Assembly: GCA_963741955.1 (NCBI GenBank)
Contig: CAVUKB010000004.1
Span: 224,001 to 288,000 of the forward strand
Direction of reading: 5' to 3'
DNA from: an uncultured Acidobacteriota bacterium
GTDB taxonomy: Bacteria > Acidobacteriota > Thermoanaerobaculia > Gp7-AA8
DNA length: 64,000 bases
Shown: in pieces, positions 1 through 64,000 of the stretch
Numbering within the stretch: position 1 is the first letter of the stretch
How the letters are laid out: each line of letters starts with the position of its first letter
Made by a program: the position numbers and the translations under genes
The notes under the pieces: generated by a model
Databases searched by the model: none
What the model saw: the letters and a program-made list of their open reading frames with translations, nothing else
What the model was told of the DNA's origin: nothing

Positions 1-3000
1 CGACGAGCTCCTTCCGGAGGTACTCCACTCCTCGATCGAGAACGCCGGAGCGGATCTCGACTCCCGCATCGCGGGCGAGGGCAAGACCCCAGACGACGTA
101 GGCGCTCATGTAATGGTCGCTCTCTCCCTCCTTCCACCACCCCCATCCACCGTCGGCGTGCTGGAAGTCGTAGAGGCGCTGGAGGGACTTGCGGGTCATG
201 TCGTTCATCCGGTCGAGACTCTTCGCTCCGTCGGGATGCGTCTGGCCGGCGTACTCGGGCTCGACTCCGCCGAAGAGTCGTGTCGCGACGGTCGCGGGAT
301 CGACGCCGAGGCTCCGCAGGGTCCGCGCTACGATGACGGTCGGGAGGAAACGACTCATGGTCTGTTCGGTGCAGCCGTACGGGTAATCGATGAGATAGGG
401 GAGGGCGTCGAGCATGGTCACCGCCATGCTCGGAGTGATCTGGACGGTGAGAGAGGTCGTACCCTCCCGCCGTTCGGCGGGAAGAGAAAGCGAGATCGTC
501 GCCGCGGAGTCGCGAATCTTTCCCGACTTTGCGACGAGCTTCTGGATGCCGTGGTCGAAAATGCGGAGCTCGCGTTCCATTGCGTCGCTCTCTCCGGCGG
601 AGCGGGCGGTGACACGAAGCTTCGCCATTCCGGGGTCGAGCACGCGGAATCTCCAGTCGATGCGTTTTTCCCCGCCCGCTGCGACGTCGACTTCCTTCGT
701 TCCGGCATCGGCCAGCGGTGCGAGCCCGGTCGCTTCGACTGAAGACGTGACCCTCATCGGATCATTCGAGTTGTCGTTGATCACGGCGGAGATGACCACC
801 TCGTCACCGGTGAGGAGGAATCGCGGCGCCTGGAGGCGGACGATCAGCGGCTTGTTGGTGACCGTGTCGGACGTTCCGATGCCGACCTGCGTCGAGGGAG
901 TGACGGCCCGGGCCTTCGCCGTCCAGGTGGTCAGCGAGTCGGGCCCGGTGAGGTCGACCGTCGCTTTCCCGTCCGCGCCGGTCTTTAGGTCCGGCTGCCA
1001 GAAGACGGTGGAGCGGAAGTCGCTTCGGACCACCACCGGATTCTCCGCAGGCGAGGCAGCATTCGCCGACACTTTCTGGGCCATCTGAGGCTTCGGCGCC
1101 GGCGGCGGAGTTGTGGCCGTGACGGTGATCTCTTGCGCGACGGAGTCGAGGCTCCGGACAAACCCTCCGGACGCGCCGATCTCGCCTTCCAGCCGGGGAC
1201 CGTCGGATGACTCGTCTTTGTTCCGATACGCATCGGCTCCCGATCGGGATCTCTCCGCAACGAGCCGATGTTGATCGTCCTCCACCATGCGGACGTAGGG
1301 GCGTAGCTGGAAGCTGCTGGTGGTCGTCGCCTGGTGCGCGCGCTTCCCGCCATAGAAGAACCGACGCGGATCACCGGCGGGATCGTCCTGAATCGCGTAA
1401 ACCGAGGCGTCGACGACGCCGAGCGAGACTTCGGCGGGGACGGGTCTTCCATCCGAGTCGAGGGTGGTCACGGTGATCCGCCCGTGTTCGCGCGGCCGGT
1501 ACTCGTTTCGATCCGACTCCACCCTGACGTCGAGGAACTTTCGCTCGGGGGGGACGATCACTTCCTTCGTGTCGACGAACATCTGATCGTCCGAGACCAT
1601 CGCAGCGGAGAGAAAGACGTTGGGGATGTGCTTCGGCTCGACCGGGAGCTCGACCCACTTCGCGGTCCCGTCGACGTGGATGACACGCAGATCGTCGATT
1701 CGATCCGTCTCGATGCTGAAGAGAACCCAGCGGCCGGCGGCTGGAGTGACGATCATCAGCGGCAGAGGGCGTCCGACCGAGACGCTCTCTTCATCGACGA
1801 TCAGCTGAAGTCCGCCGTAGCGATATCCGAGATCGGTGGTGGCGTTCGTGGCGACCCAGACGGCCGTCTCTGCGCGGATCGGAATCGGTATTCGCGTCAC
1901 CCGCCCGCCTCGGTCCGCGCTCTGCCACGCGACTCGATAGTAACCCTCCCGGTCGGGCGTGAAGGTGAACGTCGCTACGCCTTTGGTATTCGTGGAGACG
2001 CGCGACGTGCTCACTTTCTCGCTCTCGTATCCTTTCGAAACGAGCGTCCATCCAGGATGACCCGGGAGCGCGCGGGGAGGGAAGGTCCGATCGCGACTGC
2101 GGATCCGTTCGAGCGCTTCGCCCGTCACCCGCTGTCCACTCGGGTCGCGCCACACTTCGTGCCACTCGTCGCGCGTGACGGTGATCTCGCCGCTCACCGG
2201 GAGCGGTTGGTCGTTCGGGTCGGAGGTGTGAAGATCGATCGCCACCCGATCCGAAGGCCGGTGGAGATAGTGTTTCGGACGAAGATCGACGTAGTAGCTC
2301 TGGCGAGTGACGCGGAGGGTTCCGCTGCCGGTGACCTCACGACGCGAGGAGTCGGTCACCCGCGCTTCGACCGTGTATTCGAGATCGTTCTGCGATCCGC
2401 GCGGAGTGTCGAATCGGAACGTGACTTTCCCGTCGGGGCCGGTGCGGAGCTCTTCGCGCTTCACGATCTGACCCGGCTGACCGGACGCGTAGGGTGAGAT
2501 CCCCTGGTCGAAGTACCAGCCGTAGCGGCGGTCAGGCATCCAGATTCGCCGCCACGGTTTTTGTCTCACCAGAACTTCGACCGACCCGTCGGTTACCGGT
2601 GCTCCGAAGTAGTACTGCGAATCGATGGTCGCCTCGACCGTGTCGCCGAGACGGTACGCGACCTTCCTGCCGTCCTTCTCTGCAGTTTCAACGGAGACAC
2701 GGAACTCGGGGAGCTTGTACTCCTCCAGCCGGAACATCTCCGCCTGGCCGATCCAGCGGCTCGAGGCATCCTGAAAGCCGATGGTGTACATCCCGAGCGG
2801 CATCGATTCCGTGGTCTGAAGCGTGCCCCACCCACTGCCGAACTCATTGAGCTGGAGATCCCCCTCGGCGACCTTGCTCCCTCTCGGATCGTTGATCACG
2901 TAATGAATCTTCGCGCCGGAGGGAGTGGTGTACGACTCGCCCGCCTCGGTTCGCGCGACCACCTTCCAGTGCGCGGTCTCGTTCGGACGGTAGGCGGGCC

Positions 3001-4588
3001 GGTCGGTCGTGACGTAGAGCCTCCACCGCGCAACTGCATCGCGTGAGTGCCAGCTGCTGGCGGAGACGAGCGCCTGCCGGCCGTTGCGATTGGCTACGGC
3101 AAAGAGGTTGTGGGAGTAGGCGTCGCGGAGGTCGAAACGAGCCATTCCATCGGATCCCGTCAGCTCGGTCCGGGAGACCGTGGAGGGGGTCGAATCGTAG
3201 GTACTGTCCCAGAGCGTCACGCGCGTGCCGGCGAGTGGCGCTCCGGTGGTCGAGTCACACGCGTAGACGATGGCGCGGTTCGCCGCGCTCTCGAGAACGA
3301 GGGCTGCGTCGCTGATGAGCACGAGATCGCGCGCGGAAACTCCCTCTCCTCGTGCTTCGAGAAGATACGCGCCCGGGTCCAGCTGTCGGGGAACGCGAAT
3401 CTGTTTCGTTCCCGGAACGTGACCGGCCGACCCGGCCGTTTCACTCCACCTGGCGACCGGTGAACCGCCGGTCCGGATCCGGTCGAGCCAGTCGCCTCGA
3501 CGTTCGTCCATCTCCACGTCGCGGGTGAGATCGAACGGCGTGAGGGTCAGGTCCACAGTCGTCACATTTCTCCACGAAAGAGTGAACGCGACTTCGGAAT
3601 TCGGGAGAAAGACGTTCGAGACGGCCACCGCAACGGTGGGAGAGACGATGTCGTGGATCCGATTCTCCGCCTGGTCGCGGTAACGGCTCTCTCCTTTGAC
3701 GAACTCCGTAGTGAGGCGACGGTACGTCTGGAGCGCAGCGTCATAATCGGGGATGAAGCGGATCGCGCCGTTGTCTTCCTCCACCACTCCGCCCTGCCGT
3801 TCCAGCCACTCCGCGAAGTGGAAGAGGGCATCGTCGTACCACGCGACGCTCCGACCGGGGGCGATCGCGGCCCGGAAGGCCTCTGCGATCCGCTCGTGAA
3901 CGTCCGGATCCGACCCGCGCTGCTGCAGAGCGGTCGCAAGGAGATAGTTCGCGTGCGCGAGATCGACCGGAGTCTTCGCGATCCTGACGGCATTCTCGAG
4001 AATCTCCTGGGGAAGTCGTCCCTGATATCCGTAATCACCATTTCCCCACGCCGCCGGGGGCGTGGCCATGTCCCAGACGATCTGCAGATAACGCGTGCGC
4101 GCCGTCTCCAGATCGCTGCTCGCACCCCAGTACGAAAGGGCCCTCTGGTAATGAGGGAAGGCTGCGCTCCACTCCCCGAACTTCTCCCACCACGAATCGG
4201 CGAGCGATTCCTCGGCTTCGGCCGCGATGAGGTCCGCGGGCTGTGAGTCGCTTCCCGCGAGTCGCTGGAGCTCCTTCCGCGCGGCTTCGAGTTTCGTCGG
4301 GTCCGGATTGTTCGTCGAAGCGAACGAGCGCCATTCGGTATCGGCGAGGCGAAAGTCCACCCACCGCCGTTGCACCGTCGAGAGGTCGAGTGCTGCGGCG
4401 GTCGCATAGAGCTCGTGCGCCTTCGCCCACGACTTTGCACTATAGAGAGATTCGGCACTCTGGCGGATCTCCTGGTACGAGGAAGGAGGTGCCGCGTTCT
4501 GCGGCTTCGGTCGAGCCGCAGAGCTCGCGACGAGGGCGATCAGTGCGATTCCGAGCAGGACGGAGACTTTTGCGGCGATCGATCTCAA
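1..4588 (-). CDS. Bacterial alpha-2-macroglobulin family protein (3' end runs off the window)
   Basis: Absent from the ORF track because it is open at the left edge. TTG start at 4588 after GGAGG; signal peptide MRSIAAKVSVLLGIALIALVASSAA; thioester motif YPYGCTEQ (CTEQ at 362-373) in the same frame as the start. Confidence 0.9.
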   Translation of the reverse strand, partial: MRSIAAKVSVLLGIALIALVASSAARPKPQNAAPPSSYQEIRQSAESLYSAKSWAKAHELYATAAALDLSTVQRRWVDFRLADTEWRSFASTNNPDPTKLEAARKELQRLAGSDSQPADLIAAEAEESLADSWWEKFGEWSAAFPHYQRALSYWGASSDLETARTRYLQIVWDMATPPAAWGNGDYGYQGRLPQEILENAVRIAKTPVDLAHANYLLATALQQRGSDPDVHERIAEAFRAAIAPGRSVAWYDDALFHFAEWLERQGGVVEEDNGAIRFIPDYDAALQTYRRLTTEFVKGESRYRDQAENRIHDIVSPTVAVAVSNVFLPNSEVAFTLSWRNVTTVDLTLTPFDLTRDVEMDERRGDWLDRIRTGGSPVARWSETAGSAGHVPGTKQIRVPRQLDPGAYLLEARGEGVSARDLVLISDAALVLESAANRAIVYACDSTTGAPLAGTRVTLWDSTYDSTPSTVSRTELTGSDGMARFDLRDAYSHNLFAVANRNGRQALVSASSWHSRDAVARWRLYVTTDRPAYRPNETAHWKVVARTEAGESYTTPSGAKIHYVINDPRGSKVAEGDLQLNEFGSGWGTLQTTESMPLGMYTIGFQDASSRWIGQAEMFRLEEYKLPEFRVSVETAEKDGRKVAYRLGDTVEATIDSQYYFGAPVTDGSVEVLVRQKPWRRIWMPDRRYGWYFDQGISPYASGQPGQIVKREELRTGPDGKVTFRFDTPRGSQNDLEYTVEARVTDSSRREVTGSGTLRVTRQSYYVDLRPKHYLHRPSDRVAIDLHTSDPNDQPLPVSGEITVTRDEWHEVWRDPSGQRVTGEALERIRSRDRTFPPRALPGHPGWTLVSKGYESEKVSTSRVSTNTKGVATFTFTPDREGYYRVAWQSADRGGRVTRIPIPIRAETAVWVATNATTDLGYRYGGLQLIVDEESVSVGRPLPLMIVTPAAGRWVLFSIETDRIDDLRVIHVDGTAKWVELPVEPKHIPNVFLSAAMVSDDQMFVDTKEVIVPPERKFLDVRVESDRNEYRPREHGRITVTTLDSDGRPVPAEVSLGVVDASVYAIQDDPAGDPRRFFYGGKRAHQATTTSSFQLRPYVRMVEDDQHRLVAERSRSGADAYRNKDESSDGPRLEGEIGASGGFVRSLDSVAQEITVTATTPPPAPKPQMAQKVSANAASPAENPVVVRSDFRSTVFWQPDLKTGADGKATVDLTGPDSLTTWTAKARAVTPSTQVGIGTSDTVTNKPLIVRLQAPRFLLTGDEVVISAVINDNSNDPMRVTSSVEATGLAPLADAGTKEVDVAAGGEKRIDWRFRVLDPGMAKLRVTARSAGESDAMERELRIFDHGIQKLVAKSGKIRDSAATISLSLPAERREGTTSLTVQITPSMAVTMLDALPYLIDYPYGCTEQTMSRFLPTVIVARTLRSLGVDPATVATRLFGGVEPEYAGQTHPDGAKSLDRMNDMTRKSLQRLYDFQHADGGWGWWKEGESDHYMSAYVVWGLALARDAGVEIRSGVLDRGVEYLRKELV

Positions 4589-4699
4589 GAACCACCTCCC
4601 ACAACTGCGACATTAGACACGGGAAGGGCGAATGAGGAAACCCGTCCGCTCGTAGCCCTCCTCTTCCATCCGGGCACGGGGGATGTAATGCTTCTGCGC

Positions 4700-7510
4700 A
4701 TGCAGGCGAACAGCGAATCACTTCTCAGCGATCAGATTCACCTCCTGGGCGATCTCCTGGGCGACGTGATCGTCGATCAGGAGGGACGCGAGACCTTCGA
4801 TCTGGAAGAGAGGATCCGCGGGCTGGCCAAGGCGCATCGCGCCGGGGAGGCGCGAGCGGCGTCGGAGCTTCTCGAGATCGTGAAATCGCTCTCCCTTCCC
4901 CGGGCTCGCGCGATCGCGAAAGCCTTCGCGGTCTACTTCAGGCTGGTGAATCTCGCCGAAGAGGCGGAACGGGTGCGAGTGCTCCACGCCCGTGCGATCG
5001 CGTGGGAGCAGAAAGGAGAGCCGCTCGCCGAGACGCTCGCGGATGCGATCTCCCGCCTCCACAGCCGCGGGATGGGAGGAGAAAAGATTCTCGAGCTCCT
5101 CGGACGGCTGGCGGTCCGCCCCGTCTTCACCGCGCATCCGACGGAGGTCAAGCGGCGGACGATCCTCACGAAGCTCTCCGAGATCGCGGCGCTTCTTCAG
5201 CGGCTGGAGCGCGAGCGCCCGACGCCGCAGGAACGACGCGAGATCGAGCTCGATCTGAGGGAGCACGTCCTCTCGTTGTGGCAGACCGAGGAAGGGAGGC
5301 CGGAGAAGCCTTCGGTTCTCGACGAGGTGCGGAATGGTCTCTACTACTTCGAGACGACTCTGTTCGATCTCGTTCCCCGGATCGTCCACTCGGTGTCGAT
5401 GGCACTCGGCAGGATCGCTCCGGAGCTCGCGACGGTGCATTCCGGCGGAGCGGCGCTGGTGCCGCTCGCGCGCATTCCTCGGTTCATCGAGTTCGGGTCG
5501 TGGATCGGAGGCGATCGCGATGGGAACCCGTTCGTCACTCCCGCCTTCACCGAGGAGACGTTGCGTGCGCAGAGGCGGATGGCGGTGCGGCTCTACATGC
5601 GAACGATCGACCGGATGCACGGGCATCTCAGCACCTCGGATCGATGCGGGATCAGTGAAGCGCTCGCGGAAAGACTCGCCGGGGCAGCGACACGATTTCC
5701 GGAGATCGCGAAGCACGTGAGCCGGCGCTATCCGTCGCAGCCCTATCGACAGATGCTCTTCTTCATCTACCGGAGGCTCGCCGCCACCCTCGACGAGAGC
5801 GAGACGCCGACGACCGAGCCGCTGCGCAGCACGCGTTACGAAACTCCGGAGGAGTTCCTCGCCGATCTCCGCTGCATCCGGGACAGCCTGAGCTCGAATC
5901 GCGCCGCGCTTCTGGCGGAGGGACGGTTCGGTTCTCTCGTCGTCCAGGCGGAGACGTTCGGATTTCATCTCGCCACGCTCGACATCCGGGAGCATTCGGC
6001 GAAGCACGAGAAGGCTCTCGACGAGTTGTTCCGGGTGAATGGGATCGCCGAAGGGTATGCCTCGATGGATTCCGCGGATCAGGAGCGGCTTCTCTCGGCC
6101 GTGCTCGAGCGCGGAGGGGCGGGAGTGCGAAGAGTCGGAGTGTCGGAAGAAACGAGCCGCATCCTGGAAGTGTTCGGCGTGATCCGCGGCGCCCGCGAGC
6201 GGATGGGACCGCGGGCCATCGACAGTTACGTGATCAGCATGGCCGAGGCGCCGAGCGACGTGCTGGAGGTCCTGCTGCTGGCGAAGATCTGCGGAGCGGA
6301 TGAGGGTCTGCAAATCGTGCCGCTGTTCGAGACGGTGGAGGATCTTCATGCGTCGGCCGGTGTGATGAAGAGGCTGTTCGGCAATGCGGTGTACTCGAAA
6401 CACCTCCAGTCGATGGACCGCAGGCAGCAGGTCATGATCGGCTACAGCGATTCGAACAAAGACGGTGGGTATCTGGCCTCCAATCGCGAGCTTCACGTCG
6501 CGCAGCGTGAGCTGGCGCACGTATGCGACGAGGCGGGAGTGGTGCTGACGCTCTTTCACGGGAGGGGCGGATCGATAGGCCGGGGTGGCGGCCCCGCGAA
6601 TCGGATGATTCTCGCCCAGCCGGCGGAGTCGATTCGCGGCCGGATCAAAGTGACCGAGCAGGGAGAGACGATCACCGAGCGCTACTCCAACGACGAGATC
6701 GCGCGGCGTCATCTCGAGCAGCTCACCAGCGCTGTTCTCCTGATGACCGGGCGCGCGGGCGAGATCGCGGATGGCAGCGGTGCCACGGTGGAGGAATCGG
6801 CAAGTCACGATTCGTGGGAAACGGCACTGAAGGAGATGTCGGCTGCGGCCGAGCAGTGCTATCGCGATCTCGTGCACCGCACGCCAGAGCTGGTCGACTA
6901 CTTCCATCAGGCGACGCCGATCGATCTGATCTCCCGGCTCAACATCGGCAGCCGCCCGGCGAAACGGAAGGCGGGGGGATCGATCGGCGACCTTCGCGCG
7001 ATCCCGTGGGTGTTCTCCTGGACCCAGTCGCGCGTGAACCTGCCGGGCTGGTTCGGTCTCGGGACGGGAATCGAAACGTGGACCGGCGGCGAGGAGAGCC
7101 GCTGGGAGCTTCTCCGGACGATGTATGCGCGATGGCCTTTCTTCTGGACCGTGATCAACAACGCGCAGATGGCGATGCGGAAAGCGGACATGGTGATCGC
7201 GGAGGTCTACTCGACGCTGGCGGCCGGCGAGGTCCGGAAGGCGATCTTCCCGCGCCTGGGAGACGAATTCGCCCGGACGGAGAGGATGATCCTGCGGCTG
7301 ACCGGACAGGAGAAGCTGCTGGAGCGCGAGGAATGGCTGCAGTCGGCGATCCGGGTGAGGAATCCGTACATCGACCCGATGAACTTTCTCCAGGTCGCGC
7401 TCCTCCCGCGTTTCCGCGAATCGGTGAACGAGACGGAATCGGAAGTCCTGCGCGACGTCCTGCACATCACCGTGAACGGAATCGCCGCGGGATTGCGCAA
7501 CAGCGGGTGA
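4700..7510 (+). CDS. ppc: Phosphoenolpyruvate carboxylase
   Basis: Motifs VFTAHPTE, SWIGGDRDGNP, QVMIGYSDSNKDGG, FHGRGG, LRAIPWVFSW and C-terminal GLRNSG. Start re-called at ATG 4700. Confidence 0.96.
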   Translation: MQANSESLLSDQIHLLGDLLGDVIVDQEGRETFDLEERIRGLAKAHRAGEARAASELLEIVKSLSLPRARAIAKAFAVYFRLVNLAEEAERVRVLHARAIAWEQKGEPLAETLADAISRLHSRGMGGEKILELLGRLAVRPVFTAHPTEVKRRTILTKLSEIAALLQRLERERPTPQERREIELDLREHVLSLWQTEEGRPEKPSVLDEVRNGLYYFETTLFDLVPRIVHSVSMALGRIAPELATVHSGGAALVPLARIPRFIEFGSWIGGDRDGNPFVTPAFTEETLRAQRRMAVRLYMRTIDRMHGHLSTSDRCGISEALAERLAGAATRFPEIAKHVSRRYPSQPYRQMLFFIYRRLAATLDESETPTTEPLRSTRYETPEEFLADLRCIRDSLSSNRAALLAEGRFGSLVVQAETFGFHLATLDIREHSAKHEKALDELFRVNGIAEGYASMDSADQERLLSAVLERGGAGVRRVGVSEETSRILEVFGVIRGARERMGPRAIDSYVISMAEAPSDVLEVLLLAKICGADEGLQIVPLFETVEDLHASAGVMKRLFGNAVYSKHLQSMDRRQQVMIGYSDSNKDGGYLASNRELHVAQRELAHVCDEAGVVLTLFHGRGGSIGRGGGPANRMILAQPAESIRGRIKVTEQGETITERYSNDEIARRHLEQLTSAVLLMTGRAGEIADGSGATVEESASHDSWETALKEMSAAAEQCYRDLVHRTPELVDYFHQATPIDLISRLNIGSRPAKRKAGGSIGDLRAIPWVFSWTQSRVNLPGWFGLGTGIETWTGGEESRWELLRTMYARWPFFWTVINNAQMAMRKADMVIAEVYSTLAAGEVRKAIFPRLGDEFARTERMILRLTGQEKLLEREEWLQSAIRVRNPYIDPMNFLQVALLPRFRESVNETESEVLRDVLHITVNGIAAGLRNSG

Positions 7511-7650
7511 GAAGCATCGTGGATCGTGAATTGAGAATCGAGGATCTGAAAGGCATCGAGGATTGAGGATGGTCGAGCCCCCCGATGCCGTTCTATGCCT
7601 TTCAGATCCACGATCCACGATCCACGATCCACGATGCCGTTCGATGCCTT
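7511..7650. repeat. Heptamer/15-mer composite intergenic repeat with inverted arms
   Basis: GAGGATC-like units plus GATCTGAAAGGCATC, then an inverted arm TATGCCTTTCAGATC(CACGATC)n. Starts at the ppc stop codon. Confidence 0.85.
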
Positions 7651-7662
7651 TATACTGCGCCC

Positions 7663-9507
7663 GTGAGTGAGCTCGATCCGAGGAACGAATACGAACGAAG
7701 GCTCGACGAGCGCCGGACCGCGGCGACGCGACTCGCGCGGCGGGAAGAGACGATCTCCTGGTCGCGGCTGGCGGTCTTCGCGGCCGGTGTGGTGATCGCG
7801 TGGATCGCGTTCGTCGATCGCGCAATGGCGGGATGGTGGTTTCTCCTGCCGGTGGTGGTCTTCGTGACGCTGGTGGTGCTGCACGAGCGGTTCGCTCTGC
7901 GGAGGAAGAAACTCGAGCGCGCGGCGGACTTTTACGAGAGCGGGCTGGCGCGCCTCTCCGGCCAATGGGCCGGGCGCGGGCGGACGGGACTCCAGTTCCT
8001 GACCGAGTCGCATCCGTACGCAGGGGATCTCGATCTGTTCGGCACCGGATCTCTCTTCGAGAGGATCTCGCTCGCCCGTACGCGGCGAGGGGAGGAGATG
8101 CTCTCGAACTGGCTTCTCTCGCCGGCGTCGCCGCCGGTGATCACGCTGAGGCAGGAAGCGGTGGACGAGCTCCGGTTCGCGCTCGATCTGCGGGAAGATC
8201 TCGCCGTTCTGGGTGAGGACGTAGGGACGGGAGTCGATCCGAAACATCTGTCGAGGTGGGGGGCCGACCCGAAGGTGATTCGCAAGCCTGCGCTTCGGTG
8301 GACGGCGCTGCTGCTGTCGGTGCTCGCGGTTCTGACCGTTCCCTCTCTCGTGGTGGCGCTGGTCTCACGTACCGAGCCGGAGCTGACGGCAGGAGTTGCC
8401 GGGTCGCTCTGGTTCCGCTTCGGCGCGCTTCCCTTCGTGATCGTGGTGATCGTCGAGATGCTCTTCGCGAGATCGCTGCGCGGACGGGTCGCCCGTATCG
8501 TCGCGCCGCTCGAGCTCGCGGAGCGGGAACTGATGCTTCTGGCGACGCTGCTGCGCCGTCTCGAGCGCGAGACGTTTCGAAGTCCCCGCCTCTCCACTCT
8601 TCGCGACGCACTGTCGCGTTCCGAAGAAGCGGCTTCGATGAGGATCGAAAGACTGCACCGTCTCCTTGCTCTGCTGGAGTCGCGACGCAACATGTTCTTC
8701 GCTCCGATCGCCGCGATCCTCCTCTGGGAGACGCAGCTCGCGATGGCGATCGACCGGTGGCGCGCGGAATCAGGGCCGGAGATCGCGCAGTGGCTCGATT
8801 CAGTCGGTGAGATCGAGGCACTCTCTTCGTTCGCGTCGTATGCGTTCGAGAGACCCGCGGATCCATTCCCGGAGATCGTCGACGGCGAGACCCGTTTCGA
8901 GGCGGAGGGACTCGGACATCCCCTCCTCCCGGTGGAGCGATGCGTGCGGAACGATCTCCGCCTCGGCGACGAGCTTCGTCTTCTGATCGTCAGCGGATCG
9001 AACATGTCGGGGAAGAGCACCATGCTCCGCACGGTGGGAGTGAACACGGTCCTCGCGCTGGCGGGCGCTCCGGTCTTCGCCCGCCGTCTCCGTATCTCGA
9101 GGTTGTGCGTCGGAGCGTCGATCCGGATCAACGACTCTCTGCAGGAAGGGAGCTCGCGGTTCTACGCCGAGATCGTCCGTCTGCGGCAGCTCCTGGAGAT
9201 CTCCGAATCCGGACCTCTCCTCTTTCTTCTCGACGAGATCCTCGGCGGGACGAACTCCCACGACCGGCGCATCGGAGCGGAAGCAGTGGTGAAAAGCCTC
9301 CTCTCGCGGGGGGCGATAGGACTGATGACCACGCACGATCTCGCGCTCTCCGAGATCGCGGACGGTGATGCGCTCCGGGCGAAGAACGTGCATTTCGAGG
9401 ATCACGTCGAAGGCGGGAAGATGGTCTTCGACTATCGGATGCGCGACGGGGTGGTCGAGAAGAGTAACGCGATCGCGTTGATGCGGATGGTGGGGCTCGA
9501 GGTCTGA
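7663..9507 (+). CDS. Membrane-anchored MutS-related ATPase (no mismatch-binding domain apparent)
   Basis: Walker [11 protein letters not shown], Walker [18 protein letters not shown]; several hydrophobic segments in the N-terminal half. GTG start 6 nt after TATACT. Confidence 0.88.
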
Positions 9508-9551
9508 CCGACCATTCGTCGATCCGGCGAACTGCTCTCGAGGGGGGAAGG

Positions 9552-11048
9552 ATGAGTGAAGGGATGGACAACACCCGCGGGATCGTCAATGCTCCCGAGT
9601 TTCCGAAGGACCACGACTGGCTGAACGCCGGGCGGCCCCTCACGATGAAGGAGCTGCGCGGGAAGGTGGTCATTCTCGAGTTCTGGACCTTCTGCTGAAT
9701 CAACTGCCACCACAATGTCGCGCAGTTGCGCCGACTTCGAGAGCATTTTCCGGACGAGCTGGTGGTGATCGGCGTCCATTCGGCGAAGTTCCCGTCCGAG
9801 AAGGAGACGGAAAACGTTCGTCAGGCGGTGATGCGCCACGGTATCGAACATCCGGTGATCAACGACCGCGGGTTCCGCATCTGGAACGACTACGGAATTC
9901 ATGCCTGGCCGACGGTGGTGCTGATCGACCCGAACGGCAAGGTGGTCGGGATGAAGCCGGGAGAGATCGACGCCGATGAGTACATCCCGCTGATCGACTC
10001 GATTCTGGAACGGAACGCGGATCGGATCGACCGCTCACCGCTGCCGGTCGGATCGGAGAAGAGCCTCGAGCGCGAACGCCTTCTTTCGTTTCCGTCGAAG
10101 CTTCTCCTGGCGGACGAACGGTTGTTCATCGCGGATACCGGGCACCACCGCATTCTCGAGCTCCGGCTCGGGGAAGGAACCGACGCGGAGATTCTGCGCA
10201 TCTTCGGAAGCGGCGCGGAAGGATTCGACAACGGCCATTACGAGAACGCCTCGTTCCGGGATCCCCACGGGATGGCGCTCGAGGGATCGAGCCTCTATGT
10301 GGCAGACACCGGCAACCACGCGATCCGAGCGGTCGACCTCGAGGGGGGCTACGTCCGCACGGTCGCCGGAACGGGAGAGAAGGGGAGCTGGCGTCTTCAG
10401 GTCGGAAGGGCGCGGGAGGTGGCGCTCCGTTCTCCCTGGGCGCTGCAGGTGACCGATGCGGAGACGCTTCTGGTCGCACTCGCGGGATCGCACCAGATCG
10501 GGCTACTGCTCCACGAGGAGCAGATCGGTCCATTCGCGGGGAGCGGGCAGGAAGCGCTGGTGGACGGTCCGCGCGAGACCGCCGGATTCAATCAGCCCAG
10601 CGACATCGCGTTCGGGATGGATCACGTCTTCGTCGCCGACTCGGAAGCGAGCGCCATCCGCGCGATCGTTCTCGACGAACCGCTGCGCGTGATGACCATG
10701 GTCGGGCAGGGACTGTTCGAGTTCGGGGACGTCGACGGCACGGGCGCCGAAGTCCGGTTACAGCACCCGACCGGGATCGCGCTGGGTGAAGACGGTCAGA
10801 TCTACATCGCCGACAGCTACAACCACAAGATCAAGGTGCTCGACCCTGCCACCGGGAGGACGACGTCTCTGATCGGGAGCGGACGGGCGGGCGATCGCGA
10901 CGGCCCGTTCGACGAGGTCGAGCTCCGCGAGCCGGAAGGAGTGGTCGAGCGGGGCGGAGTGCTCTACATCGCGGACACCAACAACCACGCGATCCGGGTC
11001 GCCGATCTCGCCGCACGCACGGTGAGGACGCTCGAGATTCGAGGCTAG
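9552..11048 (+). CDS. Thioredoxin-like + NHL-repeat protein (NHLRC2/SOQ1-like), probable selenoprotein with in-frame UGA at 9696-9698
   Basis: ATG 9552 after a purine-rich RBS reads ...[40 protein letters not shown]..., in frame with track ORF 9726..11048 ([27 protein letters not shown] repeats). The TGA occupies a Cys position of the family motif CCINC. Confidence 0.88.
9701..9728 (+). promoter_or_regulatory. Candidate SECIS-like hairpin just 3' of the UGA
   Basis: CAACTGC (9701-9707) pairs perfectly with GCAGTTG (9722-9728), starting 2 nt after the UGA. Confidence 0.5.
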
Positions 11049-11059
11049 GAGTCTGCGCG

Positions 11060-11196
11060 GTAGAAACTGTCCTACTGCGAAAGCGGATCAGCGGTCCAAA
11101 TCCGCCCCGATTTTCGGCGAGTAGCCACCGCTACGCACCTCAAATCCGAACGAATTTGGCCTCGCTGCTCCGCTTTCTCGCTACGGACGTTTCTAC
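11060..11196. repeat. Long imperfect palindrome (MITE/REP-like) between convergent genes
   Basis: GTAGAAAC...GAAAGCGGATCAGCG...CCAAAT pairs with ATTTGG...CGCTGCTCCGCTTTC...GTTTCTAC; central mini-hairpin GTAGC-CACC-GCTAC. Confidence 0.7.
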
Positions 11197-11204
11197 GGCT
11201 AGGC

Positions 11205-11240
11205 CCGAGTCTCGAGCCTCGAGCCTCGAATCTCGAGCTT
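11205..11240. repeat. Short CTCGAGC-type heptamer tract after the VIT1 stop
   Basis: cccgagt ctcgagc ctcgagc ctcgaat ctcgagc. Confidence 0.65.
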
Positions 11241-11242
11241 CA

Positions 11243-12370
11243 TCACCCTCCCAGCGAGACTCCAACGAGCCGTCCGATGCCGTACACCAGTGCCGCGGCG
11301 GTGAGGCCGAACACGACCTGGCGTCCTCCGGAGAGAATCACGGGGCGGCCGGTGAAGAGGGTGATCGCACTGCCGATGGCGAAGAGGCCGATGGTGCTGA
11401 ATCCGACGCTCCACGCCACCGCGTCCATTCCGCTGGTGAAGAAGTACGGGATGACCGGAATGATCGCGCCGACCGCGAAGAGGAAGAACGAGGTGATCGC
11501 CGCTTCCCATGCCGATCCCCCGAGCTCTTCCGGATTGATGCCGAGCTCTTCACGTGCGAGGGTGTCGAGCGCGGTCTCGTGGTTGGACATCATCTGCTCG
11601 GCCAGATCGAGCGCGCGCGCCTCGTCCAGTCCCCGACTCTGGTAGATGAGCGCGAGCTCTTCTTTCTCCTCTTCCGGCGCGGCGATCAGTTCCGCTTCCT
11701 CCGTCGCGATCTGATGCTCGTACAGCTCCCGTGAGCTCTTCACCGAAAGCCACTCCCCGAGAGCCATCGATCCGGCTCCGGCGAGGAGTCCGGCGAGTCC
11801 GGTGATCAGAATCGAGCGGGCAGCCATCGCCGCACCGGCCACTCCCATCACCAGGCTCAGATTCGAGACGAGGCCATCGTTCGCGCCGAGCACCGCGGCG
11901 CGGAGAGCGTTTCCCCCGGCGGTGCGGTGGCGTCCCTCCATCCGCGCGACCTGACTCCCTTCGAACCCTCCCGGCACCCCGCTCATCAGCCGAAGCACGC
12001 GCGCGTGCGAGCGCTCTTCGGCGTCGAGCTCGGCCGCGTCGGGCTGCTGCGCGTACTTGTGGCTGTCGGCCCGCTCGAGTGACTGCACACTGGGGAGCAC
12101 GGAGCCGACGCCGAAGCGTTTCGCGATCCAGCCGAGAGTGCGCGTACGCCAGGAAGGGCGGAACTTCGGAGTCGGTACCCCGGCCCGCTCCAGCCGGTAA
12201 CGCCAGGTCTCGGCGTGTTTCCGTTCGACGGACGCGAGGCGCCGGTAGACCTCCGAGAGCTTCGGGTCCTTTTCCGCGTCTGCGATCGCGTCGTAGAGCG
12301 CGGCTCCGTTCAATTCGTCTTCCAGGTTTTCGAGAAGTCGCTCTTTCTCTGATTCGGAAATCTCTTTCAT
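11243..12370 (-). CDS. Ferritin/rubrerythrin-like domain fused to a VIT1/CCC1 transporter (Fe/Mn exporter)
   Basis: N-terminal ExxH motifs (ERKHA, ERSHA); VIT1 motifs LRAAVLGANDGL and SMALGEWLSVKS. Upstream TTGACC-17-TACAAA promoter. Start re-called at 12370. Confidence 0.9.
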   Translation of the reverse strand: MKEISESEKERLLENLEDELNGAALYDAIADAEKDPKLSEVYRRLASVERKHAETWRYRLERAGVPTPKFRPSWRTRTLGWIAKRFGVGSVLPSVQSLERADSHKYAQQPDAAELDAEERSHARVLRLMSGVPGGFEGSQVARMEGRHRTAGGNALRAAVLGANDGLVSNLSLVMGVAGAAMAARSILITGLAGLLAGAGSMALGEWLSVKSSRELYEHQIATEEAELIAAPEEEKEELALIYQSRGLDEARALDLAEQMMSNHETALDTLAREELGINPEELGGSAWEAAITSFFLFAVGAIIPVIPYFFTSGMDAVAWSVGFSTIGLFAIGSAITLFTGRPVILSGGRQVVFGLTAAALVYGIGRLVGVSLGG

Positions 12371-12547
12371 CTCGTACCGCCCCCGCGGTTTGTAGCGGAG
12401 TGCGAGGGTGAGGTCAATGGCAACGTTCAATCCGCTGTCTGTCACGAAGCTGCAAACCATCCGCGATGAGCGTGACCCCGGAATCGATTCCCTGTCTCAA
12501 ACGTCAATAGAGTCATCGCGGGGGCGACCTCGATTCCTGGAGGTGTG

Positions 12548-13159
12548 ATGAGAGCGAGAATCCTTGCCGTTTGTCTGTTTCTGACCGTATCGACGGTTGC
12601 GTTCGCCGGTGAGACGTACGTAGTCGATTCGAATCACTCGGATGTGACGTTCCAGATCCGGCACCTCGTTTCGAAGGTGAGCGGGCGCTTCGGCGACTTC
12701 TCCGGGACGATCGACTTCGACCGTGCGAAGCCGGAACGATCTTCCGTCGACTTCGTCATCCGGACGGCCAGCATCGATACGAACGTCGAGCGGCGCGACA
12801 ACCACCTTCGCAGTGCCGATTTCTTCGACGTGCAGAAGTATCCGGAGATCACATTTCACAGCACGAAGATCGTCCCGGCAGGGAAGGATCGCTTCAACGT
12901 ATCGGGCGATTTCACGATGCACGGCGTGACGAAGCAGATCACGCTGCCGGTCACCATCACCGGATTCATGAAGGATCCCGGCGGTAAGGAGCGGGCGGGA
13001 TTCGAGGCGTCGACGGTCCTCGACCGGAAGGACTACGGAGTCGTCTGGAACCGCACCCTCGACTCGGGGGGGTATCTCCTCGGCGACGACGTGACGATCG
13101 AGATCGCCCTCGAGACGGTGCACCAGGACCCTGCGACCGTTCCCGAACCGAGTAAATAG
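12548..13159 (+). CDS. YceI family periplasmic protein
   Basis: Signal peptide; HSDVTF..RHL, RDNHLRSADFFD, LDRKDYG; GGAGG RBS. Confidence 0.93.
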   Translation: MRARILAVCLFLTVSTVAFAGETYVVDSNHSDVTFQIRHLVSKVSGRFGDFSGTIDFDRAKPERSSVDFVIRTASIDTNVERRDNHLRSADFFDVQKYPEITFHSTKIVPAGKDRFNVSGDFTMHGVTKQITLPVTITGFMKDPGGKERAGFEASTVLDRKDYGVVWNRTLDSGGYLLGDDVTIEIALETVHQDPATVPEPSK

Positions 13160-13317
13160 CGGAAGTGTAAGGCGACATCCGATTCGGCTGTGCCGTATCA
13201 TGTATGTCAGGCGGACGAAACCCGGAGCAGGCCGGGAACGTCTCACCGGACAAGCACGCAGAGCGACTCCCGATCCGCCCTCCTCGCTCCGGGCGGTCGC
13301 GAGAGCGAGGAGGAGTG

Positions 13318-13572
13318 TTGACCGGCTCACGCCAGGAGATTCACAAGCTCGCGGTCAGTGAGGACTGCCCGAGGTGCCATCACGAGAAGACTCTCGGGAC
13401 GGGATTGTGCCATCGGTGCCGGTCTCAGCTTCCGGCGAACATGCGGCGCGAGCTCGTCGCGATCGAGACGCAGGAAGTCGGAAAGGTCGTGCGGGCGATG
13501 CGCGCAGCGGCCAACTACTTTCATCTTCATTTCCAATCCATCCGGAACTTCGGTGGCGGCCGGAGGAAGTGA
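13318..13572 (+). CDS. Small hypothetical protein (84 aa) with a CxxC...CxxC zinc-ribbon-like motif
   Basis: GAGGAGG RBS before GTG/TTG; CPRC...CHRC. Confidence 0.65.
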   Translation: MTGSRQEIHKLAVSEDCPRCHHEKTLGTGLCHRCRSQLPANMRRELVAIETQEVGKVVRAMRAAANYFHLHFQSIRNFGGGRRK

Positions 13573-13669
13573 CGCCCCTTTTCCCTCTCTGAGTCGCATT
13601 TCGCTACGGAAGTCCCTACATTGAGATGGAAGCACCGGTCTCCCGTCGGGTGCCTCGAAGGAGGCCCGC

Positions 13670-14146
13670 ATGACTCCCTCGGTGGAGCGAAATGGGAGAG
13701 GTAGGATTGCAGCGGAATCGATGGCTCTGGCGATGCTCCTGTTGCTGGCGGCCGGCCCTGGTCTCGCGGATTGGAATCCCTCACTCAAGCACGCGACGAT
13801 CCCGATGCCCGTGATGGGCGCGGAGGTTTCGGTTCCGGCACTCTACTGCAACAGGAAACTGGTGCAGCTCGACTCGGTCCGCTTCGAAGCGGATCCCGCC
13901 GCGCCGGGAGAGATCGTCCGAGGAGAGTGGGTCTTCACCGGACGCAGCCGGAGCGGAACCAGCCAGCGGCTGAAGGTGATCGTCGGGCCGGTCGACGTGA
14001 ACGGGAACCGCATGGGTCGTTTCCGGTCGGTGGGATCGATGGCGCCGCACGCGGGACGCTTCGAGATCCGCGTGCCGATGCAGATCTCGCGCGATCAATG
14101 GAATGCAGCGACGGCGCTGAAGATCACCGCTTGCTGGGGATACTGA
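13670..14146 (+). CDS. Hypothetical secreted protein
   Basis: GGAGG RBS; hydrophobic signal MALAMLLLLAAGPGLA; beta-rich-looking body. Confidence 0.6.
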   Translation: MTPSVERNGRGRIAAESMALAMLLLLAAGPGLADWNPSLKHATIPMPVMGAEVSVPALYCNRKLVQLDSVRFEADPAAPGEIVRGEWVFTGRSRSGTSQRLKVIVGPVDVNGNRMGRFRSVGSMAPHAGRFEIRVPMQISRDQWNAATALKITACWGY

Positions 14147-14169
14147 GCCGGATCGTATAATCGCCGCCG

Positions 14170-16488
14170 GTGATGCTTCCTCTCCCGATCGACAGCCGCG
14201 CGGACGAGATCCTCGCCCGCGTCCGGCGCGAGCGGGCGCTGGTACTCGTCGCGCCGCCGGGATCGGGGAAGACCACGCGGATCCCGCCGCTGCTCGCGGC
14301 GGACGGCCCGACGATTCTGCTGCAACCGCGTCGCGTCGCGGCTCGCTCGCTCACCCGCCGTATCGCTGCCGAGCGCGGATGGACGGTCGGACGTGAAGTG
14401 GGATGGCAGATCCGCTTCGAGCGGAACTTCGGTCCGGAGACCAGGCTCCTCGTGGCGACGGAAGGGATTCTCACGCGGCGGCTCGAATCGGATCCTCTCC
14501 TCAGTGACTTCACAACGGTGGTGCTGGACGAATTCCACGAGCGGAGCGTCCACTCCGATCTTGCGCTCGCGCTCGCGCGTGAGGCGTTCCGTTCGCGGGA
14601 CGACCTTCGCCTGGTGGTGATGTCGGCGACGCTCGATGCGACGCGGGTCGCGGAATACCTCGGGTGCGACGTGGTCGAAGTGCCGGGACGCGTGCATCCG
14701 CTGGAGATCGAGTACGCTCCCCGGGCAACCGTCGCCGGCGCAGTCGAGGCGCTGCTGAAGAGTGACTCCGGAGACGTTCTCGTCTTTCTCCCCGGAGCTC
14801 GTGAGATCCGTGACGCGGAACAGGAGCTGCGGTCGGGAGCGGGAAGAGATCTCGACGTTCTCCCTCTTCATGGAGGCCTGACCCCCGAGGAGCAGGATTC
14901 GGCGTTGCAGCAGTCGGCACGGCGGAAAGTGATCCTCGCGACGAACATCGCGGAGACTTCGCTGACCGTCGAAGGGGTCAGTGCCGTGGTCGACGGAGGT
15001 CTGCACCGGATCGTCCGCTTCGACGAATCCCGAGGAATCGACGAGCTGGTGACGGAGCGAATCCCGCGTGATTCGGCCGAACAGCGCGCCGGTCGTGCTG
15101 CACGTACCGGCGCAGGAAGAGTGATCCGGCTGTGGGACGAACGGGATTTCCTCGAGGCTCATCGCGAGCCGGAGATCCTCCGTGTCGATCTCGCTCCTCT
15201 CCTTCTCGACATCATCGCCTGGGGCGGCGATCCGCACGCGTTCCCGTGGTTCGATCCACCGCGGCCGGAGAAGATCGACGCGGCCCTCGAGCTTCTCGAA
15301 CGGCTCGACGCGATCGATGGCCGGCGGATCGCTCCGATCGGCCAGCGGATGCAGAAGTTTCCTCTCCACCCCCGGCTGGCCCGAGTTCTGATCGAGGCGG
15401 GGCCGTCACGCCGCGCCGCCGCACTCTGTGCAGTCATCTCGGAACCGGTGAGCTGGCGTGGGGGAGACGTGGCGACGGATTCCGACGTGCTGACTCTGGT
15501 GGACCACATCGAGTCGTTGCCGTTCGGAGTGCGTCGTGCGGCGGAGGAGATCGGCCGGATCGCCTCCGCGGTCCTGCGGGGAAGCTCATCCGACGAATCG
15601 GATGCCGCCCTTCGCCGGGCGCTGTTTCTCGGATTCGCGGACCGTGTCGCCAGGAGAAGGTCACCGGGTACGGATCGATTCCTCATGGCCAACGGGAGCG
15701 GTGCGATTCTTTCGCGCGACAGCGGCGTGAAGAGTGCGGAGTGGATCGTCGCAGTGGACGTGGATGGAGGCGCGCGAAGGAGCGGACCGGAGGCGTTGAT
15801 ACGTATGGCGAGCGCCGTCGATCCGGAGTGGCTGGCGCCGACCGGAACGGACACCGGGCATCGCCTCGCCGACGACGGGAGAAGCGTCACTGCGACTCGG
15901 CGGGCGTGGTACGGCAGGATTCTCCTCTCGGAGTCGCCGGACCGGCCGGTCCCGGAGGTCGCGAGTGGTCTTCTGGTGGATGCGGTTCTGACCAGACCTG
16001 CGGATGCGCGGTCGGAGCAGCTCCTCCGGCGACTCCGATTCGCGGGAGTGTTCCTCGATCTGGAGCGGACCGTCTCCACAGCGCTCGAGGGGGTCACGTC
16101 TTTACCTCGAGGATTCGATCTCCTTCAGCTGATTTCTCACCGCGACCGCAAGAAGCTCGATCAGCTCGCGCCGGAATCGCTGCCGGTGCCGAGCGGGCGG
16201 AATGTCCATCTCGACTACCGCGACGATGGTTCGGTGATCGCGCCGGTGAAGCTGCAGGAGCTCTTCGGCCTTGCCGAGACGCCGCGCATCGGGCCGAATC
16301 AGGTGCCGGTGGTTTTCTCTCTCCTCGGTCCGAACGGCCGTCCGGTACAGACGACGTCGGATCTGCGCAGCTTCTGGGAGCGGACGTATCCCGAGGTCCG
16401 GAAGGAGCTGCGTGGGCGCTATCCCAGGCATCCATGGCCGGAAGATCCGTGGAATGCGACGCCGACGGCGCGGACGAAGAAGAGGTGA
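14170..16488 (+). CDS. hrpB: ATP-dependent helicase HrpB
   Basis: APPGSGKTT, DEFHER, SAT, TNIAETSLT, QRAGRAAR; HrpB C-terminus FWERTYPEVRKELRGRYPRHPWPEDP. Confidence 0.95.
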   Translation: MMLPLPIDSRADEILARVRRERALVLVAPPGSGKTTRIPPLLAADGPTILLQPRRVAARSLTRRIAAERGWTVGREVGWQIRFERNFGPETRLLVATEGILTRRLESDPLLSDFTTVVLDEFHERSVHSDLALALAREAFRSRDDLRLVVMSATLDATRVAEYLGCDVVEVPGRVHPLEIEYAPRATVAGAVEALLKSDSGDVLVFLPGAREIRDAEQELRSGAGRDLDVLPLHGGLTPEEQDSALQQSARRKVILATNIAETSLTVEGVSAVVDGGLHRIVRFDESRGIDELVTERIPRDSAEQRAGRAARTGAGRVIRLWDERDFLEAHREPEILRVDLAPLLLDIIAWGGDPHAFPWFDPPRPEKIDAALELLERLDAIDGRRIAPIGQRMQKFPLHPRLARVLIEAGPSRRAAALCAVISEPVSWRGGDVATDSDVLTLVDHIESLPFGVRRAAEEIGRIASAVLRGSSSDESDAALRRALFLGFADRVARRRSPGTDRFLMANGSGAILSRDSGVKSAEWIVAVDVDGGARRSGPEALIRMASAVDPEWLAPTGTDTGHRLADDGRSVTATRRAWYGRILLSESPDRPVPEVASGLLVDAVLTRPADARSEQLLRRLRFAGVFLDLERTVSTALEGVTSLPRGFDLLQLISHRDRKKLDQLAPESLPVPSGRNVHLDYRDDGSVIAPVKLQELFGLAETPRIGPNQVPVVFSLLGPNGRPVQTTSDLRSFWERTYPEVRKELRGRYPRHPWPEDPWNATPTARTKKR

Positions 16489-16582
16489 GTCTACCGCCGG
16501 CCCCCCCCCCGGCCACCAATCCCGATGGGAAGAGGGACGAGACGGAGATTCGTTGCGGGGCGGCTCGGAAATGGGAGGAGAG

Positions 16583-16608
16583 GGGCCCGGGGCGTTTGCC
16601 CCGGGCCC
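16583..16608 (-). terminator. GC-rich hairpin between convergent genes
   Basis: GGGCCCGGGGC-GTTT-GCCCCGGGCCC, followed by a pyrimidine run on the minus strand. Confidence 0.65.
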
Positions 16609-16618
16609 GCCGAAGCTG

Positions 16619-19600
16619 CTACTGCGTCGCGATGTCGTCGACGTACGTGAGTGTCGCGTCGCCCGAGTAGTTGTCGTCGTGGCTGGTGAGCGTCAGGGTG
16701 ATGCTGTGGCCAGCGGTTGCGTTGCCCGTGACCTGGTGCCAGGTACTGTTGTTCGTGCAGGTCTTGCCCAGGAGCGTGGTGGTCGTACCGGTGGTGTTGT
16801 CCTTGAGCGTCGCTGTGAACCAGTCGTAGGTCACCGTATCGGGGCAGGTCAGGTAGTACGAGAACGTCACCGTGCTCGTACCGGCCGGCATGGTTACCGT
16901 CTGCGAGATGGTGCTGTCGCCGTTGGTGGGGGAGGTGCTGCCGAGGCGCGCACTGTACGTGCCGCTGTGCGCCAGCGCCGTCGAGGCGCTTTCCGATGCG
17001 CCCGTGGTCGTCCAGCTGGAGAGCGAACCGGTCTCGAATCCCGGGTTGGCGAAGGCGTTGCCGCCGCCACTGCAAGCGGCGGTGGTCGCCTGTGCCTGGG
17101 CGGAGTTGCCGGAAGCGCAGGTGCCGTTGCTGGCCTGGACGACGTAGTAGTAGGTCGTGCCGCAGGTCAGGCCACTGTCACTGAAGGAGGTGCTCGTCGA
17201 GGTGCCGGCCTGGGTGTACGGTCCGCCGCTGGTCGTGGAGCGGAGGATGGAATACGAGGTCGCACCCGAAGAGGCGTTCCAGGAGACAGTGGCGGAGGTC
17301 TGTGATGAGGATCTCGCGCTCACCCCGGTCGGTGCTGCCGGAGGCGTGCAGCCGCTGCCGCCGCCGACCGCGAAGATCAGGTCGTCGTGATCGTCATACG
17401 AGCCGGTCGTGCACGACGAGGCGCTCCCGTTGTAGCGGAAGGTTCCGCGGATCGCCTGCATGCTTCCCGCGGGGAGGGTGTAGGTGGCGGTCAGGGTCTG
17501 GGCGCCCGAGCCGGTGGGATTGATGGTGCCGATGAGCGTCCAGGTCGGGTTCGACGCGTCTGCCGCGTAGTAGAGATCGAGGTGATCGGAGCTGTAGGTA
17601 GAGTACGCCCAGACAGTGGCGGTGACCTTCACGCTCTTGCCGGCGGCGAAGCTGCTGCCGTCGGTGGTCTCGATCTCGAGCCGGTCGAGCGACTCGTCGG
17701 AGTGGAAGCTTCCGGAGCTGCCGTCGGCGCAGGAGCTGTTGATGGTGTTGGGTTGATTGGGCTCGGCGCCGCCGCTGAGGGAGTCGCGGCCGAGAATGAG
17801 TGAAGCGCCGGTGTCGCAGGATGTGCCGACGGTGCTTCCGCAGCTCGGCGCCTTACGGCTCGAATCGTAAGTGGCGGTCAGTGCGCCGCCACCGCCACAA
17901 GCGGCGGTGGTCGCCTGTGCCTGGGCGGAGTTGCCGGAAGCGCAGGTGCCGTTGCTGGCCTGGACGACGTAGTAGTAAGTGGTGTTGCAGGTCAGGCCAC
18001 TGTCACTGAAGGAAGTGCTCGTCGAGGTGCCGGCCTGACTGTACGGTCCGCCGCTCGTGGTGGAGCGGAAGATGGCGTACGAGGTCGCACCCGAAGAAGC
18101 GTTCCAGGAGACAGTGGCGGACGTCTGTGATGAGGAGCTCGCGCCTACGCCGGTCGGTGCCGCCGGAGGCGTGCATGGACACGAGGCGGTGGTCGCCTGT
18201 GCCTGGGAGGAGTTGCCGGAAGCGCAGGTGCCGTTGCTGGCCTGGACGACGTAGTAGTAGGTCGTGTTGCAGGTAAGGCCACTGTCACTGAAGGAGGTGC
18301 TCGTCGAGGTGCCGGCCTGGGTGTACGGTCCGCCGCTGGTCGTGGAGCGGAGGATGGTATACGAGGTCGCACCCGAAGAAGCATTCCAGGAGACGGTGGC
18401 GGAGGTCTGAGACGAAGAGCTCGCGCTCACCCCGGTCGGTGCTGCCGGAGGCGTGCAGCCGCTGCCGCCGCCGACCGCGAAGATCAGGTCGTCGTGATCG
18501 TCATACGAGCCGGTCGTGCACGACGAGGCACTCCCGTTGTAGCGGAAGGTTCCGCGGATCGCCTGCATGCTTCCCGCGGGGAGGGTGTAGGTGGCGGTCA
18601 GAGTCTGGGCGCCCGAGCCGGTGGGATTGATGGTGCCGATGAGCGTCCAGGTCGGGTTCGAGGCGTCTGCCGCGTAGTAGAGATCGAGGTGATCGGAGCT
18701 GTAGGTAGAGTACGCCCAGACAGTGGCGGTGACCTTCACGCTCTTGCCGGCGGCGAAGCTGCTGCCGTCGGTGGTCTCGATCTCGAGCCGGTCGAGCGAC
18801 TCGTCGGAGTGGAAGCTTCCGGAGCTGCCGTCGGCGCAGGAGCTGTTGATGGTATTGGGTTGATTGGGCTCGGCGCCGCCGCTGAGGGAGTCGCGGCCGA
18901 GAATGAGTGAAGCGCCGGTGTCGCAGGAACTGCCGACGGTGCTGCCGCAGCTCGGCGCCTTACGGCTCGAATCGTAGCTGGCGGTCAGTGCGCCGCCACT
19001 GCTGCAAGTGGACGTGGTTGCCTGTGCCTGGGCGGAGTTGCCCGATGCGCAGGTGCCGTTGCTGGCCTGGACGACGTAGTAGTAGGTCGTATTGCAGGAG
19101 AGCCCCGTGTCGGTGAAGGAGGTCGACGTCGAGGTGCCGGCCTGCGAATACGGTCCGCCGCTCGCGTTCGAGCGGAGGATGATGTATGAGGTTGCGCCCG
19201 ATGAAGCGGTCCAGGAGACGGTCGCGCCGCTCTGAGACGAAGAGCTCGCGCTCACGCCGGTGGGTGCCGCGGGAGGCGTGCAGCTGCTTCCGCTGTCGTC
19301 GATGACCTTCGCGGACCAGATTTCTTCCTTTCCGCCGCTCCGGCGATCCGTCCAGGAAGGCCAGAACTGGCCGTTGATTCCCGAGACGGTCGCATAGTCA
19401 CCGTACTGGTTGCCGGAATCGGCTCCCGACGTAGTCTCGTTGGTCGAAGCCGTAGTGACCTTGAGAGGAGTCGTCCAGGTCTGGCCGCCGTCGTTCGAGG
19501 ACTGGTAATAGATGTTCGCGCTGGTGCGGGAGCTGTCGCCGACGGTGTCGTAGTAAGTGACGCCGATCTTTCCGGTCGTTTCGTCGACGACCATCCAGGG

Positions 19601-20992
19601 GAAGAACTGATCGTTCAGCCCCGACTGATTGTTGATCTTGACCTTGGCGGACCAGGTGTTGCCGCCGTCGGTCGAGCGCTGGAAGAAGACTCGGGTTTTG
19701 CAGGTCGAGCTGGCATTCGTTCCAGGGCCGCCCCCGCTCGTGCATCCGCTGTCTCCGGAGAGATCGTTCCAGACCACATAGACGTTATTCGTGCTCGAGG
19801 TGCGGTAGACGCCGACGATGCTGGCGATCAGCACCTGCCTGCTGGCATCTGCGGGAATGGCGATCTGGAAACTGCCGTAGGTGCTGGCGACGGTGGCCGG
19901 GCTGGACCAGCTGCTGCCGCCGTTGGTCGACTTTACCAGGTAGATCTTCTTCGACCCTGTGTCGGGCCACATCCCGACGACGTCGCCGTAGCTGTTGCTC
20001 TTGATGTCGGCGCCGATCGCGGTGCCGGTGGTCTCCGAGCCGGAGACCTTCAGCGGACTTCCCCAGCCGCTGCCCGTGTGGCGGCTGATGTAAGCCGGCG
20101 CACCGTTGTGATAGATGGCGTAGATGTTGTCTTTGTACGGCGAGCTGTTGCTGTGGTCCGTCCAAATCATCTGCTTGTCGGTCGAAGTCTGCGATCCGGA
20201 GAAAGTGGCGTCGTAGTTCCAGCTCGCGCCATTGTCGGTCGACTTGTAGGCGCGCATGTGGAGGACCGATCCGCCCGAGTTGATGCCGATGGTCGTGGAC
20301 CACGCGGTGCCGTCGGAGGTCCAGTCGACGGTCGGGTCGGACATGAACGCGTCACCGAGGCTGCTCTGCAGCGGAAGGTAATTCTGGTTCCAGGTCTGGC
20401 CGCCGTCGGTGGAGAACCACTGCGCCTGCTGTCCGCTGCTGCTGATGTTGTTGGAGGCGCCGATGATGAGGTTGGGGTTCCAGTAGTTGACGCGGATGTC
20501 CGACTCACTGCGCGGCGAGGACTGCGCCCCGGAGAGACGGACGTTCGTTCCGGCGGCGAACGTCATCGATTCGAGCTCGTCCGAGCCCTGGCCGCGGCTG
20601 TTGTCGAAGTTCTGGTGGGACTGCATCCACTCGTAGACTTCGTGGAGGACGAGCGGATAGCAGCCGCCGTACGTTCGGTCGAAACCGCCCCCCTGCAGCC
20701 GGACGATCCGGCATCTGGTTTCCGGGTGCTGCTCCCGCCAGTACGTTCGCAACCAGTAAGGGATGTTGCGCCCGTCGTTGAGCTCCTGCGGGAAGAGCTT
20801 CGACGTGAGGACCGGCTCGGGGCCGTACCGCATGATCAGAGCCTCGAGGGCCGTCCCATGTTTTGCGCCAGCCTGTGCAACCTGCTGGGCCACGGTCGGC
20901 CAGTGGGCGCTGCCGGGCGGCGTGGCCTGGCCCGCCGCGATTCCTGCGCTGATCATAGAAACAAAGATGGCGGTGACGAATAACTTTCGCAT
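16619..20992 (-). CDS. Large secreted modular protein: BNR/sialidase-like propeller, four FN3 domains, two copies of an unnamed Cys-containing domain, C-terminal CBM-like domain
   Basis: Signal peptide; Asp-boxes (STDGGQTW, STDNGASW, STNGGSSW, STDGGNTW, SNDGGQTW); PAAPTGV...YYYVVQASN FN3 repeats; NPGFETG C-terminal domain. Confidence 0.85.
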   Translation of the reverse strand: MRKLFVTAIFVSMISAGIAAGQATPPGSAHWPTVAQQVAQAGAKHGTALEALIMRYGPEPVLTSKLFPQELNDGRNIPYWLRTYWREQHPETRCRIVRLQGGGFDRTYGGCYPLVLHEVYEWMQSHQNFDNSRGQGSDELESMTFAAGTNVRLSGAQSSPRSESDIRVNYWNPNLIIGASNNISSSGQQAQWFSTDGGQTWNQNYLPLQSSLGDAFMSDPTVDWTSDGTAWSTTIGINSGGSVLHMRAYKSTDNGASWNYDATFSGSQTSTDKQMIWTDHSNSSPYKDNIYAIYHNGAPAYISRHTGSGWGSPLKVSGSETTGTAIGADIKSNSYGDVVGMWPDTGSKKIYLVKSTNGGSSWSSPATVASTYGSFQIAIPADASRQVLIASIVGVYRTSSTNNVYVVWNDLSGDSGCTSGGGPGTNASSTCKTRVFFQRSTDGGNTWSAKVKINNQSGLNDQFFPWMVVDETTGKIGVTYYDTVGDSSRTSANIYYQSSNDGGQTWTTPLKVTTASTNETTSGADSGNQYGDYATVSGINGQFWPSWTDRRSGGKEEIWSAKVIDDSGSSCTPPAAPTGVSASSSSQSGATVSWTASSGATSYIILRSNASGGPYSQAGTSTSTSFTDTGLSCNTTYYYVVQASNGTCASGNSAQAQATTSTCSSGGALTASYDSSRKAPSCGSTVGSSCDTGASLILGRDSLSGGAEPNQPNTINSSCADGSSGSFHSDESLDRLEIETTDGSSFAAGKSVKVTATVWAYSTYSSDHLDLYYAADASNPTWTLIGTINPTGSGAQTLTATYTLPAGSMQAIRGTFRYNGSASSCTTGSYDDHDDLIFAVGGGSGCTPPAAPTGVSASSSSQTSATVSWNASSGATSYTILRSTTSGGPYTQAGTSTSTSFSDSGLTCNTTYYYVVQASNGTCASGNSSQAQATTASCPCTPPAAPTGVGASSSSQTSATVSWNASSGATSYAIFRSTTSGGPYSQAGTSTSTSFSDSGLTCNTTYYYVVQASNGTCASGNSAQAQATTAACGGGGALTATYDSSRKAPSCGSTVGTSCDTGASLILGRDSLSGGAEPNQPNTINSSCADGSSGSFHSDESLDRLEIETTDGSSFAAGKSVKVTATVWAYSTYSSDHLDLYYAADASNPTWTLIGTINPTGSGAQTLTATYTLPAGSMQAIRGTFRYNGSASSCTTGSYDDHDDLIFAVGGGSGCTPPAAPTGVSARSSSQTSATVSWNASSGATSYSILRSTTSGGPYTQAGTSTSTSFSDSGLTCGTTYYYVVQASNGTCASGNSAQAQATTAACSGGGNAFANPGFETGSLSSWTTTGASESASTALAHSGTYSARLGSTSPTNGDSTISQTVTMPAGTSTVTFSYYLTCPDTVTYDWFTATLKDNTTGTTTTLLGKTCTNNSTWHQVTGNATAGHSITLTLTSHDDNYSGDATLTYVDDIATQ
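17078..19280. repeat. Intragenic tandem duplication, 1107-bp period
   Basis: About 17078-17890 is nearly identical to 18185-18997; flanking FN3 copies are more diverged. Confidence 0.9.
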
Positions 20993-21056
20993 TGTGTTTC
21001 GTACTCCAATTCTTCAGTTTTCGACAGTTTTTGGAGGAAGACCTGGGGCCGCCCCG

Positions 21057-21072
21057 AGCAACGGACGTGCCA
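21057..21072 (-). promoter_or_regulatory. Sigma-54 promoter (-24/-12)
   Basis: TGGCACGTCCGTTGCT matches the TGGCACG-N4-TTGCW consensus, about 65 nt upstream of the 1457-aa gene. Confidence 0.8.
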
Positions 21073-21257
21073 CGGCAGGAGAGATGTATGAAGTCATGTT
21101 GGATCAGTGACTTACTCGTCAAGGGAGGCACGGTTGGGGTTCACGAAGGATCGCCGGCTGACCCATTTCGCGAGGAAAGAGGGTCAACTGTTGACGGAGT
21201 GGGTCGGAAGAGGGAACCGCGGCGGCTTCGCGACAGTCGTGTTGGTGCGGAATCCCA

Positions 21258-21674
21258 TTACAGTGTTGTCAGGAGCGCGTCTTTCTGCAGCCGGCGAAGC
21301 CGCTTCATGGCGCGAGATGCGGCCTCGACCGGAACGAAGAGGTGGTCGTGCCGCGCGGCCGCGACCACGTTGCAGCTCATTCCTTCCTCGGTCAGAGCCG
21401 CCGCGACGGCGGACGTGAGGCCGACTGCGCCGAGGTCGGAGTGGACCTCGAGCGTGATCCAGGCGCAGCGAAACAGCGGCTCGAGACCATCCGCCTGGGC
21501 AGCGGACTCCTCGACGATCACGGTCATCCCTTCCGCTTCGCGGAACGTGGCCAGAGGAACGAGCCCATCGAGCGGCCGATCGAAAGGAACGGATGCGAAG
21601 ATCCACACTCCGTCGTTGAGAAGCGGATCGAGCGTGCGCAGAATCGTGGAAAGATCCGACAGTGGCTTCGTCAC
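21258..21674 (-). CDS. ACT domain-containing protein
   Basis: FREAEGMTVI, ITLEVHSDLGAVGLT, CNVVAAARHDHLFV; overlaps the upstream gene by GTGA. Confidence 0.85.
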   Translation of the reverse strand: MTKPLSDLSTILRTLDPLLNDGVWIFASVPFDRPLDGLVPLATFREAEGMTVIVEESAAQADGLEPLFRCAWITLEVHSDLGAVGLTSAVAAALTEEGMSCNVVAAARHDHLFVPVEAASRAMKRLRRLQKDALLTTL

Positions 21675-22306
21675 GACGTCTTCTTTCCTTTATGGCTGTT
21701 GGACGAAGGTCCGGGTTGGCGCCGCAGCGGGCCCACGCGAAGGCCGGCGGCCGAATCGTAGATCAACGTCCGAAGGCGCCGGGCTCTCGTCTCTTCGCGC
21801 TTCGCGCTCCTGATCCAGAAAGCAGCGATCTTCCGATAGCCGAGGGGCTGAGCGCTGAAGAACTCCCACGCTCTTTCGTTCTTGCGGATCTCTTTCAACT
21901 CTTCCGTCGTGAGCGTCGCCGTTTGCCTCTGCTCGAACGAATAGATCCCCGACTTCTTTTCGTCACGCGCTTCGAATGCGGCGACGCCGGCGGGCTTCAT
22001 GCGGCCGAGTCGCGTCAGTTCCTCCACCCGCCGGATGTTGACGAGGCTCCATGTGCTTCGCTTCTTTCGTGGAGTGAAGCGGATCGTGTAGCGCTCTGCG
22101 TCGATCGATTTCCGCACCCCGTCGATCCATCCATAACAGAGCGCCTCGTCGACCGACTGGGGCCAGGTCATGCTCGGTTTTCCGCTCTTCGTCTTATGGA
22201 AGCCGACCCAGAGATGGTCCGTGCTCGCGTGATGACGCGCGAGCCAGCGTCGGAACTCCTCGGGAGTCTCGAAGAACGTCGGGTCGGGAGTCTCGGAGTG
22301 CTTCAT
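21671..22306 (-). CDS. YdeI/OmpD-associated family protein
   Basis: EALCYGWIDG, FTPRKKRSTWS, AKREETRARRL. Confidence 0.9.
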   Translation of the reverse strand: MKHSETPDPTFFETPEEFRRWLARHHASTDHLWVGFHKTKSGKPSMTWPQSVDEALCYGWIDGVRKSIDAERYTIRFTPRKKRSTWSLVNIRRVEELTRLGRMKPAGVAAFEARDEKKSGIYSFEQRQTATLTTEELKEIRKNERAWEFFSAQPLGYRKIAAFWIRSAKREETRARRLRTLIYDSAAGLRVGPLRRQPGPSSNSHKGKKTS

Positions 22307-22325
22307 CGGGGATTAGGATATACGC
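22307..22325. promoter_or_regulatory. 19-bp bidirectional promoter with overlapping -10 boxes
   Basis: TAGGAT (+, 22314-22319) is 6 nt before ATG 22326; TATCCT (-, 22320-22315) is 8 nt before ATG 22306. Confidence 0.65.
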
Positions 22326-22847
22326 ATGCCACCGAGAGCGATCATCGGAGTGATGGGGCGCGGCAGCGATGCGTCCGCGGAGGACGTTCACCTCGCGGAA
22401 GAGGTGGGCGAGCGGATCGCGCGGGAGGGATGGATCCTTCTGACCGGAGGGCGGCGGGAGGGAGTGATGGGGGCGGCGAGTCGCGGAGCGAAGCGGGTCG
22501 AGGGATCGCTGACCGTCGGCATCCTTCCCGGAGGCGATCGCAGCGGAATGGCGCCGGACGTCGATGTCCCGATCGTGACCGGGATGGGGAGCGCGCGCAA
22601 CAACGTCAACGCGCTTTCCTCCGACGTCGTCATCGCGTGCGGGGAGGGAGGTCCCGGAACGATCTCGGAGATCGCGCTGTCGATCAAGACCGGCAAGCCG
22701 GTGGTCCTGCTGCGTCCCGCTCTCGCGGTGTACGAGATGTTCGCCCCGATCGCTCCGGTGCATCCGGCCGATTCCGTCGACGAAGCGATCGCAATCGTGA
22801 GAGCGATCATCGCGGGGCGGAGCAGCTATAATTCGAGCTCATCATGA
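22326..22847 (+). CDS. TIGR00725/LOG-like Rossmann-fold protein
   Basis: LLTGGRREGVMGAASRGA, TGMGSARN, GPGTISEIALS. Confidence 0.88.
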   Translation: MPPRAIIGVMGRGSDASAEDVHLAEEVGERIAREGWILLTGGRREGVMGAASRGAKRVEGSLTVGILPGGDRSGMAPDVDVPIVTGMGSARNNVNALSSDVVIACGEGGPGTISEIALSIKTGKPVVLLRPALAVYEMFAPIAPVHPADSVDEAIAIVRAIIAGRSSYNSSSS

Positions 22848-22880
22848 AGGTCGCGATCCTCTCGTTGGTCGTAGCCCGCA

Positions 22881-23045
22881 TTTCTCACACCATCTCTGCT
22901 GCGGAGGCGGATAGCGGCCTGTCTGCTGCGTTGAGCCCCGCTGCGGCTCCTCAACATAGTCACTACTATGCCTTCGTCGCCGAAGCGAGGCGCGCCTTGC
23001 ATCCAGGCTACTCTCCGCCTCCTCGCGACGAGATGGTGTGAGAAA
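22881..23045. mobile_element. Palindromic MITE-like element with 16-bp perfect terminal inverted repeats
   Basis: TTTCTCACACCATCTC / GAGATGGTGTGAGAAA; internal GGAGGCGGA/TCCGCCTCC; central CATAGT-CACT-ACTATG hairpin. Confidence 0.7.
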
Positions 23046-23322
23046 CGGTCGCGCCGCTCACTGAATCACGCATCCGCGTCGCGGGTCCCGATTCGCTTCT
23101 CACGGTTTGCGGTCTGCCTCAGGCCGGAGCGTTCCTGTTGAAGACGGACGGTCCGCTCGCGATCGTAGGGTCGGTGATCGACCGGAGCTCGGGGGACGCG
23201 CGAACGGTTCTGCCGGTGCCCCTTCCGTAGAGCTCAGATCCGACCATTCAGCAGTACGTACGCCGTCGGAACGCGGGCACGCTTCCTCCCGCGGGATGCT
23301 GCTCCTCCGCTACAATCGTGTG

Positions 23323-24192
23323 ATGTCGCGGAGAATCGCATTCCAGGGAGAGAGGGGCGCGTTCAGCGAGGAGGCCGCGCGCCGCTTGCTCGCTGATGGC
23401 GTGGAGACGATCGCGTGTCCATCGTTCGAGGCGATGTTCGAAGCCGTGGCGGAGGGAACTGCCGACTGCGCGATGGTACCGATCGAGAATGCTCTCGCCG
23501 GATCCGTGCATCGAAACTACGATCTTCTTGCCGAACATCACCTGACGATCGCCCGCGAGAGCTATCTGCGGATCGTGATGAACCTGATCGCGCGACCCGG
23601 GGCGAAGCTCGAGCAGCTACGCCGCGTTCGTTCGCATCCGGTCGCGCTGGCACAGTGCCAGCGGTTTCTCGGCGCGCATCCGGAGCTCGAAGCCGAGCCG
23701 GCGTACGACACGGCCGGAAGCGTGAAGCTGATGATGAAGTCGGGTGATCCCGCGGAGGCCGCGATCGCAGGGCCGTCTGCAGCGTCGATCTACGGCGCGG
23801 AGATCGTGGTTCCGGAGATCGAGGACCACAAGCGCAACTACACGCGCTTTCTCCTTTTGACGCATCCGGAGAACGTCGCGTGGTATCAGGACCAGAACGC
23901 CGAGGAGTGGAAGACGTCGATCGTCTTTCGAACGCCGGACCGTCCCGGCGCGCTCTTCCGCGCCCTCGCGGTGTTCGCGCTGCGCGACGTGAATCTGTCG
24001 AAGATCGAGTCCCGTCCGATCGAGGGACGCCCGTGGGAGTACACGTTCTACCTCGATCTGATCGGGCGGATCACGGACCGGCCGGTCGAGCGCGCGCTGG
24101 CGCATCTCGAGGAGATGGCGGAAAGCCTTCGGGTGCTCGGTTCGTATCCGCGTGGGGAGGGGGAGGAGCGGACTCAGGCTACGGATGCGTGA
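23323..24192 (+). CDS. pheA: Prephenate dehydratase
   Basis: FQGERGAFSE, PIENALAGSV, SHPVALAQC, NYTRF, ACT domain LSKIESRP. ATG is 6 nt after TACAAT. Confidence 0.95.
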   Translation: MSRRIAFQGERGAFSEEAARRLLADGVETIACPSFEAMFEAVAEGTADCAMVPIENALAGSVHRNYDLLAEHHLTIARESYLRIVMNLIARPGAKLEQLRRVRSHPVALAQCQRFLGAHPELEAEPAYDTAGSVKLMMKSGDPAEAAIAGPSAASIYGAEIVVPEIEDHKRNYTRFLLLTHPENVAWYQDQNAEEWKTSIVFRTPDRPGALFRALAVFALRDVNLSKIESRPIEGRPWEYTFYLDLIGRITDRPVERALAHLEEMAESLRVLGSYPRGEGEERTQATDA

Positions 24193-25813
24193 CGCTGCGT
24201 CGACGCGGCGGCGCCGGACGCCACTCGTACGCGCCGATGTCGGGGAGGGCGTCGCGCGGCGCTCCCGCGAAGTCGATGCGTGGCGCTCCTTCCGTCGTAC
24301 CGGCGTTGATTGCGGGACTCGACGCGAGCAGGCGCGCGTCGAATGAGCTCGCGCCCGGTCCGACCAATCCGGGAGGTGCGCCGCAGATCGCATGCGAGCC
24401 CGGGCATGCGTCATCCTTCACTCCGTACACCAGGACGAAGGCGACGTCGAACGGATCGTGTGGAAAGGTCTCCTGATACATCACGCAGGAGCGGTCGGTC
24501 GGGTCGAGAAACTCCTGTTCGCCGATGAGGATGTCGTTTCGGAGCACCACCCCCTCCGACCCGTTGCACTGGCTGAGCTCAGAACAACCCGCGAGGACGA
24601 CGCAATCGCCTTCGCTGGTGACCGTCGAATTGACGACCGAGACGCGATCGCCTTTCCACAGATCGAGCGAGAGCGTGTTCCCGACAGCTCTGCAGGGATC
24701 CACGTTGAATGTGAAGGGCTGACCCTCGAAGAATCCGCAGTTCCCGACTGCGATGACGTTCTCGAGGATGGCCGGGCCCGATGTCTTGATCTGGTTTCCC
24801 GCATTCCCTTCCGCGATCGTTCTTCGAATCTCGATGGATGACCCAGGGCGGGCGTAGAGAAGGTCGAGTCCATCGGATGTGTTGTGGAGGAACGCCGACT
24901 CCTCGATGATCCAGTGTCCCTGGGTTGCGCCGGTACCGACGCCGTCGCCGTAGCCACCGGCGGTTTGGGCCCAGCATTCGACCGGCTGCCTCCCTGGCCA
25001 CGTCTCGCCGCAGCCGTTCCATTCGACCGTCCACCTCGTAAAGCGGAGAGTCCCTGAGTTCGAGTCGTCGCCGTCGATGTCCCCGTCCCATCCCGACCAG
25101 CCGTTCGCGGCGATCCGGACGTTCTCGACTGTCCAGTCCTTCAATCGTCCCGCGTGGACTCCCGTCCCCGCCAGTCCGTGAATGTCGAGGTCTTTGAGCG
25201 TGACATTCGATGAATCGGCGGCGTAGATGCGGCGCACCGCCCACGGGCCGAATGGCGGCGCGTCCCTCTCGCAGGTGATGGGGCCGCTGTGCGATTCGAC
25301 GCAGCCGGAGTGGTCGGTGACCTCGAGACACGCGATCTCGACGTTGCTCGACCCGTCGAGGTTCAGCACCGTGTCGACTCGCTCGGTTCCCCAGAGCTCC
25401 GGTTTCCTCACGCAGCCGCTCGATTCTCGGCGGCCGACGATCCGCGTCGGATGCGTTTCGTCCGGTCCGCTCGGGATCGGCGGCATCAGGCACGCGAATG
25501 CTCCCTCCGGCTCGCAGTTTCCCGTCTCCGGCGCTCCGATACCGATCATGTAGGAGCCGTCCGAGATGATCAGCGTGTCGCCTCCTGCGATTCGAATCGT
25601 TCCTTCGGGCGGCAGGGCACGGAACGGATGATCCCACGCGCACGCCTGAGCGGTGCCCGCTCCAGGATAAGGAGCATCAGCGAGACCGGTGCACTGTTCG
25701 GCGGAGCCGCCATCGGTGCGGACGTAGTAAGTCGCGGCGGATGCTGCAGTCGCGACGAAGATCGAGAGTGCGAACAACAGGCGAATGCGTGGTGAGAAAG
25801 CGCGCGAGAACAT
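24179..25813 (-). CDS. Secreted right-handed beta-helix protein with choice-of-anchor-Q-like end and an RRRSVTHP tail
   Basis: Signal peptide, ATYYVRTDGG start, Gly/Asn/Asp-rich repeats, SPAINAG...PDIGAYE; GGAGG RBS. Confidence 0.85.
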   Translation of the reverse strand: MFSRAFSPRIRLLFALSIFVATAASAATYYVRTDGGSAEQCTGLADAPYPGAGTAQACAWDHPFRALPPEGTIRIAGGDTLIISDGSYMIGIGAPETGNCEPEGAFACLMPPIPSGPDETHPTRIVGRRESSGCVRKPELWGTERVDTVLNLDGSSNVEIACLEVTDHSGCVESHSGPITCERDAPPFGPWAVRRIYAADSSNVTLKDLDIHGLAGTGVHAGRLKDWTVENVRIAANGWSGWDGDIDGDDSNSGTLRFTRWTVEWNGCGETWPGRQPVECWAQTAGGYGDGVGTGATQGHWIIEESAFLHNTSDGLDLLYARPGSSIEIRRTIAEGNAGNQIKTSGPAILENVIAVGNCGFFEGQPFTFNVDPCRAVGNTLSLDLWKGDRVSVVNSTVTSEGDCVVLAGCSELSQCNGSEGVVLRNDILIGEQEFLDPTDRSCVMYQETFPHDPFDVAFVLVYGVKDDACPGSHAICGAPPGLVGPGASSFDARLLASSPAINAGTTEGAPRIDFAGAPRDALPDIGAYEWRPAPPRRRSVTHP

Positions 25814-26110
25814 GTCCCACCTCCGGTGTGAATCGTTCGAACGAAGAACAACCTATGTCGGTAGCGCGGCGGAAGCAAAGGGCGGAGGTTGTGATCGGAT
25901 CTCGGACTTGGAGAGTACGAACTTGTCTACGACCTTTCCGGTGGGATGGGGATCTCGATCTTCCGTGCGCCTCCAGGCCCGAACTTCGTCCGAATCGGAT
26001 GCCCGTGGACTGACGCGCACGGCAACACGAGGTGACGCCCTTAGGGCTGATTCGATTGCGACGTTGGCGTCGAGAACCAGGTACTCTTCGATCCGAGATC
26101 CGAAATCGCC

Positions 26111-28042
26111 TCACGCGTTTCCGATGTGCGGATTCTGCTCCGGATGGCCGAACTCGAGGCCCCATCGCGAATGCTCCAGCCAGTCGACGAGGCCATCGGC
26201 GGGAACGGGTCTGCTGAGATAGTAGCCTTGCGCCATATCGCATCCCCAGTCGAGAAGGCGCATCCACGCTTCCCGCGTTTCCACCCCCTCCGCGACCACC
26301 TGCCGCCCGAGGTTGTGTGCGAGATCGATGGTGGCCCGGACGATCGCCGCGTCACTCTCGCTCTCCTCCATCCCCATGACGAACGACTTGTCGATCTTGA
26401 TCTCGTCGAAAGGGATCTGGCGCAACGTGGTGAGGGAGGAAAAGCCGGTCCCGAAGTCGTCGAGTGAGAGGCTGACGCCGAAGGTCTTGAGCAGAGAAAG
26501 GACCGCCTGCGCGCGTGGCGGGTCGGCCATCAGGCTGCTCTCCGTGATCTCGATCTTGAGCGACTCCGGTTCGAGATTCCACCGCTCGACGAGCCCGACC
26601 ACCATGTCCGGGAGCGAAGGATCCTGAAGGCTCTCCGGAGAGAGGTTGACCGCGACGTTCATCGGCAGTCCCTTGTCGCGCCACTCCCGGCACTGGCGGA
26701 GAGCCGCGTTCATCACCCACCAGGTGACGGGGCGGATCAGTCGCATCTTCTCCGCGACCGGGATGAACTGATCGGGATAGATCATTCCGCGCTGTGGATG
26801 CTGCCATCGCACCAGCACCTCGGCACGAGTGGCGACGCCGGTCTTCATGCGGACCTTCGGCTGGTAGTGCAGAACGAGCTCCGACTGCTCGATCGCACGG
26901 CGAAGCTCGGTCGCGAGCTCGAGATAGCCCGACGGGCCACTCTCCTGGTCGGGCGAATAGACTGCCAGTCCGGTGCGGCTCTGCTTGGCGCGGTACATCG
27001 CCATGTCCGCACACCGGAGGAGTGACGCCGCGTCCGTCGCGTGTGCAGGCGATACGGCGATGCCGAGACTCGCGCTTATGGGAAGTTTTCTGCCATCGAG
27101 AATGAAGGGAGTGTCGAGAGTCTTGAGCAGCTTGGTCGCGACTTCCATTGCGGAATCGGCATCGACGACCTGTGGAAGGAGTACCGCGAACTCGTCGCCT
27201 CCCACCCGTGCGATCGTGTCCGACTTCCGGATGATGCCGCGCAGACGCATTCCGACCTGCCGCAGGAGGAGATCGCCCTGCTGGTATCCGAGCTCATCGT
27301 TCACTTCCTTGAAGCGATCGAGATCGAGGACCATCAGTGCAACCGGAATGAGCGTTCTGGGCTGCGAGATCACCGCTCGTTCCAGACGGTCGAAAAAGAG
27401 TATTCGATTGGGAAGGCCGGTCACCTGATCGTGATGCGCCTGATGTTCGAGCGCGAGCATCCGCTCCGCCCGTTCGCCTGCGTTTCGAATGAAGACCACC
27501 CAATGACTCAGGACCTGACCCCCGTCACGGATCGGAGAGGCTTCGATCTCCACCGGGAGCTCCCGTTCGGTACCGTCGAACAGGCGCGACTCTCCCCGGA
27601 AGGGAATCGCGTAAAAGAGGCTCTGCATCAGTTTCTCGTAAGCCGAGCCCTCCTGGGCGAAGCAGAGCGAGTCGAGAGTCTGGGCGATCACTTCCTCCCG
27701 CCGCAGTCCAGACATCCGGAGGAAGGCGTCGTTCACCCAGGCGATTCGCGGCCCTTCGCGCTCGACTGCCGGAGTGAGGATCAGGATGCCGTCCGTGGCG
27801 CTCTGGACCGCGCTCCCGAGGAGTCGAAGCTGCTCGAGTGCGAGCCGGAGTGTGGAGATCTGACGCTGGAGCTCACTGTTGCTCAACAGAAGCCGGTTCG
27901 TGGCGAGATCCTGAGAGGGTGAACCGTTCGCCGCCGCAGGAGCAGTCGCGGTGAGCGCGATGTGCTTCCACTTGTCGAGCTCGGCCGTCAATTGCTCGAG
28001 CTGACTCTTGAGCAGATCAATGGATGGTTGAACTTGCGTCAT
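26111..28042 (-). CDS. PAS-GGDEF-EAL diguanylate cyclase/phosphodiesterase
   Basis: HDQVTGLPNR, RKSD I-site plus GGDEF, EVLVRW, DDFGTGFSS, VVAEGVE. Confidence 0.93.
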   Translation of the reverse strand: MTQVQPSIDLLKSQLEQLTAELDKWKHIALTATAPAAANGSPSQDLATNRLLLSNSELQRQISTLRLALEQLRLLGSAVQSATDGILILTPAVEREGPRIAWVNDAFLRMSGLRREEVIAQTLDSLCFAQEGSAYEKLMQSLFYAIPFRGESRLFDGTERELPVEIEASPIRDGGQVLSHWVVFIRNAGERAERMLALEHQAHHDQVTGLPNRILFFDRLERAVISQPRTLIPVALMVLDLDRFKEVNDELGYQQGDLLLRQVGMRLRGIIRKSDTIARVGGDEFAVLLPQVVDADSAMEVATKLLKTLDTPFILDGRKLPISASLGIAVSPAHATDAASLLRCADMAMYRAKQSRTGLAVYSPDQESGPSGYLELATELRRAIEQSELVLHYQPKVRMKTGVATRAEVLVRWQHPQRGMIYPDQFIPVAEKMRLIRPVTWWVMNAALRQCREWRDKGLPMNVAVNLSPESLQDPSLPDMVVGLVERWNLEPESLKIEITESSLMADPPRAQAVLSLLKTFGVSLSLDDFGTGFSSLTTLRQIPFDEIKIDKSFVMGMEESESDAAIVRATIDLAHNLGRQVVAEGVETREAWMRLLDWGCDMAQGYYLSRPVPADGLVDWLEHSRWGLEFGHPEQNPHIGNA

Positions 28043-28215
28043 GCGGTTCGACAGGGGGGCGCTTCGGCCTTTGAGTCAACCCGGCCAGTGTAGAACAAAA
28101 GTGCAGAATCCGCTTCCGCAAATTTCGACACCCATCCGCGCATCACAAGCGTCCTTCCTCCCTGTGAGAAGAACGGGTCGGCGGCTCCTGCAGGTTTGGA
28201 TTGAGAGGGTTCGCG

Positions 28216-28665
28216 TCAGACGCGACTGGTGATCTTCCGGAAGAGGTCGAGGAGCTGCTCACGCTCGTGCGGATCGAGCGGCTCGAGCATCGCCGTACCG
28301 AGGGACGCCCGTTCTTCGCCGATTTTCTGGTGAAGGTGGCGACCGCGGGTGGTGAGCTCGACCAGAACGGTCCTCCGGTTCTCCTGGGGACGGAACCGTT
28401 CGACCAGGCCTCGCTCGACCAGACGGTCCACGATGCCGGTGCTGCTGCTGCAGGCGAGATCGAGCTGCGAGGAGAGCTCGCTCATCGACGTGCGGCCGTG
28501 GCCGGCGATGAAACGCAGCAGAAGGGCCTCGCTCCTGCTCAGATCGATCTTCTTCTCCAACTGCAGGAACCGGCTGCCGAGAGTCTCGATGTGACTCATC
28601 AGCTCGCGCGCTTTCAATGCGAGCTCCGATTCCTGTTCGATGGTGGATGCCTTCTGCCTCGACAT
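28216..28665 (-). CDS. MarR family regulator
   Basis: STGIVDRLVERGLVER...NRRTVLVELT; divergent from the efflux operon. Start re-called at 28665. Confidence 0.9.
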   Translation of the reverse strand: MSRQKASTIEQESELALKARELMSHIETLGSRFLQLEKKIDLSRSEALLLRFIAGHGRTSMSELSSQLDLACSSSTGIVDRLVERGLVERFRPQENRRTVLVELTTRGRHLHQKIGEERASLGTAMLEPLDPHEREQLLDLFRKITSRV

Positions 28666-28750
28666 TGGTCTGTGACTCGTCCCTGAAGATGACAATCCTG
28701 AAAGGCTGCGGATTGTGCATCCGATTCCGCGCCGGTGACTCGAAGAAAAA

Positions 28751-28765
28751 ATTCGGAACGCGAAT
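28751..28765. promoter_or_regulatory. Putative MarR operator
   Basis: ATTCG-N5-CGAAT palindrome in the AT-rich divergent intergenic region. Confidence 0.5.
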
Positions 28766-28847
28766 AATTCCGCCTTCGAAGTGTTTGGATGGAGACCGGT
28801 CGTTCTGGCCGGACAGGCAACCCAGGAATTCGGAGGCTCATCCAGAG

Positions 28848-30188
28848 GTGAGTTCGATCTCTCTACATTCCAGGGTGGGCCGCGTTCTCTTCGCGGCCGC
28901 CCTCGCATCCGTCGCATTCTCGTTCACGGCCATCGCCGCGGAGCCACCGTTGTCTCTGACGCTGCCGGAGGCGGTTCGGATGGCGCTCGACGAGGGTGCG
29001 AACGCACGCCTCGCCCGCACGCGCCAGGAGCGCGCGGAAGTCGGGAAGCGGGAAGCGCTTCAGGGCCTGATGCCTCAGGTATCCGGGAGTCTGATGCGCT
29101 ACAGCGAATCGATCAATCTGCAGACGTTCGGATTCGCCACTCCGGGAGAACCTCCGGTGGTCGGCCCGTTCGACGTGTCGGACGCCCAGCTCAACGCAGC
29201 GATGCAGCTGTTCAACCTCGCGGCGATCCGCCGATACCAGGCGCTGCGGACGAATGCCGTGGCCAGCAAGTACCAGCTCGAGCAGACGAGAGAGGACGTG
29301 GTCGCCGCGGTCGCGCGCCTCTACGTACTGGTTCAGAAAGCCGACGCGCAGGTCGCTACGCGCCAATCCGAGGTCTCCCTCTTCGAGACTCTGCTGAAGG
29401 TCGCCCGGGACGAGTTCCAGGCGGGGACCGGAACGAAGCTCGACGTCGCGCAGGCGAACGTTCAGCTCTCTCGCGCAAAGCAGGGACTTCTGGTCGCGGA
29501 GAGCGCGCGTGACACGGCCAAGCTCGCGCTTCTCGGTGCACTCGGTGCAGACGAAGGACGGGAGATCGTCCTGACCGACTCGTTGCCCGAAGCGGGGACG
29601 GTTCCGGAGATCGACGCGGCGCTCGAGACCGCGCGGAGCCGCCGTCCGGAGCTGAAGGAAGTCGACACGCAGGTAGCCGCGGCGAAGCTCCAGGTCGAAG
29701 CGATGCAGTCGAGGCGTCTGCCGAGTCTCGCGGTGCAGTACACCGGTGACTACAGTGGCAATACCACCAGTGAGATGTTCGGCACGCGAAGGATCGCGGG
29801 AGTGGTGTCGGTGCCGCTGTTCGACGCGCAGGTCAACGCGAAGATCGCCACGGCGAAGCTCGACCTGCAGGACGTGAAGGTGCAGGCGGAGGAAGTGGGG
29901 CGTCAGGTCGAACGACAGGTCCGCGGCTCACTGATGTCTCTACGCAATGCGCAGACCCGTGTCGAGGTGGCCGCCGAGACTGTGAAGGTGGCGGACGAGG
30001 CACTGACCATCGCACGCGACCGCCGCGCGGCGGGCTACGGCTCGAGCGTGGAGGTCGATCGAGCGCAGGAGAGCTACGCACAGGCCCACGAGGATCTGAT
30101 CTCCGCCCGCGCCGACGCGGCAATGGCGATGTATGAGCTGCAGCACGCCACGGGCGAGATCGGACTGCTTCAGGAGGGCTCGCATTGA
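28848..30188 (+). CDS. TolC family outer-membrane efflux protein
   Basis: Signal peptide, LTLPEAVRMAL, two OEP-like repeats (GTGTKLDVAQA, GYGSSVEVDRA). Start approximate. Confidence 0.9.
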   Translation: MSSISLHSRVGRVLFAAALASVAFSFTAIAAEPPLSLTLPEAVRMALDEGANARLARTRQERAEVGKREALQGLMPQVSGSLMRYSESINLQTFGFATPGEPPVVGPFDVSDAQLNAAMQLFNLAAIRRYQALRTNAVASKYQLEQTREDVVAAVARLYVLVQKADAQVATRQSEVSLFETLLKVARDEFQAGTGTKLDVAQANVQLSRAKQGLLVAESARDTAKLALLGALGADEGREIVLTDSLPEAGTVPEIDAALETARSRRPELKEVDTQVAAAKLQVEAMQSRRLPSLAVQYTGDYSGNTTSEMFGTRRIAGVVSVPLFDAQVNAKIATAKLDLQDVKVQAEEVGRQVERQVRGSLMSLRNAQTRVEVAAETVKVADEALTIARDRRAAGYGSSVEVDRAQESYAQAHEDLISARADAAMAMYELQHATGEIGLLQEGSH

Positions 30189-31792
30189 GCGCTCCAGCAA
30201 CACCGGCCGCTCCGGCGGGCCGCAAACCGGTCAACAAGTGGGTGGTCACGCTCTCGGTGACCTTCGGCACGCTGATGGGGGCGATCGATGCGTCGATCGT
30301 CAACGTCGCCGTCCCTCATCTGTCCGGCTCTCTCGGTGTCACGTATCAGGAAGTGACCTGGGTGATGACCGGATTCGTCATCGCCACGGTCATGGTCATG
30401 CCGCTGACCGGATTTCTTTCCCGCATGTTCGGACAGAAGCGTCTTTACATGTTCTGTCTCGGGCTGTTCGTACTGGGATCGGCCCTCTGCGGCTTCTCAC
30501 ACACTCTCCCAACTCTGGTGTTCTTCCGGATCATTCAGGGGTTGGGCGCCGGTGCGCTCCAGCCGACCGAGCAGGCGATTCTCCGTCAGACCTTCCCCCT
30601 CGAGGAGCAGGGAATGGCGATGGCGGTCTTCGGAATGGCGGTGGTTCTCGGTCCGGCGTTCGGACCGACTCTCGGCGGGTGGATCGTCGACAATTACAGC
30701 TGGCCCTGGATGTTTTTCATCAACGTTCCGATCGGTCTGGTCTCGCTCCTGATGGTCTCGCGGTTCGTCCATGAACCGGAGGACGTGCGGGAACACAACC
30801 ATTCCATGGCCGAACAGCAGAAGAAGAACATGGACTGGACCGGAATCGGCCTGATGGCGATCGGGATCGGATCGCTCCAGTTCGTCCTGGAGGAAGGCAA
30901 CCGGAACGACTGGTTCCAGTCGCCGATGATCCGGGTTCTGGCGTTGGTGACGGTGGTGGCGCTCGTTGCGCTGCTGATCCGCGAGCTGAGTGCGAAGATC
31001 CCGGCCATCGACCTCTCGCTGTTCAAAGACGTGGTGTTCATGTCCGGGACACTCATCGGTTCCGTGATGTTCGCCATGCTGATGTCGGTGACGTTCCTTC
31101 TACCGTTGTACATGCAGACGCTTCTGGGGTTCTCGGCGACGCAGTCGGGACTGGCCCTCATGCCGCGAGCTCTGGTCATGCTCCTGGTGATGCCGATCGT
31201 CGGAAGGATCTACAACCACGTTTCGCCGCGGCTGATCATTGCGATCGGAATCCTGCTGTTCGGCTATTCGGCGTGGCTGATGGGGCATTACACACTGAAC
31301 ACCACGGCATTCGGCGTGGTACACGTGCTGATCATCCAGGGGATCGCCTTTAGCTGTCTCTTCATTCCGCTCACGACGCTCGCGCTCAGTTCGATTCCGC
31401 GGCACCGGATGGCCGATGCAACCGGATTGAACTCCCTCTTCCGTCAGGTCGGCGGCTCGATCGGACTGGCGGTCTTCGCCACCATGCTCTCGCGATTCTC
31501 GACCCAGGCGCGGGGTTCGATGCTGGCGAATCTCTCGATGACCAGTCCGGCCATGTCGGCACGGTTCGAAGGACTGCGGCACATGCTGGCAGCGCACGGC
31601 TACGATGCGGCTTCGGCGTACCAGACGGCGGCCCGGCTCATCGATTTCATGATCCGGCGACAGGCGATGGTTCTCTCGTTCGAGAAACTGTTCATGGTCG
31701 CGGGAATCAGTTTCCTTTGTGTCCTTCCTCTCGTCTTCCTCCTGCGGGGAGGAAACAAGACGGAACCTGTCGAAGTTCATGTGGAGATCTGA
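30185..31792 (+). CDS. DHA2 family MFS efflux permease (EmrB-like)
   Basis: IDASIVNVAVP, GPTLGGWIVDNYSWPWMFFINVPIG, LEEGNRNDWFQS. Confidence 0.93.
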   Translation: MSAPATPAAPAGRKPVNKWVVTLSVTFGTLMGAIDASIVNVAVPHLSGSLGVTYQEVTWVMTGFVIATVMVMPLTGFLSRMFGQKRLYMFCLGLFVLGSALCGFSHTLPTLVFFRIIQGLGAGALQPTEQAILRQTFPLEEQGMAMAVFGMAVVLGPAFGPTLGGWIVDNYSWPWMFFINVPIGLVSLLMVSRFVHEPEDVREHNHSMAEQQKKNMDWTGIGLMAIGIGSLQFVLEEGNRNDWFQSPMIRVLALVTVVALVALLIRELSAKIPAIDLSLFKDVVFMSGTLIGSVMFAMLMSVTFLLPLYMQTLLGFSATQSGLALMPRALVMLLVMPIVGRIYNHVSPRLIIAIGILLFGYSAWLMGHYTLNTTAFGVVHVLIIQGIAFSCLFIPLTTLALSSIPRHRMADATGLNSLFRQVGGSIGLAVFATMLSRFSTQARGSMLANLSMTSPAMSARFEGLRHMLAAHGYDAASAYQTAARLIDFMIRRQAMVLSFEKLFMVAGISFLCVLPLVFLLRGGNKTEPVEVHVEI

Positions 31793-33049
31793 ATGCAGCA
31801 GCAAGTGAAGGAAGTCATGCTCGAAGAATCCGAGTCGTCCCCCAAGATCGCGACGCCGGCAGCGAAGCTGCGAAAGCCCGTGCTGAGCAGGCAGAAGGCG
31901 CGCCGCCTCTATTTCGGATTGGGAATCGTGGTCGCTCTTCTTCTGATCGGTTACGCCGTGTACCGGATCTTTCTGGCCGGGACGGAAACGACGGATGACG
32001 CGAACGTGGCCGCCGACGTGGTCTCGGTGGCTCCGCGCACCGGAGGCCAGATCGTCGCGGTGCACGTGAAGGACAATCAGCGCGTGACGAGCGGGATGGT
32101 CATCGCGGAGATCGACCCGCGCGACATGCAGGTGAAGCTCGATCAGGTCGAGGCGGAACTGGAGACGGCAAAGGCGCAGGCGGCCGCGGCGGACGCCCAG
32201 GTGCGGGTCGCGCGAGCCGGGGCTCGCGGCGGGTTCACCGCGGCGCAGGGAGCGACGCAGAGCGCGCGTGAGGCGATCGACAGTTCGGCCCATTCCATCG
32301 ACGAAGCGAAAGCTTCCGTGGCGAAGGCGGAGGCGAACGCGAGGAAAGCGAAACTCGACTTCGACCGCGCGATCGAGCTCGGGTCGAAGGGAGACATCTC
32401 CAAGGCCCAGGTCGATGCAGCACGGGCGGCGAACGAATCGGCCCAGGCCGAGCTCGATCAGACCCAGGCCCGGCTCCGTTCCGCGGTCAACGCCCGCGAG
32501 CTCGCGCAGGCGAACCTGACCCAGGCCAAGGGCCACCTACAGCAGAGCTCATCGGTCGGAGCGCAGGTCGATGCGGCGAACGCGGCGGCGAAACTGGCCC
32601 ACGCGAGGGTCAAGTCTGCAGAAGCCTCCCTCGAAGCCGCGAAGCTCGCTCTCTCCTACACGAAAATCGTGGCGCCTGCGGACGGAATCGCGTCGGGGCT
32701 GGCGGTTCATCCCGGATCGCTCGTGGTTCCGGGGCAGCCGATCGTCCATCTCGTGCCCCTGAAAACGTACATCATCGCGAACTTCAAGGAGACCCAGGTG
32801 GAGGGGATGCATCCCGGCTCCAAAGCCGAGATCGACGTCGACGCCCTCGGCGGGAAGAGCTTCGAAGGGCGGGTGGAGAGCCTTTCCGGCGGCACCGGCG
32901 AGAGTTTCTCGCTCCTTCCTCCCGACAACGCATCGGGGAACTTCGTGAAGGTCGTGCAGCGGATTCCGGTCAGGATCTCCTGGGATGGCCCGGCGAGCAA
33001 TGTCGTGCCGGTGGGTTCGTCCGCAGAAGTGACCGTCCGGACGAAATAG
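31793..33049 (+). CDS. HlyD/EmrA membrane-fusion protein
   Basis: ETTDDA, ANFKETQ, SLLPPDNASGNFVKVVQRIPVRI. Confidence 0.93.
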   Translation: MQQQVKEVMLEESESSPKIATPAAKLRKPVLSRQKARRLYFGLGIVVALLLIGYAVYRIFLAGTETTDDANVAADVVSVAPRTGGQIVAVHVKDNQRVTSGMVIAEIDPRDMQVKLDQVEAELETAKAQAAAADAQVRVARAGARGGFTAAQGATQSAREAIDSSAHSIDEAKASVAKAEANARKAKLDFDRAIELGSKGDISKAQVDAARAANESAQAELDQTQARLRSAVNARELAQANLTQAKGHLQQSSSVGAQVDAANAAAKLAHARVKSAEASLEAAKLALSYTKIVAPADGIASGLAVHPGSLVVPGQPIVHLVPLKTYIIANFKETQVEGMHPGSKAEIDVDALGGKSFEGRVESLSGGTGESFSLLPPDNASGNFVKVVQRIPVRISWDGPASNVVPVGSSAEVTVRTK

Positions 33050-33111
33050 AGAATCGAGGCTCTCAGCGGGAGGAGAACGGAAGAAATACTCTTTCGGGAA
33101 TGATGATCAAT

Positions 33112-33211
33112 CGGACTTGTCCGACAGGTCCGACAGGTCCGACTTGTCTGACAGGTCCGACAGTAGCTCGCCACTCCTCGGCGGAAACTCGTCGCTCGTC
33201 GCTCGAGCCTC
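33112..33211. repeat. 9-mer (GTCCGACAG) and heptamer (CTCGTCG) tracts between convergent genes
   Basis: ggacttgtccgacaggtccgacaggtccgacttgtctgacaggtccgacag; ctcgtcgctcgtcgctcg. Confidence 0.7.
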
Positions 33212-34141
33212 TCAATAATGCCGGACGCCGCGCCTCCTCATCCGGATTCCCTTGAGTTTCTCGTCGAGGAAGTGATCGACCTGTTCCTGGACGGACGGGT
33301 CGAGAAAGCGGTCGTCCGCGTGCGCGAAATCCTGATAAAGGAGAAGCTTCGAATCGCTGCCGACCATCTGCAGCGCGTGAAACAGATCTTCGCTCTGCTG
33401 GTACGGGACGATGCAGTCTCCGGTTCCGTGGAGGATCAGGAACGGGGGGTCGTCCGGCGTCACGTACCGGATCGGGTTTGCCGCCTCCGTTTTGTCGGGA
33501 CACTCCTGAATCGCGCAGCCGATCAGGAGCGAGGGGGGAGCGAGGGGGTCGTTCGGATCGCCCGGTGAGCACGAGGGCGCCTCCTCCGCGAGCTTCAGCA
33601 GATCGGTCGGCCCGAAGTAGTCCACCACCGCCTGTACCCGGCTGGAGTAGCCCGCGTTTCCTTCTTCCGGCCCTTCCAGCTCATCGACTCCCGCCGTAGT
33701 TCCGACCAGGGCGGCCAGATGCCCCCCGGCCGAGTAGCCCATCACCGCGATCGCGTTTCCGTTCAGGTCGTACTGCGCGGCGTGCGCCCGCAGCCACCGG
33801 ATCGCGGCCTTGCAGTCTTCGATCTGCGCAGGAAAGGTCGACAACGGCGCGAGACGATAATCGATGTTTGCGATGGCGTAGCCGCGCGCGATCTCCAGGA
33901 TCGCCGTCCCTTCGTCGCGAGTCCCTTCCGTCCAGAAGCCTCCGTGGATCGACACGATCACCGGATACGGTCCTTCGGTCGCGGGGAGATAGAGGTCGAG
34001 CCTGAGGGACTCGCCGTTCACATTCGCGTACTCGACGTCGAGAAACGCGCGAGGGACGGCTTGAGCAGACGGACCTGCAGCGGACGCGGTTGAGGCGGCT
34101 GCCATCGAGACGAGCAGAGCGACGACCCGGATGAACTTCAT
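33212..34141 (-). CDS. Secreted alpha/beta hydrolase (esterase) with an RRRGVRHY tail
   Basis: Signal peptide; HGGFW oxyanion motif, GYSAGG nucleophile, HGTGDCIVP. Confidence 0.9.
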   Translation of the reverse strand: MKFIRVVALLVSMAAASTASAAGPSAQAVPRAFLDVEYANVNGESLRLDLYLPATEGPYPVIVSIHGGFWTEGTRDEGTAILEIARGYAIANIDYRLAPLSTFPAQIEDCKAAIRWLRAHAAQYDLNGNAIAVMGYSAGGHLAALVGTTAGVDELEGPEEGNAGYSSRVQAVVDYFGPTDLLKLAEEAPSCSPGDPNDPLAPPSLLIGCAIQECPDKTEAANPIRYVTPDDPPFLILHGTGDCIVPYQQSEDLFHALQMVGSDSKLLLYQDFAHADDRFLDPSVQEQVDHFLDEKLKGIRMRRRGVRHY

Positions 34142-34251
34142 CGATCTCACCTTTCGTACGTAATGATCATCCTACGCCATCCAGGGCAGACGGGTGACGG
34201 GGGTCACGAAGAACGCGAAATCGGCTTCGGATGATGGACCCGGGACGCGGC

Positions 34252-34280
34252 TTGAACCCCGGCCCGCTTTCCCGGACAAT
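34252..34280 (+). promoter_or_regulatory. Sigma-70-type promoter
   Basis: TTGAAC-17 nt-GACAAT upstream of the ClpX-like gene. Confidence 0.55.
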
Positions 34281-34292
34281 ACGCCCCGTCTG

Positions 34293-35414
34293 ATGACTGA
34301 TCCGGCGCACGCTCCACTTTCGATCACTCCCGGCGAGATTCACCGGTCGATCCAGCGTACCGTGGTGGGGCAGGACGAGGCGCTCCGCGAGATCTCCGTG
34401 GTGGTCGTCAAGTACCTCGTCGGTCACCCTGCCGGCAACATGCTGCTGATCGGCAACTCGGGTTCGGGGAAGACCACGCTGATGAAGGCGATCGAGCAGT
34501 ACCTCCGATCGCGTCCGGAGCTGGCCGACTTTTCCAACGTGATCCGGATCAACGCGAACGTTCTCGCCGAGGAGCACGAGGGGTATGGGCGTGCCGTTCT
34601 GACGCGGCTGTATCGAAACGCGAAGGAGCGCCTCGGCGAGAAGGCTTCGATCGAGGAGGTCCTCCGTCGCATCGAGCGCGGAATCGTTTTCGTCGACGAG
34701 ATCGATAAGATCCGTGCGCAGGTCGGCGGCGCGCCGAATGTGAAGGGGATCGTGGCGCAGGAAGCACTCCTGACCCTGATGGAGAACGAGCACATCGAGT
34801 TCCTCGTGCCCGGAAGCGACCGGGTGGCGAGTGTGAATTCGTCCGGGATCCTCTTCATCGTCGGGGGAGCGTTCGAGGAGCTCTACGACGACGTCTACCA
34901 TCGCGCGACCATCGGAACGGAGAGTGCGCCGCTCAAGCCGACGGTGGTCGTCTCACAGACTGGCGAGGTTCGGGAAGAGCTGGCGTTTCACCTCCGCGAT
35001 TACATCAGGTACGAAGATCTCTTCCGGTACGGGATGCACCCGCAATTCGTGTCGCGCTTCGAGTCGATCGTCGTCCTCAACGATCTGGTCGAAAAGGATC
35101 TCGCCCAGATCTTCATCGAGCCGGAGCATTCGATCTTCCGCACCTCGCGCGATTACTTCTCACGTTTCAACGTCGACCTCCAGATCACCCGGGCCGCGGT
35201 CCAGACCATCGCCTGGGAGGCGTCGAAACAGAAACGCCTTGGCGCCCGTGCGCTGAAGGAGATTTACCGGCGCGTGATTCGCAACCACGAGTTCGACCCG
35301 TGGGGCGGCACGCCGATCGCGCCGGGCGAGCCGAAGCGCGTGGTCACCATCACCGAGGAGATGGTTCACCAGGCGCTCGGTGGAAAGACGCAGGGGACCA
35401 GCAGACCGAGATGA
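34293..35414 (+). CDS. Divergent ClpX-like AAA+ ATPase lacking the zinc-binding domain
   Basis: VVGQDEA, NMLLIGNSGSGKT, GIVFVDEIDKI, FIVGGAF, LGARAL; stop overlaps the ftsY start (ATGA). Confidence 0.85.
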   Translation: MTDPAHAPLSITPGEIHRSIQRTVVGQDEALREISVVVVKYLVGHPAGNMLLIGNSGSGKTTLMKAIEQYLRSRPELADFSNVIRINANVLAEEHEGYGRAVLTRLYRNAKERLGEKASIEEVLRRIERGIVFVDEIDKIRAQVGGAPNVKGIVAQEALLTLMENEHIEFLVPGSDRVASVNSSGILFIVGGAFEELYDDVYHRATIGTESAPLKPTVVVSQTGEVREELAFHLRDYIRYEDLFRYGMHPQFVSRFESIVVLNDLVEKDLAQIFIEPEHSIFRTSRDYFSRFNVDLQITRAAVQTIAWEASKQKRLGARALKEIYRRVIRNHEFDPWGGTPIAPGEPKRVVTITEEMVHQALGGKTQGTSRPR

Positions 35415-36340
35415 GCAGTCAGAAGACATTTTTCCAGAAACTCAAACGCGGCCTTTTCATGACTCACACCGAGATCATCGAAAAGGTGAAGGATTCGTTC
35501 ACCCCATCGCTCGGGATCGACCAGTCCGTGATGGATGCTCTCGAGGAGGGCCTCCTCGGCGCGGACGTAGGTGCGGAGCTGACCATGGAGGTCATAGGGT
35601 CGCTCGAGACGCGCGTGCGGGATCAGAAAATCCGGACCGTGGACGAGTTGGCGGCCGCCCTTCGCGAAGAGATTCGAGAACGAATTCCGCAGAAGACGGT
35701 CGAGCCCGTGCAGATCGGCAGGACGAGACCTTACGTGATCCTGGTGGTCGGCGTGAACGGAACCGGAAAGACCACCACCATCGCGAAGCTCGCCCAGCGC
35801 TGGAGCGCGGAAGGACACAGCGTGATCCTCGGCGCGGCCGACACGTTCCGGGCTGCGGCGATCGAGCAGCTCCAGACGTGGGCCGACCGGATCAACGTGC
35901 CGGTGGTGAAGCATCGGGCCGGATCGGATCCGGCGGCCGTCGCTCACGACGCGGTGAATGCCGGAAAGTCGCGGTACGCGGATGTGGTGATCATCGATAC
36001 TGCAGGTCGGCTGCACACGAAATCGCATCTGATGCAGGAGCTCTCCAAGATCCGCCGGGTCATTGCGAAGGAGCTGGAGGGAGCGCCCCATGAGACGCTT
36101 CTGGTTCTCGACGGAACGACCGGCCAGAACGGAATGAGCCAGGCGAAGGCGTTTCTCGAGGCCGCCGACGTCACCGGGATCGTGGTGACCAAGCTCGACG
36201 GAACCGCGAAGGGAGGGGTGATCCTCTCCATCATGCGCGAGTTCAACATCCCGGTGAAGTACGTCGGAGTGGGCGAGGCGGCCGACGATCTGATCCCGTT
36301 CGATCCGAACGACTTCATCGAAAGCCTCTTCGAAGCGTGA
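35411..36340 (+). CDS. ftsY: SRP receptor FtsY
   Basis: [36 protein letters not shown]. Confidence 0.96.
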
Positions 36341-36422
36341 CGCCCGCCGGCGCCGGCGGGGAAGATCGCCCGCCGTCCAACCTGTTCCATTGTTTTTGTT
36401 CGACGCGCAGGGGAAAGTGCAT

Positions 36423-38120
36423 ATGACGACGACCGAAGAGACCACCCGGACCGAGCGGCCGAAGGACTTCATCCGCGACATCATCGAAGAGGATCTCCGG
36501 AGCGGGAAGCACCAGAAGATCGTGACGCGATTTCCTCCCGAGCCGAACGGGTACCTCCACATCGGCCACGCGAAGTCGATCGCCTTCAATTTCGGGGTCG
36601 CCGACGAGTATGGCGGGCGCTGTCATCTGCGAATGGACGACACGAACCCGGTGAAGGAAGAAGAGGAGTACCAGAAGGCGATCGAGTACGACATACACTG
36701 GCTCGGTTACGACTGGGGGGCACACCTTTACCACGCGTCGGACTACTTCGAACAGCTCTGCGAGTATGCGGAGATCCTGATCCGTCAGGGGAAGGCGTAC
36801 GTCGACGATCTTTCCGCGGAGGAGATCCGGCAGTATCGCGGGACGCTCACCGAAGCGGGAAAGGAGAGCCCGCACCGGAATCGTTCGGTGGAGGAGAATC
36901 TGGACCTCTTCCGGCGGATGCGGGCCGGCGAGTTCGCCGACGGAGAGAAGGTGCTGAGGGCGAAGATCGACATGGCGTCGCCGAACATGAACATGCGCGA
37001 TCCGGCGCTTTACCGGATTCGCCATGCCACGCACCATCGGACCGGCGACAAGTGGGTGATCTACCCGATGTACGACTTCGCGCACTCCCTATCGGATGCG
37101 ATCGAAGGCATCACCCACTCCCTCTGCACCCTGGAGTTCGAAGATCATCGTTGTCTTTACGACTGGTTCATCGAGCAGCTCCCGGTGCCGGCAACGCCGC
37201 GGCAGATCGAGTTCGCCCGCCTGAATCTGACCTATACGGTTCTCAGCAAACGAAAGCTTCTCCGCCTGGTCCAGGAGAAGCACGTGAGCGGATGGGACGA
37301 CCCGCGGATGCCGACCATCGCGGGGATGCGGCGCCGCGGCTACACGCCTGCGGCGATTCGCGATCTTTGTGAACGCGTCGGCATGGCGAAGAGCAATTCG
37401 CTGATCGATGTGGCGATGCTGGAGTTCAGCGTCCGGAACGACTTGAACGCACACGCCCTCCGCCGGATGGCAGTGCTCGATCCGATCAAAGTGGTGATCG
37501 AAAACTATCCCGAAGGGGAGGTCGAATACGTCGACGCGGTGAACAACCCCGAAGATCCCTCCGCGGGTACGCGAAAAGTGCCGTTCTCGCGAGAGCTCTA
37601 CATCGAGCGGGAAGATTTCATGGAGAACCCGCCGAACAAGTTCTACCGCCTCTCGCCCGGACGGGAGGTGCGCTTCCGTTGGGCGTACTTCATCACCTGC
37701 AATTCGGTGGTGAAGGACGACGCGGGAAACATCGCGGAGCTCCGCTGTACCTATGACCCCGCGACGCGCGGCGGCGATGCGCCGGACGGACGGAAGGTGA
37801 AGGCGACCATCCACTGGGTGTCGGCCTCGCACGCGATCGACGCCGAGGTGCGCCTGTACGACCGGCTCTTCACGAAGGAGAATCCGGACCAGACGGAAGA
37901 GGGAGAGGATTTTCTCTCCAATCTCAATCCTCATTCGCTGGAGATCGTCCGGGACGGAAAGCTCGAGCCGTCGCTGGCCGAGGCGGTTCCGGGCGACCGC
38001 TTTCAATTCGAGCGGCTGGGGTACTTCTGCGTCGACGCCGACTCGAAGAGGGGGAAGCTGGTCTTCAACCGCACCATCACGTTGAAGGACACCTGGGCGA
38101 AGGTACAGAAGCGCGGGTGA
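36423..38120 (+). CDS. glnS: Glutamine--tRNA ligase
   Basis: [39 protein letters not shown]. Confidence 0.95.
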
Positions 38121-38270
38121 AGAGGCATCTGGTATCTGGTATCTGGTATCTGGTATCTGGTATCTGGTATCTGGTATCTGGTATCTGGTATCTGGTATCG
38201 AAGATCCGAAGATCCGAAGATCCGAAGACTCGAAGACTCGAGACTGAAGAAACGAGACTGAAGACTCGGG
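38121..38270. repeat. (TGGTATC)x10 followed by GAAGATCC/GAAGACTC octamers
   Basis: Perfect heptamer array at 38130-38199, directly after the glnS stop (TGA-AGAGGCATC). Confidence 0.95.
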
Positions 38271-38423
38271 ATTGCGATGCGGCTGTCGACCTCGCCGCGG
38301 GCCACATGCCCGGGAGTGCGGAGTTGCAGTCCGGCGCACAGTTCGTCTTTTTTCTCCCGTCCTCACCGACCTCGCCAGCCCGGCATTCCGGCTCCCCACG
38401 GCGATGCGGAGTAAGATCGTGGG

Positions 38424-39608
38424 ATGCGATCGGTCTACTTCTCCGAAGATCACGAGACATTCCGCCGTTCCGTTCGCGATCTCGTCGAGAGCGAGATCAC
38501 GCCGCATGCGGAGGAGTGGGAGGCGGCGCAGCGGATTCCGCCGGAGATCTGGAGGCGGATGGGAGAGCTCGGATTTCTCGGAATCATGATCCCCGAGAAG
38601 TGGGGAGGGAGTGGAGCGGACGTCTTCTTCGCCCTCGCTTTTCTGGAGGAGCTCCCGCGCTCGCGGATGGGAGGCTTCACGGCCGCGGTGACGGTGCAGC
38701 AGTTCATCGCCACCGGAGCGATTCTCCGCCACGGTACGGAGGAACAGAAGCGTCGGTACCTCCAGCCGTCCGCAGAGGGTGCCGCCGTCGGTTCGATCTC
38801 CATCTCGGAGCCGGACTGCGGATCCGATGTCGCGAACCTCAGGACCGGTGCGACGCGCGACGGCGACTCCTGGGTGATCGATGGCGCGAAAACGTGGATC
38901 ACCAACGGCGTATACGGCGACTTCAACGTCGTCGCCTGCCGTACCGGTCCGGAAGGTGCGGCCGGAATCAGCCTGATCGTGGTGGATCGAGATACGCCCG
39001 GGGTCAGGTCTTCGAAGATCCGCAAGATCGGCTGGCACAGCTCGGATACCGCGGAGATCACGTTCGACCACGCCCGGGTCCCCGTCGCGAACCTTCTCGG
39101 GCGCGAGAACATGGGCTTCTATTACGTGATGGAGACGTTCGCGATCGAACGGATCGCCGCCGCCGCGACGTCGGTGGGCTCTTGCGACGTCATTCTCGAG
39201 GAGACCCTCCGCTACATGGGAGAACGGCAGGCGTTCGGGAAGAGCATCGACCGTTTCCAGGCTCTGCGACACCGGATCGCGGACCTCGCATCGGAGCTCG
39301 AAGCGGCGAGGCAACTCGTCTATCACGCCGCCTGGCTCTGGTCCCGAGGAGAGCAGGCGATCCGCGAGTCGTCGATGGCGAAGCTGGTCGCGACGGAGCT
39401 GAACCGGCGAATCGCCGACGAGTGCCTCCAGTTCTTCGGCGGGTACGGGTACACCGAGGAGTATCCGATCTCGAGATTCTTCCGCGACGCGCGGGTCTCC
39501 ACCATCGTCGCAGGAACGAGCGAGATCATGAGGGAGATCATCGCGCGCGTAGTGATCGATCGGATGGCTTTTCCGCGGATCGAGGATCTGGAGGCGACGG
39601 CGGAGTAG
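38424..39608 (+). CDS. Acyl-CoA dehydrogenase
   Basis: ISEPDCGSD, GAKTWITNG, RQAFGK, LQFFGGYGY, GTSEIM. Confidence 0.94.
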   Translation: MRSVYFSEDHETFRRSVRDLVESEITPHAEEWEAAQRIPPEIWRRMGELGFLGIMIPEKWGGSGADVFFALAFLEELPRSRMGGFTAAVTVQQFIATGAILRHGTEEQKRRYLQPSAEGAAVGSISISEPDCGSDVANLRTGATRDGDSWVIDGAKTWITNGVYGDFNVVACRTGPEGAAGISLIVVDRDTPGVRSSKIRKIGWHSSDTAEITFDHARVPVANLLGRENMGFYYVMETFAIERIAAAATSVGSCDVILEETLRYMGERQAFGKSIDRFQALRHRIADLASELEAARQLVYHAAWLWSRGEQAIRESSMAKLVATELNRRIADECLQFFGGYGYTEEYPISRFFRDARVSTIVAGTSEIMREIIARVVIDRMAFPRIEDLEATAE

Positions 39609-39765
39609 CGTTCGAGTGACCCCGACGGTGATGGGGCGCCGCGGAGCAGCACGATTGTGAGTCGCAGTCATGGGCGGCGCGGCTTTCGCCGCAGCGGGCA
39701 CCTCGGAATCCATGCCCCCTTCGCGGATTGGCTGCCCGAGCCGGCGCCCAGACTTTCTCCGCGGC

Positions 39766-40887
39766 TCAGCGCACCTTCTCCACGATCACCCGCTGCGCGA
39801 TGAGGTTCCCGTCCGGAAGCCGGAGCGCCCGAATCCTGACTGCGCTCCCGGGGACGAGCTTCTTCGCAGCCATGCATTCGCCGGCAGCACCACGCACGCC
39901 GAGCTCACCGTCGAGGTACACGCGCGACGTGGCGCCGGTTGCATCTCTCAGCAGCAGGTATCCGGCGCCCTCGAGATTCGAGACGACCGTCCCTTCCAGC
40001 TCCTCTGCGCGATATCCGGGCGCCTTCGGCGGTTCCACGACCAGCTCCCGGCTTCCACCGTTCGCCGGTGGAACGGTCGCCGTGGCGGCAGGCGGAGCCA
40101 CCGCCTGGATGCCGGGGACGCGAACCGGCGGGGGAGGAAGCATTGCAGGAGATGCCGGAACGCCGACCGTCGCGGCGCCCTCCGGGGGAGCAATCGCAGC
40201 CATCGCCGCGCGATGGTCCATCGACATCATGCCGTCGGCGGGTTCGGTCACGTCGATGCTCTCGGCACGCAGATCGTTGCCGAGAAGCTCTTCGCCGAGG
40301 ACCCGGACCTGGTCTCCGACCCGGAGCTGACTGATTCTGTAGTCCTGACCCTCACTGCTGACCGGAGTGGTCGGTGTTCCGAAGATCGCATGGATCGTAC
40401 CCTTCGCGTCCTTCATCGCGAAGCGGCTCTGGGCGGGATTCAGTCCCTGCACCACGCCTCGTATGTCGCGGAGGAGAGTGCCATTCGCGAGCCGTCCTCC
40501 GGAGCCGAGAAACACGACCTCGGTCGCGGTGATGTCCGGCGGGTTTCCTCCTTTTCCTCGGACCCGAACCAGTTCGCCGGGGGAGAGGCGGCTGAATCCG
40601 GCCGTTCCGCGCACGATCGCCTGCGGCCCGCCGGAGAGACCGCCGAAGATGGTCGAACCGTCGATGACGTGGATGGTGAACGGTCCTGCGCCTCCGGCAG
40701 TCGGGGTGAGCTCGAACGTGAGCGTTTCGGGTTGGATCGCGGCCACCGTTCCCGTGACTTCGCCTTCCGTTCCGGCCTGCACGTCGGGACCGGTTCCCCA
40801 GATGGAAAGCCTCTGTGCCGTCGCCGGAAGTGCGATCAGCGCCACGAGAGTGGAAAGAAGAATGTCCTGACGGAAGAGAGTGGACAT
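39766..40887 (-). CDS. Secreted protein with repeated OB-fold-like (DUF5666-like) modules
   Basis: Signal peptide, GGAGG RBS; repeated L.PG..VRVRG/LRVGDQVRVLG modules with a Pro/Ala linker. Confidence 0.7.
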   Translation of the reverse strand: MSTLFRQDILLSTLVALIALPATAQRLSIWGTGPDVQAGTEGEVTGTVAAIQPETLTFELTPTAGGAGPFTIHVIDGSTIFGGLSGGPQAIVRGTAGFSRLSPGELVRVRGKGGNPPDITATEVVFLGSGGRLANGTLLRDIRGVVQGLNPAQSRFAMKDAKGTIHAIFGTPTTPVSSEGQDYRISQLRVGDQVRVLGEELLGNDLRAESIDVTEPADGMMSMDHRAAMAAIAPPEGAATVGVPASPAMLPPPPVRVPGIQAVAPPAATATVPPANGGSRELVVEPPKAPGYRAEELEGTVVSNLEGAGYLLLRDATGATSRVYLDGELGVRGAAGECMAAKKLVPGSAVRIRALRLPDGNLIAQRVIVEKVR

Positions 40888-41007
40888 GCAGCACCTCCGC
40901 ACGAGCGAGGTGCTGCAAGTGGCGAACCCGCAGCCTGGGAAATCTGCGCCGGTCCAGACCGCCTGGATGTACCCCTTGTTTCGGGTTACGGTCGGAGGTT
41001 CAACGGT

Positions 41008-41307
41008 TCACTTCGCCGTCGCGGAGGAGGACGTCTCGCTCTCTTCCTGACCGGCGGAGCTCGTCGGCGAGGAGGCGGTGATCGTCGGATCCGCCACGCT
41101 GATGGTATCTCCGGCACTCTGCGTGAACTCGACCTCCCCCGAACCCGTCGCCGGCTGGGCTTCACCATTCGTGGGGGCGGTGGTTCCGGCGGCCGGCGTG
41201 GCGTGCTGGTCGGGATTGTTCACCACCGTTTTCTGTCTGCCGCATCCGGGGAGGAGGAGAGTGACCGCGACGATCAGGGCCGCACCCGTGCTCCACAGCG
41301 TTTTCAT
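41008..41307 (-). CDS. Small low-complexity lipoprotein
   Basis: AAGGAGG RBS; lipobox LLPGC; Ser/Thr/Ala-rich. Confidence 0.7.
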   Translation of the reverse strand: MKTLWSTGAALIVAVTLLLPGCGRQKTVVNNPDQHATPAAGTTAPTNGEAQPATGSGEVEFTQSAGDTISVADPTITASSPTSSAGQEESETSSSATAK

Positions 41308-41342
41308 CGGTGCCTCCTTAACTTCTGAATCGCCCTGTCCGG

Positions 41343-41358
41343 TTCAAGGTTCGCGCCA
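41343..41358 (-). promoter_or_regulatory. Possible sigma-54 promoter (variant -12)
   Basis: TGGCGCGAACCTTGAA upstream of the lipoprotein gene. Confidence 0.45.
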
Positions 41359-41409
41359 GCGGAAGGAGGAAGCCCGGGCGCAGGCGAGAGAAGTGAGCCG
41401 CGGCTTCCC

Positions 41410-41440
41410 GGCATATCTGCCTGGGCATATCTGTTAAAAT
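41410..41440 (+). promoter_or_regulatory. Putative ArsR operator and extended -10 promoter
   Basis: Direct repeat GGCATATCTG x2 (ATAT-N10-ATAT) overlapping TGnTAAAAT, 6 nt before the ATG. Confidence 0.55.
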
Positions 41441-41446
41441 CCACCC

Positions 41447-41839
41447 ATGGGACGTCCCCGTTTCTCGCTCGATCGCTTGTTTGGTGCGCTCGCCGATCCG
41501 ACCCGGCTGCGTATTCTGAACCTTCTCGCCGCCGGGGAGATCTGCGTCTGCTATTTCGTCGAAGTGCTGGGGGAGCCTCAGCCGAAGATCTCGCGGCACC
41601 TCGCATATCTGCGTCGCTCGGGACTCGTCGAGACGCGTCGGGATGGGAAATGGATCCACTACGGTCTGGCGAAGGATCTCGAGGGGGGGGCGCGGAAGAT
41701 CCTGGAAGCCGTCCTCGAAGAGCTCGCTGCGAACCCGCGTATGCAGCGTGAGCGGGCGGCCCTCGCGCGCGCCTGCTGCGGGGTCCGCCTTCCGGCCGCG
41801 CTCCGCGGCGCTCCGCGACCCCAGGTACGCGAGCTGTAA
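41447..41839 (+). CDS. ArsR/SmtB family regulator
   Basis: ALADPTRLRIL, EICVC, QPKISRHLAYLR, RRDGKWIHY. Confidence 0.93.
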   Translation: MGRPRFSLDRLFGALADPTRLRILNLLAAGEICVCYFVEVLGEPQPKISRHLAYLRRSGLVETRRDGKWIHYGLAKDLEGGARKILEAVLEELAANPRMQRERAALARACCGVRLPAALRGAPRPQVREL

Positions 41840-41997
41840 AATTCATCGGTTCAGGAGTTTCGAGCTCGGAGGATGTGGCTGCGGTTTGCTCCGCTCCACG
41901 ACGCGGTTTCCGGACTCCACAAGTCTCTCAGCTGCAAATGTTTGCTCCTTTCCTTCGCCGCCCGACTCCGCCCCTCGCCACGCCAGACCCCTGACGA

Positions 41998-42013
41998 TGT
42001 GATTCTCCGCACA
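41998..42013. promoter_or_regulatory. CRP/FNR- or Rex-like site upstream of the oxidoreductase operon
   Basis: TGTGA-N6-GCACA. Confidence 0.45.
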
Positions 42014-42102
42014 TCGCCCGGTGACTCTTGACGTCGACGCTCGGAGGGCGATCCCTGAAGATGCAGCGAGCGGGAAGATTACCGAGTGGAGGAGATGAAG
42101 GA

Positions 42103-43875
42103 ATGGCAACCAGAGATCTGACCATCGCCATCGTCGGTTCCGGAGGCGATGGTGTCGTATCCATGGGTGAGATGATCGCCCAGGCCGCCGCGAGCGAAGG
42201 CGTTCACGTCATCAAGACCGAGTCGTACGGACCACAGATCCGTGGCGGCGAGTCGTCATGCACGGTTCGGCTCTCGGCTGATCCGCTCTATTCGCAGGGC
42301 GATTTCGTCGATGTGCTGGTGGTGTTCGGGTGGGCCGATTTCGCGCGTTTCAGGAGCGAGATCGTCGCCGGTCCCGATGCCATCGTGCTCTACGAGGAGA
42401 GCGACACCACTCCGCTGGAGTCGCTGGGTTTCGGCCCTGCGACGCGCCGGATCGCGATCCCCTTCATCGACGCCTCCAAACAGGCGACCGGTGGAACGAT
42501 CGGGAAGAACATCGTCACGCTCGGTATCCTCGCCAAACTCTTCAATCTTCCTGAAGACGCGCTGCGCAATGCGGTGAAGGCGAAATTTGCGAAGAAGAAG
42601 GCGGAAGTCGCCGAGTCGAACCTCAAAGCATTCGAAGCCGGTCTCGCGTATGCCGAGACGATGAAGCAGTCGCTTGGCGACAAGGCATTCACGCACACCA
42701 AGTCCGATCCGCACCTCCTGATGTCGGGCAACGAGGCGGTTGCGGTCGGCGCAATCCACGCCGGATGCCGCTTCTTCGCCGGCTACCCGATCACGCCATC
42801 TTCCGAGATCCTTCACTACCTTTCCGAGTGGCTGCCTCGGGTCGGGGGATCCGTGGTTCAGACCGAGGACGAGCTCTCTGCGCTCGGCGCGGTGGTCGGC
42901 GGCTCGTTCGCCGGCGTGAAGTCGATGACGGCGACGTCCGGGCCCGGGCTCTCTCTGATGAGCGAGATGCTCGGCCTCTCCACCATGGCGGAGATTCCGG
43001 CGGTGATCGTCGACGTGCAGCGCGGCGGTCCCTCGACGGGCAATCCGACCCGCAGCGAGCAGTCGGATCTGTGGCATGCGCTGTATGCGAGTCACGGCGA
43101 CGCGCCACGGGTGGTTCTCGCCGCCTCCGACGTCGAAGACTGCTTTCACACCACGGTCGACGCCTTCAACATCTCCGAGGAGTATCAGATCCCGGTGATT
43201 CTGCTGACCGACCAGTTCATCGGACAGCGGAAGGAGACTCTCCCCAAGGCATCGCTGGTTCACGAAGTGAAGAGCCGCACCGCTCCGACGGACGAGGAGA
43301 AGGTGGCGTACGAGCGGTATCGCGACACGCCGACCGGCGTCTCGCCGATGTCGACCCCCGGAACGAAGGGGGGGATGTACCAGACCAACGGTCTGGAGCA
43401 CGACGAGCACGGCGCACCGAACTCGATGTATCTCCTGCACGAGAAGATGAACGAGAAGCGATTCCGCAAGCTGTGGCCGATCCGGAAGAATTATCACTTC
43501 GTCCGGAAGTACGGCCCGGCCGAAGCGGAAGTGGGAGTGCTCTGCTGGGGATCGTCGAAGGGCGCGGTGGAAGAAGCGGTGATGCGCGCGAACCAGAGAG
43601 GGGAAAAGGTCTCGGCCCTGGTGCCGCAGATGATCTTCCCGTTCCCGAAACACGAATTCGAGGAGTACATGCGGGGAGTCGGCCGCCTGCTGATCGTCGA
43701 GTTGAACTACTCGGCACAGTTCTACAAATACCTCCGGACGTTCCTCGACTTTGCTCCGGGCAAAGTGCACGTCTACAAGCGCTCCGGCGGGAAACATCTG
43801 ACGGTCGCCGAAGTCGAGGAAGAGATTCGCAAGGTGCTCGAAGCGAGCTACACCCGTGAGGAGGTGCTGGTATGA
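42103..43875 (+). CDS. 2-oxoacid:ferredoxin oxidoreductase alpha subunit (gamma-fused)
   Basis: SYGPQIRGGES, AGYPITPSSE, TATSGPG, VQRGGPSTG. Start re-called at 42103. Confidence 0.94.
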   Translation: MATRDLTIAIVGSGGDGVVSMGEMIAQAAASEGVHVIKTESYGPQIRGGESSCTVRLSADPLYSQGDFVDVLVVFGWADFARFRSEIVAGPDAIVLYEESDTTPLESLGFGPATRRIAIPFIDASKQATGGTIGKNIVTLGILAKLFNLPEDALRNAVKAKFAKKKAEVAESNLKAFEAGLAYAETMKQSLGDKAFTHTKSDPHLLMSGNEAVAVGAIHAGCRFFAGYPITPSSEILHYLSEWLPRVGGSVVQTEDELSALGAVVGGSFAGVKSMTATSGPGLSLMSEMLGLSTMAEIPAVIVDVQRGGPSTGNPTRSEQSDLWHALYASHGDAPRVVLAASDVEDCFHTTVDAFNISEEYQIPVILLTDQFIGQRKETLPKASLVHEVKSRTAPTDEEKVAYERYRDTPTGVSPMSTPGTKGGMYQTNGLEHDEHGAPNSMYLLHEKMNEKRFRKLWPIRKNYHFVRKYGPAEAEVGVLCWGSSKGAVEEAVMRANQRGEKVSALVPQMIFPFPKHEFEEYMRGVGRLLIVELNYSAQFYKYLRTFLDFAPGKVHVYKRSGGKHLTVAEVEEEIRKVLEASYTREEVLV

Positions 43876-44756
43876 CGTGCGAAGTAGTGGGTCAGACGAC
43901 GCAGTTCAAGGCGGGCGATTACAAGTCCGAGCTCAAGCCGGTGTGGTGTCCCGGTTGCGGAGATTTCGGTGTCCTCACGGCACTCTACCGTTCGATGGCC
44001 GAGCTCCAGCTCGATCCGTGGAACACGGTAGTGGTCTCGGGCATCGGATGTTCGTCCCGTCTGCCGGGATACGTCGATACGTACGGCGTGAACAGCCTTC
44101 ACGGACGTGCGCTCCCCATCGCCACCGGAGTGAAAGTGGCGCGACCGGAGACGAATGTCATCGCAGTGGGCGGTGACGGCGACGGCATGGCGATCGGGGG
44201 GAACCATTTCCTCCACACCGCGCGCCGGAACCTCGACATCACGTACATACTGATGGACAACGAGATCTACGGCCTCACCAAGGGACAGGCCGCACCGACT
44301 ACTCCGACCGGAGACCGGACCAAGTCGACCATCTACGGCAATCCGGAACCGGCGGTCGATCCGTGCGAGCTCGCGATCTCGTTCGGTGCGACATGGGTCG
44401 GGCGGGCGTTTTCCGGCGACGTGAAGTCGATGGTGACGCTCCTCTCCGCAGCGATGCGGCACACCGGGTTCGCGTTCCTCAACGTACAGTCTCCCTGCGT
44501 CACCTGGCGCGGCGACGACCAGTTCAAGACCCTGAAGGCGAAGCTCCGTTACCTCCCCGAAGATCACGATCCGAAGAACCGGACCGCGGCGCTCGCGTAT
44601 ACGCGCGAGAAGGACGTGATGACGGTGGGGCTGCTCTACGAGTCCGACGAGCCGTCGTATCTGCAGAATCTCGCCAAGCTGAACGAGAAGGCTCGCGCGA
44701 AATATCCAAACGTGACGATGGATCAGATCCTCGAAACGTTCTATCCGAAGGTCTAG
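43872..44756 (+). CDS. 2-oxoacid:ferredoxin oxidoreductase beta subunit
   Basis: WCPGCGD, SGIGCSS, HGRALP, GGDGD, YGLTKGQ. Confidence 0.94.
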   Translation: MTCEVVGQTTQFKAGDYKSELKPVWCPGCGDFGVLTALYRSMAELQLDPWNTVVVSGIGCSSRLPGYVDTYGVNSLHGRALPIATGVKVARPETNVIAVGGDGDGMAIGGNHFLHTARRNLDITYILMDNEIYGLTKGQAAPTTPTGDRTKSTIYGNPEPAVDPCELAISFGATWVGRAFSGDVKSMVTLLSAAMRHTGFAFLNVQSPCVTWRGDDQFKTLKAKLRYLPEDHDPKNRTAALAYTREKDVMTVGLLYESDEPSYLQNLAKLNEKARAKYPNVTMDQILETFYPKV

Positions 44757-45439
44757 AAAGACATCTGAAAGACATCTAGTATCTAGGATCGAGGATCGAG
44801 GATCTGAAAGACATCGAGGATCCAGTATCGAGGATCGAGTATCGAGGATCGAGGATCTGAAAGACATCAAGGGTTCAGTATCGAGGATCCAGTATCGAGT
44901 ATCGAGGATCTGAAAGACATCGAGGATCCAGTATCGAGGATCCAGTATCGAGGATCGAGGATCTGAAAGACATCAAGGGTCGGGAGCGGGGAGATGATCC
45001 CCGAGCTCCACGATCACGACGGCATCAAGGCTTCCCGCCGTCGGTTCGGAGCGCTTTTCACGGGACGGGAGACGTGGGGAGAGCGAAGGCCGGCGGCGGG
45101 ATTTTTTACAGCATCTAGGATCGAGGATCGAGGATCGCGGATCTGAAAGACGTCTATGATCCAGGATCTGAAACACTGACAATCGATCGATGACCTGGTT
45201 CGAGCCTTCTGAAGGTATCGAAGCTCGATAGAACCTCCACGAACCCTCGCCGCTCCTCAGATCGTTGATCCTGCTCGCCAGATCCTCGATCCTCGATCCT
45301 CGATGCTTTTCAGATCCTCGATCCTCGATCCTCGATCCTCGATGTCTTTCAGATCCTCGATCCTCGATGTCTTTCAGATCCTCGATCCTCGATCCCAGAT
45401 AACAGATAACAGATAACAGATAACAGATCACAGATGCCT
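44757..45439. repeat. Large composite heptamer repeat locus with inverted arms
   Basis: [GATCTGAAAGACATC+(GAGGATC/CAGTATC)n] several times at 44757-44975 and again near 45112-45170; reverse-complement arm near 45280-45395; (CAGATAA)n at 45396-45432. Confidence 0.92.
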
Positions 45440-45682
45440 CTACCGCATCATCTCGAGGAAGCTTCTGCGGTAGCCGTTGTACAGATGAGGGTGCGGGTCT
45501 CTTCCGACTTCCGCTGCTCCGGCGCGCTGCGCCGCGACCGGCAGCCCTGCAGTGTAGGCGTTGTCGATGTAGTCTTCGTCCGGCTCCTGGCCCGGGTGTT
45601 CTCTCCTGAATCGTTCTGCATCCGACACGGCGATTCTCGTCAACTCGTCGATGACGTGCTGTTCGACCACACGATCCGGCAT
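45440..45682 (-). CDS. Hypothetical protein (80 aa)
   Basis: Strong GGAGGAGG RBS; downstream of csbD on the same strand. Confidence 0.7.
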   Translation of the reverse strand: MPDRVVEQHVIDELTRIAVSDAERFRREHPGQEPDEDYIDNAYTAGLPVAAQRAGAAEVGRDPHPHLYNGYRRSFLEMMR

Positions 45683-45809
45683 GGTGTCCTCCTCCTGGGG
45701 ATCGTCCCTCCTGGTATTCTCTAAAGATGGTGCATTCGACGCCGTGCGGCAAGAGTCGGAGCGGGAGACCCGAGCCTCCCGGCCCGAATCTCCCGCCCCA
45801 TACTACCCA

Positions 45810-46046
45810 CTATCCGCGGCGCATGTTTCCGAGCTCGCGCTCGATGTTCGCCTCGCTCCATTTTTCGCGGCCGTAGCGCTGCTGGATCGTTCCGACGATC
45901 CGGTCCCGATGTCCGGCCATCCGCTCCAGCTCATCATCGCTCAGATCGCCCCATTTCTCGCGCATCCGGCCCTTGAACTCGTTCCAGTTTCCTTCGACTT
46001 CCGACCAGATCGACTGCTGCCGGTCCTGCTTTTCTCGTTCGTTCAT
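45810..46046 (-). CDS. CsbD family stress protein
   Basis: VEGNWNEFKGRMREKWGDLSDDEL...GTIQQRYG; AAGGAG RBS. Confidence 0.92.
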   Translation of the reverse strand: MNEREKQDRQQSIWSEVEGNWNEFKGRMREKWGDLSDDELERMAGHRDRIVGTIQQRYGREKWSEANIERELGNMRRG

Positions 46047-46102
46047 TCATTTCTCCTTTCGTTGGGTTTTCGTGCAGTCCTGCCACGAAGGTATGAATGA
46101 AG

Positions 46103-46118
46103 TGCAACCGATATGCCC
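46103..46118 (-). promoter_or_regulatory. Sigma-54 promoter for csbD
   Basis: GGGCATATCGGTTGCA (GG-N10-GC with GGCA and TTGCA). Confidence 0.65.
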
Positions 46119-46200
46119 CCGGGAGAGTGGCGAGCGGCGAGCGGCGAGGGACGAGAGACCAGAGGGAGGCCGGAGATGAGAGGCGCGCCTGTTCTGGTTT

Positions 46201-46216
46201 CGGCATTCATCCTGCT
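46201..46216 (+). promoter_or_regulatory. Sigma-54 promoter for the ASRT gene
   Basis: CGGCATTCATCCTGCT. Confidence 0.55.
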
Positions 46217-46276
46217 TCGTTCCGATCACGCTTCCGCGATGTCGCGTGGAGCCATCTCATTCGAGTGAGGGATTCA

Positions 46277-46654
46277 ATGGCGACGACGATCGGAAAGACG
46301 AAATGGGCGATTGCGGAAGGCTACATTCCCGACTGGAGCCATGGTCCGGAACCGCAGATGCTCAGTCACGAGACGGCGTGTCTTCTCAATCCGAACCAGA
46401 CGGATGCACACGTCCGGATCACGGTCTATTTCGAAAACCGTGATCCTGCAGGTCCGTATGAGATCACCGTTCCCGCGCGGCGGACCAGGCATGTCCGTTT
46501 CAACGACCTCGACGAGCCGGAACCGGTTCCGAAGGCGACGGACTATGCGAGCGTGATCGAATCGGACATTCCGATCGTGGTCCAGCACACCCGCCTCGAC
46601 TCGCGACAGGCGGAGAACGCACTGATCACGACCATCGCGTACTCCGAAGGTTGA
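46277..46654 (+). CDS. Anabaena sensory rhodopsin transducer (ASRT) family protein
   Basis: IGKTKWAIAEGYIP, SHETACLLN, VPARRTRHVRFNDL, PIVVQHTRLDSRQAENAL. Confidence 0.92.
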   Translation: MATTIGKTKWAIAEGYIPDWSHGPEPQMLSHETACLLNPNQTDAHVRITVYFENRDPAGPYEITVPARRTRHVRFNDLDEPEPVPKATDYASVIESDIPIVVQHTRLDSRQAENALITTIAYSEG

Positions 46655-46769
46655 ACCGCGAATCCGTCGTCTCTCACCGATCTCGCGCTTCTCGGATCGC
46701 CGCAGCACGCCGTGCTCGCCGCTCATCCTTATGTTTTTCGTTTCTCGTCTCTCGCCGCTCGTCTCTCAC

Positions 46770-46785
46770 CGGCACGCACCGTGCT
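46770..46785 (+). promoter_or_regulatory. Sigma-54 promoter for the TPP-enzyme operon
   Basis: CGGCACGCACCGTGCT, 37 nt upstream of the ATG. Confidence 0.65.
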
Positions 46786-46822
46786 ACCCCTATAAGGGAG
46801 ACCAGATCGAGGAGGAAATCGA

Positions 46823-48610
46823 ATGAGCGAGACCGTCGGAGAATTCGTCATCAAGCGTCTGAATGAATGGGGCGTGAAGCGGATCTTCGGCTTCCCGGGC
46901 GACGGAATCAACGGCCTCATGGGCGGCCTGGAGAAGGCCGACGGCAACATGCAGTTCATCCAGGCGCGACACGAAGAGCTCGCCGCATTCCAGGCCTGCG
47001 CTCATGCGAAGTTCTCGGGCGAGGTCGGAGTCTGCATGGCAACGTCCGGTCCCGGAGCGATCCATCTCCTCAATGGTCTTTACGATGCGAAAAAGGACCA
47101 TCAGCCCGTCGTCGCGATCGTCGGACAGCAGTCGCGTGCGGCACTCGGCGGTGACTATCAGCAGGAAGTCGACCTGATCTCTCTTTTCAAGGACGTCGCA
47201 AACGACTACGTCCACACCTGTGAGACTCCCGCACAGGCACGCACTCTCGTCGACCGGGCCATCCGGATCGCCGTCGCGCAGAAAACGGTCACGTGCATCA
47301 TCTTTCCGAACGACGTGCAGGAAGCGGAGATGGAGAAGCAACCGCGTGCACACGGCACCGTGCACACCGGAGTGGGGCTGACGGTTCCGCGTGTCATCCC
47401 TCAGGAGAAGGATCTCGAGCGTGCCGCCGAAGTGCTGAATGAAGGAAAGAAGGTCGCCATTCTCGTCGGTGCGGGCGCGCTCGATGCCACGGACGAAGTG
47501 ATGGAGATCGCGGACGTCCTCGGCGCAGGCGTGGCGAAGGCACTCCTGGGGAAGGCCGTCCTTCCGGATGATCTCCCTTACGTCACCGGCGCGATCGGCC
47601 TCCTCGGGACGATGCCGAGTTGGACGCTCATGAACGAATGCGACACGCTCCTGATGATCGGCTCGAGTTTTCCATACTCGGAGTTTCTCCCCGAGGAGGG
47701 AAAGGCGAAGGGAGTCCAGATCGACATCCAGCCGCGCATGCTGGGTCTCCGCTTCCCGATGGACGTCAACCTGGTCGGAGATTCGAAACTCACTCTGAAG
47801 GAGTTGATCCCGAGGCTGAAGCGTAAGGAAGATCGTTCCTGGCGTGAGCAGATCGAAAAGGAAGTGACGACCTGGTGGAAGATTCTCGAGGACCGCGCGA
47901 TGAATTCGGCGAATCCGATCAATCCGCAGCGCGTCTTCTGGGAGCTCTCGCCGCGCATTCCCGACGACGCGATCCTCACGTCGGATTCGGGATCTGCGGC
48001 GAACTGGTATGCCCGCGACATCAAGGTGCGGCGCGGGATGATGGCTTCGCTCTCCGGAAACCTCGCCACTATGGGTCCGGGCGTTCCGTACGTCATCGCA
48101 GCGAAGTTCGCGTTTCCCAACCGCATGGCCATCGCGATGGTCGGCGACGGCGCCATGCAGATGAACGGGATCAACGGGTTGATCACCGTCTCGAAGTTCT
48201 GGAAAGAATGGAGCAATCCGGGGCTGATCGTCCTCGTCCTGAAGAACCAGGACCTCAACCAGGTCACCTGGGAGCAGCGGGTCCTCGCCGGCGACACGAA
48301 GTACAAACCCTCCCAGGACGTACCGGACTTCAAATATGCCGAATACGCCGAGTCCCTCGGGTTGAAAGGGATCGTGATGAAAACTCCGGAAGACATCGCC
48401 CCCGGGTGGGACGAAGCGTTCCGCGCCGACCGCCCCGTCGTCGTCGAAGCGTGGACCGATCCGGAAGTCCCGCCGCTTCCGCCGCACATCAAGTGGGAGC
48501 AGGCGAAGCACTTCGCGATGGCCACACTCAAGCGCGACCCGCACGCGATGCGCATGGTGCGCCAGTCGCTGAAGGACATGTCGTCGAACTGGAAACACGG
48601 GAAAATCTGA
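46823..48610 (+). CDS. Thiamine-diphosphate-dependent enzyme, pyruvate oxidase/PoxB-like
   Basis: FGFPGDGING, ARHEE, TSGPGAIHLLNGLYDA, GDGAMQMNG. Confidence 0.92.
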   Translation: MSETVGEFVIKRLNEWGVKRIFGFPGDGINGLMGGLEKADGNMQFIQARHEELAAFQACAHAKFSGEVGVCMATSGPGAIHLLNGLYDAKKDHQPVVAIVGQQSRAALGGDYQQEVDLISLFKDVANDYVHTCETPAQARTLVDRAIRIAVAQKTVTCIIFPNDVQEAEMEKQPRAHGTVHTGVGLTVPRVIPQEKDLERAAEVLNEGKKVAILVGAGALDATDEVMEIADVLGAGVAKALLGKAVLPDDLPYVTGAIGLLGTMPSWTLMNECDTLLMIGSSFPYSEFLPEEGKAKGVQIDIQPRMLGLRFPMDVNLVGDSKLTLKELIPRLKRKEDRSWREQIEKEVTTWWKILEDRAMNSANPINPQRVFWELSPRIPDDAILTSDSGSAANWYARDIKVRRGMMASLSGNLATMGPGVPYVIAAKFAFPNRMAIAMVGDGAMQMNGINGLITVSKFWKEWSNPGLIVLVLKNQDLNQVTWEQRVLAGDTKYKPSQDVPDFKYAEYAESLGLKGIVMKTPEDIAPGWDEAFRADRPVVVEAWTDPEVPPLPPHIKWEQAKHFAMATLKRDPHAMRMVRQSLKDMSSNWKHGKI

Positions 48611-48800
48611 AAGACATCGAGGATCTGAGAAGCATCGAGGATCTTGTATCGAGGATCGAGGATCTGAGAACCGAGGATCGAGGATCGAGGATCTGAGAAC
48701 CGAGGATCGAGGATCGAGGATTGAGGATCTGACAAGCATCGAGGATCGAGGATCTGAGAAGCATCGAGGAAGCATCGAGCCTCTATCCTCGAGCCTCGAC
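48611..48800. repeat. GAGGATC composite array beginning at the stop codon
   Basis: TGA-AAGACATC GAGGATC TGAGAAGCATC (GAGGATC)n; same family as the arrays at 7511 and 44757. Confidence 0.9.
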
Positions 48801-48808
48801 ATCCGCAC

Positions 48809-49909
48809 ATGATGAACAATCCCACCATCGACGACGTATCCGTCACCGCGTACACAGTTCCGACTGCGACGGAGCAGGAGTCGGACGGGACGCTGCAGTG
48901 GGACTCGACGACGATCGTGATCGTCGAGCTCTCCGCCGGCGGGAAGAGCGGAATCGGCTACAGTTACACCCACACCGCCGCAGCGGATCTGATCGAGAAG
49001 AAGCTCGCGAAGTACGTGAAGGGGTGCAGTGCATTCGACATCAACGGCATCTGGCTGAAGATGGTCGAAGAGATCCGCAACCTCGGCCGCCCCGGCATCT
49101 GCTCGAATGCGATCTCCGCCGTCGACAACGCTCTGTGGGATCTGAAGGCGAAGCTCTACGACACGTCCGTGCTCGACCTCATCGGTGCAGTGCACGAGAG
49201 TGTCGCCGCATACGGCAGCGGAGGGTTCTGCAGCTATACCGTCGAGCAGCTGCAGGAGCAGCTGGGAGGATGGGCCGCCGAGGGGTTCGGTCAGGTGAAG
49301 ATGAAGGTGGGGCGGAAGCCGGAGGAGGATCTCGACCGCGCGCGTGCTGCTCGCGAAGCGATCGGTCCGGCCGTTCACCTCTACGTCGATGCAAATGGCG
49401 CTTACCGGCGCAAGGAGGCGCTCGATTTCGCGCGCCGCTATCGGGAGCTTGGAGTCACGTGGTTCGAGGAGCCGGTCTCGTCGGACGACCTGAAGGGGCT
49501 GCGCCTGATCCGCGACCAGGGTCCTCCCGGCCTCGATGTCGCGGCGGGGGAGTACGGGTACGACATCTTCTACTTCAACGAAATGCTCGATGCAGGCGCG
49601 GTGGACGTCCTGCAGGCGGACGCGACACGCTGCGCCGGCATTACCGGATTCCTCCAGGCGGCGACACTCTGCGAGGCGCGATCCATGCCGTTCTCGGCGC
49701 ATACCGCGCCCACCATTCACGCGCACGCGATGTGCGCGATCCGGAAGGCGATGAACGTCGAGTACTTCTTCGATCACTACCGTATCGAGCAGATGTTCTT
49801 CGATGGTGCGATCCGCGCGGAAGGGGGCCGTCTCACGCCGGACCGATCCCGTCCCGGGTTCGGAATCGCGCTGAAACGGAAGGACGCTGAACCGTATCGG
49901 GTAGCGTGA
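48809..49909 (+). CDS. Mandelate racemase/muconate lactonizing (enolase superfamily) protein
   Basis: SAVDNALWDLKAK, KMK, YVDANG, WFEEP, AAGEY, SAH. Confidence 0.92.
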   Translation: MMNNPTIDDVSVTAYTVPTATEQESDGTLQWDSTTIVIVELSAGGKSGIGYSYTHTAAADLIEKKLAKYVKGCSAFDINGIWLKMVEEIRNLGRPGICSNAISAVDNALWDLKAKLYDTSVLDLIGAVHESVAAYGSGGFCSYTVEQLQEQLGGWAAEGFGQVKMKVGRKPEEDLDRARAAREAIGPAVHLYVDANGAYRRKEALDFARRYRELGVTWFEEPVSSDDLKGLRLIRDQGPPGLDVAAGEYGYDIFYFNEMLDAGAVDVLQADATRCAGITGFLQAATLCEARSMPFSAHTAPTIHAHAMCAIRKAMNVEYFFDHYRIEQMFFDGAIRAEGGRLTPDRSRPGFGIALKRKDAEPYRVA

Positions 49910-50050
49910 GAAGTCTGCCGGCTTACACGAATATCCGCCTCATCCCGAGCCCGCCTCTGAAACCTCCGCGCCGTCCGGAACGACACCTGCACAGACTTCT
50001 GATGCGGCCTGTGCTTCGCGCGTGGCCTCAACTCAGGTCTGGAGGATGCA

Positions 50051-52945
50051 ATGTTCAAATTGGGAACGAGCAGCGTCGCCGTCGATGCGGAGTCACTCGA
50101 GTCGGAGCTTCGCGAGATCATTGAAGGCGAGGTCCGGTTCGACAACGGGAGCCGCGCGATGTACTCGGTCGACGCGTCGAACTACCAGCAGATTCCGATC
50201 GGGGTGGTGATTCCCGGATCGACGGAAGACATCATTCAGACCATCCGTCTCGCGCGCCGCTGGGGCGCTCCGGTCCTCTCACGCGGCGGCGGAACCAGCC
50301 TCGCCGGACAATGCTGCAACGTCGCGGTGGTCATGGACCACTCGAAGTACTACAACCGCATCCTCGAGCTGAACGCGAAAGAGCAGTACGCGATCGTCGA
50401 GCCCGGCTGCGTCCTCGACGACCTGCGCGACAAAGCCGAGCAGCACCATCTCACTTTCGGCCCCGACCCCGCCACGCACAACCGCTGCACGCTCGGCGGA
50501 ATGCTCGGCAACGACTCCTGCGGCCCGCACTCGGTGATGGCCGGCCGCACCGCCGACAATGTTCAGGAGCTGGAGATCGTCACGTACGACGGCCTGCGGA
50601 TGAAAGTCGGTCCCACGCCGGAAGACGAGCTGCAGAAGATCATCGAGATGGGAGGTCGCCGAGGCGAGATCTACCGCCGGATGCGCGATCTGCGCGATCG
50701 CTTCGGTGACGAGATCCGAAAGCGCTACCCCGACATTCCACGCCGCGTCTCGGGTTACAACCTCGACGAGCTTCTCCCGGAGAAAGGATTCAACGTCGCA
50801 CGCGCGCTGGTGGGAAGCGAAGGGACGCTCGTCACCATCCTCAACGCGAAGCTCCGGCTGATTCCGAGTCCTCCGGCACGAGCGCTCCTCGTTCTCGGGT
50901 ACGACAGCGTCTTCAGCGCCGGCGATCACATCCCCGACGTCATGGAGACCGGGCCGACCGCGTGTGAAGGAATCGACGACCGGCTCACCGAGTACATGCG
51001 GAAGAAGGATTTCCACGTGGAGTACCTGAAGTACCTGCCGGAAGGGAAGGGGTGGCTCCTCGTCGAGTACGGTGGCGAGACACGCGAGGAAGCGCAGCAG
51101 AAAGCGCGAGAAGCGATGGAAAAGCTCGAGAACACCGACCATCCTCCGGCGATGGAGCTCTACGACGACAAAGACAAAGAGGAGCACGTCTGGCAGGTCC
51201 GTGAGTCGGGACTCGGCGCAACAGCATTCGTCCCCGGGATTCCCGATGCCTGGCCCGGATGGGAAGACTCCGCAGTTCCCCCCGACCGGGTCGGCGATTA
51301 CCTTCGCGAATTCCGGAAGAAGCTGGACGAATACGGTTACCAGTGCTCGCTCTATGGACACTTCGGACAGGGCTGCATTCATACCCGGATCGACTTCGAC
51401 CTCCGGGGGAATGAAGGCCTCACGAAGTACCGGAAGTTCGTCGACGAAATGGCGGACATCGTGGTCTCCTTCAACGGCTCTCTCTCCGGCGAGCACGGCG
51501 ACGGTCAGGCGCGCGCCGCACTTCTCCCGAAGATGTTCGGCGAAGATCTCGTCGGAGCGTTTCGCGACTTCAAGAAGATCTGGGATCCGGAGTGGAAGAT
51601 GAACCCGGGCAAGGTGGTCGACGCATACGACATCACGGAGAACCTTCGACTCGGGACCGATTACGAACCGTGGGAGCCCGAGACCGGGTTCGCGTATCCC
51701 GAAGACCACTTCAACTTCGCGCGTGCGACGCTCCGCTGCGTCGGGGTCGGCAAGTGCCGTCGCAAGAGCGGCGGAACGATGTGCCCGAGCTACATGGTCA
51801 CCCACGAGGAGAAGCACACCACGCGCGGCCGGGCGCATCTTCTCTTCGAGATGCTGAACGGCAAGGTGATCACCGACGGCTGGAGATCGGAAGAGGTGAA
51901 GGAGTCGCTCGATCTCTGTCTCGCGTGTAAAGGATGCAAGGGCGACTGCCCGGTGGACGTCGACATCGCGACTCTCAAGGCGGAGTTTCTCTCCCACTAC
52001 TACAAAGGAAAGATCCGTCCCCGATCCGCCTATGCGTTCGGTCTGATCATGTACTGGGCGCGGATCGCTTCGAAGATGCCGAACGTGGTGAACTTCCTCG
52101 CCGAGACACCGCCGTTTTCCGGCATCGCGAAGAAGCTCGCCGGCATGCCGGAGGAGCGCGAGATTCCGAAGTTCGCGCCGCGTACGTTCAAGGAGTGGTT
52201 TGCGAACCGCGATCTCTACAACCTCGGCGGACCGAAGGTGATCCTCTGGCCGGACACCTTCAACAACCACTTCCACCCGCACATCGCACGCGCCGCGGTC
52301 ACGGTTCTCGAGTCGGGCGGCTACAACGTGATCGTGCCGATGCAGAAGCTCTGCTGCGGCCGGCCTCTCTACGACTACGGCTTCCTCGATCTCGCGAAGA
52401 AGCTTCTCCGCCAGATCATGCGGACCCTCCGGAACGAGATCCGGGCCGGCATTCCGATCGTCGGCCTCGAGCCGAGTTGCGTCTCCGTCTTTCGCGACGA
52501 ATTGAAGGGAATGTTTCCGAACGACGAGGATGCGAAGCGTCTCAACAAGCAGGTCTACACTCTCTCGGAGTTCCTGGAGAACAACGAGGAGCGCTTCCGC
52601 TTTCCGCGCCTGGAACGGAAAGCCGTGGTTCACGGGCATTGCCATCACAAGTCGATTCTCGGGATGAACCCCGAGGAGGAGATCTTCAGGAAGATCGGCC
52701 TGGACGCCGATCTGGTCGACTCCGGATGCTGCGGCATGGCGGGATCGTTCGGCTTCGAAGAGGACAAGTACGACGTTTCGATCGCCTGCGGCGAGCGAGT
52801 GCTCCTTCCGAAGGTGCGCGAGACTCCGGAGGAGGAGATCCTCATCGCGGATGGGTTCAGCTGCCACGAGCAGGTGCGCCAGCAGACCGGCCGGCAGACG
52901 CTGCATCTCGCAGAAGTGTTGCAATTGGCCCTTCGTCAGAGGTAA
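50051..52945 (+). CDS. FAD-binding and Fe-S cluster oxidoreductase (GlcD/GlcF fusion, YdiJ-like)
   Basis: RGGGTSLAGQ, GSEGTL, SGEHGDG, CVGVGKC, CLACKGC, CCG repeats. Confidence 0.93.
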   Translation: MFKLGTSSVAVDAESLESELREIIEGEVRFDNGSRAMYSVDASNYQQIPIGVVIPGSTEDIIQTIRLARRWGAPVLSRGGGTSLAGQCCNVAVVMDHSKYYNRILELNAKEQYAIVEPGCVLDDLRDKAEQHHLTFGPDPATHNRCTLGGMLGNDSCGPHSVMAGRTADNVQELEIVTYDGLRMKVGPTPEDELQKIIEMGGRRGEIYRRMRDLRDRFGDEIRKRYPDIPRRVSGYNLDELLPEKGFNVARALVGSEGTLVTILNAKLRLIPSPPARALLVLGYDSVFSAGDHIPDVMETGPTACEGIDDRLTEYMRKKDFHVEYLKYLPEGKGWLLVEYGGETREEAQQKAREAMEKLENTDHPPAMELYDDKDKEEHVWQVRESGLGATAFVPGIPDAWPGWEDSAVPPDRVGDYLREFRKKLDEYGYQCSLYGHFGQGCIHTRIDFDLRGNEGLTKYRKFVDEMADIVVSFNGSLSGEHGDGQARAALLPKMFGEDLVGAFRDFKKIWDPEWKMNPGKVVDAYDITENLRLGTDYEPWEPETGFAYPEDHFNFARATLRCVGVGKCRRKSGGTMCPSYMVTHEEKHTTRGRAHLLFEMLNGKVITDGWRSEEVKESLDLCLACKGCKGDCPVDVDIATLKAEFLSHYYKGKIRPRSAYAFGLIMYWARIASKMPNVVNFLAETPPFSGIAKKLAGMPEEREIPKFAPRTFKEWFANRDLYNLGGPKVILWPDTFNNHFHPHIARAAVTVLESGGYNVIVPMQKLCCGRPLYDYGFLDLAKKLLRQIMRTLRNEIRAGIPIVGLEPSCVSVFRDELKGMFPNDEDAKRLNKQVYTLSEFLENNEERFRFPRLERKAVVHGHCHHKSILGMNPEEEIFRKIGLDADLVDSGCCGMAGSFGFEEDKYDVSIACGERVLLPKVRETPEEEILIADGFSCHEQVRQQTGRQTLHLAEVLQLALRQR

Positions 52946-52987
52946 AAGGCCGCGGGCGATGCGGATTCGAGGTGTGGCCCCCGACGC

Positions 52988-53710
52988 ATGAAGACGATCG
53001 ACGAGGAAGAGGATCTCGGAACCGCACCGAAGGCGGCGCGCTGGTTCACCATCGGATTGATCGTGATCGCGGTCGCTGCGGTCACCGTCGCCTTCATCGG
53101 GCAGCGGCAGGGATGGATCGACGTTGCCGCGATTGCGAAATGGGTCCGCAGTGTGGGCGGAACGTGGTGGGCCCCTCTCGCATTCGTCGGACTCTTCGCG
53201 GTGTTCAACGTCCTCGCCCTTCCGGGCACCATCCTCACCATCACCGCGGGAATCGTCTGGGGATGGGTTCTCGGCGGGACCTACGCCTGGATCGGTGGCC
53301 TGATCGGAAACCTGGTTCCGTACTATCTCGCGAGGAGAGGCGCCCCGTGGATCGAAGAAGCGGTCCTCTCCGGGCGCCGCCGGCAGAAGATTCTCGAGAG
53401 ACTGCGGCGTCAGGGATTCACATCACTTCTGGTGATGCGATTGATTCCGCTGATCCCCTACAACGTTCTCAATTACGCATCGGGATTCGCGGACATCGCA
53501 TTCCGCGACTACTTCTTCGCCACCGCGATCGGCCGTGCGCCCGGCTCCTACATCTACGCGTTCTTCGCCGATGCGATCACCAGCCATCTTATGAGCCAGC
53601 AGGGGGCGATGGTCCGCATCCTCATCGCGGGGGCAATCCTCGTCGCGCTCGTCCTCACGACGCAGTTTCTCGCCCGCCGCTGGCGGCAGCGCGAGAAACT
53701 GGACGAGTGA
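52988..53710 (+). CDS. TVP38/TMEM64 (DedA/VTT) membrane protein
   Basis: LPGTILTITAG, MRLIPLIPYNVLNYASG, multiple TM segments. Confidence 0.9.
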   Translation: MKTIDEEEDLGTAPKAARWFTIGLIVIAVAAVTVAFIGQRQGWIDVAAIAKWVRSVGGTWWAPLAFVGLFAVFNVLALPGTILTITAGIVWGWVLGGTYAWIGGLIGNLVPYYLARRGAPWIEEAVLSGRRRQKILERLRRQGFTSLLVMRLIPLIPYNVLNYASGFADIAFRDYFFATAIGRAPGSYIYAFFADAITSHLMSQQGAMVRILIAGAILVALVLTTQFLARRWRQREKLDE

Positions 53711-53740
53711 CCCCACCTCGTTCGATGCAAGGCGGCATAT

Positions 53741-54020
53741 GTGAGTCGGGCGTCCCGCCCGATGCAGGACGGTATCTGTGGGTTGGACGTCCCGTCCGAT
53801 GCAGGGCGGCGTCCCGCGCCGGCCTGCCCGGGGCAAGTTACGACGATCCTTCCGAGTAGAGAGCCACGAACGTACCGCCGCGCGAGAGGAACGATCCGCG
53901 CTTCGTTGAGGTCATCGCGCCCCGGCAGGAATGCCGGGGCGCCTCGCACAGGATGTGCGACCCACTGTGGGTTCGGCGTCCTCGCCCGATGCAGGCGGCG
54001 TCCCGCGCGCCGCCCTGTCC
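53741..54020. repeat. Cluster of REP-like hairpins
   Basis: Three copies of GTG(A/G)G-T-[GGGCG-TCC-CGCCC-like hairpin]-GATGCAGG at about 53741, 53778 and 53967. Confidence 0.7.
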
Positions 54021-54071
54021 GGCGGCCATGCAACGACACTCGCACCACGCATACAGACTCGAACCACTCTG

Positions 54072-55472
54072 GTGAATCTCAACGCCCCCGAGGAGTGGCG
54101 ACCGAGCGATCTCGAGGCCGGCCGTGATCCGATCCGGATCCCGCCGTCCGCATCGTCTCTGGTGTCCGGGATGTTCACCTCGATCGAAGTCGGCAGCTCC
54201 GTTCTCGAGATCCCGGGAGGGAGTCCGATCGCCCCGCAGGAGGCGAAGGTCGTCGACGCGAGCGAGTGGAGCCGGCGGGAGAATGCGGCGGCCCTGGAAG
54301 CGGTCGAGCAAATGCACGACAAGAGCCGCATGAGCTCCCTGCGGATGCGCGAGACTCTCGATCTCGCGGTCGAGTCGCTGGTCGAGCACAGTCGCTGGAA
54401 GGACGTGCTCGATCTCACCGACTGGATCGAGCCTTCGTCCAAAGGCATTCCACGCGACCTCCTCGCGAACCGTACCATCGCTCTGGTGCGAAGCCAGCGT
54501 CTCGGAGATGCGCGGGAGCTGGCTCTCGGCGGAGCGGTTCGCGACGCGATGCACCGGCAGCCCGATCCGGCATTGATCATCGATCTCGCCGAATCGATGA
54601 GCGCGGCCGGTGATTTCGAGACCGCGATCGAGCTGTACAAGCGCGCCATGAACATGGCCGACGCTCCGGACGTCTCTCAACGCCTTCGACAGCTCGAACT
54701 GCGGGAGTCGCTCGCCTCCACCGGACGCACGGTTCAGATGCGTCATTTCGACATTCGTTGTACTGCAGACGTGACCCCGCAGGCGGCACACGAGATCGGG
54801 GACATTCTCGAGAAGGAGTTGAGCCGGCTCGGCCCGACCTTCGGTGTGAGCTCGTTCCGTCCAGTGCGGGTGAACGTCCTCGGGTGGGGAAAATTCGTCA
54901 CCCGTCTCACGTTGAATACCGACGTCCTCGGCTTCTACGACGGAGACATCACGGTCCCGCTGGCGAGCGTTTCACAATTTACTCCGGAGATCGTGAATAT
55001 CCTCACCCACGAGCTCACTCACGCCGTGATCGCTCAGGCCTCGAACGACAGCGCTCCTCGCTGGTTCCAGGAAGGCGTCGCGGAGCGTATGGAGAAGGGG
55101 GGCGGCAGACCGAACATCTTCCGTTCCCGGACGCCGGATCAGATCCTTTCCGTTTCGCTGCTCGACGCAACGATGAACCACTCGATCGATCCGGAGGCGG
55201 TCGGCGACGCATACGCCGTTGCGGATGCGTTCATTCAGTATCTCCAGACCCAGTATGGACCGGACGTGCTCCAGAAGATGATCGCCGCCTACCGCGACGG
55301 AGCGGATACGGACGAAGCTCTCAGACGGGTGACGGGCCACAGCGTGAGCGATCTCGATCGCAGCTTTCGCGACTGGGGCCGGACGGCGACGTTCGCAGGC
55401 AAGACCGAACAGAGTGAGCGTCCGCTTCTGGTGCCGGGGATTCGATTCAGCCGCGACCGCGAGAAGCAGTGA
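54072..55472 (+). CDS. TPR + gluzincin (peptidase MA-like) protein; start uncertain, possibly 5'-truncated
   Basis: THELTH zinc motif, PRWFQEGVAE, TPR-like helix (GDFETAIELYKRA). The track start at 53931 lies inside REP elements. Confidence 0.75.
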   Translation: MNLNAPEEWRPSDLEAGRDPIRIPPSASSLVSGMFTSIEVGSSVLEIPGGSPIAPQEAKVVDASEWSRRENAAALEAVEQMHDKSRMSSLRMRETLDLAVESLVEHSRWKDVLDLTDWIEPSSKGIPRDLLANRTIALVRSQRLGDARELALGGAVRDAMHRQPDPALIIDLAESMSAAGDFETAIELYKRAMNMADAPDVSQRLRQLELRESLASTGRTVQMRHFDIRCTADVTPQAAHEIGDILEKELSRLGPTFGVSSFRPVRVNVLGWGKFVTRLTLNTDVLGFYDGDITVPLASVSQFTPEIVNILTHELTHAVIAQASNDSAPRWFQEGVAERMEKGGGRPNIFRSRTPDQILSVSLLDATMNHSIDPEAVGDAYAVADAFIQYLQTQYGPDVLQKMIAAYRDGADTDEALRRVTGHSVSDLDRSFRDWGRTATFAGKTEQSERPLLVPGIRFSRDREKQ

Positions 55473-55497
55473 GCGTACGCGCCGCGGAAGCGTCGTC

Positions 55498-58400
55498 TCA
55501 GGCGCGGCGGCCGAGGATCTCGGCGGCGGAATGAGCGAGGACTTCGGGATCGACCGGCTTGCGAAGGTAGGCGGTGAATCCGGCGGCCAGCGCGCGCTCG
55601 CGGTCCTCCGGACGGCCGTAAGCTGTCAGCGCGATCGCGGGAACCACGCCGTCACTTTCTGCTCGAGCCGACAGGCGGCGCACCAGCGAGAAGCCGTCTT
55701 CTCCCGGCATCGCCAGGTCACTCACGATCAGCTCCGGATTCCACCCTTCCATCAGCGCGAGAGCATCCGCGACCGAAGCCGCGGTGCGGACGCTCGCGCC
55801 GCAACGCTCGAGAACGGTGGTGACGTAGAGTCGCGCTTCGAGATCGTCGTCGACCACCAGGAGGCGGCGCTGCAGGAGTGAGGGGAGGCCTCGCGGCTCC
55901 CGCCGTCGCCGCCGCATGACTCTCCTGGCGCGCCAGGAGCGGAAGAAGGACTTCGAAAGTCGCTCCCTCTCCTTCGCCGTCACTCATTGCGCGCACCTCT
56001 CCTCCATGGAGCTCGACCAGATGCCGGACGATCGAGAGGCCGAGACCGAGCCCTCCCATCGCTTCGAGAACTGCTGCTGTCGCCCTGGCGGAATCGTTCG
56101 AACACGTGCGGCAGAAGATCGGGAGCGATCCCCTTTCCCGAGTCGGTCACCCGAATTCTCGCCGACGCTTCGGTACCGTCGAGACGCACGGTCACCGTTC
56201 CTCCCTTCGGGGTGAACTTGATCGCATTCGAGAGAAGATTCCAGATCACCTGGCGGAGGCGATCCTCGTCACCCGATACCACTCCCGAGAACTCCTGCAG
56301 ATCGAGATCGACGTGGATCGATCTGGCCTCGGCGGCGGTCCGCACCGCCTCGAGTGCCGAGATGATGATCGGCCCGAGCTCGGTCGGTGCCATCTCCAGG
56401 CGCATCTTCCCCGTGATGATTCGAGAGACGTCGAGAAGGTCGTCGATGATCCGCGACTGTGCGAGGGTGCTGCGATGGATCGAGTCGATCCCGAGCTTCA
56501 AAGTCTGCGGGTCGGAGGTTCCGAGCGCCAGCATGCGCGACCACCCGAGCGTCGCCGTCATCGGTGTGCGGAGCTCGTGAGAGAGCGTGGCGAGGAACTC
56601 GTCTTTGGTTCGGTTGGCCTCTTCCGCTTCCTCTCGCGCGCTCTGGGCCGCCTCATAGAGGCGGGCACGCTCGAGCGCCTGGGCACATTGCTGCGCGACG
56701 GCACTCATGAACTCGCGGTCGTGTTCGCCGAACTCCCGCACCGACGGAAAACGGATACCGATTGCTCCGAGGATCTCCCCATGGAGTTGCAGCGGAATCG
56801 CTGCGAGAGCTTCTCCCTCGACCGCCATACGGCCTCGAAGAGTGGGATAGCGGTCGAAGAACGTGTGACCATCGGGAAACAGAAGAATTCTCTTCTCCCG
56901 GATGCAGTCGTTGAGCGGATGATCTTCGTCCGGTGGGACGGTTCTCCAGCGCCGGGCCGCGTCTTCCGAGAACCCCGATGTATGTGCCAGCTCGAGGCAA
57001 CGCTCGGATTCGGACCAGACGGCGAACGAGCCGGCCGTTCCGCCGAGTGCCGCAAGACCCTCGCCGATCGCGATGGACGCGATCTGCTGGAGACTTCCGG
57101 CGCGGGCGAGAGACGCAGTGATCGATTGCAGGAGTGTCAATCGCAACGCCGCGGCTTCCGCTTCGGTCCGGGCTTCCTGTTCGCGGCGGAAGAGGAGCGC
57201 ATTGTCGATGGAGATGGCCGCGCGGTGCGCGAGGTTCTCGACGAATCGAAGATCGGCCTGGGTGAAGACCCGTTTCGAATCCGAGAGCACCATCGAGATC
57301 GCTCCCAGCCGGCTTCCCCTCGCGATCAGAGGGACGATGATGGCCGAAGAGAAGCCGGCCGTGCGAAGAAGATCGAGATGCTCGGAATCGCGTGCGGCGT
57401 TCCTCAACATCTCGTCGGTGATGGTCTCGAAGAGCTTCGACGATCCGCTGCGGAGCACCTCGTGGACCACCGAAGTGCCGGGATCGGGAGGATAGCGGCG
57501 TCGGAGCTCCGTCGCCCAGCGAATCATCTGCGGGTCGCGGTGAGCGAGCGCCAGCCGGCGCAGCGATCCGCCGGGCTCGAGAACGTCGACCGTGCACCAG
57601 TCGGCGATGCCGGGGACCGCGAGCTGCGCGACCCTCGTGAGCGTGGTCTCGTAGTCCAGTGAGGCGGAGAGCTGTTCGCTCGCCTCGGCGAGAACCTGCG
57701 TCGCTTTCTCCGCCCGGCGACGCTCGGTGATGTCCGCCACGATGGAAACGATCTGGCTCTGGTGTTTCGCCGTCGCGGGAAGTCGGGCCGTCCAGATCGC
57801 GACGTCGATGATTGTCCCGTCTTTGCGGCGCCGCCGGGCTTCGATCCCTCGTGCGTCGCTTCCGCTCTCCACCTGCCGGAGGTAGGCGAGAAACTCCTCC
57901 ATCTCGTCTTCGGGCACGGTGGGGAGCCGTGATCCGACGATCTCTTCTCTCCTCCAGCCGAAGATATGTTCCGCAGCCCGGTTCCAGAGGAGCAGCCGTC
58001 CGTCCCCGGTCAGGAGCATGACCGCGAGCGGAGAGGCGTCGATCACTCCGGAGAGGAGCGCGTTGCTCCGCTCGAGGTCTTCTTCGGTCTTCCGTCGCTC
58101 CGTGATGTCCCGGAAGATGTTGATCGCGTAGCGGACGCTCCCATCGGCGGCGAAAGCGGGAGTCGATTTCACGATCGCCCAGCGATCTTCATCCGCGCCC
58201 CGAGAGCGGAAGCGGAGGAGCTTCGACGGCGGCGACTCCCCGTTGGTTGCCTGCCGTCCGGGAAGGTCGTCCACCGAGAGAGGAGCGCCGGATTCGTCGA
58301 ACATCTCGAATCCACCGGCCACGTCGTCCCCCGCCCGCGCAAGGAGATCGTCCGTCCCGGAACCGATCATCTCGGCGGCCGCCCGGTTGGCGAAGACGAG

Positions 58401-59009
58401 TTTTCCCGAGACGTCCTGGGCGGTGATGCCGTCGGCGACGCCGTCGAGAATCAGCTCCAGCTGCTCGTGAGAGTTGCGGAGCGCTTCTTCGCCGCGGGCA
58501 CGCTCGACGCCGAGCGCCACGTGTCGCGCGATGGCCACGGAGAGCGCGATCTCTTCATCCGTGAACTCGTGCGGCTGGTCGAAGTAAGTCATGAACTTGC
58601 CGACCAGGCGTCCGGAAGCCACGAGCGGAATGAAGCCGAGAGCCCGGATCCCTTCGCCGACGATCGTCTCGCGCAGCGCGGCGAGCGAAGGATCTTCGAG
58701 CACGTCGCGTACGGTGACCGGGAGAGGATTCGCCGCGTCGGCGGACCACGGTGAATGTCCTTCGGCAGCGGCGATGTAGCGCTCGGATAGCCCGCGTGAG
58801 GCGCGGAATCGCATCACCTGGGCAGCGTCGAACGTGAGCACGGCGGCGCGATCGGCTCCGATCGCGACTTCGATCGCGTCGAGCGCGCGGTGGTAGATCT
58901 GTTCGAGATCATTCGTCTCGCTCAGACTCGCAGTGAGCTGCACGATCATCTGCAGCTGTGCTACGCGCCGGGCCAGGACGTTCTCGAGACCGCCACCCGA
59001 GGATTCCAT
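55498..59009 (-). pseudogene. GAF/PAS hybrid histidine kinase-receiver split by two apparent +1 frameshifts (or sequencing errors)
   Basis: H-box ATLSHELRTP, NLLSNAIKFT and DSGKG in one frame; GGLGLGLSIVRHLVELHGG in a second (shift near 56060); receiver LVVDDD...SDLAMPGEDG...KP in a third (shift near 55890). Confidence 0.8.
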
Positions 59010-59059
59010 ACTCCATCCGAGTGTAAACGAGAGGGAGAGGCTCGGGCGAGCAGGACCGT

Positions 59060-59295
59060 GAGAGAGAGGCGAGGAACGAGAGGCGAGAGGCGAGAGGCGA
59101 GAGACGAGGGACGAGAGGCGAGAGGCGAGAGGCGAGAGGCGAGAGACGAGGGACGAGAGGCGAGAGGCGAGAGACGAGGGACGAGAGGCGAGAGGCGAGA
59201 GGCGAGGGACGAGAGGCGAGAGGCGAGAGACGAGGGACGAGAGGCGAGGGGGAGGGGCGAGGACGAGGAGGGGCGAGGGACGAGGGGCGAGAGTG
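59060..59295. repeat. Purine-rich GAGAGGC/GAGGGAC heptamer array between divergent genes
   Basis: Long mixed tandem heptamer tract; the track ORF N-terminus running through it is an artefact. Confidence 0.92.
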
Positions 59296-59326
59296 AGAGT
59301 GCGACTCTGCTTCATAATGGTCTCGC

Positions 59327-60298
59327 ATGAAGGCACGGGTTCTGGTCATCGGTTCCGGCGTTTCGGGTCTCACCTCCGCGCTTCGATTGCGCGAAGAGGG
59401 GTTCGATGCGCACATCGTCGCGAAGGATCTCGCGTTGGAGACGACGTCGAGCGTCGCTGCGGCACTCTGGTATCCGTACCGGGCGTACCCTCTCGACCGC
59501 GTAGTTGCGTGGGGAATGGAGAGTCTGGAGCGTTTCCGCGAGTTCGCGCGCGACCGCGCGAGCGGAATCACCGACGTCCCGCTGCAGGAGCTCCTCACGG
59601 ACGAAGGGAGCGATCCGGGATGGCGACGCGATCTCCCCGACTTCAGGATCCTCCGTCGGGACGAGCTGCCGCCGGGATACCGGAGCGGTTTTTCGGCGAC
59701 GGTTCCAGTGATCGAGACGCCGGTATACCTGCCGTGGCTCGAAGCGCGCTTCCGCTCGGCGGGAGGGAGAATCACGCCGAGGACGATCGACAATCTGGTG
59801 GACGCCGCCGCGGGCGTCGATCTCGTCGTGAACTGCTCCGGTCTCGGCGCGCGGACGCTCTGCGGGGACACGTCGCTCCATCCGATCCGTGGCCAGCTGG
59901 TGAGAACGGAAAAGGGGGACGTCGCGCGCGCGACGGTCGACGAGGAGGGCCCGGGTGACGCCACGTACATCGTGCCGCGAAGCCACGATTGCATCCTCGG
60001 ATCGACCAGTGGAGTGAACGACTGGCGGACCGAAACCGATCCTCACGAAACGGAGGAGATCCTTGCGCGTTGCAGGCGTCTCGATCCGCGGGTGGCTGAG
60101 CTCGAGGTGCTCGACGTGCGTGTCGGTCTGCGCCCGGGCCGTCCGGCCGTCCGTCTGGAGATCGAGCGGATGCCGCACGGAGCGGTGATCCACAACTACG
60201 GACACGGCGGGTCGGGTGTGACGCTCTCGTGGGGATGCGCGAACGAGGTGGTTCGCCTGGCCGAAGCTTGCATCACGCACCAGTCCGGCCGACAATAG
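59327..60298 (+). CDS. D-amino-acid oxidase family flavoprotein
   Basis: VIGSGVSG, PIRGQ, VGLRPGR, HNYGHGGSG. Confidence 0.92.
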   Translation: MKARVLVIGSGVSGLTSALRLREEGFDAHIVAKDLALETTSSVAAALWYPYRAYPLDRVVAWGMESLERFREFARDRASGITDVPLQELLTDEGSDPGWRRDLPDFRILRRDELPPGYRSGFSATVPVIETPVYLPWLEARFRSAGGRITPRTIDNLVDAAAGVDLVVNCSGLGARTLCGDTSLHPIRGQLVRTEKGDVARATVDEEGPGDATYIVPRSHDCILGSTSGVNDWRTETDPHETEEILARCRRLDPRVAELEVLDVRVGLRPGRPAVRLEIERMPHGAVIHNYGHGGSGVTLSWGCANEVVRLAEACITHQSGRQ

Positions 60299-60374
60299 CG
60301 CGCCAGAAACCATCCATCCATCAGGTCGAACCTGTCTCGGCCGGTCGACTGCACTTTCAGCGAGGAGGACGGAA

Positions 60375-62018
60375 TTGGCGACTGCGGTCAAGAAAGAGAA
60401 CTGGGGCTCGCGTGTCGGTCTGGTCCTGGCCATGGCAGGGAACGCCGTTGGCCTCGGCAACTTTCTCAGGTTTCCTGCTCAGGCGGCGCAGAACGGAGGC
60501 GGGGCGTTCCTCATCCCGTATCTGATCTCGTTCCTGCTGATGGGAATCCCCCTTCTCTGGGTGGAGTGGGCGATCGGACGTCACGGCGGAATCTACGGCC
60601 ATCACTCGGCGCCGGGCATGCTCGACAAGCTCGGGAAGCGGAAGTGGCTCAAGTACCTCGGCGTTTTTGGTCTCTTCACCAATCTCACCGTCGCTGCGTA
60701 CTACTGCTACGTCGAATCGTGGACGCTCGCGTACGTCTGGCATTCGCTGATCGGGACGTTCCGGCACACCGATCCGACGAAGTTCTTCCCTCACTACCTC
60801 GGGATGCACGCGGACTCGCTCTTCGCCGTCCCGCCGGAAGCGTTCCTCTTCTTCATCATCACGCTTGCGCTGAACACATTCATCCTCTCGCGCGGACTGG
60901 CGAAGGGAATCGAAGTCGCCGCGAAGATCGGGATGCCGCTGCTGCTCATCTTCGGCGCGATCCTGGTGATTCGAGGTCTGACCCTTCCGGTAGGCGGGAA
61001 GGTGATCGAGAGTCCTCTGCACGGGTTGAATTTCGTCTGGAATCCGAACCTTTCGGGCTTGACGAATCCGAGCATCTGGCTCGCTGCGGCGGGGCAGATC
61101 TTTTTCACTCTCTCGGTCGGCATGGGCTCCATCCACTGTTACGCCTCGTACGTGGGGAAGAAACAGGACATCGCGCTGAATGCTGCCTCCGCCGGGTGGA
61201 TGAACGAATTCGTGGAAGTGGTTCTCGGCGGATCGCTGCTGATTCCCATTGCGACGGCCTATCTCGGGCTCCACGTCGTGCAGCAGGACACGGCCGGTGG
61301 AAGCGGTTTCGGCCTCGCGTTCCTCACGCTTCCGAGCCTCTTCAACAACTGGGGGTGGTTCGCACCGATCGCTGGTGCGATGTGGTTCGGTCTCCTGTTC
61401 TTCGCCGGCATCACGTCATCACTGGCTATGGGACAGCCGATCCTCGCGTTTCTGGAGGACGAGTTCGGCGTCCGCCGAACTCGGTCGGCTCTCGCCTTCG
61501 GTCTGACCATCTTCTTCCTCGGATTCGTCGCGGTGTGGCTGTATCCGGGGGGCTCGTTCGACGAGTTCGACTTCTGGACCGGGACGTTCGCCCTGGTGGT
61601 GTTCGCGCTGGGTGAAGCGTTCGTGTTCGCGTTCGTCTTCGGAATCGACAAGGGATGGGCGGAGATCACTCGCGGAGCGGACATCGCCGTCCCGCGCATC
61701 TTCCGCTTTCTCATCAAGTGGGTCACTCCGTTCTTCATTCTGCTGATCTTCCTCGGCGCGGTCTTCAAGCCCGCCGACGGCGACTGGCTCGCGGCATTCA
61801 AGTCGCTCGGCACCGGAGGAGGATGGCACCTCGCGCCCGACAGTGTGATCGGAAAGATCCTGCACGTCGGAACACATTACGTCTGGTTCGACGCACAGGG
61901 TCGCGCGACGCCAGCCATGGTGCAGGACCTCACTCGCGGACTTCTGCTGATCGTCTTCCTCGCTTGCGCGTGGTTCGTCTGGAAGGCGTGGCGCCTGAAG
62001 GAAAGGAGGGAAGCATGA
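60375..62018 (+). CDS. Neurotransmitter:sodium symporter (NSS) family transporter
   Basis: ENWGSRVG, GNAVGLGNFLRFP, GGGAFLIPY, AAAGQIFFTLS, FFAGITSS; TTG start after GAGGAGG. Confidence 0.94.
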   Translation: MATAVKKENWGSRVGLVLAMAGNAVGLGNFLRFPAQAAQNGGGAFLIPYLISFLLMGIPLLWVEWAIGRHGGIYGHHSAPGMLDKLGKRKWLKYLGVFGLFTNLTVAAYYCYVESWTLAYVWHSLIGTFRHTDPTKFFPHYLGMHADSLFAVPPEAFLFFIITLALNTFILSRGLAKGIEVAAKIGMPLLLIFGAILVIRGLTLPVGGKVIESPLHGLNFVWNPNLSGLTNPSIWLAAAGQIFFTLSVGMGSIHCYASYVGKKQDIALNAASAGWMNEFVEVVLGGSLLIPIATAYLGLHVVQQDTAGGSGFGLAFLTLPSLFNNWGWFAPIAGAMWFGLLFFAGITSSLAMGQPILAFLEDEFGVRRTRSALAFGLTIFFLGFVAVWLYPGGSFDEFDFWTGTFALVVFALGEAFVFAFVFGIDKGWAEITRGADIAVPRIFRFLIKWVTPFFILLIFLGAVFKPADGDWLAAFKSLGTGGGWHLAPDSVIGKILHVGTHYVWFDAQGRATPAMVQDLTRGLLLIVFLACAWFVWKAWRLKERREA

Positions 62019-62137
62019 GCGCAGGAGCCTGGACCATGCTCGGGATCACCTGGGCGATCGTCTTCTTCTTCACCGGAAGGTTCTTCTTCAAGGTGCTGAC
62101 CACACCGACGAAGGAGGAGGATTCGAGTCAGGAATGA
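62015..62137 (+). CDS. 40-aa single-TM protein, MetS-like small subunit of the NSS transporter
   Basis: MSAGAWTMLGITWAIVFFFTGRFFFKVLTTPTKEEDSSQE; AGGAGG RBS, ATGA overlap with the NSS gene, terminator follows. Confidence 0.8.
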   Translation: MSAGAWTMLGITWAIVFFFTGRFFFKVLTTPTKEEDSSQE

Positions 62138-62143
62138 TCGACG

Positions 62144-62172
62144 ACGGGGCGCTTCGGCGCCCCGTTCTCTTT
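62144..62172 (+). terminator. Intrinsic terminator
   Basis: ACGGGGCGC-TTCG-GCGCCCCGT-TCTCTTT. Confidence 0.85.
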
Positions 62173-62248
62173 CGATCCGATCTCACCCAGCCGCGGACGC
62201 ACGGTCATCGGAGCGGGAACGCGGATCGCACCCCGACCGCGGAGGACC

Positions 62249-63219
62249 ATGAGAACTCGACGCTCGAGTCTGTCTGAGCTCTCTCCGCACTCGGAGCTCT
62301 CCGGAGTCTTCGCCGATTACTTCGCGGGCGAAACGACGGCGCCGATGGCGCTCTCACAGATGCTGTTTCTCCGCCCTTCGAGCGGTGATGTCGAGCGAGG
62401 ATTCTCCACCTTCTGGAGCTCGCGAAGGGGCGTGGAGAGAAAGCCCAGGCGGCGCAGCTGGAGGAACTGCACGCGTGCTTTCGACGATACCGTTCCGGGT
62501 GCGAGCGTCTGGCGACGGTGGCCGCCGCGCACGAGCTCGCGATGCGCGACCTCGGTGATGACCCGGTCTCCGGATGCGCCTCGATGTTCGACCGGCTGGT
62601 GGCGATCTCCGAGGAGGCGAGCGTCGCGGCGTACTCACTCTCCACCCCGGAGTTGCTCGATGAAGCCACCGACGAGATCGTCGCTCTCTTTCGAAACTGG
62701 AATCTCCTCGACCCCTCGTCTCGCGTACTGGAGATCGGATGCGGCGTCGGCCGGATCGGGCACGCACTTGGCGGAGTGGTCGGATCGTTCCACGGCGTGG
62801 AGATCTCGCGGGGAATGCTCGTCCGGGCGGTTCGGCGCTGCTCGGAGGCTCCACGAATCTCGTTCTCGCTCTCCTCGGGAAGAGATCTTTCCCATCTGAA
62901 GAGTGGAGCGTTCGACCTGGTTCTGGCGGTCGACGCGTTTCCCTACATCCATGCCGCGGGGGAGAGGGTGGTGCGTCGGCATTTCGAAGAGATCGTACGA
63001 GTGACGCGAGGCCGCGGGGCGTTCGCGCTGATCAACTATTCCTATCGGGGAGAGCTCGATCGCGATCGCGAGGACCTCCGGGCTCTGGCGCGGGCGCATG
63101 GACTCGAGCTGGTGGTGGACGGCGCCGCGCCGTTCACCGTGTGGGACGGGGTGGCGTTCTGTCTCCGGAAAATCGAGGAGCCTGCGCGGCGGGAGTCGCT
63201 CCGACGCGCAGGCTCGTGA
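62249..63219 (+). pseudogene. Class I SAM-dependent methyltransferase with an apparent frameshift near 62399
   Basis: GGAGG RBS and ATG at 62249; after ...DVER the coding frame switches to ILHLLELAKG...VAAAHE, which continues into VLEIGCGVG and FDLVLAVDAFPY. Confidence 0.7.
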
Positions 63220-63242
63220 GGTGTCTCGGAAGAGAGAAGGGG

Positions 63243-64000
63243 TCAAGCCTCCTGTCTTGCGAACTCCGCCCGGGTCATGTTCTCGATTCCATCGCTGGTC
63301 ACCGCGATGTCGTCCTCGACTCGGATTCCTCCGTACTTCCGGAATGAGTCGACTTTTTCCCACTTCACGTGCTTCGCGTTGTCACTCTCGCGCAGTTCCT
63401 TCAGGAGCGAGTCGATGAAGTAGAGCCCCGGCTCGATGGTGAAGACCATCCGCGGTTCGACCTTCCGGGTGAGGCGGAGGTACGGATGCCCCTCCGGTTT
63501 CGGAATGGGCGTCCCCTTCGGATCGGCGGAGAACCCACCGACATCGTGCACCTGAAGACCGATCAGGTGTCCGATGCCGTGAGGGAGAAATGTCGCGGTG
63601 AGCCGGCTCTCGACGGCGCCGTCACCGTCGAGGTCGGTGAACCCGAATCGGTGGAGGATCTCTCCAATCTTGTGATGGGCGAGCATGTGAACGTCGCGGT
63701 AGTCCGTTCCCGGCCTGATGGAGTTGCAGATCTCCTGCTGGGCCGTATCCATCGCAGCCACGAGATCGGCGTACTCGTCCTGCCTCTGGGAGTACGTTCG
63801 GGTGATGTCGCAGGCATAGCCGTTGACACTGGCGCCGGCGTCGATCAGGAACGAGTAGCGTTCCGACGCGGAGGGTTTCGCGCGTTCGAGATACTGGTAA
63901 TGAAGAACGGACGCGTGCTGGTTGAAGGCGATGATGTTGCCGTACGGAAGCTCGGCTTCCGTGTGCCCGGTGGCGCGGAGATAGGCGAGATGAATCTCGT
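63243..64000 (-). CDS. pepQ: Xaa-Pro dipeptidase (5' part outside the window)
   Basis: PYGNIIAFNQHASVLHY, LIDAGA..GYACDITRT, PHGIGHLIGLQVHDVGG, TIEPGLYF, GGIRVEDD. Confidence 0.93.
   Translation of the reverse strand, partial: EIHLAYLRATGHTEAELPYGNIIAFNQHASVLHYQYLERAKPSASERYSFLIDAGASVNGYACDITRTYSQRQDEYADLVAAMDTAQQEICNSIRPGTDYRDVHMLAHHKIGEILHRFGFTDLDGDGAVESRLTATFLPHGIGHLIGLQVHDVGGFSADPKGTPIPKPEGHPYLRLTRKVEPRMVFTIEPGLYFIDSLLKELRESDNAKHVKWEKVDSFRKYGGIRVEDDIAVTSDGIENMTRAEFARQEA

Follow-up and report, generated by a model that had tools for sequence, protein, structure and literature searches.

Results

The locus and its reading frame

The window, that is, the whole stretch of DNA that was analyzed, comprises 64,000 nucleotides of contig CAVUKB010000004.1 (positions 224,001 to 288,000 of the forward strand) in assembly GCA_963741955.1, from an uncultured Acidobacteriota bacterium. 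On its plus strand, one reading frame extends from an ATG at position 9552 to a TAG at 11046-11048 and contains a lone in-frame TGA at 9696-9698, which is codon 49. Translation of 9552-11048 with the TGA as U yields 498 residues, including the segment EFWTFC-U-INCHH, in which residue 49 is the predicted selenocysteine (Sec). The extent of this coding sequence, 498 codons plus the stop, is supported by full-length cysteine (Cys) homologs having an equivalent start (M..NAPEFP) and by a match to the PDB sequence of SOQ1 over residues 13-497. A purine-rich stretch, GAGGGGGGAAGG, at 9540-9551 on the same strand abuts the start codon and is a putative ribosome-binding site.

An earlier note on this DNA, made from the letters alone, had described an uninterrupted frame from the ATG at 9552 through the TGA into a 440-amino-acid (aa) open reading frame (ORF), and had supposed that gene callers truncate the gene. 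Both points were borne out. For this region the mechanical ORF list contains only 9726-11048 (plus strand, 440 aa, TTG start), which is a shortened form and no separate gene, and the entry for the gene in the public protein collection (P0002, 428 aa) is shorter still. The base itself, which the same note had wanted confirmed, recurs in a contig made by another assembler from a soil-metagenome run, identical over 9500-9900 at a word depth of 10.2 with no variant listed; this run is probably the source sample, so the agreement counts against an assembly slip only and does not represent independent biology. No RNA run was among those listed as containing the stretch. TGA also acts as an ordinary stop in the window, where the upstream ORF at 7585-9507 terminates at a TGA at 9505-9507.

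The neighboring genes encode a phosphoenolpyruvate (PEP) carboxylase, a MutS-like protein, an HrpB-type helicase, and, on the opposite strand, a VIT1-family protein. They offer no functional hint, which agrees with PMC6107167, where bacterial homologs are said to lack conserved neighbors. A scan of 9300-11400 for promoters and terminators found none, and Rfam models at gathering thresholds had no match in the window. Short CTCGAG-containing repeats (GAGTCTCGAGCCTCGAGCCTCGAATCTCGAGC) occur in the spacer at about 11205-11240, just past the 3' end of the minus-strand VIT1-family gene.

Domain architecture and family membership

The predicted protein consists of two domains. The first, at residues 15-138 (9594-9965, plus strand), is a thioredoxin-like domain of the TlpA/DipZ type that holds the motif C48-U49-I-N-C52; the Pfam models Thioredoxin_8 (E 6.5e-13), AhpC-TSA (E 3.7e-11), and Redoxin (E 5.6e-9) cover these residues, and the Pfam match therefore spans the TGA. 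The second, at residues 178-497 (10083-11042, plus strand), is a six-bladed NHL-repeat beta-propeller (Pfam NHL, E 4.7e-30). An AlphaFold2 model (pLDDT 93.3, pTM 0.91) contains both domains, with 24 propeller strands in six groups of four and with residue 49 between the strand at 39-45 and the helix at 50-65, the classical position of a CxxC motif. The codon of Pro120, in an A-W-P-T segment, lies at 9909-9911 (plus strand); this proline is invariant in a 22-sequence alignment (A1), is expected to lie opposite the active site, and is presumably equivalent to the cis-proline of human NHLRC2, Pro-163 (PMC6107167).

Searches of the PDB placed the protein in the NHLRC2/SOQ1 family, matching Arabidopsis SOQ1 (7djj, E 1.8e-111, residues 13-497) and human NHLRC2 (6gc1, E 3.9e-94) over both domains, with the two matches covering residues 11-497. 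Foldseek superposed the model on 6gc1 and 7djk, again over both domains and about 520 columns, with TM scores of 0.92-0.93, a root mean square deviation of 1.8-2.0 A, and 37-40% identity. The comparison with NHLRC2 and SOQ1, whose motif is CC(I/V)NC, had been drawn in the earlier note and proved apt. In the alignment with SOQ1, U49 falls on the second C of CCINC, the query having C-U-I-N-C at residues 48-52, so that the placement of Sec at the first Cys of CxxC, as claimed there, is the same as placement at the second Cys of the family motif. Human NHLRC2 has Cys-90 at this position, and the motif is described as standing at the N terminus of helix 1, facing the propeller (PMC6107167).

The protein ends at residue 498, at the end of the propeller, and the beta-stranded C-terminal domain with a Cys pair that is found in SOQ1 is absent, as it is from 29 of the 31 TGA-bearing loci described below. 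A separate gene for this domain gave no match in the genome at E <= 1 in a weak search with one query, the 135-aa domain of a homolog. The C-terminal domain is called non-conserved in PMC6107167, and its absence is for that reason not taken to exclude membership in the family. We considered a link between Sec and the loss of this domain and rejected it as unsupported: Sec forms are short in 30 cases and long in 2, and Cys forms are short in 13 and long in 35, yet these counts contain only two to four independent contrasts (sign test, p = 1), and long forms make up 62 of the 110 N-truncated relatives in the database. No signal peptide or hydrophobic N terminus is visible in the 498-residue protein.

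Alternation of UGA and cysteine codons at position 49

In species-representative genomes, 583 homologous loci were confirmed, and the best 80 of these were compared at the DNA level. At the codon aligned to U49, 31 of the 80 have TGA and 48 have TGC or TGT, and the motif is missing from 1 (L043); the alternation of TGA and TGC that had been named as a check on the Sec reading is therefore present. In the TGA-bearing loci the 35-45 codons upstream are in frame and conserved (GKxVxLxFWTxC), as is the (I/V)NC that follows the TGA. By the taxa given in the genome records, these TGA forms belong to Chloroflexota (Caldilineaceae, Anaerolineae, Dehalococcoidia including SAR202, and Ardenticatenia), Thermomicrobiota, Planctomycetota, NC10, and Dormiibacterota. 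Across the 80 rows formed by the window and the 79 loci that have the motif, 64 have Cys and 16 have Gly directly before U or C, which marks this preceding residue as dispensable, and the U/C-x-x-C pair is constant, continuing as INC in 71 rows, VNC in 8, and MNC in 1.

Among the best 120 protein relatives, 110 start past the Sec position, and the 10 that are full length have CC[IV]NC. A VHSxKF block that follows Sec by 26 residues in the query lies 3-25 residues from the N terminus in 108 of the 110 shortened records, a comparison that covers protein records only. The N-truncated relatives are often named "alkyl hydroperoxide reductase" or "hypothetical."

The locus in which the motif is missing, L043 (an Anaerolineaceae metagenome-assembled genome [MAG]; P0017), has lost both the CxxC motif and the upstream thioredoxin fold; at about locus position 2117, an unrelated N terminus runs into the conserved part.

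A predicted SECIS hairpin within the coding sequence

Bacterial SECIS elements are stem-loops with G or U in the apical loop, usually located roughly 16-37 nt after the UGA. A hairpin of this kind is predicted at 9717-9735 (plus strand; GUCGCGC, loop AGUU, GCG(C)CGAC) from local folding and comparative pairing. It has seven pairs and one bulged C, begins about 21 nt after the U of the UGA, and places its AGUU loop 28-31 nt past that U. A hairpin in this position is found in all 32 TGA rows (the 31 loci and the window) and not in the Cys rows. The local fold of the window's own hairpin is -9.5 kcal/mol; the mean is -10.1 kcal/mol in the 32 TGA rows versus -3.8 in the 48 Cys rows (Mann-Whitney p 6e-12, among rows that are kin).

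The pairing is maintained by compensatory change. In a gapless alignment (A2), 89.3% of the hairpin cells are paired, and five of the seven pairs have changed on both sides, for example from G-C to C-G where an Arg codon CGG becomes a Gly codon GGG. None of 500 shuffles matched the observed pairing or covariation score, and control positions obtained by sliding the stem were 34-67% paired. Because related rows are not independent, the p value and the shuffle counts make the support look stronger than it is. Of the 32 TGA rows, 30 have the loop AGUU; the Leu codon within the loop is TTG in 30 of these 32 rows but in only 4 of the 48 Cys rows. Since the hairpin overlies the conserved peptide Q-L-R, part of its sequence conservation is at the protein level; the Cys form L052, in which the peptide PQLRQL is identical, encodes it with other codons and lacks a hairpin of this kind. 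The earlier note had allowed that close relatives might all carry Cys, with relaxed selection on this copy; the TGA-bearing relatives keep both the upstream thioredoxin-fold sequence and the covarying hairpin.

Folded alone, 9690-9760 is not more stable than its shuffles (z +0.67; of 200 shuffles, 151 fold equally well), and its minimum-energy fold uses a competing stem that pairs columns 6-12 with 27-33, at 9701-9707 and 9722-9728. The case for the hairpin is accordingly comparative and not thermodynamic. This longer stem is paired in 94.6% of cells in the relatives, but it shows zero compensatory change and is broken in L056 and L058, and it was not preferred.

The two loci just named, both of the NC10 type, have the peptide PELDAL instead of PQLR and a different hairpin, CCAGAGC-UGGAU-GCUCUGG, located two bases further downstream.

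Selenocysteine machinery

The genome to which the window belongs (G000; 5.44 Mb in 16 contigs, 99.1% complete) encodes all four components, selA, selB, selC (tRNA-Sec), and selD, which the earlier note had proposed to search for. The tRNA-Sec scored 69.5 bits and was called by ARAGORN as SeC with anticodon tca; SelA was found at E 4.6e-118, the SelB wing domain was found inside a 662-aa frame, and SelD was found at E 2.4e-107 with one in-frame TGA. That a Sec machinery exists in this lineage, as had been implied, is true but unsurprising: SelA is present in 39 of 40 relatives from the family, order, and class of this genome (37 of 38 when the two unpublished genomes, G022 and G030, are left out), and the sole miss is 78% complete. 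Among the genomes that supplied the homologous loci, SelA was detected in 30 of 31 with the TGA form versus 37 of 48 with the Cys form; the TGA-bearing genome in which it was not seen is a 3.1-Mb MAG (that of L049) that lacks a completeness figure.

The selD gene of this genome appears to encode a selenoprotein itself (L011, G000:C7:621471-625412), with TTGG-U-ACKLGQ at about locus position 1528 and, directly after it, a long hairpin with a GGAU loop. A selD with its own Sec codon and hairpin indicates that the organism already decodes UGA as Sec.

Phylogenetic distribution and origin

No ortholog spanning both domains was found in the 40 relatives (0 of 40, or 0 of 38 without G022 and G030). 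Their best matches cover the propeller, at up to 36% identity over most of it, or the thioredoxin-like domain alone. A quick tree computed by maximum likelihood (LG+G4; 495 columns, 80 rows) places the window's protein in a clade of seven Sec-only rows with an SH-aLRT support of 100. The other members of this clade come from Caldilineaceae, from further Chloroflexota, and from two Planctomycetota, and the row nearest to the window's protein has 61% identity with it. The Acidobacteriota rows in the tree are all Cys forms and are placed elsewhere. The state at this position has changed between Sec and Cys at least four times among the 80 rows, and two of the changes are forced by well-supported branches.

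The lack of a two-domain ortholog in the 40 relatives and the grouping with Sec forms of Chloroflexota and Planctomycetota suggest that the gene was acquired horizontally by this lineage, apparently together with its in-frame SECIS. Its GC content (0.643) and GC3 (0.82) are the same as those of the neighboring genes, so any transfer was not recent.

Two genes upstream, the PEP carboxylase at 4370-7510 (plus strand) has its best named matches in Chloroflexi/Ardenticatenaceae (55-57% identity) and Vicinamibacteria (53%). It may be that the affinity to Chloroflexota is not confined to the selenoprotein gene, or simply that the lineage is poorly sampled.

Discussion

Proposed function and its alternatives

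We conclude from the sequence evidence that 9552-11048 is almost certainly a real but misannotated selenoprotein gene, the internal TGA of which would insert Sec at the active site. In the model we favor, and consider highly probable, one gene encodes a cytoplasmic redox protein with two domains that belongs to the NHLRC2/SOQ1 family, the UGA at codon 49 is read as Sec by means of the hairpin at 9717-9735, and catalysis relies on U49 and C52. The recoding part of this model, which the earlier note had put forward as a 498-aa UxxC protein, is very probable in view of the alternation, the hairpin, and the sel genes. SelB carrying Sec-tRNA(Sec) would bind the hairpin inside the coding sequence while the ribosome is at the UGA, and Sec would be inserted at codon 49 to give a C-U-I-N-C active site. 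The thioredoxin-like domain is predicted to pack on the six-bladed NHL propeller, with the propeller and the interdomain cleft holding the substrate. U49 would then attack an oxidized substrate in the cleft, C52 would act as the resolving residue with formation of a selenylsulfide, and a cytoplasmic thiol donor would recycle the enzyme. The substrate is most likely an oxidized protein and, by analogy with SOQ1, perhaps a methionine-sulfoxide or a disulfide/sulfenate target.

Three alternatives to this model were weighed. The first is that read-through of the UGA inserts a residue other than, or in addition to, Sec, for example Cys or Trp by near-cognate decoding or Cys carried on tRNA-Sec at low selenium, with the site serving mainly as a selenium-dependent expression switch. 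Sequence data cannot tell Sec from Cys at a SECIS-dependent UGA; however, the hairpin, the complete sel set, and the occurrence of SelA in 30 of the 31 TGA-bearing genomes together form the signature of SelB-dependent decoding, and the position is that of a catalytic Cys, the typical site of Sec in UxxC families (PMC13188914). This explanation is very unlikely.

Slightly less likely still is that the TGA is a plain stop, either in a pseudogene inactivated by a nonsense mutation or upstream of the only product made, an NHL protein of 440 (or 428) aa with a headless thioredoxin fold. This is what gene callers output, and TGA is a normal stop in the genome, as in the gene directly upstream (9505-9507). 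A plain stop does not account for a TGA at the identical codon in 31 loci of several phyla with the upstream codons conserved in frame, or for a following hairpin that shows compensatory changes and is absent from Cys forms. By the structural model, moreover, the product of the downstream ORF would be without the first strand of the fold and the CxxC motif. The gene and its neighbors also have the same GC3, 0.82. An error of sequencing or assembly that put TGA in place of TGC or TGT is scarcely credible, since, although the window comes from a metagenome-type assembly and the sole run containing it is probably its own source, the contig of the second assembler is identical over 9500-9900 with no variant listed at a depth of 10.2, and the local SECIS-type hairpin and TTG loop codon match TGA forms and not Cys forms.

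Comparison with related proteins

Among the closest known systems, the lumenal thioredoxin-like and NHL domains of Arabidopsis SOQ1 (7DJJ/7DJK) and human NHLRC2 (6GC1) have the same two-domain architecture and the same motif position. The window's protein differs in being bacterial and apparently cytoplasmic, in having Sec in place of the second Cys of the motif, and in lacking the C-terminal domain, the HAD domain, and the membrane anchor. Of the solved structures, the nearest stand-alone relative of its thioredoxin-like domain is the C-terminal thioredoxin-like domain of Mycobacterium tuberculosis DipZ (2HYX/5CYY; E 7e-22, residues 8-152), which has the motif SCINC (PMC6107167); unlike the window's protein, DipZ is fused to a DsbD-type membrane domain, has no NHL propeller, and carries Cys, not Sec.

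Bacterial thioredoxin-fold selenoproteins of the UxxC kind (PMC13188914, PMC9312934) likewise have Sec first in CxxC, a TlpA/Prx-like fold, a SECIS within the ORF, and widespread Cys homologs. The generic families described in these papers are a Prx-like thiol:disulfide oxidoreductase (PF00578), a thiol:disulfide interchange protein (PF13098), and a thiol-disulfide isomerase-like protein (PF13905/cd02966). Neither NHL nor propeller occurs as a word in the main text of PMC13188914, PMC9312934, PMC1794560, PMC2398784, PMC12013277, or PMC13326102, nor does NHL in that of the selenoproteome paper PMC1088965. Judged by titles and abstracts, none of the papers listed links SOQ1 or NHLRC2 with Sec or deals with an NHL-repeat thioredoxin selenoprotein in bacteria, and where NHL and selenocysteine appear together, NHL has an unrelated meaning. 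Among the NCBIfam selenoprotein models none scored above its cutoff, the best being NF041054 (WAxxUGC_long; 23.9 bits against a cutoff of 300). Thioredoxin-fold UxxC selenoproteins are thus a known kind, and the NHLRC2/SOQ1-like member with Sec is new as far as the main texts and NCBIfam show; compared by descriptions, the thioredoxin-NHL family may already be counted under the generic umbrella families or in supplementary lists, including BSepDB.

Implications for NHLRC2 and SOQ1

The value of the finding lies in annotation and in its pointer to the catalytic residue of NHLRC2 and SOQ1. As noted above, 110 of the best 120 database relatives are recorded in N-truncated form, with the active site missing, and many of these entries would be repaired by a simple model that combines UGA, hairpin, and family. 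In humans, NHLRC2 is essential and is mutated in FINCA disease; what it does biochemically is, as for SOQ1, described as only partly known (PMC6107167; preprint 10.1101/2024.11.01.621559). The natural occurrence of Sec at one position of the motif argues that this position performs redox catalysis, and it shows which residue to mutate or trap.

A bolder reading, which we offer tentatively and consider somewhat doubtful as a whole, takes this further. The exchange of Cys for Sec, seen in many lineages with at least four changes, would mark the second Cys of CCINC (Cys-90 of NHLRC2) as the true nucleophile, and the thioredoxin-like domain of NHLRC2 and SOQ1, inactive in the standard insulin assay, would be a real catalytic center acting on propeller-held substrates even without the C-terminal domain; the window's copy would have moved between phyla with an intact SECIS in its ORF that the SelB of the recipient can still read. 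The lumenal domains of SOQ1 are reported to be redox active with methionine sulfoxide reductase activity, and this chemistry is reported to need the cysteines of the C-terminal domain (preprint 10.1101/2024.11.01.621559), which counts against carrying it over to the window's protein. If the thioredoxin-like domain is the catalytic center, the absence of the C-terminal domain from the window's protein and from 29 of the 31 TGA-bearing loci would mean that catalysis does not need it.

For the study of Sec evolution, the family provides a clean set of Sec and Cys forms, with at least four changes among 80 rows, and a likely case in which a gene passed from one phylum to another along with its internal recoding signal.

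Two Cys forms from Dehalococcoidia/Chloroflexota, L067 and L098, are nested in the large Sec clade and have lost both the AGUU loop and the TTG codon; judged by their placement and sequence, they look like reversions from Sec to Cys.

Other thioredoxin-fold proteins in the relatives of the window's genome also deserve mention. A simple check for a UxxC pattern in the TGA-containing thioredoxin-like matches of two of them (L033 and L034) found none. In several relatives, with similar rows of the unpublished genome G022 left out, thioredoxin-like matches contain a single in-frame TGA, for example at G003:C19:2661-3083, G024:C10:162651-163040, G036:C14:3127-3489, and G040:C41:15999-16349, and these may be other thioredoxin-fold selenoproteins of the lineage.
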